A stretch of 64,000 nucleotides of DNA, from the NCBI GenBank assembly GCA_025594325.1, contig JANHCV010000006.1, positions 1,116,001-1,180,000 of the forward strand, in the 5' to 3' direction. The DNA is from Blastocladiella emersonii ATCC 22665. Its lineage: Eukaryota > Fungi > Blastocladiomycota. Shown piece by piece: positions 1-64,000 of this stretch. How positions within the stretch are numbered: position 1 is the stretch's first letter; every line of letters starts with the position of its first letter. Position numbers and translations under genes: made by a program. Under the pieces are notes generated by a model, which was not told the DNA's origin, searched no databases, and saw nothing but the letters and a program-made list of their open reading frames with translations.

Positions 1-307
1 GGCGCGCACGAGCGCGTGTCGGAGGCGAGCAGGCAGGTTCCGTCGTTGAGCACCATGGCCGTGGCCGTGACCATGGCCGCGGCCGGCGCCGCGCATTGCG
101 GTGCGTGAGGCGCCGCACGCCAGCCGGCGCCGCCTCCTCCCCACTCTCGTTCCCCCTCCGCCTGCCTACTTGAACCAGGCTCCCCCCGCCTCGCCCCACA
201 GCCTGCTCCGGCTACCCGCAACGCGCAACGCATCAACGCCCTCCACGCAGCTGCTCCCGCTCCCCTCTGCACCCACCGCGACACCCGACCCGGACCCACC
301 AGCAACC

Positions 308-3288
308 ATGGGGGCCCGCCGCACGGCCATCGCGCCCATCGTCAACAGCAAGCAGCGCCGCGTCACCTTCGCCAAGCGCAAGAACGGCCTGATGAAGAAG
401 GCGTGGGAGCTGTCGGTGCTGTGCAGCGCAGAGTGTCTGATCGTGCTCCGCGACGTGCGCGGCCGCGTCTTCCGCTTCTCGGCCTCCTTCAAGCCAGAGA
501 CGCTCGCCGCCTGCACCAGCGCCGCCGGCGGCGCCCGCCTCGCCCGCACCCGCGAGCCCACGCTGCTCGCGCCGCGCCCGCACGACGGCGACCCCGACGA
601 GTTCATTGCCCGCATCGCCGCCGGCCGCGCCGGGCCCATTGCCGAGTCGCGCCTACCCGCCTACGTACGTTGCACGCCGTGCTGCGCGTTGCGCGCTGGG
701 CGCCGTGCCTTCGGTGTGAAACGGAACGGGGTCCGCTAACGCGCGTTCGCGTTGAAACGCTCGCTGTGATCACACCCGTCTAGTACGACCGTGGGAACCC
801 GCCCACCGCCAACCCCGCCGACGTCGCCGCCGCCGTCGCACGCGGCCTCGGCGCCGAGGAGGAGCACGAGGAGGAAGAGGAGGACGAGGAACCCGAGGAG
901 GATGACGACGACGACGAGTTTGACGACGAGGAGGACGACGAGGCCGCGCCGCCCGCCGCAAAGAGCACTCGCGCTGCCGCCGCTGCGGGCAAGAAGCGCG
1001 CCGCGCCCGCTGCCCGTGCTGCCGCCGCCCCCGCCAAGGGCCGGAAACGGAAATCGTCGGGCACCGGTGCCGGCGCCGCACCCATTACGGCGTCCGCGCC
1101 GATGCTGCCGACGCTCACCGTGACGGCCCCGCCACCCGTCGCCACCGCCGACCTGCCCCTCTCGCACTCCATCTTCGCCTCCAACGTGCCGCTCACGCGC
1201 TCGGGCTCGCTCGCCCGTCGCCGCGCTGCTGCTGCCGCCGCTGCTGCTGCGGCGGCGTCCGCGGCGGCCGCCAACGCGCACGCTGGATCGCCGTCGTTCC
1301 ACCCGAGCGCGGCCAACCTCTCGCTCGCACACGCCATCCCGGGCCTCGCTCCGCCCATCAAGCACAACATCTCGCGCGTCGGCCGCCGCAAGGTGAGTCT
1401 GCGCCGCCGCACTAGTGCGCGGACTGCCGCTGCCATGGCCCAGATGCACCAGCAGCAGCAGTACGCGCTCCACCACCACCAGCAGCAACAGCAGCAACAT
1501 CACCAGCAGCCCTTCTACCCGGGCTCGTACCAGGGCAACGGCGGCGCCCCCGGGTTCGGCATAAACCCGCTCCCCGCCATGACGCCCGATGGCCTCGGCC
1601 TCGTCTCGCAACCGTCCTCGCAGGAGCACCAGATCGACTCGATGCTCGCCCTGCCCAACGTGTTCGGGTCCGCGCCGACCACCTCGGTCCCGCAGATCGT
1701 GACCTCGGCGCCCGCCGCCGAACCGCGCCGCCCGCAGTTCGACGAGGCCAACCTGCGCGCCGAGGCCCAGCTCGTCGCCAATTACTACGCCAACCAGTCC
1801 GGGTCCGCGCCCGTGGTCCGCGGCGACCAGCCCGCCGCGACGGGCGCGCAGGGGCTCGGGCGCCGCGGTACCATTCGGTCCGCGAGCGGCCCGCTCGACC
1901 GCCGCCCGTCCAAGCGCCCGCGCACCTCCACCGTGCCGCCCGCCGCCTCGACCTCGGGCAGCGGCAGCGGCGGTAGCGGCGACCATATGCTCGGGTCCTC
2001 GTCGCCGTGCTTCGCCCTGCAGAGCGGGTGCAACTCGCCCGGGCTCAGCACCCCGCAGCACCACCACCTCGGCGTCGTCAGCCCGTCGGGCCGCCTCCCG
2101 AGCCCCAACATGGCCCACGCCCCGCTCGCCCTGCCCCAGCAGCAGCAGCGCGCGTACATGCACCAGCTCGCCACCCAGCAGCAGATGATGAGTCCCGCAT
2201 TCGGCGCGGCCAACGACCCGCAGATGCTCGGCCCGAACGCGGCGGCAAGCGTCACGCCGCAGATACTCCTGTCGCCCGCCATGCAGCCCGGGCTCAACTC
2301 GCCGTGGGCGGGTGGTGTCGCGCCCCAGCAGCAGCAGCAGCAGGGGATCGTCTCGCACATGTCGCCCATGCTCCTCGCCACCACGAGCGCCGCGGCGCCG
2401 TCGTCCACGACGCCGTTCATGGGCCCGACCGTGTTCGGCACCACGCCGCGACTCGGCCCGCAGCAGCACCACCAGGTCAGCCCGTACCTGCTCCCGACCA
2501 CGGGTGGCGCGGTGAGCGGGAACATGTCGCTCGCGCCCAGCCCGTTCCTCGACGCCTCGGCCATAATGCAGCAGCAGCAGCACACGTTCCAGTCGCACCA
2601 GCAGCAGCAGCCGCAGCAACAGCAGCAGCAGTTTGACATGAGCCCGTTCGTCGCGGCCTCGACGATCCCGACCACGTCCGCGGCCTCGTACTCGTCGTCA
2701 TCGGGCGCGTCATCGACGTTTGCCATCCCTGCGCTCACGCCGGCCGCGTCCACTGCGCCGTGGCCCGCCGAGCACGTCCTGTCGGCGGCCCCGACCGGGG
2801 ACGGGTCCGTCGACTACCGCACCGCGTCGCTTGACTCGGGCTTCACGTCAGTGCCCACGCCGTCGGGTCCCGCGACGACGCACCCGCGGTTCCCGCCGAG
2901 CCGGTCCGAGTCGGCCGCCTCGACCGGGTTCCAGTTCGACCTCGACGGGTTCGACTGGACCGGCACGACCACGGGATCGCCGGCGCCCATGGGCCCGCCG
3001 CCGCCGACCAGCAGCGCTGCTGCCGCCGACGCAACCGCGCCCGCCGCCGAGTCGGCCACGCATTCCCGCTCGGCGTCGACCGACACCACGTTCCGCTGGC
3101 TCATGAGCCCGACGCCCGCGCCCAACGAGGCCGGCGCGGCAGCAGCAGGAGCGGAATCAAGCGCGGCAGCAGCGGCGACTCCGGCCGCGACGGGGTTCCA
3201 CACCGTGTCCGAGTTCCTCGGCGCGCCGCAACAGCAGCAGCCCCAGCAGCAGCAGCAGCAGCAGGCGGGCGAGAGCATGTCGTCTTGA
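308..3288 (+). CDS. MADS-box transcription factor, MEF2/Rlm1-type; exons 308-664 and 784-3288 (~953 aa), acidic tract plus long Q/P/S-rich tail
   Basis: ATG 308 gives MGARRTAIAPIVNSKQRRVTFAKRKNGLMKKAWELSVLCSAECLIVLRDVRGRVFRF (MADS signature). Phase-0 intron 665-783 (GTACGT, GCTAAC branch, TAG) joins the frame of ORF 1102-3288. Confidence 0.9.
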
Positions 3289-3358
3289 CCGACAGAGTCG
3301 CTATATTCATTCCATTGCTATCCAAACCACCTCATTATACGTAGAGCACACAAGTTTT

Positions 3359-3394
3359 GATTCCTCGCTGGATTCCTCGCTGGATTCCTCGCTG
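3359..3394 (+). repeat. Three perfect tandem copies of the 12-mer GATTCCTCGCTG in the MADS/Las1 intergenic region
   Basis: Read directly at 3359-3370, 3371-3382 and 3383-3394. Confidence 0.95.
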
Positions 3395-3525
3395 CTTCTC
3401 CTCCTTGACGACGGTGCACGTGACTGCGGGGCAGTCTCGCGTTTGGATGGCGCCTCGCTCTCCTTCTCTGGACACGCCCGCTGTACCGCGCGTCCCCCTA
3501 ACGCATGAAGCAAGCGAATGAACAC

Positions 3526-5137
3526 ATGACCTCCAGGCCCGCCCCCACACCGCCGCCAGGCCCGCGCCCGACCCTGCGCCTCGTGCCGTGGGTCGACGAC
3601 GACGAGTGGGCCGAGACGCGCGACTGGCTGTACTCTCACACCGACCCGGCGCTGCAGTGGCGCGGCGTCGGCCGGTGCAAGGTGTGGCTGAGCCGCGGCC
3701 GCGTCCCGCAGTCGGCGCAGGCCACGGGCGCGCTGCTCGAGGTCGCCCTGCGCGACGCCTCGGGCGCCCTGCACGAGTCGGAGCTCCGCGCGCTCTACTC
3801 GCTCGCCGTCCTGCGGTTCGTCAACGGGCTCGTCGATCTCGAGCAGAAGCGCGCGTTCGCCATGCCGATCACCGGGATCGCGGGCCGGCTCGGGCTCCCG
3901 CATGATTTGGTCGATTTGCGCCACCAGGCGACGCATGGGGCTGTCCCGAGTCTCGGCGTGCTCCGCCGCGCGTGCGCCGACTCGCTCGCGTGGCTCTGGG
4001 AACGGTACTGGAACGTCCAGACCAATCGCCTCGCCGAGGCCCGCGACGAGGTGAATGACGCGCTCACGGCGTACAAGAAGCAGCGCAAGGAGCAGCTGCG
4101 CGGACCGAGTACGGTTTTCTGGTCGTCGAGTGTATGCACAATGGCGGGAACTGACGCGGTGAGTAGCCTCGGCCGCTGCCCAGCGTGACCGCCCGAACCC
4201 CGAGGACGCGGTTGCCACGCTCGTCGACACGCTCGCGCCGCGGTCTATCACGCAGATCGTGATCCCCGCGCTCGTCGAGACGGGGTGCCTCGTTCCGAAG
4301 CTCGAGTCGTACGTGCACCCTCGCTGTGCTGCTCTCGCACCAAACGCTGACCCGTCGCAACTCTAGTGCCCGGCCAAAGTTCCCAAAAGACCTCGCGCCC
4401 AACCATTTCCGCCTGTGGCTCCCCGCGCTGACGGTCATCCAGCGCGCGCACGACTACTTTCTCGGCGAGCTGCTCACCGCGATCCTCGAGCGGCTACTTG
4501 ATTCCGTTCGGCCCGACGAGCTGCCGTCGTCGACCGACGCCGCGCTCTACGCGTGGTTCAAGCACCTCGTCGCGCTCGCGGCAACCGACGCGTGGTGGTC
4601 CACCGCCGCGGCGGGGCTCCCGCTCGATCGCTGGCGGGAACGGATCCCGGAGGCGGATCATCCCATGACCCTCATGCTCCTCGTCGTTGTCGGCCGACCA
4701 ACGCACCCGAACGACGCGTTGACGGCGCGGGCGCACGATCTCGTCACGGCGCACCTCGCCAACTCGGTTCGTCACCCTTCAGTCCGCTCCCACCCGTTCC
4801 CCCTCGCTCACACCTCGCCGTGTAGGGAACCACCACGCCCACTGGCTGGCGCGCGCGCTTCGCCGACGTCGACCGGTCGATCCGCGCCGCCTTCAACACG
4901 GCGTCCGCGTCCGTCAAGCGGCGGCGAACCAACAACAACACGTCGTCGTCGAGCCGACCCTCGACCCCGCAGCCCGCGCCGCCGCCCACGGCGGGGATCT
5001 GGACCCTCGCCAACGCCGAGTTCAACACGGTCCGCGGCAATCTCGCGCTCGGGCTTCTGCCGAGCGGGCAGATGTCGGATCTCAGTTTGCCGTACAGCGA
5101 CGACGACGAGGAGGAGGTGGGTGACGGCGAGTCGTAG
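3526..5137 (+). CDS. LAS1: Las1-like HEPN endoribonuclease (pre-rRNA ITS2 processing), about 4 exons
   Basis: RLVPWVDDDEWAETRDWLY...LWLSRG-type start, LYSLAVLRFVNGLVD, DLRHQATHG (HEPN RxxxxH), LAWLWERYW. Introns at 4109-4166, ~4310-4365 and ~4770-4825 keep the frame to TAG 5135-5137. Start could be 3505 or an upstream exon. Confidence 0.9.
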
Positions 5138-5366
5138 AGTGTGATTGTATACACAGTTTTGTATATCACTTGAGTTCATGGCGGGCTCATGCTCGGCTTC
5201 CCGCAGGGCGCAAAGCTGTCGGTACGTGCGACAGAAAGGTCGGTGAGGACGGATCGCTCATGCTCGCGCCGAGTGGGCAGCCGTTGGTTCCCGCCTTGCC
5301 GCAAGAGTTGATGATGACGAGAAGAACGAGGCCTTGCGCAAACTATAGATAGCTTTGTGTATTGTA

Positions 5367-6996
5367 TCACTTGACAACGCGGCGCAGCATAAAGTACCGT
5401 CGTGTGCCCGTCTCGAAGAACAGCGACAGGACTGTTGACACGAGGCACAGCGCCGCGACCACGCTCGCCGCCAGGTACACGGCCCTGCTGTGGTGCGTGG
5501 CCGATGCGACGACGGGCAAGCGTATCGCCTGCGCGACCTCGACCGCCACGAGCACGCCGAGGACCAGCAGATGCGTCCGCGGGCGCAGGCGTATTGTCGT
5601 GCCGCGTCGACTGCGTCAGGATCAGGTTGGTCGTGACCGACTGCATGACCGTGTCGAGGAGCACAGCCAGGATTACGCTGGCCATCGAGTGCAGCACGAG
5701 GTATCCCTCAAGCGCGTACCCGCGCAGCGCCTCGACGCGCACCGAGGCCGCCCCAACCAGGAGGTGCACGCCGTTGAGCGCCGCGGCCTGCACGTACGGC
5801 ACCCACCACTGCGGCAGGTACGGCGCCGCGTGCGCGAGCCCGGGCCACATGGCGAGAAACGTCGCCTGCTCGGCCGCCGAGTTGGCATTGGTCCCGCGGC
5901 CGAGGTGCGAGAAGGCCACGACCAGCACGATCACGAGCTGCGAGAGGAGCCCGCACACGGCCGTGAAGCGCATCCGGCGGAGCAACCGCCGGTGGTAGTA
6001 CTTGACGTACTCTTCCTCGTACGCCGGGTCCGGGAACGTGTAGAACAGCTCGCCGCGCAGACGGTACACCGTGCGCAGGAATCGGCGGACCCACGGCCGC
6101 CGCCGGCGACGCCGGTCGCCTTCCTGCGACTGCGATGGAATGGAGGAAGGAGTGTCGACTCGGTAGGGTCAGTGGCGACAGAGCTGGGTGACCGTGCCAG
6201 CGTGCTCGACGCCTGCGCGGACGCGTCGGGCAGCCATGGTGTCGGCGCGCCCACATCGCGGGATGGACGCCGTGCCGCCGCTGGGAGCGACAATCGAGCT
6301 GCCGGGAACAATCGTCGCCGCGGCTGTCGTGCTGGAGCTCGGTACGACCGTTGAAAGCGCCGGCGCTGACTGCTGCATGGCCACGTCTCGCCACGTCGCC
6401 CGGACCCGGGCCAGTGTCAACGCTGGAAAGCTGCGAGAGGTGAATCAAGGCGCCCGGCCGCGCTGCGATGCGCGGTGCAGCAGGAGCGGCGGCGGCGGGT
6501 TGGGTCTTGGATGGTGGCGCGGCGCGACCGCGCGCTATGCTCGCAGCTGGAGTCGACGGGGCGATGAGGATGCTCGGAGGAGCAGCAGTGTCCGGTGAGC
6601 GTCGGTAACCGGCCGAGGATGCGGAGGCGGATCGGGCGATAGCCAGCCGCGAGGGCGCGGAGGGCGTTGATCCGACGGCCAATTCGAGAACAGGACGGGA
6701 AAATTGGTCATGCTCGCGATGGTCCGCGGGGTTAGACTCGACCGAGGACTGCCGAGCTGTGGCAGTTGCGCCGTGGTCAAACGCTGGGACTGAACGGCGA
6801 CCGTGGCCGCCCTCTGCTGGAGGTTGAAGTAGAAGGTGATCCGAGCAAGAAAGTCGCGCTGGTACAAGCCGTACCCGCTCTTGAAGAAGATATCGAGTAC
6901 GTTGAAGTCGAACAGCCATATCCACGACGCCAGCGAGTGGTTGGACGCAAAGCCGAGCACCACAATGGCGCCAATGAGCGCGAATCCGATCGGCAT
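5367..6996 (-). pseudogene. Copy A of the double-6TM cyclase-anchor-like family; 5'-truncated and frameshifted
   Basis: Homologous pieces lie in different frames (MPIGFALIG...GLYQRDFLARITFY in 6535-7266; MYRLRGELFYTFPDPAYEEEY in 5176-6069; FFETGTRRYFMLRR in 5367-5555). A small deletion after QSTRH shifts the frame near 5600; no exon 1/2 homology upstream of ~7000. Confidence 0.8.
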
Positions 6997-7365
6997 GCAA
7001 CTGGTTAGAGTTGATGGCAACTGGTTGGCCCGTTGCAAGATCAGCTCGACCCCAGGCCAGGCGCGACGGCGGGTGCGAGGCGCGTGAACCGCCACCCGGT
7101 TCCAGTGTGGGGACACGCTTGCCCCCGGATCCTTTGCAGCAGGTGACAATTGAACGAGCACGCGGCCTTGACCGAAAAGGCGGCACGGCCTCGCCCTCGC
7201 CCTCGCGCGCGAGACATTCCTCACGTGATGTCTCCTCGCAGTGGCGCATCGCGTCGTCGCTATCACGGGGGTGGCGCAATGCTAAAGCGTCTGCACGACG
7301 ACCGAGTAACACTCTGCTCGAGGATATCATCAGGCGAGAATAACGTTTAGGTCTTAAATACATTA

Positions 7366-10300
7366 CTAGTGAGCTAACTGACGCAGCATAAAGTACCGCC
7401 GCGTGCCCGTCTCGAAGAACTGCGACAGGACCGTTGATACGAGGCACAGCGCCGCGACCGCAGTCGCCGACAGGAACACAGAGGTATCGTGGTGCGTCTC
7501 CGGCGCAAGGGAACGTAATCGCGCCGCCTGCGCGGCCTCAGCGACCACCAGCATCCCGAGAACAACAAGGTGCGTCCGCGGGCGCATGCGCAGTGTCGTG
7601 GTCGCGAACACGATGGCGAGAACCTGGTGCCGCGTCGACTGCGTCGGGATGAAGCTGCTCGTCACCGACTGCATCACCGTATCAATCAAAATGATCAGCA
7701 GCACGCTTACCATCGAGTGCAAAATCAGGTACCCCTCGAGCGCACGTCCGCGCATCAACGGCACGTACGCGGCGACCGCAGCGATGACCAGGTGTACGCC
7801 GTTGAGCGCCGTGGCGTGCGCGTACGGCACCCACCACTGCGTCAGGTACGGCGCGACGCGCGCGACGACGGGCCACGCCGTCGCAAACGCGGCGTGGTCG
7901 GCCGCAGACATGCCGTTCCCAGCGGTGCGCCCGAGCTGCGAGAAGGCCATGACCAGGCCGATCACGAGCTGCGACAGCATTCCGGCCGCACCCGTGATGC
8001 GCATGCGGCGGAGCAGCGTGCGGTGGTAGTACCGTAGGTACTCGGCCTCGTATACCGGGTCCGGGAACGAGTAGAAAAGCTCGCCGCGGAGTCGGTACAT
8101 GATGCGGAGGACGCGGCGGACCCACGGCCGGTGACGGCGGGGGCGCCGGCCGTGCTCGCGCGGCACCGAGCCCGCGCCGCCGAGAAGCTCGGAGGCCGGC
8201 GGAGAGTAAAGCGTCGAGTCGGTTGGGCTGCTCCACATGGCTGCGGCTGAGGCTGGAAGGCTGGCAGAAGCGGCGAAGTCGGGGCCCCGCGTCAGAGTGC
8301 TGGATGCAGACTCGCTAGGTTCGGCTGGCCGCGGCGGCTGCGTAGGCAGAGGCAAGGCGGTAGCCCTGCGCTCGAGCCAACGCGACCATAACGCGGGATG
8401 AACGACGACGCCGCCGCGTTTACCGCCACCAGAAGGAAAACCCGGGGCAGCGAGCTGGATGGAACCACCCGGCGGACTGCGGGTTCCAGCGCCGGGCCGA
8501 GGAGTAGCAACGGGACTGATCACGGCGGCCATATCGGCTACAGCGGCCACAGGGAGCGCCGGAGCCGAATGCTGCATGGACGGCGCTTCCACGACGGTGC
8601 TGGCCGTGGGCGAGCTGCTGAGTTCCCCGACGGACCGGGACATGGTGGCGAGCGACGAGTGCATGGTCCGCGGGAGCGTCATCAGCATGGAGATATCGAG
8701 CTCCGATCCAGCGGAAATGTGGATCTCGGGTGCCGCGGCCGGGTCGCCGCCATCGTCGACCTGGGGCCCGCCGTCAAGACGCGAAATGTGGACGGCATCG
8801 ACCAAATGACCGGCGCTCGTCGCCCGCACGGGATGTACGACCACGTCTCTCGCCACACTCGAGTCGCTGCCTGGAAACCGAGTGACACGGATGGCGGGAG
8901 CTGGAGCAAAGCGCGGCGCAACGGTTGAAGGTGTAGCGGGAAGGGCGGCCGCACTGCTGACGGGTAACGAAGGTGTCAAGCTGCTTGGACTCGGTACGGG
9001 AGATGCCGATGTTGGCGAGCTGACGGAAATGGCGGGGGTGAACGTGGGAGCGGCGAAGGAGAGGGCAGGCGGTGCACACCCGTCTGTTGTCGACGGTGAA
9101 CCAGGCGCATGCAATGCCACGCACAAGTCAGTCACGACGGGCAACTGCTCGGGCGACGCGAGATGAGCCGCCATCAAACGCTGCTGCTGCGACTGCGCCA
9201 TCGCCGCCGCGGCGGCCTGCTGGACGTTGAGGTAAAAGGTTATGCGTGAGAAAAAGTCGCGCTGGTAGAGCCCGTAGCAGGACTTGATGAAGACATCAAG
9301 CAAGTTGAAGACAAAGAGCCAGACCCACGAGTCGGGCGCCTTGTTGAAGACAAGGCCCACGATCACGATGAGGCCGATCAGCGTAAACCCAACCGGCACG
9401 GCGTAAATGAAGAGGACGCTCGATGCACCGACAAAAAGGTAGAACGAGATCGAGGTCGTGGTCATCCAGAACCGCAGCAGAGCGTCGAGCTCGGCCGCGT
9501 CCCGCTCGCTACATACCGCCGCGAATTCGCGGCCAGGAGAAAGCAGGGCGTGGTCGTCCATGGTATGACAAGTGATTGGACACATGCACGCCGCGGCCTC
9601 GAGTAAAAAGGCGAGCAGCGTGAAGGCAATAAAGCAGTTACGCCTCCGCGTCACGGAAAGCAGACGATTACTGAAGATGGACGAGAGAAGGAGGGCGTGC
9701 AGCACGGCTACCACCTGGTACGCAAGGACGACGCCGAGTTGGCACGAGTCGCAGCTGCCAGTGATAGCAGGGCACGCGGCGAGAACCGCCTGGTACCTTC
9801 GGTAGGTGCTCATCATGAGCGCCATCCGAGCGCACACAATCGGAAGGAGTGCGCACTAAACGGAACGGCCGTCAGTCCATGGCGAGGAGCAAAGGCAGAC
9901 CGTGACTAGGTGTACCGTCATTACGAGTATGATCGAACTGCTCGCCCGAGTCCGCGCCTCGGTGTACTTTGCCTCGGTGGACCGCCGCGCGAACAGTAAC
10001 GTCCAAAGCGAGAGCGGCGAACCGCTCATGCCCTTGACGATATCGATGGCCGAGCCAAACATAGCTCGTGTGATTGCCCACGTTTCGCCGTGATCAGGCG
10101 CCGCGTCCAGTTTGACGCGGGTCACGGGGACAGCATCGAGCGACATTGAGAGGAGCGCGCTTGGCGACAAGGACGCGGAGCTGAGCTCGGCTGGAGAGCC
10201 GGGGAGCCCAGGAAGTTCAAGTTGCTGCGACACCTTTTGATTCAGAGGGCTCTCGGTCGCGATCTTGGGTTCTTCGTGCGTCAAAGGCTGAGAAGCCTCT

Positions 10301-10732
10301 ACAAGAGCGTGTCGATCGCATTAGAGAAGCACGCGCGACAAGCAGGTCACGAGATTGGTGTGTACCTGCGTCAAAAGAAGTCGGTTCCGCGATACGAGAC
10401 ACCGAGCGAAGAAGCATAAGCGACGGTGCGCGGGTGGCGGTCGCAAACGCAGCGAGTGTTGAGCGGGTCGTCGACTTGGTTGATGACTCATGTTGACTGT
10501 GTGCAGATTTGAACGATGCAGAGCCCCTTGATCCATCCAATGACGTTCGAGAAGCTCCAAATGGCAGGCTGGATGAGCCAGGGATCGGAACCGGCGAAGC
10601 ATAAGAACTGCGGGTCCGCGTAGAGACGTGTGACTCCGCCGAAAGTGCGTCTCGCCTTGCGGTGGCCGTCAGCGAGGGCGGAGTCAACTGCGGTGCCCCG
10701 TCGCCAGGTGACTGCATGTGGTGTTGATTCAT
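7366..10732 (-). CDS. Copy B of the double-6TM cyclase-anchor-like membrane protein; exons 10732-10366, 10298-9916, 9855-7366 (~1079 aa)
   Basis: Introns 10299-10365 (GTACAC..TAG) and 9856-9915 (GTACAC..ACTGAC..TAG) join three track ORFs in frame; colinear homology to copy D. Confidence 0.75.
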
Positions 10733-10981
10733 GGGGAGTTACATTGAGTGGTTCATGTGGAGATTTAACATAGAGATCAAGCAAGAGATGACGCGTTGTT
10801 CGATCAAGCGACACTCTCGGACTACGAGGCACGGTGCCGCACGTTCACGGATCGGGTCCCGAAGCAGCTATCTGTCTCAGGGCGAGTGGCCGCGGCAAAA
10901 ACCAGAGCACACAGGGCTACCTTGGAACACGGATCCGGCCGCTGTGTTTTTGTTTCGCAAACAAACCCAGATCCGAGGATT

Positions 10982-11039
10982 TCAAGCCCCAGTTCGGACT
11001 GCGAGACGGTCAAGCCCCCACTTCGGACTGCGAGACGGG
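10982..11039 (+). repeat. Two-copy ~29-bp direct tandem repeat (TCAAGCCCC(C)A-S-TTCGGACTGCGAGACGG) upstream of copy B
   Basis: Read directly in lines 10981-11040. Confidence 0.85.
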
Positions 11040-11185
11040 CCGCACCTGCCGACCCAGAGCCGAGGTCCGTGCATCTCCCACGGTTTTCAGCTGGTCCCCA
11101 TGACCCCGTGTTGAGTCGAAGTCGATCGGGAGGCATTGTCCTCGATTTACGCTCCCGCGAGCCGCGCGAGCCGGCAACCACGTGT

Positions 11186-11240
11186 TGTCTCACAAGTGGC
11201 GCAACGCGACGCGTCGGTCACGTGGGTGGCGCAGCACGTG
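11186..11240. repeat. Conserved non-coding element with core GTCGGTCACG-N3-GTGGCGCAGC; other copies at 7256-7280, 14565-14587 and 15151-15173
   Basis: Visual alignment of four copies, each lying just downstream of the stop codon of an array member. Confidence 0.8.
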
Positions 11241-11323
11241 GCAGTGACTCGAAAATTCTCGACCGTCACGTCGCTTTCCATCACTGTTTTGGCTAGCGTT
11301 AAAGCTACACATTCACATAGGAC

Positions 11324-14245
11324 TCATCGAACAGCGTGGCGTAGCATAAAATACCGCCGCGTGCCCGTCTCGAAGAAAAGCGACAGGACGGTCGACACGA
11401 GACACAGTGCCGCGATCACGCTCGCCGACAGGAACACGGCGGTACCATCTTGAGCTTTTGGGGCAAGAACACGTAACCGGACGACCTGTGCAATCCGAGC
11501 GATCACCAGCATAGCGAGCACCATTAGGTGCGTCCGCGGGCGTCGGCGTAGTGTCGTGGCCATGACCTGGTGCTGCGTCGATTGAGTCAGGCTAATGCTG
11601 CTCGTAATCGACTGCATAACCGTGTCGAGCAGCACAATCAGGAACACGTTGAACAGCTCTCCGTGCAATCGGTACAGCATGAGAAGCGTGCGACGGACCC
11701 AAGGGCGACGTCTATGACGCTGGTCGCGGTCCCTCGGGACCGAACTCGCGCCGCTGAGAAGTTCAGAGGCACGTGGAGAGTCAAGCGTCGAGTTGGTTGG
11801 GCTGATCCACATGGCCGCGGCAGACGCCGGCGGGCTAGCGGCTGCAGGAAACTCGGAGCCTCGTGTAAGCGTGGCCGAAGCCGACTTGTTTCCGTTGGCG
11901 GTCCGCGGTGCTCGTGGAGGCGACGGCGAGGCGCTTGCCCTGCGCTCGAGCCAGAGCGTCCAGAGCGTAGGATGTACGCCAACACGGCCGCGATCACTAC
12001 CGTAAATAGCGAGCTGAATGGACCCAGTTACTGGACTGCGAGTCTCGGTGCCGAGTCGCGAGGAAGCGACAGGAATGGATGCGACGGCAACGGGGAGATC
12101 CGGCGCCAACTGCGCCATTGACGTCGCATCTGGAGCTTTGCGAACCGCGGGCATCTCGTTATGCTCTCGGGTGGACCGGGACACGGTTACAAGCGACGAG
12201 TGCATGGTCCGCGGCAGCGTCATGAGCTCGTGCACATCGAGTATCGAGATGTTCACAGCGAGGTCTGACCCAGCGGTAAGCTTGATCTCGCATGCAGTCG
12301 GGTCGAGGCCGCTGGAGGCATGCAGCCCAGCGTCAAGCTGCGAAACGTGGACACCATCAACCATATGACCGGTAATAGCGGTTCGCACGGCATGTACGGC
12401 CGCGTCACCCACCACGTTCGATTTGCCGTTGTAAATGACGGCAACCTGAGAAGGACGCGGTGCGACGGTCAAAGGTGTGCTAGCGATCAAGGGCCCGTCG
12501 TCGTCGGGCAATGAACGTGGAAGGCGAATCGCAACAGCGGCGGAAGCGAGGGCGGGTTGTGTACGTACGACCGTAGAAAACGGTGGGCCGGGTGAATGAG
12601 ATTCCACGCTGAGGTCAGGCGCGGTGGGTAACTGCAAAGACTGTGGCGATCGAGCTGCCATCAATCGCTGCTGTGACTGCACCGCAGCTGCAGCCGCGGC
12701 CTGCCGCACGTTGAGGTAGAAGGCGATGCTTGAGAGAAAGTCGCGCTGATACAGCCCATAGCAGGACTTGATGAAGACATCAAGCAAGTTGAACACAAAG
12801 AGCCAGACCCATGAGTCGGGCACGTTGCTCAAGATGAGGCCCATGATCACGATGAAGCCGATCAGCGTGAAGCCGACCGGCACGGCATAAATGAAGCGGA
12901 CGCTCGATGCACCGACGAAGAGGTAGAACGAGATCGAGGTCGTGGTCATCCAGAACCGCAGCAAGACATCGAGCTCGACCGCGTCTCGAGTGGCGCACAG
13001 TGCCGCAAACTCGCGGCCCGGTGAAAGAACAGCGCGGTTATCCGAAGCATGGCACGCAGTTAGACACATGCAAGTCGTGGCCTCAAGCGCAAAGGCCAAG
13101 AGCGTCAAGGCAATAAAGCAGTTTCGCCTGCGCGTCACAGTGATCAGGCGATTGCTGAAGATGGAAGAGAGCACGAGAGCGTGAAGCGCGGCCACCAACT
13201 GGTACGCGATAACGACGCCAAACTGACAAGAGCCGCAGTGGCCATCAACGGCAGGGCACGCGGAGAGGACGGCCTGGTACCTCCGGTAGGTGCTCATCAT
13301 GAGCGCCATTCGAGCACATAAAATTGGAATGAGAGCGCACTAGAGGTATTGAATGTCAGTTTACGGTCATCAACACAGAAGGTAGGTTGAGGCACAGCAC
13401 CGTCATCACGAGAACGAGAATAATTGGACCGCTTGTCCTCGTCCGCGCCTCGGTGTACTTGGCTTCAACCGACCGCCGCGCAAACAGCAGCGTCCAGAGC
13501 GAGAGCGGCGAACCGCTCCTGCCCTTGACAATATTGATGGCTGAGCCGAAGACGGCACGAGTGATGGCCCACGTTTCCGTGTGGTCATCGGGCCCCGTAT
13601 TGAGGCTGACGCGGGTCGTTGGGACGTCAGCGAGGGACATGGAGAGGAGCACGTTTGGTGTCAAGGACGCGGAACTGATCTCGGCAGGAGGCCTGGCGTG
13701 CCCTGGAGGCTCAAGTTGCTGCGACGCATTTTGGTTGGAAAGCGAGCCGCGGTCGGGGCCCTCGCTCTTCAGCGCAACCGCTGGCTCGTCATGCGTCAAC
13801 GGCTGCAATGCCGCTACAAGAACAGATCTTTCGAGTGAGACGAACTTGAACTAATGAGGAAACAACTAAGTTTCTCAGTACCGGCGTCCGAAGAAGCTGC
13901 TTCTGCGAGTCGCGACACGGAGCGGAGGAGGGCGATGGACGATGCACGAACGGCAGTCGCAAAGGCAGGACACGTGGTAGAAATCGTTGACTCTGGTTGG
14001 CTCCGGGCGGACATGAAGGATCCTGACCCACAAGACTTGGAACCGTGAAAAAAAGTCTGAGAATTGCAAGAAAATCCGTTGCCGGAGGAACCGGGATACT
14101 GAGGCGGGGAGGCAGAGGAGCTGCTGGTCCGTGTCAACAAGTGAGACCTCACCGAAAGCGTCCCACGCGCCGCCGCGGCAGTCGGTGAGGGCGGTGCCGA
14201 CCGCGGGGCGCCATCTACCGGCATTTGCATGTGGTTTTGTTCCAT
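11324..14245 (-). CDS. Copy C of the double-6TM family; exons 14245-13882, 13813-13401, 13339-11324 (~930 aa); in-frame deletion of about three TM helices in the second block; possibly decaying
   Basis: Introns 13814-13881 and 13340-13400 restore the frame. LYRLHGELFN joins directly to VFLIVLLDTVMQ, whereas copies B and D have over 100 aa between these points. Confidence 0.65.
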
Positions 14246-14861
14246 GGGAGTTCCATAAGGTGGTGTCTGAAAGCGTCGATCGACGATATTTCGTTGGTTC
14301 GAGCGAGGTGGTTTGGCTGCGAGACACTGACCGCACTTTGCAGCTCGAACCGTAAACGAGTTCGACAATTTTAAGCCACGCCTTGGGTTGGGAGACGACC
14401 GAGCCAGCACACCGAGAGCGAGACGGGATTCGGTTGTGTATCCCATCCAGTTTACGGCAGATCCCAACATTTTGGGTCGCATCGAAGCCAATCGGAAGGC
14501 CATGGTCCCGATTGAGACGCGTGAGACGTTGTGCACTGTTGTCTCGCATGGGCGCACGCGACGTGTCGGTCACGAGGGTGGCGCAGCGCGTAGCGGCCAC
14601 GCTTGGGGTCGCGCGTGGCGGCGACGCGAAACGTTCAATTCCCTTGGTTGCGTATCGAAGAAAATCGAAGAGCTTATATTTATGCCGAAAAATTAACACT
14701 GGACATCCGTGTAGCCTTGAGCACAGCGTCAGCTACTATCAAGCGGCGATGAGGTCGAGCGACGACTACGCTTCGGGTTTGCTAAGGGACTATTTGAATT
14801 TTGGGCTCATAGGTAGTGCGAATACTCAAGTTAAGCGTATGGACTCATGCATTAACGAGAT

Positions 14862-15047
14862 TCATCGAACAACTCGAAGCAGCATAAAGTACCGCCGCGT
14901 GCCCGTTTCAAAGAACAGCGACAGGACGGTCGACACGAGGCACAACGCAGCGACCACGCTCGCCGTCAGGTACACGGCACTGTCGTGGTGCCCTGCCGGG
15001 ACCGCAACGCGAAGTCGTACAGCCTGCGCAAGCTCGGCTACAACCCA
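14862..15047 (-). pseudogene. 3'-terminal fragment (last TM helices) of a fifth copy of the double-6TM family
   Basis: Minus strand reads VVAELAQAVRLRVAVPAGHHDSAVYLTASVVAALCLVSTVLSLFFETGTRRYFMLLRVVR*; homology stops near 15050. Confidence 0.85.
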
Positions 15048-15285
15048 GCGCCAGATATCTTCACCAACTACTGATCAGAAAGGTATTCGTCGCGATCACG
15101 AAATATGCGAGTGATTCACCAGACCGGCAAATCGCGTCGCGTCGCGTCGCGTCGGTCACGCGAGTGGCGCAGCGCGTGGATGTGGCACACACCCGTTCAT
15201 CGAAGTTGCAAGCCCGTCTAACGAGGACCATGGATTCATCTCGCGTGTTACGACCGTAACGATGCACAAAATCTACATGTATGAT

Positions 15286-18200
15286 CTAGTGGACGACTCG
15301 ACGCAGCATAAAGTACCGCCGCGTCCCTGTTTCGAAGAACAGGCACAAGACCGTGCTGACGAGCATAAGCGCGGCGACCACGCAAGCCGATAGATACAGC
15401 TCGATTTCGTGGTACGAGTCGCTCATGATATCGCGGAGGCGCATCGACTGTGCGATTTCGGCCGCCACGAGCGTCGCCATGACCAGCAGATGGGCCCGAG
15501 GTCGGAGACGCAACGTGGTGATGCTGAAGATGGTGGCGAGGACCTGGTGTCGCGTTGACTACAGGCCCGGTCGAGCAGGTGAGTTGATCGTGGGTTCGGT
15601 TCATGAAGAGTAGCTGCCGTACCTGCGTCAAAACAAACGTGCTCGTCACGGCCTGCATCACCGTGTCGAGGATGATGATGGTGCACACGTAGAGCATGGA
15701 GTGCGCGATCAGATACCACTCGAGCAGTGGCCCGCGAAGGGCCGGAACAAACGCTGCCGCGGCGCCCACGGCCAGGTGGACCAGGTTCAGCGCGATGCCC
15801 TTGGCGTACGCAAACCACCATTGCGTCGCCGACGGCGAGATCAGGGCGACGAGCGGGAACTCCTGGGCAAACTTGACCACGTCGACCGTCCCGCTGACGC
15901 CCGAGCGAAACCCCATGCGGATCGCGCCGAGGATGATGCCGATCAGGACCTGCGAGATCATGCCGCAAAGCGCCGTGATGCGCATGCGCCGCAGCAGCTT
16001 GCCGTAGTAGTACCGCAGGTACTCGTCCTCGTACACGGGGTCGGGGAACTTATAGAACAGCTCGCTGCGCAGCCGGTACATGGTGCGCAGAAACCGCCGC
16101 ACGAACGGGCTCCGCCGCGCAAGCGCACGTTGCCGTTGCCGGTGCCGCTCCTCGCGGTGGCCCGAGTTGGACGCGCCCGCGGTCCCGAGCGTCGTGGCGG
16201 GCGAGAAGAGCGTCGAGTCGGTCGGGTCGGATCGCATCGACGTGAGCTGCGGGCTCGTCGTGTTGGCGCTCGGCAGTGTACTGGACCCAGTCTCGGTGGG
16301 ATCGACGACAGGCGGTCGTGGCGCAGGCTGCGCCGATGCTGACGCAGAAGCCGCCTTCTGCTCGAGCCACCGTGCCCAGATCGCCGGGTGCATGCCGAAC
16401 CCGCCACCGGGGCCACTGGCGGCTGTGCCGGTCGCGCCACCGGGTCCGCCCAGTCGGACGGCGCCAGGTCCCGCGGCACGCTGCGGGTTCCACGGCGCGC
16501 CGCTGGCCGGCGTGAAGAGTAGTCCGGGCCCGCTCGCCGGCAGCGTCGGCTCGGACCGCTGCTTGATGGTCTTGAGCGAGCCCGCGACGTTCGCGTTCGC
16601 GACCGCGATGTTGTCGTCCTCCTTGCTCGACAGCGGCGACGAGTCGGTCAAGTTGGCCGCCGACCGCGAGATGGTCACGAGGGACCCGCGGAACTTGCGC
16701 GGCAGCGTCATGAGGTCGAGCGACGAGATGTTGGCGGCGATCTCGGACTCGAGCGAGACCTCGATCAGCGGCGCGACGCCGAGCTGGCCACGCCCGCCTC
16801 CGCCCTCGCCACCCGGGCCGCCGCGATCGTAGAGCCCGCCGAGCTGCGACACGTGCACGCCGTCAACGAGGTGCCCACTGCTCGCCGACCGCACGACATG
16901 GACCGCGACGTCCGCGTTGCCGGCCGAGTCGCCGGGTAGCCGCGAGATGTGGACGCGGGAGCCGTGCGTGATGCTGTTGGACCGCGAGCGCGGGCCGTCG
17001 GGCATGGAGCTCGGGTTGGATCGGGCGGAGGCAATCGAGCCTGGCCTACTGCTCACGGGCGACGTACTCGACGAGCTCATGTCGCGCGAGACGGACGGGT
17101 TCGGGCTCGACGGGTCGATGAGGATCGTCGGGCCGTTCATCGTAGGCGGGGTGACGGTGAAGCCGCCCGCGGTCATGATCGAGGACTGGCGGTCCACGGA
17201 CACGACGAGCCCCGCGCCGAGCGCCGAGGTCGACGGGTCGGCGAGCAGCGACACAGCCGTCGCGTTGGGTCCACGGGGAGCCGAGTCCTCGTTCCGGGCC
17301 AGCGGATCCGGCAGCCCTACCTCGGAGCTGGGCGGCGGCAGCCGTGCGGTCGACGGGAGGTGCGCGGCCGTCATGCGCTGCGACTGGGCCGTCTGCGCGG
17401 CCTGCTGGACGTTGAGGAAGAAGGTGATGCGCGAGAGGAAGTCGCGCTGGTACAGGCCGTACGCGCCCTTGAACAGGTTGTCGAGCAGGTTGAAGGCGTA
17501 GAGCCAGACCCACGACTCGGGCGAGTGGTTGAGCGAGAAACCGGCCGTGAGCACCACGAGGACCAGCACCGCGCCGACGGGCAGCGACCGGTGGAACATG
17601 ACGCTCGACGCGCCTATGAAGAAGTAGAACGAGATGGACGTGTTGGTCATCCAGAACCTCAGCAGGGCGTCGAGCTCGACGGCGTTGCCGTTGTTCGGGC
17701 ACAGCGCGGCGAACTCGCGGCCGGGCGAGAGCGTGGTGCCGTCGGCGACGCGGTAGCACGCGGTCGGGCACATGGCGCTCGCCGTCTCGAGCGCAAAGGC
17801 GATGAGCGTGAATGCGATGAAGAAGCTGCGGCGGCGCGCGGCCGAGATGATGCGGGGCGGGACGAACATGGACAGGAGTACGAGCGCGTGGAACAGGCCG
17901 ACAAGGTAGTAGGCGATGTAGACGACGAGCTGGCACGTGTCGCAGCTGCCGCCGATGGCCGGGCACGCGGCGAGCACGTCGCCGTACCGGTTGTGCGTCG
18001 CAAGGTGCAGGATGAACCGCACGGACAGGATCGGGAACATGGCCCACTACAAAGATCGGTGCGGAGAGTGAGCATGGCGCGAGCCCGACGGCCCTCGAGG
18101 CAGCGGTACCGTCATGATCAGGATGATGGAGTTGCTCGCCCGGGTGCGCGAGTCGGCGTACTTGGACTCGATCGACTTGCGCTCGAAGATGAGCGTCCAG

Positions 18201-19186
18201 AGCGAGAAGGGCGGGCGGTTCCGGCCCGAGAACAGCTCGATGGCCGAGCCGTAGATGACGCGGCCCATGGCCAGCGCCCCGTCGCGGTCGGGACCCGTGT
18301 CGAGCTTGACGCGGATGGCCGGAACGTCTATAAGCGAGGTGCTGAGCAGGGCGCTCGGCGTCAGCGAGACGGCGCTGCTGCCCGGCCGTTCCGCGTAGGG
18401 CGTGGCGAGGGTGACGCGGTCGGGGAGCTCGAGCTGCGACGGCTGGTACGAGGAAGCGCCGGGGGCTTGCGGGATGGTCTCGATGGTATCGGCGCTCTGC
18501 TGTACTCCGTCGCCGCGCTCGTTCGAGTCGTTTCGCGCGAGCGGCTGTGATGCCTCTACGTGAGAGCGATGACGGCGGGTAAGATCCGCGCGCATGGACG
18601 AGGTTAGACGGTCGCGGCACGTACCCACGTCTGTGTCGATCGTCGCGGGCGCCACGATGCGCGAGATGGAGCGGATGAGCGCCTCGGACGGCGCACGGAT
18701 GGCGGTGGCAAAGACGTGCGAGCTCATGGCCGACATGGCCGACAGGGTCTGCCTGCTCCTGGCCGACTTGAACGACTCGGAGCGGTGGAGGTGGTCATCG
18801 TCGGCGGGCGGGGAGGTCGATGACGACGACGAGGTGCGAGCGCGCGCGCGGTCGGGGAGCGGGCCGCTCAAGGAGTGCGAGAGCGGGGAAGCATGGAGGC
18901 TGCGAGACGCCGACGATCGCGATCTAGATCGCGACAGCGAAGGAGAGAGGGTATCGCGCGCGAAGCTCGCGGGTGGGGAGGAGACCGGCGAGGATGGTGA
19001 TGGTATCGGCGCGCTGCCCTGCAGGGTCCCGCGTGAGAGGTGGCCATGGGCGTGGTCGCGCCCATTGGTGCGCGATGCCAGGGACCCGGTCTCGGGAGCG
19101 TTGAGATGGCCCAGGTCATTGTCGGGTGCGGCGCGACGCGTCGAGTTCGAGGCGGACGGGGTAGAGGAAAGGTCGGGGCGAGTCAT
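15286..19186 (-). CDS. Copy D (most intact) of the double-6TM cyclase-anchor-like membrane protein; introns 18556-18624, 18047-18109, 15559-15622 (~1230 aa)
   Basis: Splicing joins IILIMT|WAMFPIL and VLTQ|STRHQV in frame. Two six-helix hydrophobic blocks are separated by a long S/P-rich linker; codon usage is GC3-rich like the housekeeping genes. Confidence 0.85.
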
Positions 19187-20221
19187 GGTGGCGCAAGGTC
19201 ACCGGGTCACTTCATCGATGCAGGTCATGCATAGGACCGATCAACGGGTAGAGATGGGCAGCGGTTGAGCTGGTGCGTGGATCGGTAGTGGAGCTTCAAC
19301 CGAGCGAGGCGATGATGAACAATCCACGGCGGATCGAGGCGCGCTCTGGCGTGGAATGCATGTTGTGTGTTGACTAGGACATGGACGCGGGCGCGAGCGG
19401 CGGGCGCCTGGCGGAAGATTTGTAGCTCCAGCGTGGACACACGGACGCGTCAACACGGGCATAGCCCGGCGGTGGGAGACAATTCCCGACTGGAGGACAC
19501 CGGAGCGTCAATCGTGCGAGCCACGGTGTGGTGCGCGCGGACAAGGGCGCGCTCTCCCCGCCCAACGGCGCTGGCGTTGCCTCCGGGCCTCCGGTCGGAT
19601 GCGCGTGATCAGGTGCTGCTAATGCGGATGCGGACGGCCGTGTTCGCGCGCGCGACGCGTCGGTGCGCCCCGGCACGTGATGTCTCGCGCCGATTTCTCG
19701 CGCTGCGACGCGTCGCGCCACCCACCGCGCTTCCCTGCGTTGATCTCGATGCGCTGCCCCGGCGGCCGCTCCGGAGCGCAGGCGCGCCGAAGATCGACAA
19801 CGGCTCGGGTGGGCACATTCCCAACGCCAAAGGTGTGTCTCGCATAGACCCCTTGTTGCCTGCGAGACACGGACTGTGCTTCGCCCAGTCCAAAGCGCCG
19901 GACCCGCTGCGCCTCAAACAAGGGCGCGGACCAGGCTCCGAGTGGATGCCGAGCGCGCGCTCTGAGCTGCAAGCGGGAACGCGCCTCGCGGGTCGGCACT
20001 CGCGTGCTCGGGTAGACGGAACAGTGAAGCGCGCGCAGGTGCCGCGCTCCATCGTCCAACGATCCCCACGTCGTCGCGTGCGTGTTTGCCGCGCGATCCG
20101 AGCCGACGTTCGGCGCTTCGTGAAACGCATCGTGTCGCGCGTGACGTGTTGGCGGCGGCAGTTCACTCGTTCGAGTCAGAGGCGGCGGTGGGGCTGGTGG
20201 TGGGGCCCACGGTGCGCGTGA

Positions 20222-24040
<3,819 letters not shown>

Positions 24041-24440
24041 GAGGTCAAGGCCGAGACCGAGACCAAGGTGCCAGGCGCGCGGAAGTTTGATTTGTACATA
24101 TTGTTGTCGTTTGGCCGAGCGAGCGAGTGAGCGCTCGCGGCCGTGGTCCTGCAGTTCGCCCCCATCATCATTACGTGTCCATATTCATTAATCAATCCGA
24201 GTCGAGCAGTTCCATTCATCTCGCCGGTCGCTTGCAGTGTTGCTGGGGAATTGTCGGCGGAGTTGAGGAGCGTCGGTCGCCGTGACACGGCCGTGGCCGC
24301 CGACCATGGCCACGGCTGATACCTTCCTTACTCTCAACCGCGCGCGACGCGAGACACACGAGCGCACAAATGGTTTATGATATACCGACTACTCCGCAGC
24401 TATCCGATACCCCCTTCCCTCTCTCTACCCCCGCGCCACT

Positions 24441-26660
24441 TCACACGGCGCCGTGGTCCCACGTTGCGAGCGCCTCGCGGAGCCGGCTCCACGTCAGCGG
24501 CGCTCCGCTCGCGTCCGCGCTGCCGCCGACCGAGTCGCCGAGGCCCGGCAGGTGCGCGGCGAGCGCCGTCATGTCGTTCTGGGCCATGGCGCGCGACACG
24601 GCGGCGAGGAGCTGCACGATGGCGAGCTGCGCGGGGACCGGGATCGCGTCGTCGCTTGAGCTCGCGGACGTGGTGGCCGGGTCGATTTGGTGCAGGTTCC
24701 TATAGTCACGACGGGTTAGCGATTGGTTGGGCATGAGGGCGAGAGACGACGAGCGAACGTACTGGAAGCCAGCCAGGACGAGGTGCGCCATGTTCAGCTC
24801 CTTGGTATCAGCCTCCTCGCCGGGCACGCGGCGGACGAGCACGTAGTCGAGCTTGAACGCTGAGAACGCGAGGTCGAGCTCGGCGAGGAGACACATGTGG
24901 ATGAGCGCGAACCCGACGACGGCGCGGGCCTCGCTGACCGACAAAGGGCGCGACCGCGCGCGGTCGGCCACGCTGCCCGCCGGGTGCCACGCCGCGACGA
25001 GGGCAGCCGTACTCGACGACGAATCAGCGGGCGGCGGGACCACCTCGACGAGCTCGAGCAGTGACTCATCGATGCCCAGACTGGCCGCGAGCGTGTAGAC
25101 GGCGTGGACGCGCGCGGCCTCGGCGGCGGGGGTCGGAATCAGGACGCGCGTCGCGGGCAGACCCCGCGGGACGTGGTCGTCCTCGACTATGTACATGGTG
25201 CGGCGCGCGCGTGGGGACACGGGGCCGACGATGGTGAAGCGCGACGACCACCACGGCGCCGCGGAGGTGGACGTGGGGGAGGCGGAGAGGGCGCCCGTGT
25301 GGCGGATGGCGATCGGGGAGCCGGGGTACGTGACGTGAGCGTGGTGCGAGGTGCGGGCGGGCGTGGTCCATGGCGACGCGACCATGGCGGTCGACGTCGC
25401 GTCCCACAGGGTCACGACGGGGCGCGGCGACGAGGCCGAGGCGGACGCGGAGCCACCCGAGAGCGACGTCGCGTCCTCGTCGTCCTCATCGTCGGTGTGG
25501 TGATGGTGGCGGACGTGGTCGTCGAGGGCCATGAGGTCCGCGAACTGGACGCTCTCCGAGTCGTCGCGCGCATGGTGCAGCTGGTCGGGCTCGGCGTCTG
25601 TGTCGGTCTCGAGGCCGAACACGCCCGAGTCGCGCGGGTTGCCGTCCTCCTCGCGGTCGCCCTTGACGGTCACCGGCGCCGCGGCGGTCGGGTTGGTCCC
25701 AGCACGGCGGCGGCCCGACTCAGCGGCCGCGGTCTCGGCGATATCCTGAGCGAGGGCGGACCCGCGGCGCGAGTTGCGGCGGGCCGAAGCGGCGACGTTC
25801 CCCGCGGCGATTGCGGCCGAGAGGTCCGGACACGAGAAGCTGCGCTCGAGCTCGCACAGCGGCGGGATGGACGTGTCGAGCATGAGTTCCGGGTCCGACG
25901 GCTGGCGCGCGGGGACCGGAGGCGCCAGCAGCTCCTTGGCGGGGGCGAGCTCCTCGAAGACTGGCCGTGGTGGCGGGGCGGCGACCTTCTTCTTGCGCTT
26001 GCCCGAGCCGTTGGTCGGCGGCGGGCCGAGGGCGGCCTGCTGCTGGCGCACCGACTCCTGGACGATCAGGCGCAGCGACTTGGAGAGCTCCGAGAGGATG
26101 GTCGGAAGTGCGAGCAGGAAGGCGAGCGGGACCATGATGCGGGACCACGCCGGGTCGATGGCGGCCGAGCCGGTCTTGGGCCCATGGCGGCGCGTACGGG
26201 ACCCGCTGTGCGGGAGGGGCGAGGAGGGCAGCTGCTGCCGCGGTCGTGGCGGCGGGTCGAGCGAGTAGGGCGACAGCGACGGGGTCGCGGTGAAGGAGGG
26301 CTTGCTACTGCTATTATTCGCGTCCATGATGTTGCTCACGCAGCGATGTCGGTGCGGGGAGGGCCGGCGCGAGAGCGGGGGTGTAGGGAGCGTAGCGGCG
26401 GGCGCGGGTGCAGGCGATAATGAGGGGGAGGGCGAGCGGGACGGGGCGGTGCTGGTGTGGACGGCGACGTCGACGTGCATCGACCACTCGAGAGACGGTG
26501 CGCGGGAGACATTGTCGCCGTAATCGCGAGCAGCGGACGCGGCGCGGCGCGCGCGTTTCCGGCGGCGGCGGCCGACGCGAATTTGCACCGACAGGGATGG
26601 CAGGCCGCCGGGCCAGCTCCCGTCCGCGGTGGTGGCCGTGTTTTCGGGTATCGGTTGCAT
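24441..26660 (-). CDS. Hypothetical protein: long low-complexity N-terminus with a possible degenerate protein-kinase C-lobe; likely intron 24700-24762
   Basis: Long ORF with normal codon bias. GSVADRARSRPLSVSEARAVVGFALIHMCLLAELDLAFSAFKLDYVLV...LVLAGFQ is spaced like kinase subdomains V-VII without HRD or DFG. Confidence 0.6.
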   Translation of the reverse strand: MQPIPENTATTADGSWPGGLPSLSVQIRVGRRRRKRARRAASAARDYGDNVSRAPSLEWSMHVDVAVHTSTAPSRSPSPSLSPAPAPAATLPTPPLSRRPSPHRHRCVSNIMDANNSSSKPSFTATPSLSPYSLDPPPRPRQQLPSSPLPHSGSRTRRHGPKTGSAAIDPAWSRIMVPLAFLLALPTILSELSKSLRLIVQESVRQQQAALGPPPTNGSGKRKKKVAAPPPRPVFEELAPAKELLAPPVPARQPSDPELMLDTSIPPLCELERSFSCPDLSAAIAAGNVAASARRNSRRGSALAQDIAETAAAESGRRRAGTNPTAAAPVTVKGDREEDGNPRDSGVFGLETDTDAEPDQLHHARDDSESVQFADLMALDDHVRHHHHTDDEDDEDATSLSGGSASASASSPRPVVTLWDATSTAMVASPWTTPARTSHHAHVTYPGSPIAIRHTGALSASPTSTSAAPWWSSRFTIVGPVSPRARRTMYIVEDDHVPRGLPATRVLIPTPAAEAARVHAVYTLAASLGIDESLLELVEVVPPPADSSSSTAALVAAWHPAGSVADRARSRPLSVSEARAVVGFALIHMCLLAELDLAFSAFKLDYVLVRRVPGEEADTKELNMAHLVLAGFQYVRSSSLALMPNQSLTRRDYRNLHQIDPATTSASSSDDAIPVPAQLAIVQLLAAVSRAMAQNDMTALAAHLPGLGDSVGGSADASGAPLTWSRLREALATWDHGAV

Positions 26661-27570
26661 GGAGACAGAATGCGACGCGTGGCAGCGTGGCGGTGGGGCA
26701 GGGAGGCAGGGAGGCAGGGGAGACGCGCGAGAGGGGGAGCGAGGGAGGCTCAGCACCCGACCGCGTCGGGGTCACGCGCGCGTCACGCGACGGGCTGCGA
26801 GACAGAGTTGCCTCGGCCGCGCGCGTCGTTCTTCTCCCCGCGGTGAAACGCCGCCAAATTAGAGTTTAGCGTCCTGCACGCGGTCCCTGCCCGTGATTGG
26901 CCCGACGCCGCGGCAGCCACGGCGTGCCGATCGGTGTGCGCCGCGGCGCAGGGGGAACTTAATCGCATCGCGCGGGCGCGTCCCTTCCTGCACGGCGCCT
27001 CCCCGCCCTCCGCTCCGCTCCCGCCCCGACGTGATGCAGCTGTGATGCCAGTGTGAGCAACCAACGATTGTTCCTCCCGTCTTCCGTTCTCCGTGGTCGC
27101 CGCCGGTCCGCGCAGCAATCCTCCCACGCCTTCACGCGACGCGACGCGCGCCCCCGCCCCGCCACCTGCTCGAAGCGGACTGATCGCGCCTTCCCGTCTC
27201 GGCCGCCAACGCGCCAACGCGCGCCAACTTGTTCCCCCGAATTCTCGCCGGCGCGCTCCCGGCCCTCACGCTTCACCCTTGACCCTCCGCCGCGCGCCAC
27301 TCGACCGGGCCGCAACGGACCCTGCAGCGCACCACCCGACTGCACGCGAGCGACCGCGCCCGACAGACTTTGCCTCCGCGCGCACGCGCCGCTGCTGTTC
27401 GCCGTTCTCGGCCCTCCCTCCCTCCCTCCCTCCCTCCCCTCTTCCCCGCCGCGAACGCGACCCGCGCACGCTCCTCGCTCGCCGGGCGCCCCTCGCGCGA
27501 CATCCACTTGCCGCCTGGCGCATCAAGCCAGAGATCACGCACTCGCTCGCGCACCGCCTCGCTCTACACC

Positions 27571-30323
27571 ATGTCATCGACCTCGTCGTCCTACGCCACG
27601 TCGCCCGCGTCCTCGTCGGCCTCGGTCCCGTCCCCGGCTGCTGCTGCCGCCGTGGGCGGCCCCGCCGCGCAGTCGCCGTTCGCTGACCTGACCGCGCACA
27701 TCTTCCCGCCGCCCGAGTTCGTCATCGTCGGCGCGGGCGTCGGCGGCCTCACCACGGCCGCGCTGTTCGAACGCGCCCGCATCCCCTACGTGATCCTCGA
27801 GAAGCGCCGTGACGGCGCGCATCTCGACGGGTCTGACCTCGGTACGGCTATACGCTTCCGCATGCTTGTGATCGGGGGCTCACCGACGACCCGAACGTAG
27901 GCCTGTTCCCCGCCGCCATCTCGATCCTGTCCGAGCTCGGCTTCGACGACGCCTTCTGGCCCGAGCACTCGTCCGCCGTCCGCAACGTGCACCTGTGCAA
28001 GGCACACGATCTCGCCGGCGCCACCGCCGCCGAGCAGCGCGCTGCTGCTGCCGCTGCCGCCGCGTCGTCGTGCGCTGACCCGCACCGCCGCGGCTCGTCG
28101 TCATCGACATCCCCGCCGCCACCATCCTCCGCGAGCCTCGCGTCGCCGCCGCCCACCCCGCCGCAGCTGCGCGCCGCCGAGTTTGTCCCGCCGCTGCTCG
28201 CGTCGAAACCGACGCCCGTCGTGTCGCCCATGAAGACGCTCAACATGGACAAGATCCTCGGGCCCGGCGAGGTGATGCGCATGACCAACCGCCGCTCCAT
28301 CATGACCGCCCTGCAGCGCCTGGTCCCGCGTAGCAAGATCCTGTTTGACTCGTCTGTCATCCAGTGCACCGAGAACGACAACCACATCGAGGTCATGTTC
28401 ACCCACAAGCACGTCTTCTCGTCGCTGACCGTGCCCGTCGTCATCGGCGCCGACGGCGTGCGGTCCGTGTGCCGCCGCTTGATCGCCGCGACACTGGGTG
28501 GGGACGCGGAGCTCGATGCGGCGTCGTCGCGGTACGCGGGCGAGATCTGCTACCGCGGCAGCTTCTCGCTGACGTCGGCCGAGCACGACCCGGCGCGCGC
28601 CGCGCTGCTGCGGCAGATCGAGGACCTGCTGATCCGCGACGACTTCCACAAGCCGCACTCCATGTCGCTCTACTACGACCGCGCGCGCCGCTTCTCGCTC
28701 GGCTTCCTCAACGAGACGGGCTCGCTCGCCTACTGGTGGGTCCGCGAGAAGTGGGCCGGGTCGCGCGAGGCATTCCGCGCCCTGCAGCACAAGCAGCCCG
28801 ACATGCCCCACTGGCCCGCCCTGCTGCGCGCCCTGTACGCCCTGACCCAGCCGCGCGACTTTTACCTCCAGCCCATCGTCGACCGCGAGCACGACGACCA
28901 TCCCGCCGCCTGGCACTCGCACCGGTGCGTGCTCCTGGGCGATGCCGCGCACCCGACGACGCCCGCGCTGTTCCAGGGCGCCAACCTCGCCATCGAGGAC
29001 GCGCACCTGCTCGTGCACCTCATCACGTCGCACCCGCCCACGGTCCCGCCCGCCGCCCTGTTCCGCCAGTTCGCCGCCGCACGCATCAAGCACGTGTCGC
29101 GCATCCAGCGCGAGAGCTTCCGCCAGACCAAGGTGAGCCAGTGGGACTCGAAACCCTCGGTCCTCCTGCGCGACGCCGCCCTCAAGCTGATCCCGACGCG
29201 CCTCCTCGAGAGCAAGCTGCGCAAGGCGTCCGCGTGGGACCCGCGCGCCGCCCTGCGCAGCGCTGCCCTCCCGCGCAACAGCAACGGCAACGTGGTCGTC
29301 AAGCCGCCGTCCCCGCCACCGCCCGCGCCCGCGTCGCTCCAGCGCGGCGCGAAACCGTCCAAGGCCAAGCTCAAGAAGTCGAGCCATGGGACCATCAAGT
29401 CGCTCGGCGCCCCGTCCTCGTCCTCGACGACCGCAACCAACTCGCGTGCGTCCACGACCTCGTCGACTGAGGGCGACGACGTGACCATGGGCTCGCCCAT
29501 GACGTCCATCGGGTCCAGCGAGTCTATGTCGTTCTCGGCGTTCCTCGAGGAGCTCGAGGGCACCATGGGCGGCGGGAGCGGTAGCGGCGGCGGCGGCGCG
29601 TCCAAGAGCACGCCGACCGCGTCGCCGCGGCCGAGCATGGACGTGGACATGATGTACGGCCCGCCCGCGCCAGCGGCACCGCCATCAGCGCGGTACCCGC
29701 TCGCCCCGCCGTCGCCGAAACCGCAACTCCAAGTACCACCTCGCCACGCCAGCTACGACGTGACGCCGCGGTGCATGGGCGGGGCTGGCGGCGGCGGGCT
29801 CACGCACGCGCGGTCGCGGTCCGACCTCGCGCCCGAGATGGGCCACCTGCACCACCCGTCGACGGGCCTACAGCACGCCGCGCGCGTCGCCCCGCCCCCG
29901 CCCCACCACGCGCACTCGAACCTGTGCGGCGAGCACCGGCGCACGCACTCGTCGCTGTCGGCGCCGACTGAGTCGAGCAGCGGGCGCGCGTCGCCCGTCA
30001 GTGCGGCGGGCAACGCGCGCGAGCCGCCGTCGTGCATCCTCGGGCCCGGCCACCTCATGACGCCGTCGCTCCTGTCCGGGTCGTCGTACCTGTCGAGCTC
30101 ATCGTCGGAATCTTCGGCGTCGCTCGCGTCGACGACGGGGACTGAGGCGACGTTGCACTACGGCATGCCCGTGTTTGCCGCCGCGGGCGAGGACGACCAC
30201 ACCGTGTTCGAGTTTCTCCCGCCGTCGCCGCCCGTCGCGGGTGCGGCGGCGGCGCCGCCGTACGGGCTCACGCGGCGCAACACGGTCGTGTCGCCGCCCG
30301 GCATGGCGCGGCCCGCGGCGTAG
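27571..30323 (+). CDS. FAD-dependent monooxygenase (group A; UbiH/zeaxanthin-epoxidase/salicylate-hydroxylase-like) with a long disordered C-tail; intron 27842-27900
   Basis: VIVGAGVGGL (GxGxxG), VIGADGVRS (DG motif), LLGDAAHPTTPALFQGANLAIEDA (GD motif). Confidence 0.92.
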
Positions 30324-30935
30324 CACACGTCGTGTCGTCGTCGACTGATTGCAACCCGTTCCCCATCCCATCCCACCTGATCCCATCCTAGCAGCTTATG
30401 TGTTTCTCGTTCTCTGTACTGTACCATTCCTCCCTTAGCACACCCTGACCATGCACTCTTCACCTTGCATCTGCTGAATCGTTGTCGTTGCAGGGTTTGC
30501 TCGTTCCGCCGCGTGCGCGCCCCGCGAGTGTGGACGGCCCGTCACGGCCATCCCGCGCGCGAGCGGGCGACAATGCGTCACAGGCTGTGAGTCCTTGCGT
30601 CCCGTTGCAAACGGCGAACGCTGGTTGGCTGGCTCGCCCGGCTCACTGTGCGATGGACGGACGACGCCCGCCGCGCTGCCACACGTCCGTCCGCCCGCCG
30701 TCTCTGCCTGCCTCCCTGCCTGTCTGCCTGCTTTCCGCCCACGCACACATCCGCCAGCTGCTGGGCGACGCTCGATCTCCTGCCTAGACCATACCCCCGT
30801 GTCGCGTCGCGCTTGCTCCGCTTCTCGTCCCCCCATCGGCCGCATCGCGTCGTCGTCCCTCTCTACGACCCGGCCTGCACCGCGACGCACGCTGCCTGCA
30901 CCCCTGACCGCCACCCCCGCGCCATCGCGTGCACC

Positions 30936-32863
30936 ATGAATCAACACCATCAACCTGCGTCGTCGCCGTCGCCGTCGCTGTCGCTCGCTGACCTCGAGTC
31001 GGCCATCGCGTGGGTCCTCGCGTCGCCGTACTCGCCCACCGCTCGGGCACCGCGCTCGATCGAGGCCGCCGTCGCGCCGCCATCGCCTTCAGGCGATGGC
31101 GGCGATGACGAGACGCGGCTCGTGGCCGGGATGCGCGCGATCCTCCGCGTCTACACCGACAAGCTGTACCGGCTGCCGCCCGCGCTGTGCGTGAGCCTCG
31201 AGGTACGTCCGTCGTCGTCGTTGTTGATCTCGGCGGCCGCGTGGCCACCGTCCGAACCCTCCCTTCCCATCTCCTCCCGACCCGCGCTCCGCCGCCTTGT
31301 CCTCGCGAAATTGCGTCGCAACCACCCGTCCACACGCCACCGTGGCCGCAGCAACGTATCTCGCGGCCCGAATCCGCGCCGCCACGGCGACGGAACGTGT
31401 ACCTGTGCGGCCGCGGGCGGCCGAGATGAGAGCAGGGATCTTCCGGTCTATCCTTCCGCCCGCGCGCCGACGGCCGCATGGGTCGCAACTTCCGTCCTGC
31501 GATCGATGCCGGCCGTGATGACTTGGCCATGTCGCACCCGCTGCGGGTGTGGCGAAGACGGCGGCGCCAGGGTGCTCGCGGCCATGGTCGCGGCGGGCGG
31601 CGAGAGCTATTCTTGGCCACTGCCGCGGCTGCGCCCGAGTGCTCTGCCCCATGCTTCCGCCCTATTCATTTGCGCATAGGCGGATGCACGGCGCGTCGCG
31701 TCGCGATTGGCCGCCGTGTTTTCGGCTCCGAGGCCTCGTGGCCATGGAGTTGGAACACGGCCCGCGGCAGCCGCCACACTCGCCGGACCGCGCTGCGCCA
31801 CCCCCTTGCGCGAATTCTTTCACCCTGCCTCGACCGTTACTGACTTTTCTCCCGCCTCGCACTTGAACAGGCATACTTCAAATCGCGCTTCAACCTGTCT
31901 CGCGCGCAAGTGTACCGCCTCCTCGCGTCGGCCGAGGTCATCGTTGATCTCGCCGCGTGCCCGCCCGGCTTGGAACTCGTCGTCCGCCCGTTCCCCGTGC
32001 GTCAACGCGTCGCCAAAGCCATCAAGGACGCTGCCTCGACAGCCGACGAGCGGCAACGGTTATGGGCTGCGGTCCTCGCGCAGTTCCTGAACCCGGCGCT
32101 CATCAAGTCGACGGACGTGTTCAACGTGAGCCGCGAGATCGGCGACGCGGGTACGGCTGGGAGTCAGCTCGCGTCGCCGCCCGTTGAGCCGCCACCGCCA
32201 GCTGCTGCGGTTCCGGCGACGCCGTTGCCGCCGGTCCCGCCCGCCCTCGCCACGCTTCGGCTCCAGTCAGCGATGGCGGCGCCCGCAGTCTCGATGCAGT
32301 CGCCGGAACCCGTCTCGTACCCGTCGCCCATCTCGCACCCGGGCGGCTTCGCCGCGCCGTCGCTCGGTCCTTGGGACGCGATACCCACCGCCGTCACCAT
32401 GGTCACGCCGATGCCACCTCCGCCATTTCTCGCAGCTCCGGTTCAGCTGTCTTATCACCAAGCCGTGACCGCTTCGCGCCCGCGGACGCGCTTGACCCGC
32501 GCTGTCGTCGACCTGCCGTACACCCGGAATACCCCGCTGCCGCGCGCCGCAGCTGCCGACGACCCGCTCGGCTGGTTCGTGTCCCCCGCCCCCGCGACGG
32601 CGCAAGCGGCAGCCGAGATCACGCTACCGCCGACTCCGATCTCACCCGTTTTCTGCCTCGCCCAGTCTTCCGCCGCCGCGGCAGCGGCTGTCCCTCGCAC
32701 GCCGATCCACACGGTCCCGCCACGGCCCGCCGCGTGGCCATGGTCGCTCCCCGTAGGCGCGGGACAGTGGAATTGCCCGCTCCCGCCCGTCAGCGTGTTC
32801 ATGGACTTGGCCGACCGCACGCCGGCGCGGCACGGACAAGGGCAGTCGTGGCAGTCGGCGTGA
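30936..32863 (+). CDS. Putative DNA-binding protein, paralog 1 (LEAYFKSRFNLSRAQVYRLL motif); exons 30936-31202 and 31871-32863
   Basis: Phase-0 intron 31203-31870 (GTACGT..CAG) joins ...LYRLPPALCVSLE|AYFKSRFNLSRAQVYRLLASAEV; near-identical N-terminal domain in paralog 2. Confidence 0.75.
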
Positions 32864-33930
32864 GGATGATGTAGAAGACGTTATGTGTGTCTCAATCGAA
32901 AGAGTATTCCCATTTTACCCGAATGACCGTTCAGTGATCGATAGGAAGCTTCACGGTGTTCAAGAAGCATCACGTGGCATGAGCAACGCGTCGTCACGCG
33001 TTCGAAATGGCAGACCTCACGTTTTCGCCGCGCGAAAGGTGGTGAATCAGGTTGTTTATTACTAAATGCAGCGGGTATGGAAGCATGAAGCACATGCTCG
33101 AGGCGTGAATTAGTAGGAGCGCACAATCGGCGAGGTCCGCGTCGCGCTTCATTGACACTTTCGTCACGGCTCAGCTCAAGCGCTTCCTGCCCAGGCCGGT
33201 GGAATAGATTGTGTGCACGCCGCTGCTCAGGCGTGCAGCTCTCATTGGCTTTCAACGCTGCGTCGAGACGGCGGTCAGTGTGACGTGTGGTTGAATCGCG
33301 GTTCCTCGCGCGCACGACCGCCGTTCGACCTCAACTGTTTTTCGGCCACCAACAAGCGGCGTGACGACTATTGTGTCCAACTGCATCCGGATGACTAATG
33401 GTGAGCAAGATAGAGCCCAGAAATCTCCCGACTCGAGCACTCTGCTGAGGTTATCGCGTTGGCCTGCAGCCGCGCACGATTTCCCCGTCCACCGCGAAGG
33501 TCCACGCGCGCACTCGTTTGCCTTCTTGCAAGTTCGTCCGGCACACGAATTGAGTGCCCGAGCGCGGCCGCCCAGAACACACCGCGGGCCGATTTGATTG
33601 GCCAGCTGCTCCCGAGGACACCGCGCGATGAGCATCGCGGGCTTCCACTCGTTGTGCCCGTGGCCTCAAGCTCGTTCGCCTGCCATATTCGCCCTCGTTC
33701 ACTCGTGCGCGCACACCGCACCATGTTTCGAGCCGCCTTGATCTCCCCGTCACTTTGCCCCGATGGCGGCCGCCGGCTGCGCTTATCGGAACTTGGGCGT
33801 CCGCGGCTACCTTGTCCGACGCGTCGCGCTCCTCGCCCTCGGCTCGTGCTCTCAGCCCTCAAAAGATCGCCCACCCACGGCCCCTGACCATGGCCCCTCG
33901 ATATCTGGTGCACACTATCAACTCAGAAGC

Positions 33931-35828
33931 ATGGATCATCGTCCGAACGCGCCGTCAGAGCCACCGTCGCTCGCCGACCTCGAGTCGGCCATCGCCTGGG
34001 TCCTCGCGTCGCCGTACTCGCCCACGTCCGCCGCCAGCACCTCGCACGCCGCCGACGCAGCCGGAACCGCGGATCGCAGCGCCGACGACGAGGCCCGGCT
34101 CGTGGCCGGGATGCGCGCGATCCTCCGCGTCTACGGCGAGAAGCTGTACCGGCTGCCGCCCGATGGGTGTGCGAGCCTCGAGGTCCGTTCTTTGCCGTCC
34201 TCTCGTTTTCCGTCTCGCCCTCCCGTCTCTCCGCGCTCGCGCCCAGATCCGGGTCCTCTTGCTCGCGACCACAGCCGGCCGGCTGCCACCGCCGCAGCGC
34301 GCCACACTCTGGCGCGATTTCGGGCGCCGCCGCCCCGAGAAACGTGCTCGCCTAACTCAACGTGCACGATGATTTCCCGGCTAAACTCTTTGCCCATGAT
34401 CATCACCTTCCCTGCTCGTCCTGCGACGGACGCACAACGCGTTGGTCGCTGTGACGTGGCCGTGACGCGGCCCTGCCCAAATCCCTGCCCAATGAGGGCA
34501 AGGCGGTGGTCGCGGCCATGGCCGCGCACGCGGCTGTGGCTAATCTTGGCCACGGAAATGCGGGCGGGCGCACCCGGACGCATACAGGCGTTTCGGATTC
34601 GTCCGCGGGCATTCGCTCTGGCATGAACGCCACAGCCGTGTGCGTCGCGTCATGCTGTGCCGCTGATTGGTCGTGTCCGCGGGGCGGCCTGCATCGGCGC
34701 ATGGTCGCGGACCCTGGAATTCGGTTGCGTGCCGCCATGCTGGTCGCGCTGCGCCACCCCCTGCCCCCGAATTCGCTACCCGCTACTCCCTGCCAACGAC
34801 GCTCACTGACCCCACACCGCTTCTTCGCTCTCACGTAGGTCTACTTCAAGTCACGTTTCAACCTGTCGCGCGCCCAGGTATACCGCCTGCTCGCGTCGGC
34901 CGAGGTAATCGTCGACCTCGCCGCGTGCCCGCCTGGCGTCGAGCTCGTCGTCCGCCCGTTCCCCGTGCGTCAACGCGTCGCCAAGGCCGTCAAGGACGCG
35001 ACCATCACACCGGCCGAGCGCCAGCGGCTGTGGGCCACGGTTCTCGCGCAGCTCCCGAACCCGGCGCTCATCAAGTCGACAGACGTGTTCAACGTCAGCC
35101 ACGAGCTCCGCGGCACGGGCACCGGGACTGGGGTCGTTGAGCAGCCGCAGGCCACGTCGCCGCTCATCGAGTCGCTGCCTGTTCCTCACGGTGCACCGTT
35201 TACTGATTCCGTCAAGCATCAGCCAGCCGTAGACTCGGCGCTGTCGGTGAGCTTGCCGACCCTCGTTCCCTACCCGTCGCCGAACGGGCCGTTTGGGGGC
35301 GCTCGTGTCGTCGTCCGCACCGGAACGCCGAAACCGTGGGAGCCGTTCCACACTGCCGCTACCCCACGGACCTTCGTGGCCGCGGTGGCGCCTGCTCAGG
35401 ACCAGTCTCAGCTAGGCGTCGCTCCCGTCCAGCTGCCGCCCCACGTCTCCACCACCACTCGGCGTCAACGGACCCGCTCCTTCCATGCCGCCGACTCGCC
35501 GTACACTCGGCTTGCTTCACGGTCGCCGCAAGGCTTCAACTGGCTCGCACCTCCCGCGCCCCCGCCTCCGCCGCCCGCGCCGACAGCTGACGAGGATGCG
35601 ATCCCGCTGACGCCGATCTCGCCCGTGTTCCACCTCGTCAACGTGCCGGCTACGCCGGCTGCCCCGGAACCTCCAACACCACCACGCTACGCTAGTCGGC
35701 CGTGGTCGCCGCTCCCAGCAGGCGCTGCTCAGTGGAACTGCCCGCTCCCGCCGATCAGTGTGTTCACGGGCATGGCCGACCGCACGCGGGCACTACTTGC
35801 ATCGCGGGCAACGCCCCGTTTGACCTGA
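33931..35828 (+). CDS. Putative DNA-binding protein, paralog 2; exons 33931-34182 and 34839-35828
   Basis: Phase-0 intron 34183-34838 (GTCCGT..TAG) at the same position as in paralog 1; ...GCASLE|VYFKSRFNLSRAQVYRLLASAEV. Confidence 0.75.
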
Positions 35829-36402
35829 GTTCCTGTATTGTGATCTGTTCGTGCGGTGATCAAATAAATATTATTATCTGTGAATTATCATCGCCGTGTT
35901 CCTCAAGCGCATTTCCAAAGGTTCAGGTGCTTGCTCGCTGCCATGCTTTTGTTATTCTCGCTATCACCACCTCTACGCTTCCGATTGCGATGGGCGGTGA
36001 TGGTTTTGATCGCGACGAAGGTAAAAGCAACCGAGGCGAGCACTGATCGTGGCGCAACGCGAACTACGCCACATACGTGATATCGCAACGCGTTTCCGAT
36101 CAGGCGCGGCGCGCGCGCGGGAGACACTTTGTCACGAGAGCAATCTCACTCCGCGGGTTCCGAATGACAGTCAAAGGGCCGGCGATTCAGTGAATCCGGT
36201 GGCTCGCGACCAGCGGATAAATCACAATCCAGGTGCGATGTGTCGCCCACCCGTCCCATCAGACGCTCGGCAGTGAGCCCTCAGTACTTGATCATTAGAT
36301 TCCGTTGACCTACTCTCCTTCACGACAAATAATCACGACTCGCATGTATCTCTGTGTGCAACGCGAATTAAGGACTATCATCTTTCTGTCACCGAGATCC
36401 CG

Positions 36403-37482
36403 TTGTTCGTGACCGTCACGGCACTCGGCACGCTTGCGTCCGCAGCAACCTTGTCTGTCAGCGTGGCGGAAATCTATTGGCATTTGCGCAAGCACAGCAC
36501 CATGTCGGATCATGGTGCATTCAAGCCCCGCCGTATGTGCCGCGGGTTCGATTACGCGCCATACATCATGCTCGCAAGCTCGCTCGCCGCCGCGTCGTGG
36601 TTTGCCGCCAACCTCTACGCACTGGGACATTCTTCGTTTCCCACGATCCGCGACTACCATCCATACCACACGACGCTGATCTGCGTCGTCACCTCGCTGC
36701 TCGCCGCCTTCAGCAACCTCACGATGATGCGCCGCGTGACGTCGATCTGCATCAAACGGACGTGGTTCCACTCGGCCATCACGCCCGTGAGCATCGGCAT
36801 CACTGTGGCCATGCTTCCAATCAATTACTTTGTCACGTACTACCACATCGACTCGGTGGCGCGGACCGACGTCGAGTGGACGCAGTACGAGCTGCCGTGG
36901 ATTCTTCTCGCGCTCAACGCGGTGCAGGCCGGGTGAAACGTTACTTGCACGCTTTACGCGTATCACAGCGCTTTCACCGACACATCCATTACGGCAAACG
37001 CCGGCAAAAGAGTCGGTGCGCGTATGTCGGCCTCGGTCGCTGCCTTCAAGCGAGTGAGCTCGAGCAGCGCATCGACCAGGAGTGCTGTCGGCACCTCGTC
37101 GTCTCCATCCTCATCGCATGGCGCCGGCGCCGAGGACGTGCGGCCCCGCGATAGCTTCGGCACGCAGCAGCGCCGGCAACATCTCATGTCATCGATCCGC
37201 CAGACCTACGCCGTCCTCTCATGGATCTTCGTGTCGGGCTGGGTCATTACTCTCATCTTTCTCGGGATCGCGGGCGCGTACATGACTATCGTCACGCGTG
37301 CGAGTATCACCACGCTCATCTTCTGCGTCGGGATCCTGATCGAGGCGCAATTCCGGCGCATCGTGCGGACGCGGGTGTCGCGGAGCAGCCAAGTGGGACA
37401 CCGCGCGGTGATGCACTTTGACGATACGGTTGCGGCTGGGCAGACGGTGGGCGGGATGGCAACTACGATCGCGCCGCGATGA
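36403..37482 (+). CDS. Multi-pass, about 7-TM, membrane protein (GPCR-like topology); probable short intron 36933-36968; true start not resolved
   Basis: About five hydrophobic helices in 36403-36932, then an S/R-rich loop and two more helices in 37024-37482. No in-frame ATG found just upstream. Confidence 0.6.
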
Positions 37483-37566
37483 GCAGCGCTCAATACATAC
37501 GTTGGGGATGTGATCAGGATCCGTGTGGTTCGCGAGCGAACTGGGGAGATGCACAAATCCAATGAA

Positions 37567-40462
37567 TTAATCTTGAATGATATTTACATCCAGCAGGACA
37601 ATCACGGTGAGCTCAAACCACCCACTTTCACCCGAGCCAGTTGTTGAAGACTGCTGCGTGATCTCGACACGCCCACCCGCGCGCTGCACCATCTTGACGA
37701 GTGCCGCGTACGTGAGACTGACGTTACCGAACTCAGACCCGCGCGACCCGAGAGTCAGGTTGAGACCGTCGTTGAGCTGTTGAAGTGCGGATGCTGACGA
37801 GCTTGCACGACTGAGACTGACAGAGAGCTTGAACTCGGCCAAAGTCGTTGAGGAACGTCGCGAGGCTTCTGCCGTTGCAGGGGATGCCATCGTCGCCGCG
37901 ATCCGACACTGCGCCTGCGGCTCGGCGAGCTTGACTGCAACCTCGACGGCCTTGGTCACGATGGCTGCGAGCGCACTGGGCGAAGCCGCAGGAACCGGGC
38001 GCGAGCCAAGGGCGGCGAGATCGACGGCCACGTCCAGCGCTCGGGCGTTGATCTTGCTCCGCCGCAGCTCGAGCGCGCTCTCGATGACGCGGCCCACAAA
38101 CTCGGCCAGAGTTCCACTGCCGACCTCTACACGGTCAACGGGACACGGCATCTCGACGCCCGAGTACCCGGCCACGTCGTTGAGCGTGTCGACGACGTGC
38201 CACGCGGCCTCGCACGCATCGTCGAGCTCGCCACGAGCCGCGTCCTTGGCATTTGCTGAATTGAGGTCGACGACCATGTCCTGCGCGTCCTCGTACACGC
38301 TGCCGACGACGAGCTGGAGCAGCCGACGGCGTGCGCGGGCCGACTCGGCCGCGGAACGCTGGAGGCCGGCAGCTTTGCGCATGTGCTCGACACGCTCCGA
38401 AATATCGTGGAACAGGACCACCTGGGCGAGTCGGCGGCGCAGTGGGATCTCGGGCTGCGCGGCGCCGGGCGGTGGAGTGGTGGCAGTGGTCATGGTCCGC
38501 TCGGTGCTGTCCTCGACGGCGCTGACTGAGAGCTGGATCGCGAGCGTGGAACCGTCACGGCGCAGGACGAGGCCGTCGTGCGTACCCGACACGAGCGTAG
38601 AAGGGCTTCGAAAAGAAGTGGCTGCGGCAGAAAGGTGTGGGCTAGACGCTGTGGAGGTTGATCCAGCGAGCGAATGCTGAGAGCGGCGACCGCGCAGCGT
38701 CGAGACCGAGGAGCGAAGGCTAGAGCCAGATGAGGCCGTAGCCTCGACGCCGTCCTCATCGAAAGTCGCAGAGAAATGCTCGTTCGGCTCGGCAGTGTTG
38801 ATGGGCTGCACGCTGAGCACGGCGGAAACGTGAACACGGTCGAGCTGGCCCATGGAGTAGCCGGCCATCTCAAGCGCGGCGTCGTTGGCGCCCATGATAA
38901 GCCCGTCGCTGTCAAGTAAGACCATCCCGTCGGGGATGGCCTGCGTGATGGCCTTCGAGTAGTCGCGCAGCGTGTCGAGCAGCCGCTCCTGCGCGCGCAC
39001 GCGGCGAAGCGTCTGCTGCGACGCGACCACTCGCTTGAGCCCGCGGCGGGCCAGCTCGGCGGCCACGATGGACACCGCGGTCACGATCGCGAAGAGCACC
39101 CACGGCCACACGGTGCCGTACTGGTGGCGGTAGGCCTTGGTCGGGATGCACTCGACGCGCCACGGATCGAGGCCCTTGACGACGAACGGCAGCACGTACG
39201 TCTCGTGCGTCGCGAGCGACTCGGGCGTGAGCGTCGAGTTGTTGGCACCAGCTCTCGTACTGGCCGGGTCGTAGATAAATACGGGCTCGGGGTAGCCTGG
39301 ATAGTGCATGCGTAGGGCAAAGGCGTTGCGCTTCAGGTCGTCGTTGGCGCGAAATGCGCTGAGCAGCGTGTTGGTAAACAAGTCGTGGAGGTTGAGACCG
39401 ACCGAGACGACCCAGCGCGTGAAGGGCGTCAAAGGTGTTGGATCGCGAGGGGCGACGTTCATGTACAAGCTGACGCCGAGCTTGTGGTTATCGAGGAACA
39501 GCATAGGCGTGCTCGACGTCCAGTGGTTGGAGTTGATGGTGTCGAGGATCGGCTTGCGGCGGAGATCGTCGGTCAGCAGGCTCCAGCCGACACCGCGACT
39601 TGTACTACCGTCGCCGGCCCACCTGGAGCGCGATGGGAAACGACTCGTGAGCTCAGGTCGTCTCGACACGTGCAATCAATCACGTACAGGTAGACGCCGA
39701 CACACATGATCGTGTCGTTCTCGGCGAGGTTATCCGGGTTCGACCAAATCGTCAAGTTGTACCATCGCTCGAGCTCGCCGGCCTGGGCCTTGTCAATCAC
39801 CGCGGCGAGCATCATGCGGTAGAAGAGGTTGCGGTCGAATGAAGAGCGCGTGCCGTACTGGCCAAGACGCTCTACAAAAGCGTGCAGGATAGTGTCAGTC
39901 GTTACTCGAACTGGTGAGCAGTCCAGCGCGCTCGTACCCAAAGAGAGGTCACTCGTGGCATGCGCAAACGAGGCGAGATTGGTGAGGTACTGGATCGAGC
40001 GCACGGCGAACACGGTCTCCAATGAGCGAACGCTGACCTGGCAAGTGTTGGTGAAGTCGCGCAAGAAGGTCTTCCGCTCGATGGAGCGGAACCACAGGCT
40101 CAATCCGAGAGCAGCCGCTGCATACGCGGCGCGATGCGAGGTCAGCGTGGAGTACGCGTTGCTGACTAGCGTCACGCAAAGGTACCGAGGCCGATCAGCA
40201 GTACGAGGGACATGCCGACGGCGGGCAGCGTATGCGGCGAGCGGGCGGAGCGGCGGCCGAGGCGACCAAGCCATGCGATCGGGCGACCGCGGTACCGGCG
40301 CCAGTTGAAAGGGCCCGAGGTCACGGTATCGTGAAGCGACGGTCGGCCGGCATCGCTGGTCGCAAGTTCACCAGGCGCGTCCGAATGTGCGAGGGTCCAC
40401 AGGTCGAGGCCAGTGAGTGGTGCGCGGTTCTCCTCACCAGCTGAACGGTTCGTCGTTGACAT
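37567..40462 (-). CDS. TM-CHASE-TM-PAS receptor with a degenerate HisKA/HATPase module and no receiver; exons 40462-40186, 40117-39706, 39622-37567 (~914 aa)
   Basis: TM1 VGMSLVLLIGLAAALGLSLWF; CHASE-like GWSLLTDDLRRKPILDTINS...LYMNV; TM2 WPWVLFAIVTAVSIVAAELA; PAS AIPDGMVLLDSDGLIMGANDAALEMAGY...RRDGSTLAIQLSVS...FHDISER; HATPase-like tail MVQRAGGRVEI...G.G..F. Introns 40118-40185 and 39623-39705. Confidence 0.8.
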
Positions 40463-41224
40463 GAATGGGTGAATGCATCAAGCGCCGAAGCAATCAAGCG
40501 CGCGGAACAAGCATTAGATGGCAGTGCTCGCGAGAAATCGGGTGCGGCGGGACGGGCACGGCGGCTGGCGCACCGCGTCGCTCATCGGCAGCGGCCCACA
40601 TGACTGCGGAGTCCGCACAAGGGCGATCAAGCGAGAGCTCTGCTCTCTCCGCACCAACCACGGCGAGCTTGACGTTCACATGGAAACACCAAGTAACTTG
40701 CTGAAACTATGAGCTCGAGGGAAGGTCTGCTGCCGGCATGGCTCGCTGAGCAAGGCGAGCCGGTCGACGGTACCCGGCTTGGCCTCGCGCGCGACCACGC
40801 TTCTACCCATCGCCACCGCATCGAACGGATCCCGACGCGACGGCGTGTTGAGCAGGCCGCCTTGTCTGGAACCGGTGCTATGCAGGCTGAGCAACACACA
40901 TTAGTTTCATGAATGGGCTGAAAAGCCGCACCCATTGGCAGGTTGACTGATTAGCATCGCGTGAGAGAGTGGCAGAGAACGCGCTGGTCATGAATCTGCG
41001 GACTAGCAACTAGCCGCGCCGCTCGAGATTGGGTCGCTGAGACCTCGCGGCACGTCGCCGTCTCGCGGACCGCTGCCTGGGCTCTCACTCCGGGTCTTCC
41101 CTCCGCGACCTGACTTCGGAGCTCAGTGTTGGACGTGAAGCTCATCTCCGCCGACTCGTGTGATTCATGATATAAACAATCGCATGCATTCATGACACAA
41201 AAATTCGGCAATCAACGCGGGAGG

Positions 41225-42560
41225 TTACATGCCGACGATCGGGATCGCCGTCTGGCGCAGACTCGCGCCCGCGTCCTGCGTCATACCGTCCGCCGACGTG
41301 TGCATCTTGCCGCCGCCGCCGCCGGCGGCAAACTCGGCGTCGGTGAGCTTGGGCAGGACGGCGACCGGGTACGCGTGCGTGAGGCCGTCGCGATGGCCCT
41401 TGTTGACCTCGACACGCAGCTCGAGCGTGAGCGTGCCCGCCATGGCGCCGCGCGGCTCGACCGAGCACCAGTTGCGCCGCCCCATGAGCGCACGCTGGTC
41501 GGACGGCAGCTTGTGCGTCGGCTCGCTCGCGTCCACGTCGAACGGCGCGAGCATCGCCTCGGTCAGCAAGTCGCCCGACTCCCCCGAAACGGCGAGCGGC
41601 TTGGCGACGGCATGCAGCGCGCGGATCACGATACCCGGCGGAGGGATGTTGCCGATCGCCGACGAGATGATCTGCGTCATGTGCGCCGGGTGCGTGAGCC
41701 ACTGGTCCGCGGGCACCGACGACGGGAAGATGTGGCCCGCGCCGCCGCAGTGCACGTCGCCCGAGACGAGCGTGATGCGTAGGTTGCCGCGCTCGCGCGC
41801 GATGCGGCCGAGCATGTCGAGCGTGGCGTTGCGCTCGGCGACGTGGTTCGCCGACGTCCAGTGATCATTCAGATCGTCAAGCAGCTCGGGCTCGCCAAGC
41901 GAGTTGACGATCGTCTTGAACGCGCCCGACTTCTTGAGGTACGAGAACCACGGCATCTTGCCCGCGACGTGCCCGACGGCGTTGGCCGCGATGCCGGCGA
42001 CCGAGATGACCGACTCGGCGTGCAGGCGCGGGTACACCATGGGCACCGTGGCGCACACGAACAGGTGGCGCGTTGACGGCGCGAGCTGCGTGCGCAGGGC
42101 CTCCTCGATGAGCGTCCACGACCCGCCCGACACGAGCGTGTCGACGGACCGCTCGGTGCGCGTGTCGATGAGCAGCGCCGCGTTGTGCGGGCCCATCTGA
42201 CGGACCGCCGAGTGGCCGCCACGGTCGACGCCCAAATACCCGTCGGCGGTGCGGGCGCGCGCGAGCGTCGTGTGGTGCTGGAACAGCAGGTAGAAGCGCT
42301 GCGCGGCAATGAACAGGCCGCGGAACACGGGCGACGCCTGCAGGTAGCCCGGGTACGACCCGAACCCGTCAAAAATGTCGTGGTCGTCCCAGACGAACAT
42401 GGACGGGATCGAGGCGAGCGCATCCGCAAACCCGTCCTTGGCGAAATAGTGGAGGTACTGCGCGAAATAGAAGCCGTGGGCGGCGTCGTTCATGGCGCGC
42501 GTGAGCGGCGCCGTCGCCTTGGCGTCCTTGTGCTTGAGCGCGATTCCACGCGCTGGCAGT
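41225..42560 (-). CDS. PhoD-like alkaline phosphatase D family protein (fungal PhoD_2 type); N-terminal part not found, possibly a 5'-truncated pseudogene
   Basis: IPSMFVWDDHDIFDGFGSY, LLIDTRTER, LDDLNDHW, LVSGDVH and QIISSAIGN match PhoD metal-binding segments; the frame has a stop just upstream of ~42580. Confidence 0.8.
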
Positions 42561-43103
42561 TCAAGACCATGGGAGAGTTTCGCCGTCTACGCATGTCGTT
42601 TTGTCCAAAGAACTTGCCAAAAGCCGGTAGCATGCTACGGCAGGACGGCGGCGGCAGCGGAGAGTGGTGTTCTGGGACCTGTCGGGAAGGACGCGTTGCG
42701 CCACTCACGTGTTGTGAACCTCCAAGCATGCGAACGCCAGCCACATCACGTTTCAAATCACACTTCCTTTTTTCTTGCAGAGATCACCGTCAGGTGATGC
42801 CAAGTGAGCTGGAATGGAAGGGTGTATGCGCTTCCATGCTGTCAACCATGCGACCTCGAAGCCTTAACGCGGACCCCAAGTCGCTTCGCGCTCCAGTCCT
42901 CCCTCCCTTGAAGACAAACTCGCCCTACTCTGACACCAAACCGCAAGCTCGCTAGGCTTGCAAACTACTTCGAACAAGGACTTCACCAATAGCCCGTAGG
43001 TACGCGTCCTTCACGCTGCCGCGTTTGCTGCCCAGTCAGCTCGTATTCAGGTCCGCATCAGCTCACCCAATTGTACTTTCACCTTCTCCAGCAACTAAGC
43101 TGA

Positions 43104-43503
43104 ATGGCGCAACTTTCGGGAGACTCGGTACAGCATCAGCATCAGCATCAGCATCAGCATCAGCATCAGCGTAACGAGGCACCACCCTCGTACCAGCCCA
43201 TCAGCGTTCCAAGGCCATTGCAACCTCATCATGGTGTCGCCATCAATGTCCCGGATCCGTGTGGCGGCTGGAGCCCAGCCTCAAGTGACCGCGGTTTGCA
43301 CTACCCAGGTGGTCGTTTCCAGATGGGGTCGCCCCGTCGATTGCTGCACGATCCTCTTCCTGGCCGTGGTCATCGTTGGAATGCTCGGCTACATCCACTC
43401 GTACATTCAGTCGGAGTTCATCCTCGCGATTCTTTTTGGCTCCCTGTGTGTCATAGCGATCATCCTCGTGGCCTCCGGTTTCCGTTTGTGTCCAACAGCA
43501 TAG
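43104..43503 (+). CDS. Small (~111 aa) protein with a QH repeat, a PPSY motif and two C-terminal TM helices; inferred intron 43259-43322
   Basis: Joining ORF 43104 (phase-2 GTGTGG) to TTTCCAG gives ...NVPDPWGRPVDCCTILFLAVVIVGMLGY...FILAILFGSLCVIAIILVASGF; the intron is 64 nt, typical here. Confidence 0.5.
43131..43170 (+). repeat. (CAGCAT)6 hexanucleotide microsatellite encoding QHQHQH
   Basis: Read directly. Confidence 0.95.
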
Positions 43504-44441
43504 ACTGATGTTTCTCGAGCCTCAACAGTCTTGATCAATATACACTTGTAAGAGCTGCATCGCCCGGAACTTTCGTTTCAATGAATCATTCGGAGCGTTC
43601 ATGGTTCACCAATGCGAAAGTAGGGCCACGACGACCAATAGATGTAACGACACTTGGATTTTCTGTTGAAGGTCCTTTTGGCGCAGTTGAGCGCCGATCT
43701 GACCGGCCAATTTCAGCGCAGGCGACGCTTGGAGAGCGCGCGTGGCGGAACGGCGTCAGCTTCGCCTCCGCGTCGACCTGTTGGTGCCGTTCGACATGAC
43801 CCGAGTCCGATCTGGCTTCAGTACGCGCACTCAATCAAGGTCGTCATCCGTCACACATCGTTCTTCGCTATTCATTGATGCTTGACCTGATGTGGTCTCA
43901 ACTCAGCATGTCAACCAACTCCGGACGGGATTGACTATGCATGATGAATCGTCGGCCACGCGCAGCAGGAAATGACTCTGAGTGCACTCCATCACCTCCG
44001 CATCTGGTGACGGGTGGCTCACTTGGTACATGCGCATGCGCATCCGCACGCGCGGACCAGGAAGAGTTGAAGAATATGCTGGGCGCGTCCCCACTCTCTC
44101 CGACGACTCATCCGTTGCGTCGAACCGGTTCACCGCCCCCAGCAAGTCTTCAATTGTCAGACCGCTTCGCTACGCGTCCGAGTTGGGGCGATGACTTGCC
44201 CGAGTTCTAACTAATCTACGGTCACACAGTTGCAGCGACTAAACGTAGACACGCTCTTGCAGGGGTGGCTCTTGTTGGACTCGCATCTCGACGCGTCGCG
44301 CCACGTCGGCCGCGTTCACCTCGCGCAGCGACAGCGGCAGATTCCGAGTCAGCGCCATTTGAGCGAGGATGAGAGAAACAGACGGCAAGGAAGAGATAAA
44401 CGTATATACAATCGGTCAAGTCGCGCCTCCAACAAGCGCAG

Positions 44442-46736
44442 CTACTCTTCAGCAATCAGGCTGAGCGCACGGTTCATGATCGCCTGGTGCACCTCCAGCT
44501 CGGTCAACTCCGGACGCTCGGTCTCCGTGGCCGAGGACTCCGACTCGCGGCGCAGGCCGTCAAGGAACGAGCCGTCTGCGCGGTTGATGGCTGCGATCGT
44601 CCAAACCATCATGTCGTCAATCGTTTGCACGCAACGACCGTTGCCATGCTTGTCAGTGTTGGGGACCAGCCAGTAGTCGCCCACCACGTCGCGCCTCCGA
44701 AGCACGCCCTTGATGCACTCCTTGGCGGCGGGCGGGAGGTTCGGCAAAACCGGTCCGTGGTTTGGGATGCCAGCGAAGCGGAGCAGAATATCGAGAGTCG
44801 AGCGCCACTCGACCTGTTGGACGAGGTTGCACTCGCCGCACGTCATACCGCCGTTCCCGTTCTCCTCGAGACCGGTTTTGAACACGTGGCGGCCAACACG
44901 GCCCTTGACCTGCGCCATGATCATGATGCCGAGGAACACGGGGCCAAGGCGACGATCGCAAATTTGCTTGACCAGGCCCCTGTCCAGATCCGGCGCGTTG
45001 ACCAGTGCAACGGGAAGCCACGCAAGTGCCTCGTACCCGTCCCAGTCGTAGCGTTCCTGGTCGCTCGGTGAGGCGGAAGTGTAAAGTTCAAGGAGGCGGC
45101 ACGCGCGCGTCACCATGGCCGGCAGAAAGTTGCTGCCGTCGCTGGGCTCGGTGAACATGGCGGCGAGACGGGCGCGGCGGCGAGCGGCGCGTCTCGGCTT
45201 CTCGCTCGCGACTACGACCTCGAGCATGTCGAGAAGCCCTTCGTTATCGCCGAGATGCCGCTGCGCAAACTCAAGTACGTCGCCCACATGGTCTTTCGAC
45301 TCGAGCGAGAAAAGGCCAAAGTCGCGCAGTACTACGAGATTGCGCACCGTCAGTGAACACGAATAGGGTAAGTACAAGAATTGCCGTGTACCGTCGATGA
45401 GCTTCGCGCCATTGTCTCGCCCAAGTCGCTCGACTGCGAGCTGAACGAGCGCGTTCGAGGCCGACGCTTCAGGGGCCAGGTTGAGAACGGCGAGCAAGAT
45501 CAGACCCCACGATTCCGTGTCCAAAAGTCCGTGGTCGTCGAGCACGCCAAGCGAAAGCAAGCCATCCCCTCGCTTGCACCAGTTAGCGATCAGGGTGGGA
45601 AGCTGAGCGCGGAACATGGCATCGTAATTGTTTGACGGCGAAGGCGTAGTATCCGGATCACCAGGCATCAAGTTCGGGAAGCGCTTGAGAACATGTGCAA
45701 AGACCTCGGGTGTCGACAGTTTGACCAGCCAGACCCACAGCGGGACGTCGCCGACCATACGCTTGTCCGAAGGCCAGGCGTGGTCCAGGATCCAGTCGAG
45801 GATTGGGATCACGTCACTCGCGGTCGGGCCAACCTCCTCGAGCTGGATAAATGCAATCAACATCGCGTCGTCGTTCTCGCAGAGCCCACGGAGCACATCA
45901 GTAAGAAGTACTTGATGGAGCGGGCTCCACAACATAAATTTAAAGGCGGGCCCGTTCCACGAGTAGAGCGAAGCGATCGCCATGAAGGTGGCAAAGTTGA
46001 GCGTCCATCCAACGTCGGGGGCCGCCTCAAGTGCTGGCAGCCACGGAAGGTCAAACATTTTGACCGTGGCAAACGCCCATGTCCCAAGCGGCGAGTAAAT
46101 GTACAAAAGCAAGCCCGCTTTGCAACACGTGTTCACAACAACGCGCTCCAGCATGTCACCGTCGCAGTAGCCCAAGGCGTAGATGTTTAGCTGGATGAGG
46201 GCATAGGCGGGCGCCGAGGTGAACAGCTTGATGTCTGCGCAATCGGGAGAAAACTCGTCGGTGACCAGCTTTTCGACACGAACAATGAGATCGCGATAGG
46301 GAAGGTTGAGCGAGCCGAGTCGACTGAGCGCGGGCTGCACCTCCTCGACGAGGCAGCTGATTGCGGTGTCGATGAGAGCATTGAGTCCAGGACGTTCGGG
46401 CAGCGCGACAAGTTTGTCGCCAGCGATATTTTCGAGCTCGAGGTAAGCACAGAGATTGGTGCGGACGTTTTGGAAGGCGTGGTCCATGTAAATCGCGCGG
46501 ACCGCGCCAGGCACCTTCAGCTCGCACAGGGTGTTGATCCAGGCGAGCTTGACGCGGCGGGAAGCCATGGCATCACAAAGCTCGCGGCTCGCCGTCACAA
46601 CGCGGTGGTGCGGCGCAACGAGCTGCAGGACCCGCTCGATGAGGCTCGACGGGAGCGCGGCCAGGCTGAGCGAGCTCGGGACATGCCCTGCCGTGTTTTG
46701 CGGCAACTCAGGAGCAGTTTCCATTCGATTCATCAT
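44442..46736 (-). CDS. Single-exon 764-aa hypothetical protein with an F-box-like N-terminus and a helical, Leu-rich body
   Basis: SLAALPSSLIERVLQLV resembles the F-box start; long ORF in a visibly more AT-rich segment. Confidence 0.6.
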   Translation of the reverse strand: MMNRMETAPELPQNTAGHVPSSLSLAALPSSLIERVLQLVAPHHRVVTASRELCDAMASRRVKLAWINTLCELKVPGAVRAIYMDHAFQNVRTNLCAYLELENIAGDKLVALPERPGLNALIDTAISCLVEEVQPALSRLGSLNLPYRDLIVRVEKLVTDEFSPDCADIKLFTSAPAYALIQLNIYALGYCDGDMLERVVVNTCCKAGLLLYIYSPLGTWAFATVKMFDLPWLPALEAAPDVGWTLNFATFMAIASLYSWNGPAFKFMLWSPLHQVLLTDVLRGLCENDDAMLIAFIQLEEVGPTASDVIPILDWILDHAWPSDKRMVGDVPLWVWLVKLSTPEVFAHVLKRFPNLMPGDPDTTPSPSNNYDAMFRAQLPTLIANWCKRGDGLLSLGVLDDHGLLDTESWGLILLAVLNLAPEASASNALVQLAVERLGRDNGAKLIDGTRQFLYLPYSCSLTVRNLVVLRDFGLFSLESKDHVGDVLEFAQRHLGDNEGLLDMLEVVVASEKPRRAARRRARLAAMFTEPSDGSNFLPAMVTRACRLLELYTSASPSDQERYDWDGYEALAWLPVALVNAPDLDRGLVKQICDRRLGPVFLGIMIMAQVKGRVGRHVFKTGLEENGNGGMTCGECNLVQQVEWRSTLDILLRFAGIPNHGPVLPNLPPAAKECIKGVLRRRDVVGDYWLVPNTDKHGNGRCVQTIDDMMVWTIAAINRADGSFLDGLRRESESSATETERPELTELEVHQAIMNRALSLIAEE

Positions 46737-47026
46737 GTGTGGGAATGTTCAGCGAAGAGAGGTGGCGGCCGAACGCGTTTCGTCAGAGTCATCGCCAGCA
46801 ATCGGCCGACCCGCCTGTCACTCCCATCACTACGCGTTGCGCCACACTCGTTCCCCGTCGACGAAATGACGCGCGTTGGGCAAGGGCAATGATAAAGCCG
46901 AGTAGAAGTTCAAGTTGCTACTCATGATTGACCATGAGCAGTTTGTAAACTCTGCGGCGAACAAGGCCCGCCACAATTGTATCAAGAGTTGAGAAACACG
47001 TCGAATCAACTACTCCGCCCGCGCCT

Positions 47027-49635
47027 TCAGGCCATGTCCATGTCCATGTCCATCTCCATGCCCAGCGCCGTTTCAGCACGACCGACGTCCGCGTACGCGT
47101 ACTGGGCGATGCTGTCGAGCGTGTTGGCGAGGCCGTTGGTGTCGGGGCCGCGCGCCGTCTCGTAGTCGCCGTTGCCGTCCGTGTCCTCGTACACGTAGTA
47201 CTGGCCGTCGTCGGGGTTGTGCACGACCACCGTGTCGAGCACACCGTCGCCGTTCGTGTCGAGCTCGCCCGACACCAGCTTGCCGTTGCTGTACACCGTG
47301 GCCGCGTCGGTGATGCCGTCGCCCGTCAGGTCGTAGTCCGCCTGCGTGCCGTCACGGGCAGTGTGGCGGACGATCAAGTTGGTGATGCCGTCGCCCTCGA
47401 AGTCGTACCGGTTGACGCGGTACCCGTCGTTCTCGTTGACGGTCATGATCTCCTCGGCGATCCCGTCCTCGTTCATGTCGACCGTGTGCGTGTCAATCCA
47501 GTTGGCGCGGTCCATGCGCGTGTCGATCAGGCCGTCGCCGTCGTTGTCGGCGCGGCTCTCGATGGTCTGGTTGTTGCGGACGGTCGCCGAAATGTCCATG
47601 ACGCCGTCGCCGTTCTGGTCGGCCTGGCGGACGACGGTGCCGTCGTCGAACTCGAACGTGCGGTTGTCGGTGCGGCCGTTAGCGCCAAACCTTTCGGTCA
47701 CGGTCACGCCCGCCGCGTCGTCGCGCGTGACGACCGTCTCGACGAACCCGTCGCCGTCAGTGTCGGTGCGCGTCACCTTGCTGGTGAACGAATCGAAGTG
47801 CAGGCGCTCCGTCTGCGACGACAGGCCCGCGAGCGCGTCGAAACGCGGGCCTGCCTCCGGCTCGACGCGGCCGACGTCCGTGTAGGCGTACTTGGCGAAG
47901 CCGTCGATCCGGCTGGCGAGGTCGTCCGCGGCGCCGCCGGGCCCGCGCGCCGTCTCGAAGGTGCCGTCGAGGTCCGTGTCGTCGAACTTGTAGTACTTGC
48001 CGTCCTCGGGGTTGAGCACGACGCTCGTGTCGAGCTTGCCGTCGCCGTCCGTGTCGAGCGTGCCCGCCACGAGCTTGCCGTCGCGGTACGTGGTCGTCAG
48101 GTCGGCGACGCCGCCGCCCGTAATGTCGTGCTGCGTGTAGGTGGCGCCGTCGGCGTAGCGGAACACGGTCGTGTTGATCTTGCCGTCGCCCTCGAAGTCG
48201 TACTTCTCGATGGTCACGCCGTCCTGCTCGTTGCGGGTCGACGTGAACTCGGCGATCCCGTCCTCGTTCATGTCGGTCGTGTTGGTCTCGATCCCGTTCG
48301 CGTCCGTCGACATGCGGTAGTCGATCTTGCCGTCCAGGTCGTTGTCAGCGCGCGCCTCGATCACCTTGCCATTGCGGTACGTCGCCGACACGTCCATGAC
48401 GCCGTCGCCGTTGTAGTCGGCCTGCGCGACGCGCGTGCCGTCGGCGAACTCGTACACGCGGTTGTCGACCTGCCCGCTGCGCCCAATCACGTCCGTGATG
48501 GTCACGCCCGACGTCGTGTCGCGGAACACAACCGTCTCGTTGACGCCGTTGCCGTCGCGGTCGAGCTCCGTCACGGTCGTCGTGCTAATGTTGAGCTGCA
48601 CGTTTGACGCCTGCGTCGACAGACCCTCCTCCTGGCCGAAAACAATGACGTTGGGACCGCCGGGTTGCGGGGCGGCGGTCGCGCTGGCCGAGGCCGCGGC
48701 ACTGCCGTCAGGCTGAGGGAAGCCAGGAGCAACGTTGGGCGGCTGCGGGAAGCCGGGGGCCACGACGGGGGCGGCGTCGCCGCCGTCAGGCTGCGGGAAG
48801 CCGGGCGAGATGGTCGGCGGCTGCGGGAAGCCGGGAGCGACGATGGGGGCGCCGCTGCCGCCGTCGGGGTGTGGGAGAAGGGGCGCGACATCGCCGCCAC
48901 CGCTCACCACGTCGACCACGTCGTCGGCGCAGTGCGCCGCAGCGTCTGACGAGAAGGCGGGCGTGTAGATGAGCTCGGTCTGCGTGGCCGCGACCGTCGC
49001 GTTGCCCGACGGATCGGCGAGCGCGGCGGCGTCCGACCAGGTGATGCCCGGGTTCTCGCCGAGCACCGAGACGAGCGCGGCGGTGAAGGTGCTGCCCGTC
49101 TCGCCCGACGTGGGCTGCCACGTGTTGCCCGACGCGATGCACACGACGCTGCCCGTGCCGTCGAGGCACGACAGGTCAATGTCGGCGGCCACGTCAGACG
49201 CGCTGGTGTCGATGGCCATGGTGAACTTGGCGCCCTCGGGCAGCGTTGCGAGGATGTCGCGGACCTCGGCCTCGGTCACGGCGCGGTCCGACGCCTCGAT
49301 GAAGTTGCCCTCGCCCGCGGCGCCCTTGCCGGAGAAGGAGAAGAGCAGATCGTCGCCGGGCTGCGCGTTGGCGACCATGTTGCGCAGCGCGCCCACAATG
49401 TCGTCGTGCGTGACGTGGTCCTTTATGTCGGTCAGCGTGGTGACCTCCTCGATGCCCATGCCGTGGGCCACCGTGGCCATGTTCTCGGCGTCCGTGGCAA
49501 AGCCTGCCGGGCGGGGATTCCAGTCAGCGAGCGTCCTTGTGAGGCCGTGCGGCGTGGGCGGGCGGGCGGCGTACCAGCGAGGACCTGGTTCGAACCGAAA
49601 TAGTTGATCCCGACGCAAAGCGCACTGGACGGCAT
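47027..49635 (-). CDS. Pseudo-metacaspase (C14 fold, catalytic dyad lost) + PGFPQP repeats + duplicated DxDxDG repeat array; exons 49635-49575 and 49503-47027 (~845 aa)
   Basis: MPSSALCVGINYFGSNQVLAG|FATDAENM, AQPGDDLLFSFSGKG, MAIDTSASD and GSTFTAALVSVL follow the metacaspase strand order. Intron 49504-49574 (GTACGC..GCTGAC..CAG). Confidence 0.85.
48710..48845 (-). repeat. Four coding copies of [AS]PGFPQP in the linker of the pseudo-metacaspase
   Basis: VAPGFPQPPTISPGFPQPDGGDAAPVVAPGFPQPPNVAPGFPQPDG. Confidence 0.9.
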
Positions 49636-50612
49636 CGTGGAGATCTTGGAGAGGTGTGTTGGTGGAGCGGAGGTCGGCAAGCGAGAGGAAGTCGACGGCG
49701 AGCTGCGCTGAGGGAGAGACCGAGGCCGCGGGAGCCGCCCGATCTTGTAGGAAGGGACGCCGGGCGGGCTCGCGTGCCATCAGTTTGCGCGCGCGCAACC
49801 GGCTATCGGCTTGCTTGGTCAGGAGGGCGCGGCGCCACACGCGCGCTCCAGAAATCTTGAAATCTGCCGTGGAAGCCTCTCGCCTTCCTTGTTCCGCTTG
49901 CGAGCTCGGTTCGCCGGCGCTGCGGAACGTCCCACGCGGTGCGGGAGACGCTGCTGCGGATGCGGTCGGCCCCTGCTCCGGACGAACGGAAGCACCCTCA
50001 ACCCGCAGCGCTCCGCTGCGTTGCTGCGCCGCAGCTGCACCGATCGACGGTCATGGCCAAGGGTGAACGCCGGCGTGATCGGGGTCGGGGAGGTGGCGAC
50101 TTTGCTCGCGCGCCGGCCACCACCAGCCCAGCTCAGCCCAGTCGAGTGTGCGGTGCAGCATGAGCGGGTGCGCCGTCCCTGCCGATGAAGATCTCGACTT
50201 GCTCGAATCTCCTCCACGCTATGATGAACGAGCAATGATCCGGCTATGATGGCCGCCATGCCGCAACACAAATCGTAACTTTTCATCGTCGCGTTCGAAG
50301 GCAGCGATACATACTGTGCGATGTGTCTATTCCTCGCACTCTCGCACTCACAAACCGCCTTGCGAGCGCCGGCCGCAAAGACGAAGTCGGCCGCCCCGCC
50401 CTGTCACTTCCATCACCACGCGTTGCGCCACACTGACCGCTGTTGCGTGCGTTAATGCGGCTCCTGATGGAACGGTTGCTCGACCTAGGTCGCACTGCAC
50501 GGCCAGCCGCGGCGAACCCGCTCGGACCCAACGAGCGAGCGGGCGGACACGACGAGGTTCGAAGGGGAAACATCTATTCAGACTCGATCAATCAATACAC
50601 TCGCTCGCCGGC

Positions 50613-53600
50613 TCACAGCTGCATCGTGAACTCGCCGGGCTGCGGGACCTGGAGGAGCTGTTCGAGCTCGGACGCGGACATCTGCTGCTGCTGCTGCTGC
50701 GGCCGCGGCGGACCCGGCTCGCCCGCGTCCTGCTGCTGCTGCTGCTGGCCGAACACCGCCGCCGCCGCCGCGCTGCCACCCGCGCCGACCATCGGCAGAC
50801 TAAAGTCGTTGGCTCCGGGCATCGCCATCATGGCCGAGATCGCCGCCGCGGCCGACGACGTCGACGCCGCCTGCTGCGGGAGCTGCTGCGGCGGTAGTGG
50901 TGGGGAGATACTCGTGCTCGCCGCACCCGCCGAGTGGTTGTGGCGACCGAGCGCGTTTTCGGGTGACCGGCTCGCCCCCGACCCCTGATGCTGCTGCTGC
51001 TGCTGCTGGATGAACTGCTGCGGCTGCGATCCCAGGGCCGGCGACGGCATGCCCATGGACATGGACATGGACGCGAGCACCTGGCTGGTCAGGGCCGGGG
51101 GCATTTGAAAACCCGACGACGAGGTGGGCTGCTGCGACTGCGACTGCGACAGGTGGGCGAGGCCGAGCGCGGATCCCGACGCGTCCGGGTTGCGCGAGAA
51201 CAGGTCGACCTGCGCCGCGAGCTCGGCGACCGTTGGCGCGCCGAACGTCGTGTTGAAGGCGGTCGGGAGCGACAGGCCCGCGAGCTGGAACGTGTCGCCG
51301 CCACCACCACCGCCGCCGGGCGTCGAGGTCACCGGCTGCTGCTGCGGCATGGTGTTGAACGGGGTGCCGCCGTGCTGCTGGTGATGCTGCGAGTGGTGCG
51401 AATGCGTATGCTGGTGTGGGTGGTCGAGGTACGACCCGTCGCGCTGCGACGGCACGACAACCGTGACGCTGGCGAGCGCGGCCGCCGCAGCAGCCTGGCG
51501 CTTCTGGGCGAGGATCCCGCGGAGCTGCTTGACGATCGCTTCGATACGCAGCAGGTCGTCGGCGACGATCCAGAAATCCCGCCGCACACGCAACAGCGCG
51601 TTCTCGAACCACGCAATCACGGTATCGAGCGCCGGGTACGCGGCCTCGATATTCCCACCCGCGGCCGCACCAGGTTCACGCGTCATAGCGGGACACGCGC
51701 ACACGGGTGCGGCGTCGATGTGGCCCTCGGTGACGAGCGACAGGGCGAACTCGGCGACGACGCGCAGGATCCACGACACGGGCGGCGCCGAGTGGACGGG
51801 CGCAACGGCCGTGACGACGCGCACCATGTGCCACCGCTCGCGCGGGCATGTCTCGATGTACATGGACGCGTTGAAGAAGACAAAGTTGCCGAACAGCCAC
51901 CAGCAGATGGCCTCGCGCGGCAGCCGCGAGATCAGCGCCGTCGTCCATGCGGGGTCCGGGTGGTCGATCGCGTGCCACCCGTGCGCTGCCGCGCGCCACG
52001 CGCGCGCCGCGCGGTGCAGCGAGCCCAGGCTGTCGCCCATGGACGACATGCCCTGCGCGGGGGTTGCCGTGACGCCCGCGATGCTCGGTGGCGGGGCACC
52101 CGGCCCAGCTCCACCCGCGGCAGCAGCGGCAGAGTCGGCGACCGAGGTCGCCGACGCGGTATCAGGTTCGGGTCGACCGAGCGGCTCGTCGGGGCGCGAC
52201 CGCGCGAGTCGCTGCTGTCGGCGCCACTCGTCGCGGATCCAGACCTCGATGCGGCACAGGAGCGTGATGGCGCCGAGGAACCCGGCGTGGAGGACGGACG
52301 TCTGGAGCGGTGCGCCAGGGATATCGGGGAACCGGGGCGCGGGCGGGAGCTGCTCGATGGCCTCGAGCGAGAGCTGCGGCGTGGCGCACACGGGCCCGGC
52401 CGTGTTGAGGACGGCGGCGAGGCGGTCAAGCGCGTACCCGGTCCAGAACAGGCGGCTCAAGATCTCGTCGGAGAAGGGCGCGGGCGGGGACAGGTGGCGG
52501 TTGTTGCTGTAGTCGCGGTTGGCGAGGCTGGTCAGGGCCTGCGCGGCCATGCTCATGCACATGTACCCCGCGGCCATGTGGTTGCGGAAGTAGTAGAACA
52601 TGGCGAGCAGCTCGAGCGCCATGCACTCGTGGATGCCCATGGCGACCGACGACGCGATCCGCGGCATGATCATGGCGTGCGCCCGCTCCGCCAGCTTGTC
52701 GGGGCGCGGCGCGAACAGCAGGTCCGTCTTGGACTTGCCCGAGCCCGCGCTCGCTGCGCTGGTCGCACTCGCTGGCGACGTCGGCTGCTGGTCGGCGCTG
52801 TTGCTGGAACCCGCGCCAGTGGCAGCGGCAGCAGACGGAGGTGCCGGGTGCGCCGGGTTGGGTAGCGGGCCGCCACCAGGGACCATGAGGTACAGCGACG
52901 TGACGGCGAACAGCGCGTAGAGCAGGTACGCGGGCACCTTGCCGGCAGCGAGATCGGCGCGAAACTCCTGCTCGGTGAAGACGGGAACGAGCGGGTAAAA
53001 GTGCGTGAAGAAGGTGGAGAGGTGGATGTCGAGGTGTGCCGCGGGCAGCGTGGCGAGATCCACGAGCTGCGCGGCCGCAGCCGTCTCGGCAGAGGGCCCA
53101 TCGGCGCGGACGTCCGGGTTGAGAATGTCCTGGCCGGGGAACTTGTACGGGCGCGGGGCGGGCCCGACACTCGCAATCGGCGGCGGCGGGGGCGGTGGTG
53201 GCGGAGGCGGCGGAGGCGAGGGTCGGCGGCCGACGTTGGTGAGACGGGCCTCGATGGCGACGCCCTGGTCCGTGTAGATGCGGTCGACCGAGTCGCCCGA
53301 CCCGCCGCTGCCGGGCGGCGCGTGGTACGGCGGCTGCTGCCACTGCTGCAGCTGCTGGAGGTGGTGCTGCGGCGGCTGGCGCGTGGCGGCAAACGAGACC
53401 GGCGAGTCGACGGGCGTCGGGACCATGCCCATGGCGCCGCCGAGCGCGGGGTCGCTCGCGGATCCGTCGTCATGCTGCGTGCGCGCGCGTTTGCGGGCGC
53501 CGGGCGGGGCGGCGGCGGACAGGCTGCCGTTGGCCAGTGGTGGGACCTGGACCGGGTGGTTGAGGATGGGCAGGGATCCACCGCCGCCGTTTCCGTTTCC

Positions 53601-54298
53601 GCCTGCGCCGGCGTAGTTCTGGAACGGATCGAGATGGGCACCGGGCGCCGACGACTGGGTCTCGAGGAGGTGCGGGATACTCGCGGCGTGCGGGTGGTGC
53701 TGGTGATTCTGGTGCTGCTGCGGGTAGAAGCCGTGACCGGCGGGATGCTGGAGCTGCGGATGGTGGTGCTGCGGCGGCGGACCAAAGAGCTGTTGCTGCT
53801 GCTGCTGCGTCAGGGCAGCAATGGCGTCGTAGTGGCTCGAGACGGACGGCGGCGTATGCTTGGCCTTGCCGGCCGGCCTCGCCGCGCGCGAGGCGGACGC
53901 CGGCGGGGCGCTGGGCTCGCCCGGGCGGCGTTTCGGCCCGCGCTTCTTCTCGACGCCGTACACGCAGTCCTCGCCGAAGCCAACGCAGCTACACGGTCAT
54001 CGTCGTGAGCCTGTGTTGCGATCGCGGGAGCGTCGGAGAGTTCAGCGTACCGCTCACAGGGTCGGTTCCCGTCGCAGCGCTTCTTGCGGCGCTGGCAGCC
54101 GAGGCACGCCTTGGCCATGCGGCTCTCGGACAGGTCGGCGTCGGTCGGCTGCTGCTGCAGCTGGATCGCGGCGGTGGCGGGCGAGTCGCCGCCTCCGCCG
54201 CCGCCAGTGCTCAGTGCGCCGGTCGACGACTGCGCCGAGACCGAGGCCGACGATGACGCATTGGTGTTGCTGCCGGTGGCAGCGTCGATTGAATCCAT
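50613..54298 (-). CDS. Zn(II)2Cys6 fungal transcription factor with middle homology region; exons 54298-54051 and 53988-50613 (~1207 aa)
   Basis: Spliced CLGCQRRKKRCDGNRPCER|CVGFGEDCVY; HLSTFFTHFYPLVPVFTEQEF, YLLYALFAV and RLFWTGYALDR (Fungal_trans-like); intron 53989-54050. Confidence 0.93.
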
Positions 54299-54641
54299 GG
54301 GTGGGTCGGGAAGCGCAGAGATCCGCCCGCCGAGCACGGGGCGGCCGAGTTCACGTCGGGCGGGCGGCGCGCGCGCGGTGTTGGGCGGGAGACGCGAGGA
54401 GGGCGACGGCAGCCGTGTGCACCAAGTCGCGGGACGAGATGGGTGACGCGTGCGCCCAGAGTATCATGGACGGGGAGCAATGGAGGAGGAGTGGGGGTGG
54501 CTTTCATCAAGGGCGGGCGCCGACCGCATGCGGCGGGGCCGCCAGCATGAAAGTTCAGCTTGGCCCTGCGTGGGCCCTGCCGGGCGCGACGATCATGCAA
54601 TGACGAGGATTGTATGGCTGCGCCACGCTGCGCGCTACGCG

Positions 54642-57600
54642 TTACACAACCTCCCCTGGCCTTGGTGGCGGCGGCGGAGAGACCGCGGCGGCGAAGGCGG
54701 CGGCCCGCCCCTTTCCGCCGCCGCCGTCGTTAGCTCCTCCGCCGCCTCCGCCGCTTCCGCGCTGCCCTCCGCCGCCCTTCCGTGGCGGCGCCACGCGCGG
54801 GACGAACGCGTCGGCCTTGGTGCTCGCGCCGCCAAAGTCGACGTGCAGCGGGACGCCGAACCGGATGAGGTGCCCGACGAGGTCGCGGTCGAGGCACACG
54901 TCGGCCGCGGACTTGTCGCCTCCGACGGCGCGCCCGCCCGCGACCACCGTGGCGCGCGGGAACACGGGCGGGAACGCCGTCGACTCGCGCGCGAGTGCCG
55001 CGCGGCGCCGGACCGCCTGCTCGACGAGATCGGGCCTTGCCACGGGCACCGCGTCCTGCACCTCGACCACGGACTGGTACAGCGCGCCGATGCGCGACTG
55101 CGACAGGTCCCACTCGAACTTGATAGGCGGCGGCGGGGTCTTGGCGCGCTCGGCTTTCGCGGTGGGTGCGGCGGGGTTGAGCGGGGCGAGCGGCGACTGC
55201 GCTTTGCCCGGGGACGTCGGTATCGGGAGCACCGCGGGCGTCGCGGGACACGACGTGGTGGCCGGGGCGATGGCGCTGACGCTGACGCCGTCCGGGATCG
55301 GGAGCGCGTCAACAGCAGCGCCCGGCCGGAGCAGCGAGAAGAGCTGCGTCTCGCTCGCCGCCGCGCTGCTGGCCGCCGTGGAGACGGCCGCGGCTTGGAT
55401 CGATGCGCGCCGCGAGGCGCCCGGTGCGCGGGCGAGGATGGACGCGCGCCGCGACGCGATCGAGTTCTTGCGGATCGTCGTGATCCACTTGAGCGGCTGC
55501 TCGTCGGCCAGGTCGCCGAGCTCGTCGTCTTCTTCCTCGAGCATGGTCCCGTCCACGCTCATGCGCCGCTTGGGCTCCGTCTTGAGGAGCGTCTCGCCCG
55601 AGTACGTCTCGAGCACTGGGTCGGTCGCTGCCGCGTTGGTTGTCGTCTCCTCCTCGGCGAGCTCGTCCTCTTCGCCCTCGGGCAGCGGCGGGAGGTGCGC
55701 AAACTCGTCGCCGTCGTCGTCCTCGTCGTCAGCATCGCTGCCCGCGCTCGCGCTCCTGCGTCGCCGCCCGCCGCCGCGACTGGCGCGCCGCTTGTGTCCT
55801 TGCCACTCGAGAGTCGGGTCCGACGGCTCGTTGCCGCTCTCGCCTTGTAGCGGTGGTGCTGGATCCGAGCCCGCTTCGCCCGGCGTCACGACAACGCCCG
55901 GGACCCCGTCGTCCACCGCCGACGCCGTCCTCGGCTCTTCGTGCGCCGCGAGGGACGCCGGCAACCCCGTGAGCACACCTCCGCCCCCGCCACCCGTCCT
56001 CCGCTTCGCCGCCACGCCCTCGAGCTTCCTCGCCGCAACCTCCTCAGGCGACGGCCCATCAATCACCTGCTTGGCGTACACCTCCATCTGCCGCCGGCGG
56101 GACTGGATGAGCTTGACCGTCTCGTTGGGCACGCGCCGCGCGCCGATCACGTCCATCTTGGGCAGCCCGCCGAGCATCGCCGCCATGCGCGCACCGAGCC
56201 CGTACCCGAGCCCCGCGAGGTGCCGCCCGGCGTTGCGCGACGCCAGCTCGGACGTCTGGGTGCGCGATCGCCGCGGCGCGTGGGGGTGGTGGGAAGACGA
56301 GGTGTCGAGGGTGAACTTGGACTTGGGCACCGTGTCGCCGTGCCCGCGCAGCGTCGTCGCCGCGAACGTGTGGTCCGCGGCCGCGTGCGCTTCGTCGTCG
56401 TCGGTCGTCGCTGAGATGAGCGAGGACGCCGCCGGCGCGGGGGCGGCGGTGCCGTCGAGGGTCTGGGTGAGCCACGCCGTGGTCGGCGCGGGCGGAGGGC
56501 TCGCGTCCTGCGGTAACTTCGCGACGTGGCTCAGCAGGTCGTCGCGCGACGAGAACTGCTCGAGCACCGCGTCTAGTCGCTTGAGTACTGAGTCGTCGAA
56601 CAGGACGTCCAGGTCGGCGGTTGGTTCCAGGTCGCCGAGCTCGCCCAGATCTACACGGATCCCCGCGTCAGTCGTGGCCATCGTGTAGAGTCGCATGCAC
56701 GACGTACCCTCGAGATCGCTATCCTCGCCCGCACCCTTCTTCTCGTCAGGCGGTGTATGCAGGTCCCGCCTGCCGCGGATAAAGTCCACAATCCGGCGGA
56801 CCCGGTGCGCGCGCCAAACCGCCTGGATCCGCGTCGCCGCCGCGGCCCTCCTCCGCTCCTCGGCCAACGCCTTACGGACGCGGTAATCGCGGAACGCGCG
56901 CTGAATGAGGACCGCGCCGACGATCGCGCGGCCGACCCAGTGGCGGACGAGGAACCCGCGGCACTGCGCCTGGAACCGCGTCATGTGCAGCGGCGCGAAC
57001 GCGTCGAACAACTTCCCCCGCGCAGCGTGGTACACGGCGTGCGAGCAGTCGGGCAGGTTGCCGTCCAGGCACAGCCGGCACAGCGCCGTCAGCTGGCTGT
57101 ACGCGTGTGCCTCGCGCATCGCGGCCGCGGCGGCGGCGTCGGGGCCTTGGTCTGCGTCATCGTCGGCGGGAGGGACGGTCGTGGTGGCCGCGGGTGCGAC
57201 ACCGTCGGCGGCCGTGGGTGGCGGGTCCTTTTGCTCGGACGGCGAGTTGGACAGGATCTGCATCACGTCGCGGAAGTACACGTGGATGTCGCCCATTTTC
57301 TACACGGCCCACGCTCGTGTCAGTGGCCGCGGTCCGTGGCCGAGTGACGAAGCGTACAATCGCGAGCTGTGCCGCGTCGTTCAGAACCTGCTCGAGCATC
57401 TCAGCGTCGCCCGGCCTACCCATTGCGCCCATCCGTGAGCCATCATCCAGTCCACTCGAGCGAGATCAACGCACCGAACCGGGTCCTTGACCTTGTTGTA
57501 CCGGCCGTACAGCGCGCCGAGGAGGACGCGGTACAGCAGCCCGTTGTGGTTATCGCCGGCGACCTGGCGCTCGGCGACGACGCCGTCGAGGTCCAGCCAC

Positions 57601-59704
57601 GGCAGGAACGACGACACGATCCACTGGTCGGGCGACGTTGCGACCTGGTTGCCGTCGAGCGGGACCAGCTTGAGCTCCGTGCAGGTGACGAGCGACAGGA
57701 GCTCGCGGACGGCTAGCGTGTGGGAGTGTCAGGTCGCGATGGATGGAGGGTGGCGAGGGTGATTGAGCGTACCGTGGACGCGGTTGTTGCGCAGCGACAG
57801 GCGCTCGAGCATCGGGCAGTTGTCGAGCGGCCAGATGGTCTGGATCCCGTTGTCGTCGGCGAGGAGCGTCTGGAGCAGCGGGAGCCAGGTGGCCACGGCG
57901 AGCTCGCTACACGCGCGCGGCCATCGTCGTCAGTCATCACTCCCTCCACCTCAGCGACACGAATGCGTACGTGAGCCGGTTGGCCGATACGTCGAGGTAG
58001 TTGAGCACAGGTAGATTGAGCTCCGGGATGCGCTCAAGCGCGCAGTGGGACAGGTTGAGGACGACGAGGAAGAAGAACTGCGCTGGCAAGTCGACCGTCT
58101 TGAGCATCGGGTTGTGCGAGAGGTCGAGCCACATGAGTCCGGACAGGTCGTCGAGGATCCGCGTGTTGGTGATCTGGTTGCTGCGCAGGTTGAGGATCTT
58201 GAGCTTGGGCGCCTGGTTGAGGAACTCGATATCGCGGATCCGGTTCTCGGACAGGTCGATGGCGTACGTGTTGGAGTTGCGCTCGAGCCCGCGCACCTCG
58301 TCGACGCCGAGCCGCGACGCGCCCACGAGCTTGAGGTTATCGAACCCAGAGATATCCAGCTCCATGGCGGTCGTCGGCCGGTCCTCGCCGTTCCTGACCG
58401 CGACCGCCACGGGCTTGACCGTGCTCGCCGCGCTGCTCCGGATATCCACGTGCCACGCGCGCGCGCTCGGCGCGCGGTTCGCCCGGTCGCGCTTCTCGCG
58501 GTCGCGCCGCGCCGCCTCGTCGCGCTCATCGATCATCCGCCGCAGCGTCGCCCCGCGGTCGAGCTCGCGCCGGTATGCCGCCTCGAGACCCAGCACCGCC
58601 CGCTCCGTCTCGAGCAGCCGCGCCTGCAGCGGGCCGAGCGCGGTGCGCGCCTCGTGCGTGCGCGTGTTGGCCGCGGCGGCCACGGCGCGCGCCGTCTTCG
58701 ACCCCTGCACCGCCCCGTCGCGCAGTTTGCGCAAGGCGGCCGCCATGTACGCGGCGCGCAGCGTGTACGCCGTGGTCCGGTCGCGCTCGGCCTCGAGCCG
58801 CACGCGCAGGTGCGTCTCGGCCGCGTCCGTCAGCGTGTTGAGCTCGCGCCGGCGCGTGTGGAACTTGGTCGTCGCCTCGTGCGACGCGCGCCGCTCGGCG
58901 GCGAGAAGGAGGGACGCTTGCTCGACCTTGAACACGCGCTCGCTACGGAGTTGCGACGCCGCGATGATCTCGGGCGTCAGCTGGTCGATGACGCGCATCA
59001 GTTCCTCCTACACGGTCATGCAGGGTTAGATCGGGTCACGGTGATGCGGCGAGAGAGTGTCGTACCTCGTGCTTGCCGTGGTGCTTGACTGGCCGCGCCT
59101 CGATGACAGGCTCGCTGGCGTTGGCCGGCTCCGTCCACGCCGACGCGCTTAGCGGTCGTATTGGTTCACCCTCGGGCGACGCCGACCGCTGCCGATCTTG
59201 CGCAGGTACCGGTGGTGGCGGCTCTCCGACGACCGCCACGGCTTGAGCCGGATCGCTCGGTGCAGGAACCACGGCCTCCTCGGCAATCGTATCGAGGTCC
59301 GCAGACCGCCGCTCCGGGCTCTGCTTCACCGGCTCGGGCTGCGGCGCCGGCGTCGCGTTCATGGCGGCGCGCCGAAGCTCGAGGTCGATGAGCTCCTGCG
59401 TCTCGTCGTCGACCTCCGAGTCGGATGACAGGTCGTAGTCGGGCGGCTCGCTCTCGTCACCCGCGTCCTCGTCGGGTGGTGGCAGTTCCTCGGGTGGCAG
59501 ATCATGGATTGCGTGGACAGCGGGCGAGTCGAGCCGCGTCGGTGGCCCGTGGTCCGACGAAAACGGGTACAGCGAGTCCGTCGTTGGGGCGGGACTCGAG
59601 GCCGTGTGCGAGTACAGCGAGTCCGCCGCGGCCGCGGCGGCGGGACTCGAGGCCGGGCGCAGCAGCTCATCTGGCGCCGGGGTTACATGTTCGCCTGCTT
59701 CCAT
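54642..59704 (-). CDS. LRR- and IQ-motif protein (LRRIQ1/Cep97-like), multi-exon; introns 59008-59065, 57907-57970, 57713-57772 and at least two more near 57300-57480
   Basis: LRRs IDLSENRIRDIEFL, LKILNLRSNQIT, LMWLDLSHN, LNYLDVSANRL, LERLSLRNNRV; IQ motifs FQAQCRGFLVR, IQRAFRDYRVR, IQAVWRAHRVR; N-terminal coiled coil. Exact exon joins near 57400-57480 are unresolved. Confidence 0.8.
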
Positions 59705-59935
59705 GGCGGTGGTGGTACATTTGCATTGGCCGAGCAGCAGGCGGATAGCGAGGTCGCGAGGCAACGGCCGTGTGGCGCGGCGCGGTGCCGCGACGCGACG
59801 CGTGCCGAAAAATGTCTCGCGGCAAGTCACCTGACGCTTGAGACGCGCATTCACCTAGTTTGTCCCGCGCTCGCGCGATAGCCACACGAATCAGCGGATG
59901 CAGTTTATGTGACATGATGAAACGACTCGATGCAA

Positions 59936-61470
59936 CTAGTTGCGCGACGGGCGGCCGCGGCGCCGGCCGTACGTCTTGGGCGGTGCGGGCGGGGGTGGTG
60001 GTGGCGCAGCCTTGGGCAGGTCCCAGACCGACGACGCCGCGGGTGGTGGTGACGAGGGCGGCTCCTGCTTGACCATGGCTACTGCTGCAGCGACCGCGCT
60101 GCTCCTCGTTGCGCGCCGACCCGGCGGTAGTGGCGGCGGAAGCCGCAGCGGCGACGGCGGGCCAGCGGCATCGTCGTCGTCGTCCTCGTCGGCGTCGAGC
60201 AGGTGGTCAAAGTACGACTCGCCGGCCGGCGGAGACTCGGCCGGCCCGCGGCGCAGCTCGACCTCAATCTCCTCCTCGTCGTCCGTGTCTTCGACCACGA
60301 CTTGCTCCGCGGGACGCGCGACCGGCGGCAGCGGGGAAAGTGGTGGCGGCGGCGGCGACTCGTGCATCTCGCCGAGCGACTCGAGCGTCGGCGCGCGCGA
60401 CAACGACGACCGGCGGCGGAACGACTCCTTTACGACGACCACGGTGCGTCCTGCGGCGCGGCCCGGGGACGGCACGGGCGTCGCCGGGCTGGACGCGGCG
60501 GCGCCGTTGCCGAAGGTCTCGATCCCGTCCATGGCGTCGGGATCCTCGCCGTCGCCCTCCGCGTCGGCGTCGCGGCCGAGATCGAGTGCCTCGACGTCCA
60601 GGCTAAGGCTGTCGCGCATCTCCTCCCACGACGCGAGCGCGTTGGACTCGATGTTGTCGGCGAGGTGGCGCAGGTGCGTGACGATGGACGAGAAGATCTG
60701 GGTCGTCATGCCCGACATGGCCTAATAACACCGCGCGTGCGCACGTATAGGTGAGCGCACCGCTCGCAAGCACACCTCGAGCCCGCGAAAAAACGTACCG
60801 CCATCTCGCGCATGCGGCGGGCCTGCACCCGCTGCCGCGCCTCCATGTCGCGTCGCGCGCGCTCGGCCGCGTCGGCGCGGGCCGCGAGCTCCTCGGCGCG
60901 CACCATGAGGGCGTTGCGCTCGGCCTCGCCGTCGAGGGCGTCGGCGCGCGCGGCCTCGAGGTGGTCGCGGTACTGGCGCAGCCGCAGCGCGAGCTGAGTG
61001 TTCTGGCGCACGAGCGCCGCGTTCTTGTACCGCAGCGCGAGCGTGACCGCGTCCTGCGACCGCCGCGACCCGCTGCGCTTGGTGCGGCTGGTGGCCGACT
61101 TGGACGAGCCCGCCGACGACGCCGACGAGTGCGACCGCGTCACCGAGTGTCGGCGTCCGTGGTGGTGGTGGTGCGCGTCGGTGGCGGCGTACGAGGCCGG
61201 TGGCGGCGGCGGAGCGTCGCGGTGGTGGTGACCGGAGCGAGTCGACGTGTGCGCGGGCGGCGGTGCGATGACGGCGCGCGAGCTCGAGGACGACGAGGAG
61301 GAGGACGACGCCGACAGCGACCAGTGTCTCGCCGCCGCGAGGTGCGGCGCGGCAGGGGCGGCGGAGCGCGGTACGTGCGCCAGCGTGGCGATGGTTGGCG
61401 AGGTAGCAGGGCGTCGATGCGTGCGTGCGAGGGCTGACGGCGCGATTCGTCGGCACGGCGTGTGTAGCAA
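59936..61470 (-). CDS. Hypothetical nuclear protein: N-terminal coiled coil, acidic/S-rich middle, C-terminal KTYGRR plus AT-hook-like RRRGRP; intron 60722-60798; start uncertain
   Basis: GCG|GTACGT..ATTAG|GCC joins ORF 60706-61470 to ORF 59936-60718 in frame; RYKNAALVRQNTQLALRL heptads; VKQE SUMO-type motif. Confidence 0.65.
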
Positions 61471-62603
61471 ACGTCGAGATGCACGCGCTGCGTTGCAGGA
61501 GCGCCGATCGCGCTGCTCACGGCGGCCACCCGAGCCGCGGTCTCACGGCCATCACGGCGGCCACCCAGCCCCAGGTGTCTCGCACGCGTCACGGGCCGTG
61601 TCCGCTGTGCGTCACCGTGACGGCACGCGTGTCCGCGCTCCCATCGTGCGCCGCGCGCGTCGTGCGCAGCAGCGGCCGCCGGTCACCGGTCACCGCCGCC
61701 GCGGCCCGCGCGATCGTCTCCCACGGCGACCGCGGCGTTGTTGCCCATCCCTTGCTGTCCGCCGCGCCCTGCCACAGTGGCACCGCGCCCGTGGGAAGCC
61801 CGCGCCCTTGCCTATCCGGGTACTGCGATGCTCGGTGATGCGAGGTGATCACGCTCGCGCTGACTGACGCGACAGCGCTCCGGCCGCGGTGTTTGTCGAC
61901 GGCCGCGGCCGCGCGTTCAGCAGCGCTGCACACACGGCCGCCGCCAACGTTCTTCCCTCCGTTCGCCCGCTCACCCGCCACGCCGGCCTGCGCACGGCGC
62001 CCTTTGCTCGCCCTCGCAAACGATCGCCGCCCACGCGCTCGGGCACCCTCCGCGTACGCGCACGGCCGCCGACCACGCGACGCGACGCGGACCCGCTCGG
62101 CGCCGATCGCTGTGCTTGTTGCCCACCTTGCTGTTCCCACCTCGCCCCGCCGCGGCTCGCGCGTTCTTCCGGCCCTGCGCTCGCACTCTCCTCTCGCCCT
62201 CCCCAAGACGCCTGCTCCCCCGCCCCTTGCTCCCTTCCTGACGCGGCCCTGCGCCCTGAGGACCCGATTGCTTCGCGCACACCTCCCTCTCCCCTCCCAC
62301 TCAGCCCGCTCGACCGCTGCTACCTCGCCGTCGCGGTCATCCTCTGCGCCTCTCTCCATCCGCTTGCGCTTGCGAACCCGGCCCGCGGACGCGCCGCGCG
62401 TCCGACCGACCCTTGCGTCTCTTGCGCGTCTGCGTACCCTCCCTCCCCTCCTCGCCGCCCTCTCGTGTACGTACTTCTCGCTCGCACGCGTCCGATGCAT
62501 CGCTCTGACTCGACGCGTCCCTCCACGTAGCCAAGACACCCATCGGCCACCGCGCGACCGGCCGTCGCGCGACCCCTCGACTCCCACCCACCTCGACGTA
62601 GCC

Positions 62604-64000
62604 ATGGCCGCCTTCAACGCCAACGGCTTCGACCTCTCCGCCCACTGGGACCGGGGAACCGCGCCGCTGCCGCTTTCGGCCGGCACCGACCGCCGCACGC
62701 CGTACCACCAGCACGCGGTCCCTCCCCCGATCCCCACGCCGGCCCCGACGCCCACCCTGCACCTCTCGCCCGCCGCCCCGCTCGCGTTCCACCACCGCCA
62801 GCAGCAGCACCAGCACCAGCCGCCGCCGCCGCGCCTCCACGCCACGCCGCACCTGCGCCAGCTCCACCACATGGCCGCCGCCGCCATGGTCGCGCCGTAC
62901 CCGATCCCGCTGCACGACGCGTCGCGCCCGATCCACCTGACCACGCCAGCGGCCATGGCGGCTCGCAGCCGCGCCCAGCAGGCCATTGCGGCCGCCATCA
63001 TCGCTGCAGCCGTCGACGCCGCCGCCGAGGCCGACTACATGCTGCCGATCCCGCTCCAGCTACAGCAGCCGCCGCCGCGCCAGTTCTTCGCGCCCGCCGA
63101 CCCGCACACTCTCGGCTGCGTCACCTCGGCACCCACCAACTTCCGGTTCCACATGTCGCCCGTGCCGACGTCCACCTTCGACGCGCTCCCCGACGCGTTC
63201 CAGCCCGCGCTCGCGCCACCGCCGCCTCCGCCGCCGCCGTCGCGGCAACCGAGCGGCGGCGGCATGATCTGGCCCGCGCTCCTGTCGCCGCCGATCCTGT
63301 CGCCCGACGCCACGACCATCGGGTCGCCGCTGTCGTCCCGGCTCGGCGTCGCGTGCGGGAACGGGAGCGGTGGCGGTGGGAGCTGTGCCGGCGACGGGTT
63401 CCTGTCCGACGCCATGGGCCTCCCGCTCAGCGCCGGCCCGTCGGCCGCCGACTCGGGCCTGCCGTGCTCGCCCAACGTGTGGCTGCCCCAGATCACCATC
63501 AACCCGAACGTGAACGTGTTCTCGAGCTCGGATCCCGCCAGCACCGCGTCGGCCATGCCCACCGCGCTCGACGCGTTCGATGCCGTGTCGAGCCCGATGC
63601 ACCACCTCCACCGCCGCCCGTCGTTCCTCCTCGACTCGGACCCGTGCTCGGTCGACGAGGACATGCCCGTCGATTTCGGGTCCGTGGTCGAGGACTGGCC
63701 GCCCGCTACGCTGCTCGGCATGTCGCCCGACCTTCGCAGTGGTGCGGCGCGTGGCGCGAGCGCAGTCGGCCTCGCTGCGCCCGCTGCGGACCCGGACCCC
63801 GACGTCGTCTCTCACCCGGCCGGGTTCGACCCGTCGGACGAGCCCGTCGGTCTCGGTATCATGTTTGGCGAGACCCGGTGCGAGGACGCGCCCCGCGATC
63901 CGCTCGGCCGGTGCTCGCCACGTCGACCTCGACTCGACGCGCCGCGGCACGAGCACGAGCACGACCACGACGACTCGGCCATGCACGTCGACGAGCCTAT
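62604..64000 (+). CDS. Partial low-complexity protein (probable transcription-factor N-terminus), running off the window end
   Basis: ATG 62604 in GCCATGG context; open frame MAAFNANGFDL...HEHEHDHDDSAMHVDEP to the end; contains PQITIN; intron-like segments in the upstream leader (62468-62530). Confidence 0.7.
   Translation, partial: MAAFNANGFDLSAHWDRGTAPLPLSAGTDRRTPYHQHAVPPPIPTPAPTPTLHLSPAAPLAFHHRQQQHQHQPPPPRLHATPHLRQLHHMAAAAMVAPYPIPLHDASRPIHLTTPAAMAARSRAQQAIAAAIIAAAVDAAAEADYMLPIPLQLQQPPPRQFFAPADPHTLGCVTSAPTNFRFHMSPVPTSTFDALPDAFQPALAPPPPPPPPSRQPSGGGMIWPALLSPPILSPDATTIGSPLSSRLGVACGNGSGGGGSCAGDGFLSDAMGLPLSAGPSAADSGLPCSPNVWLPQITINPNVNVFSSSDPASTASAMPTALDAFDAVSSPMHHLHRRPSFLLDSDPCSVDEDMPVDFGSVVEDWPPATLLGMSPDLRSGAARGASAVGLAAPAADPDPDVVSHPAGFDPSDEPVGLGIMFGETRCEDAPRDPLGRCSPRRPRLDAPRHEHEHDHDDSAMHVDEP

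Follow-up and report, generated by a model that had tools for sequence, protein, structure and literature searches.

A Putative Pseudo-Metacaspase of Blastocladiella emersonii with Two Appended Modules Bearing Calcium-Type Loops

The fungus Blastocladiella emersonii ATCC 22665 carries a gene for a protein in which a metacaspase domain without the catalytic His–Cys dyad is followed by a proline-rich linker and two modules bearing regularly spaced Asp/Gly loops. With somewhat more confidence than doubt, we regard the product as a cytosolic, non-catalytic pseudo-metacaspase whose Ca2+-loop tail would act as a binder or regulator. The dead-protease family to which it belongs is lineage-specific and previously undescribed.

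Results and Discussion

Gene Structure

The gene is located in the window (the whole stretch of 64,000 nucleotides analysed, from contig JANHCV010000006.1) on the minus strand, with the start ATG at 49635 and the stop at 47027; its second exon is contained in a minus-strand open reading frame spanning 47027–49840. The spliced 845-aa product, hereafter P0001, was a 100% match to the NCBI protein H9P43_005706 of B. emersonii ATCC 22665. At the DNA level, the match to positions 1153027–1175635 of JANHCV010000006.1 was likewise 100%. The features recognized are the following.

47027..49635, minus strand: whole gene, two exons, 845 codons plus stop (B. emersonii H9P43_005706)
49575..49635, minus strand: exon 1, coding for residues 1–20, with beta-strand 1 of the caspase fold, and ending after the first base of codon 21
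49504..49574, minus strand: spliceosomal intron of 71 nt, phase 1 (GTACGC...CTGAC...CAG)
48950..49503, minus strand: rest of the putative pseudo-metacaspase domain, to residue 205, p20 and a short p10-like part (PF00656, AF2, Foldseek)
49325..49327, minus strand: Lys80 codon at the catalytic His site (alignments)
49202..49204, minus strand: Ser121 codon (AGC) at the catalytic Cys site (alignments)
48710..48835, minus strand: four PGFPQP motifs (residues 244–285), within a Pro/Ala/Gly-rich linker (residues 206–317)
47849..48613, minus strand: module 1 (residues 318–572), about ten predicted beta-hairpins followed by a C-terminal helix, with eight loops of the DxDxDGxxD type, 9 residues each (AF2 pLDDT 87.4)
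47051..47815, minus strand: module 2 (residues 584–838), internal duplicate with 55% identity to module 1 and a DUF6802 match
47027..47050, minus strand: acidic Met/Asp tail (EMDMDMDMA-type) and stop codon (translation)

In the paralog P0002 a 64-nt intron was found at the same codon position as the 71-nt intron of P0001, and in many paralogs the N-terminus is identical in kind, beginning at residue 1. Bacterial contamination was considered and rejected, since the gene is interrupted by a spliceosomal intron whose position recurs in a paralog, lies on a 2-Mb fungal contig and encodes a C14 domain that falls inside a fungal clade.

A Predicted Metacaspase Fold without the Catalytic Dyad

Residues 1–205 matched the Pfam profile Peptidase_C14 (PF00656), a check proposed in an earlier note made from the DNA letters, with 33 bits against a gathering cutoff of 21.4; both the domain alone and the spliced protein gave this match, and the unspliced open reading frame had no C14 match in Pfam. 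A family profile aligned with yeast Yca1 at E 1.6e-63. Structure prediction, also proposed there for both halves of the protein, gave an AF2 model of this domain with pLDDT 90, for which the top Foldseek matches were all metacaspases (TMq 0.75–0.80), including TbMCA2, the C. glabrata metacaspase and Yca1 (4f6p, TMq 0.80). The domain is predicted to adopt the caspase/haemoglobinase fold, comprising a p20 part and a region resembling p10.

In the HMMER alignment to Arabidopsis MC9, whose reference crystal is a C147A/G mutant at the catalytic Cys, Lys80 fell on the His of SGHG and Ser121 on the catalytic-Cys position, and the same placement was obtained in a 52-sequence family alignment and in profile alignments to Yca1 and TbMCA2. 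The earlier note had read Lys and Ser at these two sites (codons 49327–49325 and 49204–49202); all three alignments, independent of one another, bore this out. Judged from sequence, P0001 lacks the catalytic His–Cys dyad. Because of this loss and of the precedent of Trypanosoma brucei MCA4 (TbMCA4), confirmed here as the Cys-to-Ser pseudo-metacaspase that the note had named, P0001 is predicted to be a pseudopeptidase devoid of peptidase activity (PMC3220528).

The two deletions claimed for the domain were likewise found. By comparison with all relatives in the 52-sequence alignment, the acidic loop that normally follows HG is shorter by about 13 residues. The prodomain is absent: Met1 stands just 3 residues ahead of beta-strand 1, which begins at residue 4 in the AF2 model, and there are in-frame stops upstream. 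This prodomain-less kind of start is found throughout the Blastocladiomycota clade.

Ser–Lys dyads occur in signal peptidase, LexA and Lon, and in P0001 a Lys and a Ser lie exactly on both dyad positions, where they could have preserved a hydrolase, with Ser121 supplying the nucleophile and Lys80 the general base; P0001, P0002, P0022, P0025 and P0036 all have Ser or Thr in place of the Cys. Nevertheless, TbMCA4, which retains the His and has Ser as its nucleophile, has undetectable activity (PMC3220528), and P0001 has lost the loop that would follow the His site. Since, in addition, the residue at position 80 is variable in the dead group (K, A, M, R, Q, M), with Ala in the closest paralog, a working Ser–Lys dyad is considered very improbable.

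The S1 pocket of metacaspases accommodates Arg/Lys side chains. In TbMCA2 it is made up of Cys92, Asp95, Ser156 and Asp211 (PMC4357240). According to the alignments the acidic pocket is kept in P0001, with Asp25, Ser78 and Asp119 at the positions of Asp95, Ser156 and Asp211, and Phe22 at that of Cys92. The four-Asp Ca2+ site of TbMCA2 (Asp173, Asp189, Asp190 and Asp220; PMC4357240) is degraded to Gly86, Glu98, Ala99 and Asp128; with just one Asp and one Glu left, P0001 lacks half of this allosteric site, which is also degraded in its closest paralog.

The C-Terminal Hairpin Modules

The PGFPQP repeats reported to follow the protease fold number four and belong to a linker; the PGFPQP linker is missing from P0002. 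Beyond it lie two 255-aa modules, each of which is modelled as a beta-hairpin sheet one layer thick, of the MORN, TCP (G-box) or OspA type (pLDDT 87). This bacterial-type single-layer hairpin nature of the array goes beyond the earlier reading. Each module carries eight 9-residue D-x-D-x-D-G-x-x-D loops (16 in total), spaced by about 24 aa and lying along one edge of the modelled sheet. The Ca2+ hairpin loop of integrin alpha FG-GAP repeats has the 9-residue consensus D-x-[DN]-x-[DN]-G-x-x-[DE]; in the C-terminal 540 aa, where many D-x-[DN]-x-D-G turns had been pointed out, it was matched strictly 12 times against 0.23 expected, the maximum in 2000 shuffles being 3.

In structure comparison, module 1 gave the CPAP TCP domain (VIA Z 11.9), OspA (Z 11.7) and MORN1 (Z 11.0), with junctophilin also among the best folds and CPAP/SAS-4 TCP complexed with a proline-rich motif (4by2) at Z 10. 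The likeness to MORN is at the fold level only, no match to Pfam MORN being obtained at E ≤ 10. An FG-GAP/integrin beta-propeller was rejected: the Pfam FG-GAP matches were under threshold (E 0.02–0.045), the modelled sheet is open and has a single layer, and the loop motif is the sole feature common to the modules and the propellers. An EF-hand was rejected as well, the Pfam EF-hand matches being under threshold and the loops being flanked by beta-strands in the model. A search of the module sequence against PDB gave nothing significant (best E 0.22; lanmodulin and an EF-hand protein at 0.35).

These comparisons bear on a simpler reading, in which the D-rich loops would be structural turns and the arrays a constitutive MORN- or TCP-like sheet or spacer that binds protein or lipid and possibly docks the PGFPQP linker. 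The best fold matches (CPAP/SAS-4 TCP, including 4by2, MORN1 and junctophilin) use no Ca2+ loops, and neither Ca2+-binding family passed its Pfam threshold. However, the excess of strict matches to the integrin alpha consensus is far above chance, and the loops are the most conserved portion of the module, their residues being kept across three modules, P0003 and the bacterial kin. We therefore consider constitutive turns unlikely and prefer putative Ca2+-binding loops.

With DUF6802 (PF20615; cutoff 27 bits) the whole protein scored 31.2 bits and module 2 29.6 bits, above the cutoff, and module 1 alone 24 bits, below it; membership in this family is marginal on the profile scores. Neither a known function nor literature was found for DUF6802. 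The nearest kin of the module outside B. emersonii are bacterial or metagenomic proteins, as found by a word-indexed search covering proteins of 140–446 aa and by a scan, with three bacterial sequences as query, of a genome collection without eukaryotes. These kin (profile E 4e-21 and 2e-20; 28–32% identity over 61–78% of the module) belong to Thermodesulfobacteriota, Acidobacteriota, Gordonia and Tenacibaculum. The JGI annotation calls them "YwqK-like".

A Subclade of Dyad-Dead Paralogs

B. emersonii and Catenaria have a private clade of prodomain-less mini-metacaspases (support of the Blastocladiomycota clade 100/99), the compact ones being of about 215 aa. It contains a B. emersonii subclade of at least eight members, all dyad-dead (support 86/75). 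In its sister subclade (98/95) most members have an intact dyad; roughly 7–8 paralogs retain it. Loop tails are present in seven of the eight dead-subclade members and in none of the mostly dyad-intact sister subclade. This family context, at least eight dead paralogs, most of them with similar tails, was absent from the earlier note. The two-module form is ancestral to P0001 and its nearest paralog. The note's remark that the architecture was unfamiliar from fungi held good: it was not found in the 150 top-ranking metacaspase relatives from outside B. emersonii, nor described in the literature searched on metacaspases of Blastocladiella, Blastocladiomycota, Catenaria and Allomyces.

In the comparison of P0001 with P0002, dN was 0.116 and dN/dS 0.32 for the dead domain, and the module had dN 0.10–0.19 in the loops against 0.30–0.48 elsewhere. 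The whole-module dN/dS of 0.76–1.1 could indicate weak constraint, though the GC3 of 0.93 compresses dS, for which reason only relative differences, and not absolute dN/dS values, were relied upon. A module dN/dS near 1, dyad positions that vary freely among the paralogs and the location of the P0001 locus within a segmentally duplicated region are what a drifting by-product of gene-family expansion, with no selected function, would give. Against drift, the 845-codon reading frame is intact, with a conserved intron position and a GC3 of 0.93, the dead domain has a dN/dS well below that of the module, the loop residues are conserved as far as the bacterial kin, and dead members have been kept in Blastocladiella as well as in Catenaria. 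Drift is accordingly considered decidedly unlikely.

Possible Function

P0001 may act as a Ca2+-responsive scaffold or regulator. Its dead domain could bind or decoy basic-residue substrates, or the dyad-keeping paralogs, as in the cases of TbMCA4 and cFLIP. The loop arrays would bind many Ca2+ ions, and Ca2+ might stiffen or expose the elongated sheet and so make it an interaction surface that depends on Ca2+; if the arrays do bind Ca2+, control by Ca2+ would consequently sit in the tail instead of the protease domain. The earlier proposal that Ca2+ sensing had shifted in this way is consistent with the sequence features of P0001, a degraded core site and an appended loop array, but cannot be extended to the entire subfamily, since the dead paralog P0025 retains all four Ca2+-site Asp.

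Ca2+ binding by loops of the integrin type often takes place at micromolar to millimolar concentrations, an affinity that fits awkwardly with a cytosolic location. Furthermore, metacaspases are reported to be monomeric (PMC12914765), so that a cFLIP-like heterodimer is no given. A more elaborate scenario, in which dyad loss coincided with capture of a bacterial-type Ca2+-loop repeat and produced Ca2+-gated decoys or regulators controlling the active mini-metacaspases in Ca2+-dependent zoospore and sporulation transitions, with the switch wholly in the tail in the two largest members, appears doubtful.

Pseudo-metacaspases have so far come mainly from trypanosomes and pseudo-orthocaspases from bacteria, and a 2019 survey found that pseudo-variants seem confined to prokaryotic orthocaspases, T. 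brucei excepted (PMC6426788). A free-living zoosporic fungus in which a predicted dead metacaspase subfamily stands beside a dyad-keeping sister subfamily offers a natural system for asking what the metacaspase fold does without catalysis, and a test of whether control by Ca2+ can be moved out of the protease core and into an added module. It is also a candidate for the capture of a bacterial repeat by a eukaryotic gene family. If true, the decoy or regulator reading would make the dead family a fungal analogue of cFLIP or TbMCA4. The compact Blastocladiomycota metacaspases may, in addition, suit structural work as minimal enzymes.

Comparison with Known Systems

With the type I metacaspases (Yca1, C. 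glabrata MCA1 and TbMCA2; Peptidase C14B) P0001 shares the predicted alpha/beta caspase-haemoglobinase fold and the Asp/Ser/Asp of the S1 pocket. It differs from them in the His-to-Lys and Cys-to-Ser substitutions, in the loss of two of the four Ca2+-site Asp, in having neither the Pro/Gln-rich prodomain nor the acidic loop after HG, and in the gain of a 640-aa C-terminal extension; by comparison with Yca1, a p20–p10 insert of roughly 55 residues is also missing.

T. brucei MCA4 and MCA1 are likewise eukaryotic metacaspase homologues with a substituted dyad (Cys to Ser in MCA4), and MCA4 is inactive yet functional and interacts with an active paralog (PMC3220528). Unlike P0001, MCA4 keeps the His, has a lipid membrane anchor and no appended repeat array, and belongs to an unrelated lineage, whereas in B. 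emersonii both dyad residues are lost across a subclade of at least eight genes. In the bacterial pseudo-orthocaspases described by Klemencic et al. in 2019 the dyad is substituted and the two pocket Asp are kept, and particular C-terminal domains go with particular dyad substitutions (PMC6426788). In contrast to P0001, they are prokaryotic, have no p10 part and have other partner domains, their commonest dyad being Tyr–Ser.

The bacterial YwqK-like/DUF6802 proteins with D-x-D-G-D-G hairpin repeats (for example P0004 and P0005) have a repeat of about 24 aa and a 9-residue Asp/Gly loop as in P0001, but they are stand-alone proteins, none fused to C14, that carry either a DUF2007 domain or a hydrophobic leader at the N-terminus; the neighbours of the P0004 gene are the bacterial housekeeping genes lgt, cysS and gyrA. 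The CPAP/SAS-4 TCP (G-box) domain, MORN repeats and the OspA central sheet have the same elongated single-layer antiparallel hairpin sheet as is predicted for the module, with only 9–12% identity, that is, no sequence similarity, and Ca2+-type loops at alternate turns are found only in the module. With integrin alpha FG-GAP repeats, finally, the modules share the 9-residue loop consensus, which is set there in a propeller and here in a predicted open sheet.

Gene Model of P0001

The window, which is high-GC eukaryotic DNA, was 100% identical to contig JANHCV010000006.1. The gene encoding P0001, the protein studied here, comprises the following elements:

47027-49840, minus strand: ORF holding exon 2
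49635-49585, minus strand: conserved metacaspase start ..ALCVGINYFGSNQ, in a frame different from that of the ORF
49574-49504, minus strand: intron of 71 nt, phase 1 (GTACGC ... CTGAC branch point ... CAG)

Removal of the intron gave a CDS of 845 codons, the product of which was identical to NCBI protein H9P43_005706 of Blastocladiella emersonii ATCC 22665. Since the gene of P0002, the closest B. emersonii paralog, has an intron (64 nt) at the same codon position, the P0001 gene is a genuine fungal gene, and its model was considered established.

N-Terminal Pseudo-Metacaspase Domain

Spliced P0001 scored 33 bits against Peptidase_C14 (Pfam gathering score 21.4), in agreement with the family assignment of the earlier note, and exon 2 alone scored 25.2 bits. 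The AF2 model of the domain (input alignment of 52 sequences) had a mean pLDDT of 90.0 and a pTM of 0.88, and its top Foldseek matches were metacaspases only: Yca1 (4f6p, TMq 0.80), C. glabrata metacaspase 7qp0, T. brucei MCA2 and Arabidopsis MC9, with the paracaspase MALT1 ranked lower. The metacaspase fold of the N-terminal half is a high-confidence prediction.

In every alignment (HMMER to Arabidopsis MC9, hmmalign with 150 relatives, MAFFT of the family, profiles to Yca1 and TbMCA2), Lys80 (codon 49327-49325, minus strand) fell on the catalytic His position and Ser121 (AGC, codon 49204-49202, minus strand) on the catalytic Cys position, as had been claimed, and no other residue was placed in the dyad. 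The residues of the S1 pocket and the allosteric Ca2+ site were then compared with TbMCA2, using the roles described in PMC4357240; Cys92, Asp95 and the C213A site served to calibrate a tag offset of 20 residues in the PDB chain.

Table. Functional residues of TbMCA2 and their equivalents in P0001.
S1 pocket: Cys92, Phe22; Asp95, Asp25; Ser156, Ser78; Asp211, Asp119
Allosteric Ca2+ site: Asp173, Gly86; Asp189, Glu98; Asp190, Ala99; Asp220, Asp128

By these alignments the dyad is missing, the Ca2+ site is degraded and the S1 pocket is kept, so that catalysis and the canonical Ca2+ switch would be gone and the Arg/Lys-recognising pocket is retained. The earlier note was also right about the acidic loop after HG, of which P0001 and P0002, alone among the relatives, have lost about 13 residues, and about the prodomain, which is absent, beta-strand 1 starting at residue 4. 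The p20-p10 insert of Yca1 (~55 residues) is missing throughout the clade of P0001.

Dyad Loss in the Metacaspase Clade

An exhaustive HMMER search with the dead domain against 1.84 billion representatives gave 3398 matches, 20 of them with E <= 1e-30; those looked up in this range came from B. emersonii or Catenaria anguillulae, except for one multi-domain Phlebia protein. The maximum-likelihood tree (LG+C20, 52 rows, dyad columns left out) set apart from other metacaspases a 26-sequence clade (support 100/99) of Blastocladiella, Catenaria and two Dinochytrium (chytrid) sequences, in which a B. emersonii subclade of eight (86/75) lacked the dyad in 8/8 members and its sister subclade of eight (98/95) kept His-Cys in 7/8, these counts being lower bounds since the sequence library was clustered at 50% identity. 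The tree shows several independent losses in Catenaria, where P0021 (42% identity to P0001) carries Thr in place of the His and lacks the Cys, and dyad state required a minimum of 6 changes across the whole tree.

Table. Dyad sites and C-terminal loops of the dead B. emersonii subclade (protein; His site; Cys site; tail loops).
P0001; K; S; 12 strict
P0002; A; S; 8
P0025; R; T; 3
P0022; M; S; 3
P0036; Q; S; 3
P0026; M; G; 1
P0039; M; gap; –
P0062; A; gap; 4

With Lys and Ser at the two sites, P0001 might be read as a hydrolase with a Ser-Lys dyad; this is very improbable, since the residue at the His site varies among the dead paralogs.

The metacaspase-like Dinochytrium kinnereticum proteins P0043 and P0048, encoded on the same 14-kb contig, are dyad-intact and lie inside the otherwise Blastocladiomycota clade, from which the compact prodomain-less type may predate Blastocladiomycota.

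Linker and Hairpin Modules

The PGFPQP repeats noted earlier after the protease fold were found as four motifs (residues 244-285) within a longer linker.

Residues 206-317: Pro/Ala/Gly-rich linker
Residues 318-572: module 1, 255 aa
Residues 584-838: module 2, 255 aa, 55% identical to module 1

The AF2 model of module 1 (pLDDT 87.4) showed about 18 beta-strands pairing into successive hairpins, with a helix at the end. Its nine-residue loops (module positions 18-26, 66-74, 90-98, 114-122, 139-147, 163-171, 187-195 and 212-220) coincided exactly with D-x-[DN]-x-[DN]-G-x-x-[DE] segments. The abundance of such turns reported earlier was borne out by 12 strict motifs in P0001 (expectation 0.23, maximum 3, in 2000 shuffles), most of them 23-25 aa apart, and four additional loops are degenerate.

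Foldseek and VIA-align identified an elongated single-layer beta-sheet, matching the CPAP TCP/G-box domain 4bxp (Z 11.9), OspA variants (Z 11.6-11.7), T. brucei MORN1 (Z 11.0), junctophilin-2 (Z 10.5) and the SAS-4 TCP domain with bound proline-rich peptide (Z 10.0), all at 9-12% identity. This hairpin-sheet fold of the C-terminal half is predicted with high confidence. A PDB sequence search with the module found no related solved structure, and DUF6802 was the only Pfam family above threshold, marginally. FG-GAP and EF-hand were rejected, their scores being sub-threshold and the similarity confined to the loop motif.

Integrin alpha subunits have Ca2+-binding hairpin loops with this same consensus, as does the wider DxDxDG class, and on this motif basis the P0001 loop arrays would bind Ca2+. 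A Ca2+-independent sheet is a rival reading; beside 12 strict motifs where 0.23 would be expected by chance, it is unlikely.

Relatives of the Module and Loop Tails

A profile built from three modules found as best match P0003, a stand-alone module protein of B. emersonii (219 aa, H9P43_005742, E 1.7e-51), and otherwise unnamed metagenomic proteins only, among them P0004 (E 4e-21) and P0005 (E 2e-20), named 'YwqK antitoxin' by JGI. Some of these relatives carry a DUF6802 or DUF2007 domain, and several a hydrophobic N-terminal leader. The P0004 gene, on a bacterial contig of 49.6 kb, is flanked by a TANGO2-family gene and lgt; cysS and gyrA are close by. Since a genome scan with three bacterial sequences matched Thermodesulfobacteriota, Desulfobacteraceae, Acidobacteriota, Gordonia, Tenacibaculum and others, the repeat type is, by sequence, widespread in bacteria; no other eukaryote with the module was seen in a word-indexed, length-limited protein search. 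The P0003 gene (L026 6001-6660, JANHCV010000006.1) lies ~95 kb from the P0001 gene and adjoins that of ribosomal protein L6; its loops are partly degenerate (1 strict, 3 loose).

D-x-D-x-D-G-x-x-D loops follow the domain in 7/8 dead B. emersonii paralogs, spaced mostly by 23-27 aa or multiples in multi-loop tails, and the module HMM matched the tails of P0025 (E 1e-5) and P0036 (E 4e-4). Two or more such loops were found in 0/8 of the sister subclade, in no Catenaria member and in no other relative among the 150 best matches. Loop tails are linked to the dead subclade, as one evolutionary association and not eight independent ones, since that subclade is a single lineage.

The tails of dyad-intact P0031, P0033 and P0035 differ in kind, being long, Gly/Tyr/Pro/Trp/Ala-rich and of low complexity with tandem repeats (in P0033 a unit of ~17 aa, ...GGHWAAGSAPSFGDYHG...); they may be prion- or condensate-like.

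History, Constraint and Locus

P0002 (475 aa) has a single module and no PGFPQP linker, and its gene lies ~100 kb from that of P0001 on the same contig, inverted. Up to about alignment column 165 the P0002 module is more like module 1, and beyond that point more like module 2, with 52 and 32 informative sites in favour, respectively, in spatially segregated sets. Since, in addition, modules 1 and 2 diverge more from each other than either does from the P0002 module, the sequences indicate that the two-module state is ancestral to both proteins; P0002 looks like an unequal-crossover deletion product.

Nei-Gojobori estimates (P0001 versus P0002) gave dN 0.116, dS 0.361 and dN/dS 0.32 for the dead domain, and dN 0.24-0.38, dS 0.31-0.41 and dN/dS 0.76-1.10 for module comparisons; since GC3 is 0.93, dS is compressed and absolute dN/dS inflated, and only relative differences were used. 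Within modules, dN was 0.10-0.19 for loops versus 0.30-0.48 for strand faces. Dead domain and loops are, on these estimates, clearly more conserved than strand faces; a drifting gene, to which the high module ratios might point, is therefore quite unlikely.

Downstream of both genes, window 38646-42562 (L027 17074-20990, in the P0001 neighbourhood) and L025 9579-13492 (in that of P0002) share 99.87% identity over 3.9 kb, comprising a PAS-domain gene and the 3' portion of a PhoD_2 gene. The segments are ~100 kb apart and inverted, identity ends at window 42562, and between the two pseudo-metacaspase genes it is no higher than 75-87%. The likely cause is either an inverted segmental duplication that was recently homogenised or an assembly issue. 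Near the P0001 gene, PhoD is the shorter of the two copies (443 versus 682 aa). Two ORFs flank the P0001 gene:

44442-46736, minus strand: 764-aa ORF directly downstream, annotated by NCBI as a 279-aa product only (L027 13968-15194); L025 DNA is weakly similar (69-70%) to parts of the region
50613-53963, minus strand: 1116-aa upstream ORF, Gln/Pro/Ala-rich with long poly-Q tracts, resembling a fungal transcription-factor-type protein

Possible Function and Comparison with Known Systems

Pseudo-metacaspases were already known (PMC3220528), as the earlier note stated, and so were pseudo-orthocaspases (PMC6426788). No description of a fungal pseudo-metacaspase subfamily, or of its fusion to a DxDxDG hairpin array, was found in the literature searched, and the architecture, earlier called unfamiliar from fungi, was absent from the 150 best relatives outside B. 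emersonii; these two features appear to be new here.

T. brucei MCA4, with Ser at the Cys site, has no activity, yet it matters biologically and an active paralog processes it (PMC3220528). From this precedent we infer that P0001 is not a protease. It would act as a binder or regulator that depends on Ca2+, with the dyad-intact paralogs as possible targets, and, speculatively, the PGFPQP linker might dock on the hairpin sheet as proline-rich motifs do on TCP domains.

The dyad-dead P0022, P0025, P0062 and P0039/P0169, encoded on other contigs, end in -CC or -CCC, possible sites of palmitoylation or geranylgeranylation-like lipidation, and dyad-intact P0035 begins with MG, a possible N-myristoylation signal. 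Such putative lipidation of B. emersonii paralogs is reminiscent of the lipid-anchored TbMCA3/MCA4 pair.
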